NCBI GenBank assembly: GCA_046153645.1
Contig: JBJXGI010000065.1
Location: 1 to 10,035, forward strand
Origin: Elusimicrobiota bacterium
GTDB lineage: Bacteria; Elusimicrobiota; Elusimicrobia; F11
DNA length: 10,035 bases
Direction: 5' to 3'
Positions within the stretch are counted from its first letter, which is position 1. Every line of letters starts with the position of its first letter. Under the pieces are notes generated by a model. It worked only from the letters and a program-made list of their open reading frames with translations, was not told the DNA's origin and did not search any database. Of the stretch, positions 1-10,035 are shown in pieces. The position numbers and the translations under genes are program-made.

Positions 1-1
1 A

Positions 2-3000
2 AGTTAAAAAACGAGTCCACTGCTCATCGCTCATTGACGGGAGACGACTCTGTAATTGACCATCAATACTCCGCACATCTTGATCCACTGGAACAGTTTT
101 TAATATTTCATTCCAGGGGTTTTCTAATGATGGGACTATTTTATTATTGAGTTCAATTTTTAAATTCTCTTCTCTTCGTTTTTGAAAATAAGGTTTAACA
201 ATGAATTGATAGAAAAATACAATCCCAATAGTACCTGTGATCACCCAACCCAGCCAACCATCGACAAAACCAAAGGGTAAAAACACGCCTGAATAAGGAA
301 TAAAACTTGAACCGGGGTTTTTACGCGCCAACCGACCAGCTTCTAAGCGTTTAAAAAGAATTTGGGCGTGGTGCCTGAAACCAGGAACATCGGCAAACCC
401 CCAAAAATCATGAATATTTTCAATCGCCCATCGATTCACTTCCAAATCAAAATCAGATTTTAATGCTCCGGCATGAGCAGGAACCTGATTATAAATATAA
501 AGCAAAAGAACTCGCATCCAATCAGGTGTTTTCTCAGTTTGAAAATCATCACCAAACAATAAAAGGATGTTTGTGGAATAATCCTGATCGACAGGAATGG
601 CCTTGTTATCTTTCATCCATTGATCAAATACAACCAATATAATGGCGGTTTTTTCTCCGCTATCAAGAATTTTATTTTGGTTCAAAGCACTCAAGAATTT
701 TTCCCAATTTTCGACAAGTTCTAACTTATTTTCTTCCTTCGCCTTTTTTATTTTTGTGTTTACTTTTCTAAGTTCAACGGGAATTTTTCCATTAAAAAAC
801 TTTTCCATTGTTAAGGGCTGAGTTTTTTCAGAAATATTGAAAGTAAATGTAACCTTCAACTCAACATAAGGCCGAGGAATCACTTTTCCTTGAGAAATAA
901 AATCATCATAAACCTTTCGAAGGAGTTTCTTTTTATTTTCAAAACCGTACTTTGCTGACCTTAAAGCGAACAAAAAGTCGGACCAATTTCTCAATAAAGT
1001 GGCGCCATTATTTTCGGGAAGTGCTTTTGTAAACTCAGCCTGAATGCTTTTAAAAAGAGTTTGAACATCAGCATCTAAATTTTTATCGCTTAAAAATTCG
1101 AGGAGAGACCTTCCATCTAAAGTGTAACTGCCATCCCCCTGATGTGTTAATGTTAAATTTTTTGGTAGAGACGAATTTTGAGAACCTGTTAAAATAAACT
1201 GGGACCTTAATTTTTCAGCTTCTTTATCTATTTTTTGATCTTTGGGTTGTAACTCTTGATAAGGCCACAAACCAAGCAATGCGCCCGTTAATTCAGTCTG
1301 AGCGTCTAATAAAGCTAATTTTTGATAAGAAAGTTTGGGGCGATAAACTTTTCTATCAGTCAATAAAACGGACATTACATCTCGAATTAACGCATCTTCT
1401 TCCGTGGCCGTTAATTCAATGGCAGGAGAAATGGTAACAGCGGCACGAGCTTCTCCTTCTTCTATGGATTCTTCTTCCGTAGGTGCTTGTAAACGCGCAA
1501 GCACGTTTTCAAGCCACTCAGCTAAATTTTCAGGAACCGCATCTTCAGGTTCATCAACATTTTGTAACCACAAAAGATCTAAAAACGTCTGCCTGCGTTT
1601 ATTTAACTCTTCAAATCTTCTTCCATCATAGTCGCGGGTTCCAAGAAAAAAATCTTGAGCAAAGGGAGTTAAGCCCAAATTCACATCTGGTGGGAATTGC
1701 CCATTGAGATAATAGGCTTGAATATCTTGAGGCGTGTTCGATGGTTTAAAATGATAAGACACAACATCAATATCATGAGGCCTAAAAACAGGATCGAAAT
1801 AAATGAGTTTTCTACCCGGATGATCAATTTCAGCTGTGCGAGTCCACCGGGTATAATTACTAATTAAAACAGGCGCTGAGGTTTGGCGAGACAAAAAGAA
1901 ATCAATAAGTTTTTTCCCTTTATATTCACCGATATCAGGAAACTTATCTCTTAACAAATCTTTCAAAAGTCGCGCTGTCTCGTCTTGTTCGACAAGAATA
2001 ACATACGACTCTCCTTTATGATCTTCAAGAAATTGTATGAGCGCAGCAACTTTGGCATTGGAGTTTGATGATGCGAACGATCCTGTTTGATTGGCCACGT
2101 GAGTTCTTCTATGATGGCGTGGAATATGTGATTGCCCTTTGGCTCTTGAAGGGGGATTGGTTTCGGCAATCAAAACATTTTCTAATTGAGCCCCTGATAA
2201 AGTGTAATTAATAGGAATGAATGTTACTTGAGGAGCAAACAAAACAGAATTTCCACTTTTATCTTTGGCAGAACGAACGATATTTTGTGGATCTATCCAA
2301 ATAAAACTATCTTGAAAAAGAGAATGCAATAAACGCACGTCCTCCGGGTTACGTGGATTAAAAAGAAGCGCTTTATCTGTCGGCATTTGGCGGCGATCTA
2401 AAAAATAAAGAATTCTTAAAAAACCGGAAAAATCTGTTTGCGATGTTAAAGAAGTGGCAACAATTCGTGTGATGTCATCACGATTTTTTAAAAAATCTTC
2501 TATTTTCTTCGAATATTTTTTCTCACCAATCTGGTATCCACCTGTAAAAATAATACTGCTCGAATTGGCTTTGTCTTGTTCTTTTATTGTTTCCAATTGA
2601 GGGCTTGAAGAAAAAATTATTTTCCCTTGGGTTAAATCCCCATCAAATGGCTCCAAAGTGTCACTCAAATCTAAGTAGGGAACAGCGGTTTCAAATTCGT
2701 CTAGAATCTTTTTCCAATCTGGCAACGTGGCGGGATCAACAACAAAAATAATATTTTTCCCTTCTTTAACAACACTCGCAGAAAATGACAATAAATCTCT
2801 TTTTTCATCAATGGAGTGAAACATAACTCCTCTCGCATTCTTTTTTTCATGACGTTTTCGCAATTCATAAAAAGCAGCTTTTCCTGAGAATAAACGAGAA
2901 GACACGCTCTCTTTAAAGTTGGGAGGGCTTAAATCTCTAATTTCTTGAAATTCCTTTTTGAGTGCAGCAATAACCAATCCCATCTCAACATTTCCTTTGG

Positions 3001-6000
3001 CCAAACTGTCCAATTGCTCTAAATGAGACATCGCTTCAACAGGGTCTACATCAAATCGTCCCATCCAAATTCTCTTTAATGTCTCGACCATCCGGTCTCT
3101 GGCTTTTCCAAGTTCTAGAGACCGCGCAGAATTTCGTTGAACTAAAAGTGTCAAAATTGTTTTGGCCTCTTCCTGGGTAAACATCCCCCCTTTAAAACGA
3201 AGCTCTAAATTTAAAACATCTCCCCTTAAAATGGTTTTGGAATTTGTGATCATATCACCGGCAAAAAAACTTAATTGACTAAGATCATCTTGATTATCTC
3301 TTGTGATGAGCAAACGCCCTTCAACGGTAATGAGCCCATTATTTTCAATCAAACGAATTTCTCTTTGATCAAAACCACGCGCGAATAAGTGCGTTAATTT
3401 AAAGGTTCTAAATTTAGATGTCGGTTTTATTGTTACTGAAAATTTAACCCATTGTGAAGAAACGTCGATCGTTTCGAGTTTTTTCAGATCCACTATTTGG
3501 CCATTAATTTTCACCTCTTTAAAAGTATAAAGACCTTCAATGCCAACAAAAGGTCTGTTTTGATTCGGCCCTAAAAATTGCAATAAATCAGGATTCACGG
3601 TGTAATGGCCTGCGGCTTGAATAAAAAATTCCGGATAATGAAGCCGAAACCAACTCCAAAACTCCTGCTTATTTTCACTGATTAATTCGGGATGGTTTCT
3701 CAGGTACTGAAGTAACTCTTCTAAATCGTGCCCCTCTTCTTTTAACTTCTGTAAACCTTCAGCAAAACCCAGGGCCACCGGGTCATTACCTAACCAAGCT
3801 TGAACGGTAGTAAGTAAAGTGCCACAAGCAGTTGCAATTAAATTTAAATCGCCTTGAAAACGAATAATTAAATCTTTTAAAACTTCTGGCCCTGGCTTTA
3901 AATCTCTCCACAGCATGGTGAGTTCAGAGGGTGTATTAAAAACCCATTGCCCCACAACCTCAGTGGTTACTCCACAATCATCAGCAATCACCTCAAAGTC
4001 GCGGGATTTAATTCTCACATCAATTAATTTTTTTAATTCTTCTGTGGAAGGACGGTTTTTTCTTAATATTTCTGCCAATTCTTTGATCCGTTTATTTTCA
4101 TTATTATTTAACCACTGATGAACCTGATCACGTGCAGCTTTTATCTCACCAACAGTGGCATTGGTTTCATAAAGCAACCGAGCCATATCTCCTATTCGAC
4201 CATTCCGCGCAGGGTCTTTAATCACAAACTCTTCCAACCACCCTTTCACAGTTTGAGTGGAGACCTTTCTCTCACCTGCTATTTTTTCCGCATCAAACCC
4301 CCATCGTTTCAACAAATCAACCATATCCGCTTGGCTTGGAAGAGCCACTCTTTTATCTTTAAATTCAGTGAGATGAAAAAAAGAAAATTTCAATAAATCC
4401 AGATCACTGGAATCAAAAACATCAGAAAAAGATTGATAAGCCTCTTCCGCTTTAACCAGGTCAATCAATAAACCATCCCACATAGAAATATTTTTTTGTT
4501 CTTTATAAAGAGCCTCTATAAATTGAATGAGAATTTCTTTTCGATAGCGGTTAGCACTTTCAGAGGGTAATTCTTTCAGATTTGGAGTTTGTCTAAACTC
4601 TTCCTCATTAGGAAAAGGAATATTCGGATCAAAAAGAGAAGGCCAGTTATTGATATCTAATAATAAAAACTCTAAATCAGGAGAATTTGGATGTAAATGA
4701 ATAACAGTGCTATCCTCACCTTGTCCGTACGTAATTTTAATTACACCTGGAGACGAAGAAGGGCCTTCAACATTTTCAATAGTTTCAATCCCAATCTCAT
4801 CGGTCATATATGCATTGGGAGGCTCCATATACAGAACTGGTTTATTTAATTGACCAACAAATCCATAATGCGTAACAAAACTACTAATAGATGCCCCTTG
4901 TTGCTCGCGTTCTTTACTTGGGGCATAAAAAACCCTCCGTCTAAAACCAAATTTATCATTTAGATATTTATAAATCAGAATACCTACAATAATTGAATCA
5001 CTGCCTAAAAGCCCTATCCAATAATCACGCATTGATTCCAAATGGGAAACGTTATCTGCTGGAATTATTTTTTTAATGCTTCCGAGAGTATATTTTCCAT
5101 CATTCGAATAAAGTGGTTCACCTTTTTGCAACTGAACAAATAAATCTCTTTGCAACATGGGGTATTTCAAATATATGGCGTTCCTCATATCAAGAATAAT
5201 TTTTTGAACTTCGGATTTATCTCTCGTATCTAAGGAGGGCACGGTAACAATAAATCTCTTTTCCTTTTGATCATAACTCAGAGTGATAGAATTCTTTCTT
5301 ATATCTACTCGAATTTCAAAATCTGTTTCAGGTGCATATTTTTTAAGAAACGGACGAATATAACGGTTGATGGATTTCAAAAGTACTCCAGAAACCACTC
5401 CTGACTGAGAAGGTAAAATCAAAACCGGTTCTTGTACATCGAATTGCTTATCAATATTTGGAGTGTTTACATATATTTCATGTGCTTGTTGGGGAATTAA
5501 TTTTTCTGCTGGTTTTTGAGGAGGGTTTACAAATTCTTTTGTTAACTGCTCAATCCTCTCCCTATTGTCCCCTAAATTAACTTTTGAGTTAAAATATTGA
5601 AATATTTCCAACCACTCTGCTTTTATTTGAGGTATTTGACTTTCAGAAACATTTTGAGATTTTAAATACAATTTTGCTGCTGCTAAAATATCCGCAGGAG
5701 GATGAAGAAAAAACCGATCAAGAAAAGACCCTTCCCCTGGAATTTTATCTTCAAGAAAATCAATTAACGATTTTAATTCGGCTTTTAATTTAGGTGATGC
5801 AGAATTACTCAGGATAAATGCTTTCATTAATTCAAGAGAAGGATAGGGCGTTAAAGCAATGATCATAGATAACGCGAAGGAAAGGCTTCTTTTATTTTCA
5901 CTAGAAGGAAAATAATTTAACAACAGAAAATCAATTAACATTGATTGCGCAGAACCTAGATTATAAAGATATGCTTTTTCAAAATTATCCCCTGGCAAAT

Positions 6001-9000
6001 TGATTGCAAATGGATTCTCAGTTTTTTTATCTATGTTATCTTGAAGGAGTTTCATAATAGGAGTTTCTTGAATATAGGCGACAACCCAATTAATTCTTAA
6101 ATCTGCTGTTTTGCATGTTAAAAGCCCTGTGAACGTCAGGTTTTCAGCAGAATCAATAATAAGAAATGGCATAGGAGAATGATTATCATAAGTCACTTTT
6201 TTTACTTTTCTAATTTTCACCAGTTGAAACTTTTCAATTGATAAATCTTCAAAGTCTTGAGTTGGAGAAACCAACATTCGTCCGCGAGGCATATACCATG
6301 TAGTATTTAATATGACAATGAACCTCTTTTTTTGATCTATTTCAGATCCATTTATAAATGCAGGGTCAGTTAAAGCTTCAGTCCACGCCGAAGATAAGTT
6401 TCTCATATAAGGAGCCATCAATGCATTTTGCTCTGGGTCGGTAAAAACAGGTTTTCTTGTGTTAAAAAGATCAAACATTCTTGCAAAGTGTTTTTTCTCT
6501 TGCTCAAACAAAGTTACATTCGCAGAGTCAGTCTCATCAAACTCAGAAATAGTTTTAATTTCTTTCTGTGGAATTGCAATTAGACTTCCTGGCTTCGGCG
6601 CCCGATCAAACAATTCTCGGATTGCAGAATTAAGTTGCGGATGATCAGCGTCAGGAACAAAATCTTTCATTAAAAATTGATACAAACCAACCCAGTCAAC
6701 ACTTAAATTAAGGTGATGTGTTACAGATGGATAATTTTTCTTAAAAGCACTTACCATGAAACCAAAAAGAACTTGAGCAGGAACATCTTTTACATATTTC
6801 CCTTCGAAATCTTTGCTTAAAAAAGTCACCACATCCTTAATTAGTTGAGGTACTTTTTCTTTGTTTTGAAACCAAAAACTTTCGCATGCCTGATGAACAT
6901 TTGATGAAAGTAATCCAATAAGACCAATGATTAATTTCTCAGTTTCCCGCGGATTATTAGGTTTTGGTGCTATTGCAAGAATGGCTTTAAAAATTTCTAT
7001 TTGATCCCAACCAACAAATTCAATTATGTTTTGCTCTAAACTATGAGAGGGGTTTTTACTCTGTATTAATGGAAAACTTCTTTTCCATGCATTTAATAAC
7101 GCCTGATGGTTTAGACATATAATAGGAAAAGGCGTTTTATATTTATTTAAATAAGCGTACACCCTATCTTGAATGGAAAATTCTTTTTCAGAATCTAAAA
7201 CCAAAATAAGAAAAGGCATGTTTTCATATTTAGAATCCTTAAAATTCCGTTTTATTTTGGAGAGCGAGAAATTATTTCGGTTCAACGAAATAGTAATTTC
7301 AATTGAACCACTTGAAATCAAAACCAATCCTTCTTTAAAAAAATACCGATCATTTAAGAATGAAATAAAATATAAAAAAGTTTGATTATAATTTGAAACT
7401 GGAGCAAATTCCGACCGATTAGGGCCTTCTAGTTCTTTAAAAAATTCACCAAGAATTAAATTAACTTGAGGATTTAACGATCGTGGTTTAGTTGAGGGAT
7501 TTAGTAAATATTCACGTGCCTTCGACAAAAGTTCCGGCAATATTGACAAATAGCTGCCATATATACTTTTTGATGTATCAGAATCATCAAAATCACGGAG
7601 CTGAGAAAGAAAAGTATTATCTTCTGCCACATCTTTGGTTGATCCAATATCATTACTTGTCATAGTAAAACTGTCTGGCATTTGATGAGAAGGGTTACTT
7701 CCACCCGAGGTCATATTCATGACCAATAAATCTTTCAAAACACTTGATAGTGCATCTTTAAATGAAGGGGCCATTAACAAGTTCCCCTCCCCCGCAAAAG
7801 CAAAAGCCGACTGGGGGCGCATTCGGTTCCAACGATCAAATGCAATAAGAAAAATAATAACAATGGCCCCGATAAGAATGACCATGTGAACATTTATAAG
7901 CCAAACAAAAACCTGCTTTGATTTAAACGCCGCTGTCATGAGTAATAAAACATCAGTGCCTGCAGCCAAATACCATCCCAAATGCCGGTGATAGATCCAG
8001 CTTGTTTTTATTTTTCCATTTGAAGACTTAACAGAGAAAGAAGCGGAAGTTTCAGGAGATAAATTCACCCGTCCTTTTACTTCGCTCTCTGAAGAAGAGA
8101 AAAGTTCAAGATTCGCATTGAGCGGTTTTTTAAGTCGACCCAGAATTCTTTTGAAAATATTGGAAGCCTCTGCAGTCGAAACAACTTTATTTAATATTCC
8201 TAAACTTAAAGCTCGTGTCAAAAAATTTAATTTTTGATCGGGTGTCCCCACTTCTTTGGCGAGGAATAAACGATCTCCTTTAAACAATTTTTCGAGCGGT
8301 GTTTTTTCCCGTAAAAAAGAATTCAAATAGGCCGAACCATTTGATGTTTCTATCTGAGTCATTTTAGGAATGAAAGAGATAACGTTGTAACCAGCTTCGT
8401 TAAGGCGTTTGGTGATTCCTTGAGAGTGAAAACCACCCGTTACCAAAACATAAGAAAGAGGCGTTCCGAGTTCTTTATTCTTAATATTTTTTACATTTCT
8501 GAGAAAATTTCCGGCCATTCTTTCATCACGAATTTCGGCTTCTCTATAAAATTTTTCAAAGGGTAAAAAATCGATCCCTCTGACTAACCCTCTTCCAATC
8601 TGAGATAGGGGGACGGGTGAGGGCATCATTATTGATTTATATTCTTTCCACTCTTCGTTTGTTAATTCAAAACGAACCAGCTTAGACATTAAATACAAAT
8701 CCCGAGACTGCTTAACCAGCATTTGCTCTTCAGAATTTTCAATTTCGTTTTCAAAAACCTGAAATTCTAAATTTCTAATTTGAGAAAAAAGTATTTCTGG
8801 CTTAATTTCATCTGATTGCATCACATATTGAATATAAGCGTTCATCTTGGGCATTTTCAAAAGATCAATATGGCAACTCTTACACAACGAAACAACATAT
8901 CGGTAAAACTCAGCCGTAGAAATGTCTCCAGAGCGATAGGCCAATGTCATCTTCATGAGCTGATTTAAGGCAGGAGCAGATATTCGTTGAGAAATTTTTT

Positions 9001-9985
9001 CCAATAAAAGAGCCCTTTCATATTCCACTTGTTTAAAATGAAGTTCCGATTCTATTTTGGATACGGTCAAAAATTTATCAACTTGTTCAAGTGATAAACC
9101 ATTGAGAAAGCCGCCATTCCCGCGAAGGCGAGAATTATTATTTTTGAATCTACTCCGGAGTGTTTGTAGATAAGTGGTTAAATCTATTTTTTTACTTCGA
9201 TAATTTTCTACCACCACGTCTAAGCTTTTTAAAGAGTCGTTCAAGGTTTTTTGTTTTTTAAGTATTAAGCTTTTTTTAAGATCCTCTAGGTGATTCATCA
9301 CGCGACTTTGAAGTGCACTTGCCGCTTTGAAACTTTCAACATTTTCTTGATGATGTGTTTTGTCATCAATTCCGATGAAATGAACGCTTTGGTCATAAGG
9401 AGGTGTTAACGCCGCATGAAAACCACCACTCATTTCATTTTCTTCCAACATAGAATTGGCCGCTTGTTCTCTTAATGAAGCGTTCAATCCCACTAAAAAA
9501 GGCCTCGTATCTAAAGAAGAAAAAGCCCCTTCTAAAGCTACCATTCGGGTCGTATTGTGAGATATAAAATCTCTTATCGCCTGACTCAAATGTTTTTGTG
9601 CTTCTAGATTTTCATGAATATCGTGTATGTAGAAAATATTCTTATTACTTTTTGATTTTGCCCAAGATACAGAATGAATAGAACCGTGATTGAAAGGAAT
9701 TGTCAAATGAGGAATATTGATTGAAGACGTTTTTTTCGCCAAAGAAAGAGGGGATAAGGGATCAGATTTAGAAAAAGACTTTATCTGAGGAAGCCCACTA
9801 GAAAGCTGGGCCAACTGTACTAATGGTTTCTGAATACTCTTTTTTCGTTCTTCCCATAACTGAGATTCCCTTTCATGAGCAAATAAAACATGTGAAAAGA
9901 CAACGGAAACCGATAAAACAAAAGCCATTGCTTTATGAAGTTTTAATTTAGTTTTCTTAACGAAAAATAGATTCAAAAGAGTCAT
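2..9985 (-). CDS. Giant multidomain membrane-anchored protein, >3328 aa, 3' end beyond the left edge of the window (signal peptide + TIKI/EreA/ChaN-like domain + TM + tandem repeats + HTH array + pseudo-SNF2 helicase + TM)
   Basis: Minus-strand frame with codons at + positions = 2 mod 3 has no TAA/TAG/TGA from ATG 9983-9985 to position 2 (checked line by line). An in-frame stop lies upstream at 10010-10012. Starts MTLLNLFFVKKTKLKLHKAMAFVLSVSVVFSHVLFAHERESQLWEERKK; last residues in window are ...SRLPSMSDEQWTRFLT. Alternative start is ATG 9926-9928. Confidence 0.95.
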   Translation of the reverse strand, partial: MTLLNLFFVKKTKLKLHKAMAFVLSVSVVFSHVLFAHERESQLWEERKKSIQKPLVQLAQLSSGLPQIKSFSKSDPLSPLSLAKKTSSINIPHLTIPFNHGSIHSVSWAKSKSNKNIFYIHDIHENLEAQKHLSQAIRDFISHNTTRMVALEGAFSSLDTRPFLVGLNASLREQAANSMLEENEMSGGFHAALTPPYDQSVHFIGIDDKTHHQENVESFKAASALQSRVMNHLEDLKKSLILKKQKTLNDSLKSLDVVVENYRSKKIDLTTYLQTLRSRFKNNNSRLRGNGGFLNGLSLEQVDKFLTVSKIESELHFKQVEYERALLLEKISQRISAPALNQLMKMTLAYRSGDISTAEFYRYVVSLCKSCHIDLLKMPKMNAYIQYVMQSDEIKPEILFSQIRNLEFQVFENEIENSEEQMLVKQSRDLYLMSKLVRFELTNEEWKEYKSIMMPSPVPLSQIGRGLVRGIDFLPFEKFYREAEIRDERMAGNFLRNVKNIKNKELGTPLSYVLVTGGFHSQGITKRLNEAGYNVISFIPKMTQIETSNGSAYLNSFLREKTPLEKLFKGDRLFLAKEVGTPDQKLNFLTRALSLGILNKVVSTAEASNIFKRILGRLKKPLNANLELFSSSESEVKGRVNLSPETSASFSVKSSNGKIKTSWIYHRHLGWYLAAGTDVLLLMTAAFKSKQVFVWLINVHMVILIGAIVIIFLIAFDRWNRMRPQSAFAFAGEGNLLMAPSFKDALSSVLKDLLVMNMTSGGSNPSHQMPDSFTMTSNDIGSTKDVAEDNTFLSQLRDFDDSDTSKSIYGSYLSILPELLSKAREYLLNPSTKPRSLNPQVNLILGEFFKELEGPNRSEFAPVSNYNQTFLYFISFLNDRYFFKEGLVLISSGSIEITISLNRNNFSLSKIKRNFKDSKYENMPFLILVLDSEKEFSIQDRVYAYLNKYKTPFPIICLNHQALLNAWKRSFPLIQSKNPSHSLEQNIIEFVGWDQIEIFKAILAIAPKPNNPRETEKLIIGLIGLLSSNVHQACESFWFQNKEKVPQLIKDVVTFLSKDFEGKYVKDVPAQVLFGFMVSAFKKNYPSVTHHLNLSVDWVGLYQFLMKDFVPDADHPQLNSAIRELFDRAPKPGSLIAIPQKEIKTISEFDETDSANVTLFEQEKKHFARMFDLFNTRKPVFTDPEQNALMAPYMRNLSSAWTEALTDPAFINGSEIDQKKRFIVILNTTWYMPRGRMLVSPTQDFEDLSIEKFQLVKIRKVKKVTYDNHSPMPFLIIDSAENLTFTGLLTCKTADLRINWVVAYIQETPIMKLLQDNIDKKTENPFAINLPGDNFEKAYLYNLGSAQSMLIDFLLLNYFPSSENKRSLSFALSMIIALTPYPSLELMKAFILSNSASPKLKAELKSLIDFLEDKIPGEGSFLDRFFLHPPADILAAAKLYLKSQNVSESQIPQIKAEWLEIFQYFNSKVNLGDNRERIEQLTKEFVNPPQKPAEKLIPQQAHEIYVNTPNIDKQFDVQEPVLILPSQSGVVSGVLLKSINRYIRPFLKKYAPETDFEIRVDIRKNSITLSYDQKEKRFIVTVPSLDTRDKSEVQKIILDMRNAIYLKYPMLQRDLFVQLQKGEPLYSNDGKYTLGSIKKIIPADNVSHLESMRDYWIGLLGSDSIIVGILIYKYLNDKFGFRRRVFYAPSKEREQQGASISSFVTHYGFVGQLNKPVLYMEPPNAYMTDEIGIETIENVEGPSSSPGVIKITYGQGEDSTVIHLHPNSPDLEFLLLDINNWPSLFDPNIPFPNEEEFRQTPNLKELPSESANRYRKEILIQFIEALYKEQKNISMWDGLLIDLVKAEEAYQSFSDVFDSSDLDLLKFSFFHLTEFKDKRVALPSQADMVDLLKRWGFDAEKIAGERKVSTQTVKGWLEEFVIKDPARNGRIGDMARLLYETNATVGEIKAARDQVHQWLNNNENKRIKELAEILRKNRPSTEELKKLIDVRIKSRDFEVIADDCGVTTEVVGQWVFNTPSELTMLWRDLKPGPEVLKDLIIRFQGDLNLIATACGTLLTTVQAWLGNDPVALGFAEGLQKLKEEGHDLEELLQYLRNHPELISENKQEFWSWFRLHYPEFFIQAAGHYTVNPDLLQFLGPNQNRPFVGIEGLYTFKEVKINGQIVDLKKLETIDVSSQWVKFSVTIKPTSKFRTFKLTHLFARGFDQREIRLIENNGLITVEGRLLITRDNQDDLSQLSFFAGDMITNSKTILRGDVLNLELRFKGGMFTQEEAKTILTLLVQRNSARSLELGKARDRMVETLKRIWMGRFDVDPVEAMSHLEQLDSLAKGNVEMGLVIAALKKEFQEIRDLSPPNFKESVSSRLFSGKAAFYELRKRHEKKNARGVMFHSIDEKRDLLSFSASVVKEGKNIIFVVDPATLPDWKKILDEFETAVPYLDLSDTLEPFDGDLTQGKIIFSSSPQLETIKEQDKANSSSIIFTGGYQIGEKKYSKKIEDFLKNRDDITRIVATSLTSQTDFSGFLRILYFLDRRQMPTDKALLFNPRNPEDVRLLHSLFQDSFIWIDPQNIVRSAKDKSGNSVLFAPQVTFIPINYTLSGAQLENVLIAETNPPSRAKGQSHIPRHHRRTHVANQTGSFASSNSNAKVAALIQFLEDHKGESYVILVEQDETARLLKDLLRDKFPDIGEYKGKKLIDFFLSRQTSAPVLISNYTRWTRTAEIDHPGRKLIYFDPVFRPHDIDVVSYHFKPSNTPQDIQAYYLNGQFPPDVNLGLTPFAQDFFLGTRDYDGRRFEELNKRRQTFLDLLWLQNVDEPEDAVPENLAEWLENVLARLQAPTEEESIEEGEARAAVTISPAIELTATEEDALIRDVMSVLLTDRKVYRPKLSYQKLALLDAQTELTGALLGLWPYQELQPKDQKIDKEAEKLRSQFILTGSQNSSLPKNLTLTHQGDGSYTLDGRSLLEFLSDKNLDADVQTLFKSIQAEFTKALPENNGATLLRNWSDFLFALRSAKYGFENKKKLLRKVYDDFISQGKVIPRPYVELKVTFTFNISEKTQPLTMEKFFNGKIPVELRKVNTKIKKAKEENKLELVENWEKFLSALNQNKILDSGEKTAIILVVFDQWMKDNKAIPVDQDYSTNILLLFGDDFQTEKTPDWMRVLLLYIYNQVPAHAGALKSDFDLEVNRWAIENIHDFWGFADVPGFRHHAQILFKRLEAGRLARKNPGSSFIPYSGVFLPFGFVDGWLGWVITGTIGIVFFYQFIVKPYFQKRREENLKIELNNKIVPSLENPWNEILKTVPVDQDVRSIDGQLQSRLPSMSDEQWTRFLT
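197..304 (-). other. Second membrane segment (TM helix, possibly a hairpin)
   Basis: FIPYSGVFLPFGFVDGWLGWVITGTIGIVFFYQFIV, flanked by basic RLARK upstream and KPYFQKRR downstream. Confidence 0.7.
1574..2929 (-). other. Degenerate SNF2-family (SF2) helicase/ATPase fold, both RecA lobes, predicted catalytically inactive
   Basis: Collinear SNF2 scaffold: Ia GKNIIFVVDPATLPDWKKILDEF; III region RIVATSLTSQTDFSGFLRILYFLD; LHSLFQDSFIWI; APQVTFIPINYTLSGAQ; SNAKVAALIQFLEDHKGESYVILVEQ (IV); LIYFDPVFRP; IQAYYL; terminal GTRDYDGRRFEELNKRRQTFLDLL. Walker A, DExH and motif VI residues are absent. Confidence 0.7.
3791..4339 (-). other. Array of 3-4 tandem helix-turn-helix-like units
   Basis: PSQADMVDLLKRWGFDAEKIAGERKVSTQTVKGWL (4339-4235); GRIGDMARLLYETNATVGEIKAARDQVHQWL (4201-4109, atypical); PSTEELKKLIDVRIKSRDFEVIADDCGVTTEVVGQWV (4051-3941); PGPEVLKDLIIRFQGDLNLIATACGTLLTTVQAWL (3895-3791). 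Units 1, 3 and 4 share IAxxx(G/K)(V/T)xxx(T/V)VxxW(L/V). Confidence 0.65.
5483..7609 (-). repeat. Two diverged tandem ~350-aa protein repeats (copy 1 at 7609-6560, copy 2 at 6559-5483), unknown domain
   Basis: Collinear matches: LSQLRDFDDSDTS/IKTISEFDETDSA; KPRSLNPQVNLIL/KPVFTDPEQNALM; FISFLNDRYFFKEGLVLIS/FIVILNTTWYMPRGRMLVS; MPFLILVLDSE/MPFLIIDSAE; IKDVVTFL/LKSLIDFL; PAQVL/PADIL; VDWVGLYQFL/AEWLEIFQYF; APKPGSLIAIPQ/PQKPAEKLIPQ. Offset is about 1050-1077 nt. Confidence 0.7.
7838..7912 (-). other. Transmembrane helix 1 (N-out, C-in predicted)
   Basis: VFVWLINVHMVILIGAIVIIFLIAF followed by basic DRWNRMR (positive-inside rule). Preceded by the weaker hydrophobic segment LGWYLAAGTDVLLLMTAAF. Confidence 0.8.
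8588..8623 (-). repeat. Degenerate BoxC-like palindromic element, in-frame within the CDS
   Basis: Minus strand CCCTCACCCGTCCCCCTATCTCAGATTGGAAGAGGG resembles the CCCTCACCC-n-CCCTCTCCC-n-GGGAGAGGG repeat family. It is GC-rich in an AT-rich gene and translates as PSPVPLSQIGRG. Confidence 0.55.
9113..9136 (+). repeat. dRS3-like short palindromic element, in-frame within the CDS
   Basis: GCCATTCCCGCGAAGGCGAGAATT. Core ATTCCC-N8-GAGAAT (9116-9135) is one mismatch from the dRS3 pattern ATTCCC-N8-GGGAAT. Stem ATTCCCGC/GCGAGAAT with a GAAG loop. Translates as NSRLRGNG. Confidence 0.65.
9878..9985 (-). other. Predicted Sec signal peptide (aa 1-36)
   Basis: Basic n-region KKTKLKLHK, hydrophobic h-region AMAFVLSVSVVFSHVLF, probable cleavage after ...VLFA, then HERESQLWEERKK. 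Confidence 0.7.
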
Positions 9986-9991
9986 CTGTCT

Positions 9992-10000
9992 ATTATGGCA
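9992..10000 (-). promoter_or_regulatory. Possible extended -10 promoter element (TGcCATAAT) 6 nt upstream of the ATG
   Basis: Minus strand ...CACC-TG-C-CATAAT-AGACAG-ATG. There is no Shine-Dalgarno at normal spacing and no good -35 at 17 bp. Confidence 0.3.
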
Positions 10001-10035
10001 GGTGACCCCTTAAATTCCCATTAACACCTGATGAA

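Follow-up and report, generated by a model that had tools for sequence, protein, structure and literature searches.

The window is an entire contig (C75) of 10,035 nucleotides from an Elusimicrobiota bacterium, and it is filled by one giant gene on the minus strand. A single frame without stops runs from position 10009 to position 2 (3336 codons; probability by chance about 1e-109), and a Met at 9985 gives a protein of 3328 residues, P0001, whose frame is open at the contig edge. One uninterrupted frame that fills the window and runs on past it, as the preliminary description of this DNA had claimed, is thus present. The open end probably explains why the frame was absent from the ORF track. 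The gene was also described as hidden, which it is not, because P0001 is already in a public protein collection. The missing C-terminal tail is probably located on contig C103, a placement derived from an orthologue and that contig, and the full length would then be about 3,520 residues. C75 has no exact end overlap of at least 8 bases with other contigs, and no BLAST bridge to them. The features of the gene, in coding order, are as follows.

10009..10025, minus strand: last two units (GTTAAT-N5-TTTAAG) of an upstream element with a period of about 11 bp, the remainder lost at the contig end (assigned by eye)
2..9985, minus strand: giant ORF of 3328 residues, open at the contig edge (frame scan; tail from orthologue and contig C103)
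9878..9985, minus strand: signal-peptide-like segment, residues 1-36 (heuristic charge and hydropathy)
9839..9868, minus strand: conserved ExxLWxERR motif, residues 40-49, after the predicted cleavage site (paralogue alignment)
8351..9703, minus strand: Tiki/ChaN/EreA-fold head with a large helical insertion, residues ~95-545 (fold and motifs)
8261..8329, minus strand: conserved end-of-head motif YLxxFxxEKTPLxKLFxG, residues 553-575 (paralogue alignment)
7838..7984, minus strand: probable two-helix TM hairpin, residues 668-716 (orthologues L190 and L191)
6563..7609, minus strand: repeat 1, residues 793-1141 (self-alignment)
5486..6559, minus strand: repeat 2, residues 1143-1500 (self-alignment)
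4376..5479, minus strand: region of residues ~1503-1870, with no match in Pfam or in 298 family proteins
3788..4339, minus strand: three HTH-like units, residues ~1883-2066 (weak Pfam match, mutual similarity)
2936..3778, minus strand: domain conserved alongside the HTH block in orthologues, residues ~2070-2350 (orthologue alignment)
1616..2923, minus strand: SNF2-like two-lobed module, catalytically degenerate, residues ~2355-2790 (Atlas features; motif scan)
326..1588, minus strand: region colinear in orthologues, residues ~2800-3220 (orthologue alignment)
200..307, minus strand: hydrophobic segment, apparent remnant of a four-TM module (long helix or short hairpin), residues 3227-3262 (orthologues)
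2..199, minus strand: start of the family C-terminal domain, residues 3263-3328 (alignment to L192)

The upstream element is common to the genes of the family, with exact copies of a pattern picked post hoc in 9 of 35 upstream regions against 0.05 expected. It is vanishingly improbable that the gene is an assembly chimera or a non-coding artefact. The contig is short and open-ended, and none of the read-derived contigs (four runs of one study, possibly the source of this DNA) spans the gene or extends beyond the contig ends, but the length of the stop-free frame argues against such an artefact, as do colinear homologues from three further genomes, of which one has the same head and 1517 aligned cargo columns. 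Since these relatives have the same module order, P0001 is not a chimera, and the colinear orthologue L190 refutes that reading. Misassembly and in-frame stops had been proposed as checks; no stops are present, and the read-derived contigs show neither joints nor indels.

The N-terminus of P0001 has a K-rich n-region, a hydrophobic core (2.5) and a VLFA site, with a net charge of +5 in the n-region versus +1 at the mature start. By this heuristic pattern the signal peptide noted earlier is matched in P0001, but the charge orientation is mixed within its class. The export-type charge pattern is found in P0001, in 48 of 49 Endomicrobiaceae-like members and in 83 of 91 Omnitrophota-rich members, and in the Elusimicrobia-class set in only 69 of 137, its absence in the other 68 speaking against export. 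Stand-alone heads begin with ordinary signal peptides, and they also have the ExxLWxERR motif, in which 38 of the 42 paralogues in the alignment keep W44 and 39 keep R47.

The head, already recognised as TIKI/EreA-like in the preliminary description, belongs to the Tiki/ChaN/EreA superfamily by its core fold and its 2His/2Glu-type residue set, and its enzyme activity is putative. The parallel beta-sheet core is common to the head and to ChaN (2G5G), BcR135 (2RAD/3B55), 2QGM, EreC (6XCQ), HopBA1 (5T09), PMT C2 (2EBF) and RRSP (5W6L), as are an acid-x-His, a Glu 28 residues on, an Arg and the His of a GGxH motif. Unlike these proteins, the head has Asp rather than Glu as its first acid and a helical insertion of ~260 residues, and it is joined to variable cargo that is thousands of residues long. 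The putative catalytic residues D122, H124, E152, R486 and H520, equated with known sites by motif, are invariant in 42 of 42 aligned paralogues. Among 93 heads from other Elusimicrobiota they are kept in all 85-89 non-gapped sequences, and among 103 distant heads in 95-102. The spacing of H124 and E152 equals that of H3902 and E3930 in RRSP and of H85 and E113 in Bcr135, the reference residues given in PMC6254334. A fold search with the head model (pLDDT 83) against 48,161 chains finds ChaN (Z 8.4), BcR135 (7.9), HopBA1 (7.7) and EreC (7.5), and five of the top six chains are named superfamily members (Z 7.5-8.4, rmsd 3.7-7.3, 154-186 residues aligned). The chain at rank 5 is from Tetrahymena and is not a named member. 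Foldseek with the same model finds no match at E<=0.001. Because the Z scores are middling and the Foldseek search is empty, the assignment rests on fold and motifs jointly. PF04187 is matched by 19 of 41 heads at E<=0.1, the best (1.9e-6) lying below Pfam's cut-off. The stand-alone heads stop just ahead of, or inside, the end-of-head motif.

The hydrophobic region that follows the head had been described as a TM segment, and in P0001 it is probably a two-helix hairpin rather than a single crossing. Helix 1 is weak (hydropathy 1.43) and helix 2 stronger (2.8), and in the orthologues L190 and L191 two clear hydrophobic segments are aligned to this region. The last TM segment appears to be what is left of a four-helix module; it resembles the first helix of such modules in L190 and L193, and L192 has a full EE/H/H four-helix module at the same position. 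A module profile search finds no match, and hence no intact Rce1-like module, in P0001. The modules of the family have the EExxxR, FxxxH and HxxxN motifs of the CPBP/Abi/Rce1 proteases (PF02517), for which P0114 passes the Pfam cut-off; they differ from these proteases in being embedded and repeated in polyproteins and often degenerate. E, H, H and N are kept in 21 of 26 scored modules (8/10 post-head, 13/16 internal). First modules share 43-51% identity with internal modules, and most of them retain the catalytic Glu of helix 1; the K+R counts have a positive-inside pattern in post-head modules (2.8/0.2/4.3/0.0/2.5, n=10) as in internal ones (2.3/0.1/4.8/0.0/2.1, n=16). By hydropathy, on which all TM counts are based and by which the count of P0001 itself is ambiguous, no TM is predicted in 25 of the 191 complete members, or in 15 of them when the cut-off is relaxed. 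Several of the 16 TM-less members that were scanned have sigma70, PGI+PGM, GlpX+PGK, PEP-utiliser or methyltransferase domains. Where testable, head and cargo appear to lie on one side of the membrane. An outside head joined to inside cargo by one TM, as had been proposed, conflicts with the same-side modules and with the TM-less members.

In the cargo of P0001, the two repeats of about 350 residues seen earlier are confirmed as diverged copies by self-alignment, with 75 identities in 374 columns and a score of 95 against a shuffle mean of 39, which none of 1000 shuffles reaches. The repeats have no match in Pfam or the Atlas, and an 81-residue piece of repeat 2 matches L190, one weak match among 40 relatives. 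The HTH array that had been described is retained as three mutually similar units that are kept in orthologues, even though its Pfam match is weak (HTH_40, E 0.0012, below cut-off). Residues ~1876-2335 are 29% identical to G010:C15 (E 5e-43). The SNF2-like module has a language-model score of 0.96 to SNF2/Helicase_C clusters in the Atlas, with all 10 best matches in the same family or clan; neither Pfam nor phmmer detects it, and the fold call is made from language-model features only. Its two-lobed layout and stretches like motifs Ia, III, IV and V are those of SNF2/SWI2 ATPases (PF00176, PF00271), but Walker A (GK[TS]), DExH (DEx[HD]) and motif VI (RxxRxG) are lost. Four colinear relatives likewise have no Walker A and motif VI, and the module shows no significant pairwise similarity to a paralogue whose SNF2 domain is intact. 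Judged by its motifs, the domain is a conserved pseudo-ATPase; the SNF2-like fold named earlier is thus kept, without its ATPase motifs, and ‘DNA-handling modules’ is an overstatement for P0001. PDB sequence searches find nothing significant, and NCBIfam, Rfam, phage and plasmid searches nothing useful.

The C-terminal domain begins within the window, where residues 3287-3327 can be aligned to the region that follows the TM helices in L192 (z 4.5). An amphipathic C-terminal helix with a terminal Ala is found in 30 of 32 complete paralogues (baseline Ala 7.7%, p 2e-31), and a profile built from the tails of other genomes places family tails at the top of its ranking (p 3e-13 omitting the last residue). 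The tail domain has a confident alpha/beta model (pLDDT 87.8), for which a fold search gives generic Rossmann-like matches only (best Z 6.2) and Foldseek none at E<=0.001. The profile of the largest tail cluster gathers only 18 of 166 tails and does not support one common tail fold.

P0001 is one member of a family with 50 loci that occupy 12% of the assembly, in which a signal peptide and Tiki-fold head are followed by unrelated cargo. BLAST with P0001 gives 48 matches including itself, and no similarity among paralogues extends beyond residue ~740, as expected for the conserved leader with variable cargo that had been proposed. The family has 9,673 clusters at 50% identity, and of 251 genomes sampled from the phylum 73 contain it. 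Long proteins of Endomicrobiaceae and Omnitrophota also start with this head, which agrees with the earlier suggestion of an Elusimicrobiota/Omnitrophota-type family; among them are Omnitrophota-named proteins of 1.3-3.9 kaa with SecA_DEAD, PGM, glycosyltransferase, HEAT and GNAT cargo. Among the cargoes of the family are sigma factors, HTH, kinase and cNMP domains, ATPases of the SNF2, Upf1 and AAA types, PGK and SAM methyltransferases. Every cargo that was recognised is of a cytoplasmic type, with catalytic motifs mostly kept by eye. A fixed C-terminal architecture, looked for as evidence against variable cargo, is absent across the fast-diverging paralogues, and the order of modules is preserved among orthologues. 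Limited searches gave no match named as the cultured Endomicrobium proavitum, which does not imply absence. The literature searched has no description of the family, although domain catalogues in bioRxiv supplements could list ChaN-type entries.

A shared cut motif was sought in the cargo. RSExR has no match in P0001 or in 43 G000 cargoes, 5 matches in 265 Elusimicrobia-class cargoes, and 27 matches in 11 of 104 members of the Omnitrophota-containing head-bearing set. PxxLAxAG follows the first TM and is shared by two orthologues, but its 16 matches among 442 proteins amount to no enrichment (1.9 vs 1.7 per 100,000). Both were rejected as a shared cut motif in this lineage, a result that counts against the delivery reading given below. 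No downstream gene recurs among ORFs of at least 100 residues in G000 and at least 120 residues in 79 loci.

Polymorphic toxins (CDI, Rhs, LXG) have a constant N-terminal trafficking part and a variable payload. The family has the same arrangement of constant N-terminal part and variable payload, but its variable part is internal and its C-terminus is the conserved Ala-ended domain; its cargo is not made up of recognised toxins, and no immunity gene adjoins it among ORFs of at least 100 or 120 residues. MARTX toxins of Vibrio and relatives resemble the family in their conserved chassis, interchangeable cargo train, protease candidate and C-terminal signal, and one MARTX effector, RRSP, has the Tiki fold (PMC6254334). 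The family is unlike MARTX in its N-terminal signal peptide, its bacterial-type regulator and enzyme cargo and its about 50 dispersed paralogues; MARTX/RTX repeats and CPD have no Pfam match in P0001 or in 52 paralogue or fragment entries, and no transporter of type I secretion recurs beside family genes. Omnitrophota giants of the ‘Archaeovorin’ type also combine a signal peptide, TM and cytoplasmic-type enzymes in one chain. These giants exceed 30,000 residues and have SecA_DEAD, glycosyltransferases and hydrolases, while P0001 has about 3,500 residues and none of these domains; the comparison of heads covers the shorter Omnitrophota proteins. The RSExR junction of some head proteins in the Omnitrophota set is absent in the P0001 lineage. 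N-terminal regions without identifiable domains are described for Omnitrophota giants by West-Roberts 2023, and the words Tiki, ChaN and erythromycin do not occur in the main texts of that paper and of Nielsen and Lui 2026.

The chassis-plus-cargo layout of the roughly fifty giant genes suggests an undescribed form of protein delivery into other cells. The best reading, at a probability of about 0.4, is that they encode exported polyproteins whose cargo acts in the cytoplasm of another cell. Head, cargo and tail would stay together on one membrane side, the chain would leave the producer's cytoplasm, and the Ala-ended tail would be a sorting signal for a second step, so that the cargo would finally be exposed to host or prey cytoplasm and might there be freed by the Tiki head or Rce1-like modules. 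The payload delivered by P0001 would be an HTH array plus an inactive SNF2-like module, which may bind nucleic acid or partner proteins without ATP; the protein would act much as a MARTX effector train does, though it is not a MARTX. In favour of delivery are the common head on unrelated cargo, the invariance and spacing of the putative catalytic residues, the Ala-ended tail, the same-side charge pattern of the Rce1-like modules, the TM-less members, the export-type charge pattern of P0001 and of most Endomicrobiaceae- and Omnitrophota-type members, and the ordinary signal peptides of stand-alone heads. An Omnitrophota giant protein, which may or may not have the Tiki head, is 3-fold up in attached cells (PMC10066038), which also speaks for delivery. 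Several points stand against it. P0001 itself has no intact Rce1-like module, and its TM count is ambiguous. A Sec-exported chain with four-TM modules is expected to halt in the producer's inner membrane. G000 has pilus-type ATPases and no recognised delivery machine, and no conserved partner, secretion or immunity gene adjoins the family genes. Many cargoes are housekeeping enzymes. Orthologues from different genomes share one architecture, as do about 20 Endomicrobiaceae proteins that carry a metallophosphoesterase, so turnover is below that of toxin arms races. According to PMC11257099, most Endomicrobiaceae live freely as gut commensals.

A system within the producing cell is the main alternative, if a rather unlikely one, in which the N-terminal segment would anchor or target the protein without export, and head, cargo and tail would face the producer's own cytoplasm as tethered stores or scaffolds, released by Tiki or Rce1-like cleavage, with the Ala tail as a degradation or turnover tag. 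Nonpolar -AA ends are ClpXP, Tsp and FtsH signals. The cytoplasmic kind of the cargo and its mostly kept motifs, a positive-inside pattern that sets the head on a cytoplasmic face, the basic WxERR patch after the hydrophobic core together with the 68 of 137 members lacking an export-type charge pattern, and the common upstream element, which suggests co-regulation, are all in its favour. It does not fit the ordinary export-type signal peptides of the stand-alone heads and of most Endomicrobiaceae- and Omnitrophota-type members, and it leaves unexplained the fast-diverging copies that take 12% of the genome, the conserved dead helicase and the family-specific folded tail domain. Only a small chance attaches to a one-protein signalling system, in which a periplasmic Tiki head would control HTH/SNF2 or sigma cargo across an odd number of TM segments. 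The order of signal peptide, head and TM, and the sigma, HTH, kinase and cNMP cargo, which is regulatory, are as this reading would have them; the weak first segment of P0001 makes a single crossing possible, and the first helix of a four-TM module could conceivably stay out of the membrane behind an exported domain. The TM-less members with sigma70 cargo, the similarity of first to internal modules with its retained Glu, the two TM segments after the head in orthologues and the metabolic nature of much cargo argue against it. Slighter still is the chance of display at the surface or in the periplasm, as coats or enzyme arrays with an extracellular action on the walls of prey or on leaked substrates, which has previously been proposed for Omnitrophota giants. 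The signal peptides and some sugar-active cargo are consistent with display, and giants with signal peptide and TM are read as extracellular by West-Roberts 2023 and Nielsen and Lui 2026. Cargoes such as sigma factors, ATPases of the SNF2, Upf1 and AAA types, PGK and SAM methyltransferases, however, require cytoplasmic partners and cofactors, the charge pattern of the TM modules marks the cargo side as inside, and Pfam finds no adhesin or wall-lytic domain in P0001.

Delivery into other cells could, tentatively and at less than even odds, be a general system of Elusimicrobiota, Omnitrophota and neighbouring phyla, with substrates composed of an export signal, a Tiki processing enzyme of their own, self-releasing intramembrane proteases and an Ala-ended sorting helix. 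If so, tens of chains per genome would rewire host or prey cells by loading them with sigma factors, pseudo-helicases, kinases and enzymes of central carbon metabolism, the Tiki enzyme, which stands alone in some lineages, may act in trans, and the unexplained Omnitrophota giant proteins would be accounted for. The export and cutting of giant proteins in Omnitrophota and Elusimicrobiota, and the role of cytoplasmic-type enzymes outside the cell, are stated as open questions by West-Roberts 2023 and Nielsen and Lui 2026. Either outcome would be new, whether sigma factors and metabolic enzymes are delivered into other cells or a genome-wide system of tethered polyproteins operates within the cell. 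The family offers three testable handles: the invariant catalytic site, the terminal sorting helix and the intramembrane protease modules. The stand-alone heads, with 570-620 residues, are small enough for expression.

The frame that the preliminary description had as one uninterrupted ORF filling the window and running past its edge is indeed stop-free. The window is the whole of contig C75 from a 2.6-Mb genome (G000) that is 99.7% complete, and the ORF encodes the protein P0001.

10009 to 2 (Met at 9985), minus strand: giant ORF, 3328 aa, no stop before the contig end

The chance of so long a stop-free frame is about 1e-109. No end overlap was found between C75 and any other G000 contig. Contigs from four runs of one study match C75 without joints; none spans the gene, and they may be the source of C75. 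Better counter-evidence to a chimeric assembly, which had been a concern, is the same part order in relatives. The orthologue on contig C15 of genome G010 has the same head, the Tiki/ChaN/EreA-fold domain behind the signal peptide (30% identity), joined to a block that follows aa 1883-3250 colinearly (24%, 1517 columns); similar blocks are also present in G008 and G006. The final residues of P0001 align to the post-TM region of the G006 orthologue (z 4.5). When the tail of that orthologue is compared with the 18 5'-open fragments of G000, the start of contig C103 scores z 22.9 and the next best 2.6.

G000 C103, 2-544, strand not given: 5'-open fragment of 181 aa ending in a family tail

This fragment, which sits directly before another family gene, is the best candidate for the missing end. 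From the alignment and the tail match we infer a C75-C103 join, by which P0001 would probably be about 3,520 aa long and end in Ala.

P0001 belongs to a large family in which a conserved leader carries variable cargo, as had been proposed. BLAST against all G000 ORFs gives 48 matches including P0001 itself, the others never reaching past aa ~740, and a head profile finds 50 loci, amounting to 12% of the assembly. A Pfam scan of 52 entries (paralogues and headless fragments) shows cargo that is unrelated between entries, the majority being without any Pfam match; the rest include sigma70 regions 2-4, SNF2, AAA_5, VWA, methyltransferases, HATPase_c, cNMP-binding, metallophosphoesterase, AAA_12 and propellers. 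All 11 genomes of the same family are positive (19-46 matches each). Across the phylum, 73 of the 251 genomes sampled are positive, and whole families lack matches (f7 0/79, f13 0/20, f14 0/15). The 79 named loci among the best 80 of 290 matches are all Elusimicrobiota. At 50% identity the head profile finds 9,673 clusters; distant relatives carry the names Endomicrobiaceae, Omnitrophota, a Chlamydiota bacterium and Ca. Theseobacter, and P0001 appears in the same list (E 1e-21). Five small genomes of one genus (0.9-1.3 Mb), which at a guess from size are endosymbionts, have one or two copies each, one of them broken. In a 1.0-Mb genome the head gene has decayed to a pseudogene (L180, G132:C18:71522-72962); related small genomes retain just one or two copies, some with frames of more than 7,000 aa.

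The head is assigned to the Tiki superfamily by its modelled fold and its motif, in agreement with the earlier TIKI/EreA-like label. D122, H124, Q130, E152, G153, G205, R486, G517, G518 and H520 are invariant in 42/42 aligned paralogues. Among 93 other heads, all those without a gap have the catalytic set, and it is nearly as well kept in 103 distant heads. The model (pLDDT 83) is a split β-sheet with a large helical insertion. ChaN, BcR135, 2QGM, HopBA1 and EreC are among its six best structural matches (Z 7.5-8.4), followed by PMT and RRSP; Foldseek returned nothing at E<=0.001. The catalytic residues of RRSP are E3900, H3902, E3930 and H4030 (PMC6254334), and its His-Glu spacing of 28 equals that in the P0001 head. 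Invariant residues, fold matches and this spacing together indicate that the head is very probably an active, if putative, Tiki-type hydrolase. Heads also stand alone in three genomes (G033, G034 and G038), as 567-623-aa proteins that lack cargo and begin with a plain signal peptide.

L132, 9146-11005, strand not given: signal peptide and Tiki head gene
L133, 8850-10589, strand not given: signal peptide and Tiki head gene
L134, 7494-9362 and 10691-12391, strand not given: two signal peptide and Tiki head genes
L135, 8642-10381, strand not given: signal peptide and Tiki head gene

Their neighbours are proteins with signal peptides, and some of these close in a helix whose terminal residue is Ala or Leu; heads and neighbours may together make up this system in trans. 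Several of these neighbours have an LRP/LAP-like motif behind the signal.

The tail is the other shared part. Terminal Ala occurs in 30/32 complete G000 paralogues, compared with a rate of 7.7% (p 2e-31) in 968 other ORFs, and one exception runs on into an overlapping ORF with an Ala end. Outside G000, 27/36 other closed ORFs end in Ala; of the nine exceptions, six have an Ala-ending ORF behind them on the same strand. A terminal Ala is also found in all ten complete fused members in the set with stand-alone heads, in 88/150 representatives, truncated ones counted, and in 56 of 103 distant proteins, partial ones counted (Leu 16, Val 7). The last 15 residues have an amphipathic pattern. When a tail profile trained on other genomes is run on G000, family tails rank at the top, and they still do with the last residue removed (p 3e-13). 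One tail subfamily is modelled as an α/β domain closing with an amphipathic helix (pLDDT 87.8), for which a structural search gave generic fold matches only.

Between head and tail, P0001 has the two repeats noted earlier, which are diverged, and three HTH-like units; its cargo has no significant match among 298 other family proteins. The SNF2-like fold was recognised by language-model features (score 0.96), but the SNF2 motifs Walker A, DExH and motif VI are absent. Since four colinear relatives also lack Walker A and motif VI, the dead state is long-standing and kept.

Some members have a four-helix TM module that is Rce1-like. Its profile matches 34 proteins at 46 places, none of them in P0001, and EE, H, H and N are conserved; one member passes the cut-off of PF02517 (CPBP/Abi/Rce1 proteases). 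The post-head region recurs internally in 20/192 members tested, some being duplicates and some matches not TM modules. In the C31 paralogue sigma70 domains are flanked by three later modules, whose identity to the first is 43-51%. First (n=10) and internal (n=16) modules, incomplete and duplicate rows excluded, agree in their charges: the flanks and the middle loop are basic, and the outer loops carry no charge. Four helices end on the side where they started, so head and cargo are predicted to share one cytoplasm-like side. In P0001 the first TM probably forms a hairpin, like its counterpart in two orthologues; the last TM is a module remnant of uncertain parity. Behind the signal peptide, 25/191 complete members have no TM predicted by hydropathy (15 at a looser cut-off); several of 16 TM-less members scanned have sigma70, PGI+PGM, GlpX+PGK, PEP-utiliser or methyltransferase domains.

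The paradox is an export-type signal ahead of cargo that is predicted to face a cytoplasm-like side. An export-like N-terminus is found in P0001, in 48/49 and 83/91 distant members and in only 69/137 close ones. Delivery would resolve the paradox, with a probability of roughly 0.4: the exported chain would insert into the membrane of another cell, its cargo reaching the cytoplasm of that cell. Several points tell against it: no recurring machine or immunity gene was found near family genes, among ORFs of at least 100 aa in G000 or 120 aa at 79 loci, no cut motif was found in this lineage, architecture is stable among orthologues, and Sec export of four-TM modules is difficult to picture; most Endomicrobiaceae, moreover, are described as free-living commensals (PMC11257099). 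An N-terminal anchor that does not export, which would resolve the paradox within the producer cell, is a weaker candidate and rather doubtful. Transmembrane signalling by one protein, suggested earlier, conflicts with a head and cargo placed on the same side by the charge patterns and is improbable; surface display is less probable still. Both fit less well than delivery or a non-exporting anchor.

MARTX and polymorphic toxins, as generally defined, resemble the family in outline of working, but their distinguishing features were not found in it. The head is common to the family and the Omnitrophota multi-enzyme proteins. Tiki, ChaN and erythromycin are absent from the main texts of West-Roberts 2023 and Nielsen and Lui 2026, and a literature search found no description of the family, which is real and, as far as searched, not described in print.

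An upstream element with ~11-bp repeats occurs exactly in 9/35 family upstream regions, against 0.05 expected for a pattern chosen post hoc, and 24 times genome-wide; its last two units seem present upstream of the P0001 gene. The shared element suggests one regulator. Upstream of family genes in G000 (e.g. C10, C18, C71, C100), TTTAC/TTAA repeats recur every 10-11 bp. At several Endomicrobiaceae-like loci (L138, L139, L140, L141, L147, L148, L149, L150) a same-strand ORF of 170-215 aa with a hydrophobic N-terminus lies just upstream of the giant gene; it is not obvious in G000.

Two tandem genes (L136/L137, G069:C1:1692000-1716400) have identical N-terminal sequence and different cargo; this suggests that the head was recently duplicated or gene-converted. 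In G000, one family gene is split into two overlapping ORFs (C80:20555-28463; 1294 + 1363 aa, the second Ala-tailed), and C23:17491-20204 is another split copy. In a 10,189-aa paralogue (C86:11315-41881), AAA and VWA domains are accompanied by a distinct TM module that is repeated eight times and has an HExxH-like motif. Giant ORFs of 4,100-8,700 aa on C6, C37, C79, C84 and C87, without this head or tail, are a separate large-protein class. ATPase genes that by their motifs look AAA_14/DUF4143-like adjoin about six family genes (C10, C18, C29 twice, C31, C100), and several others are flanked by small toxin-antitoxin-like genes.
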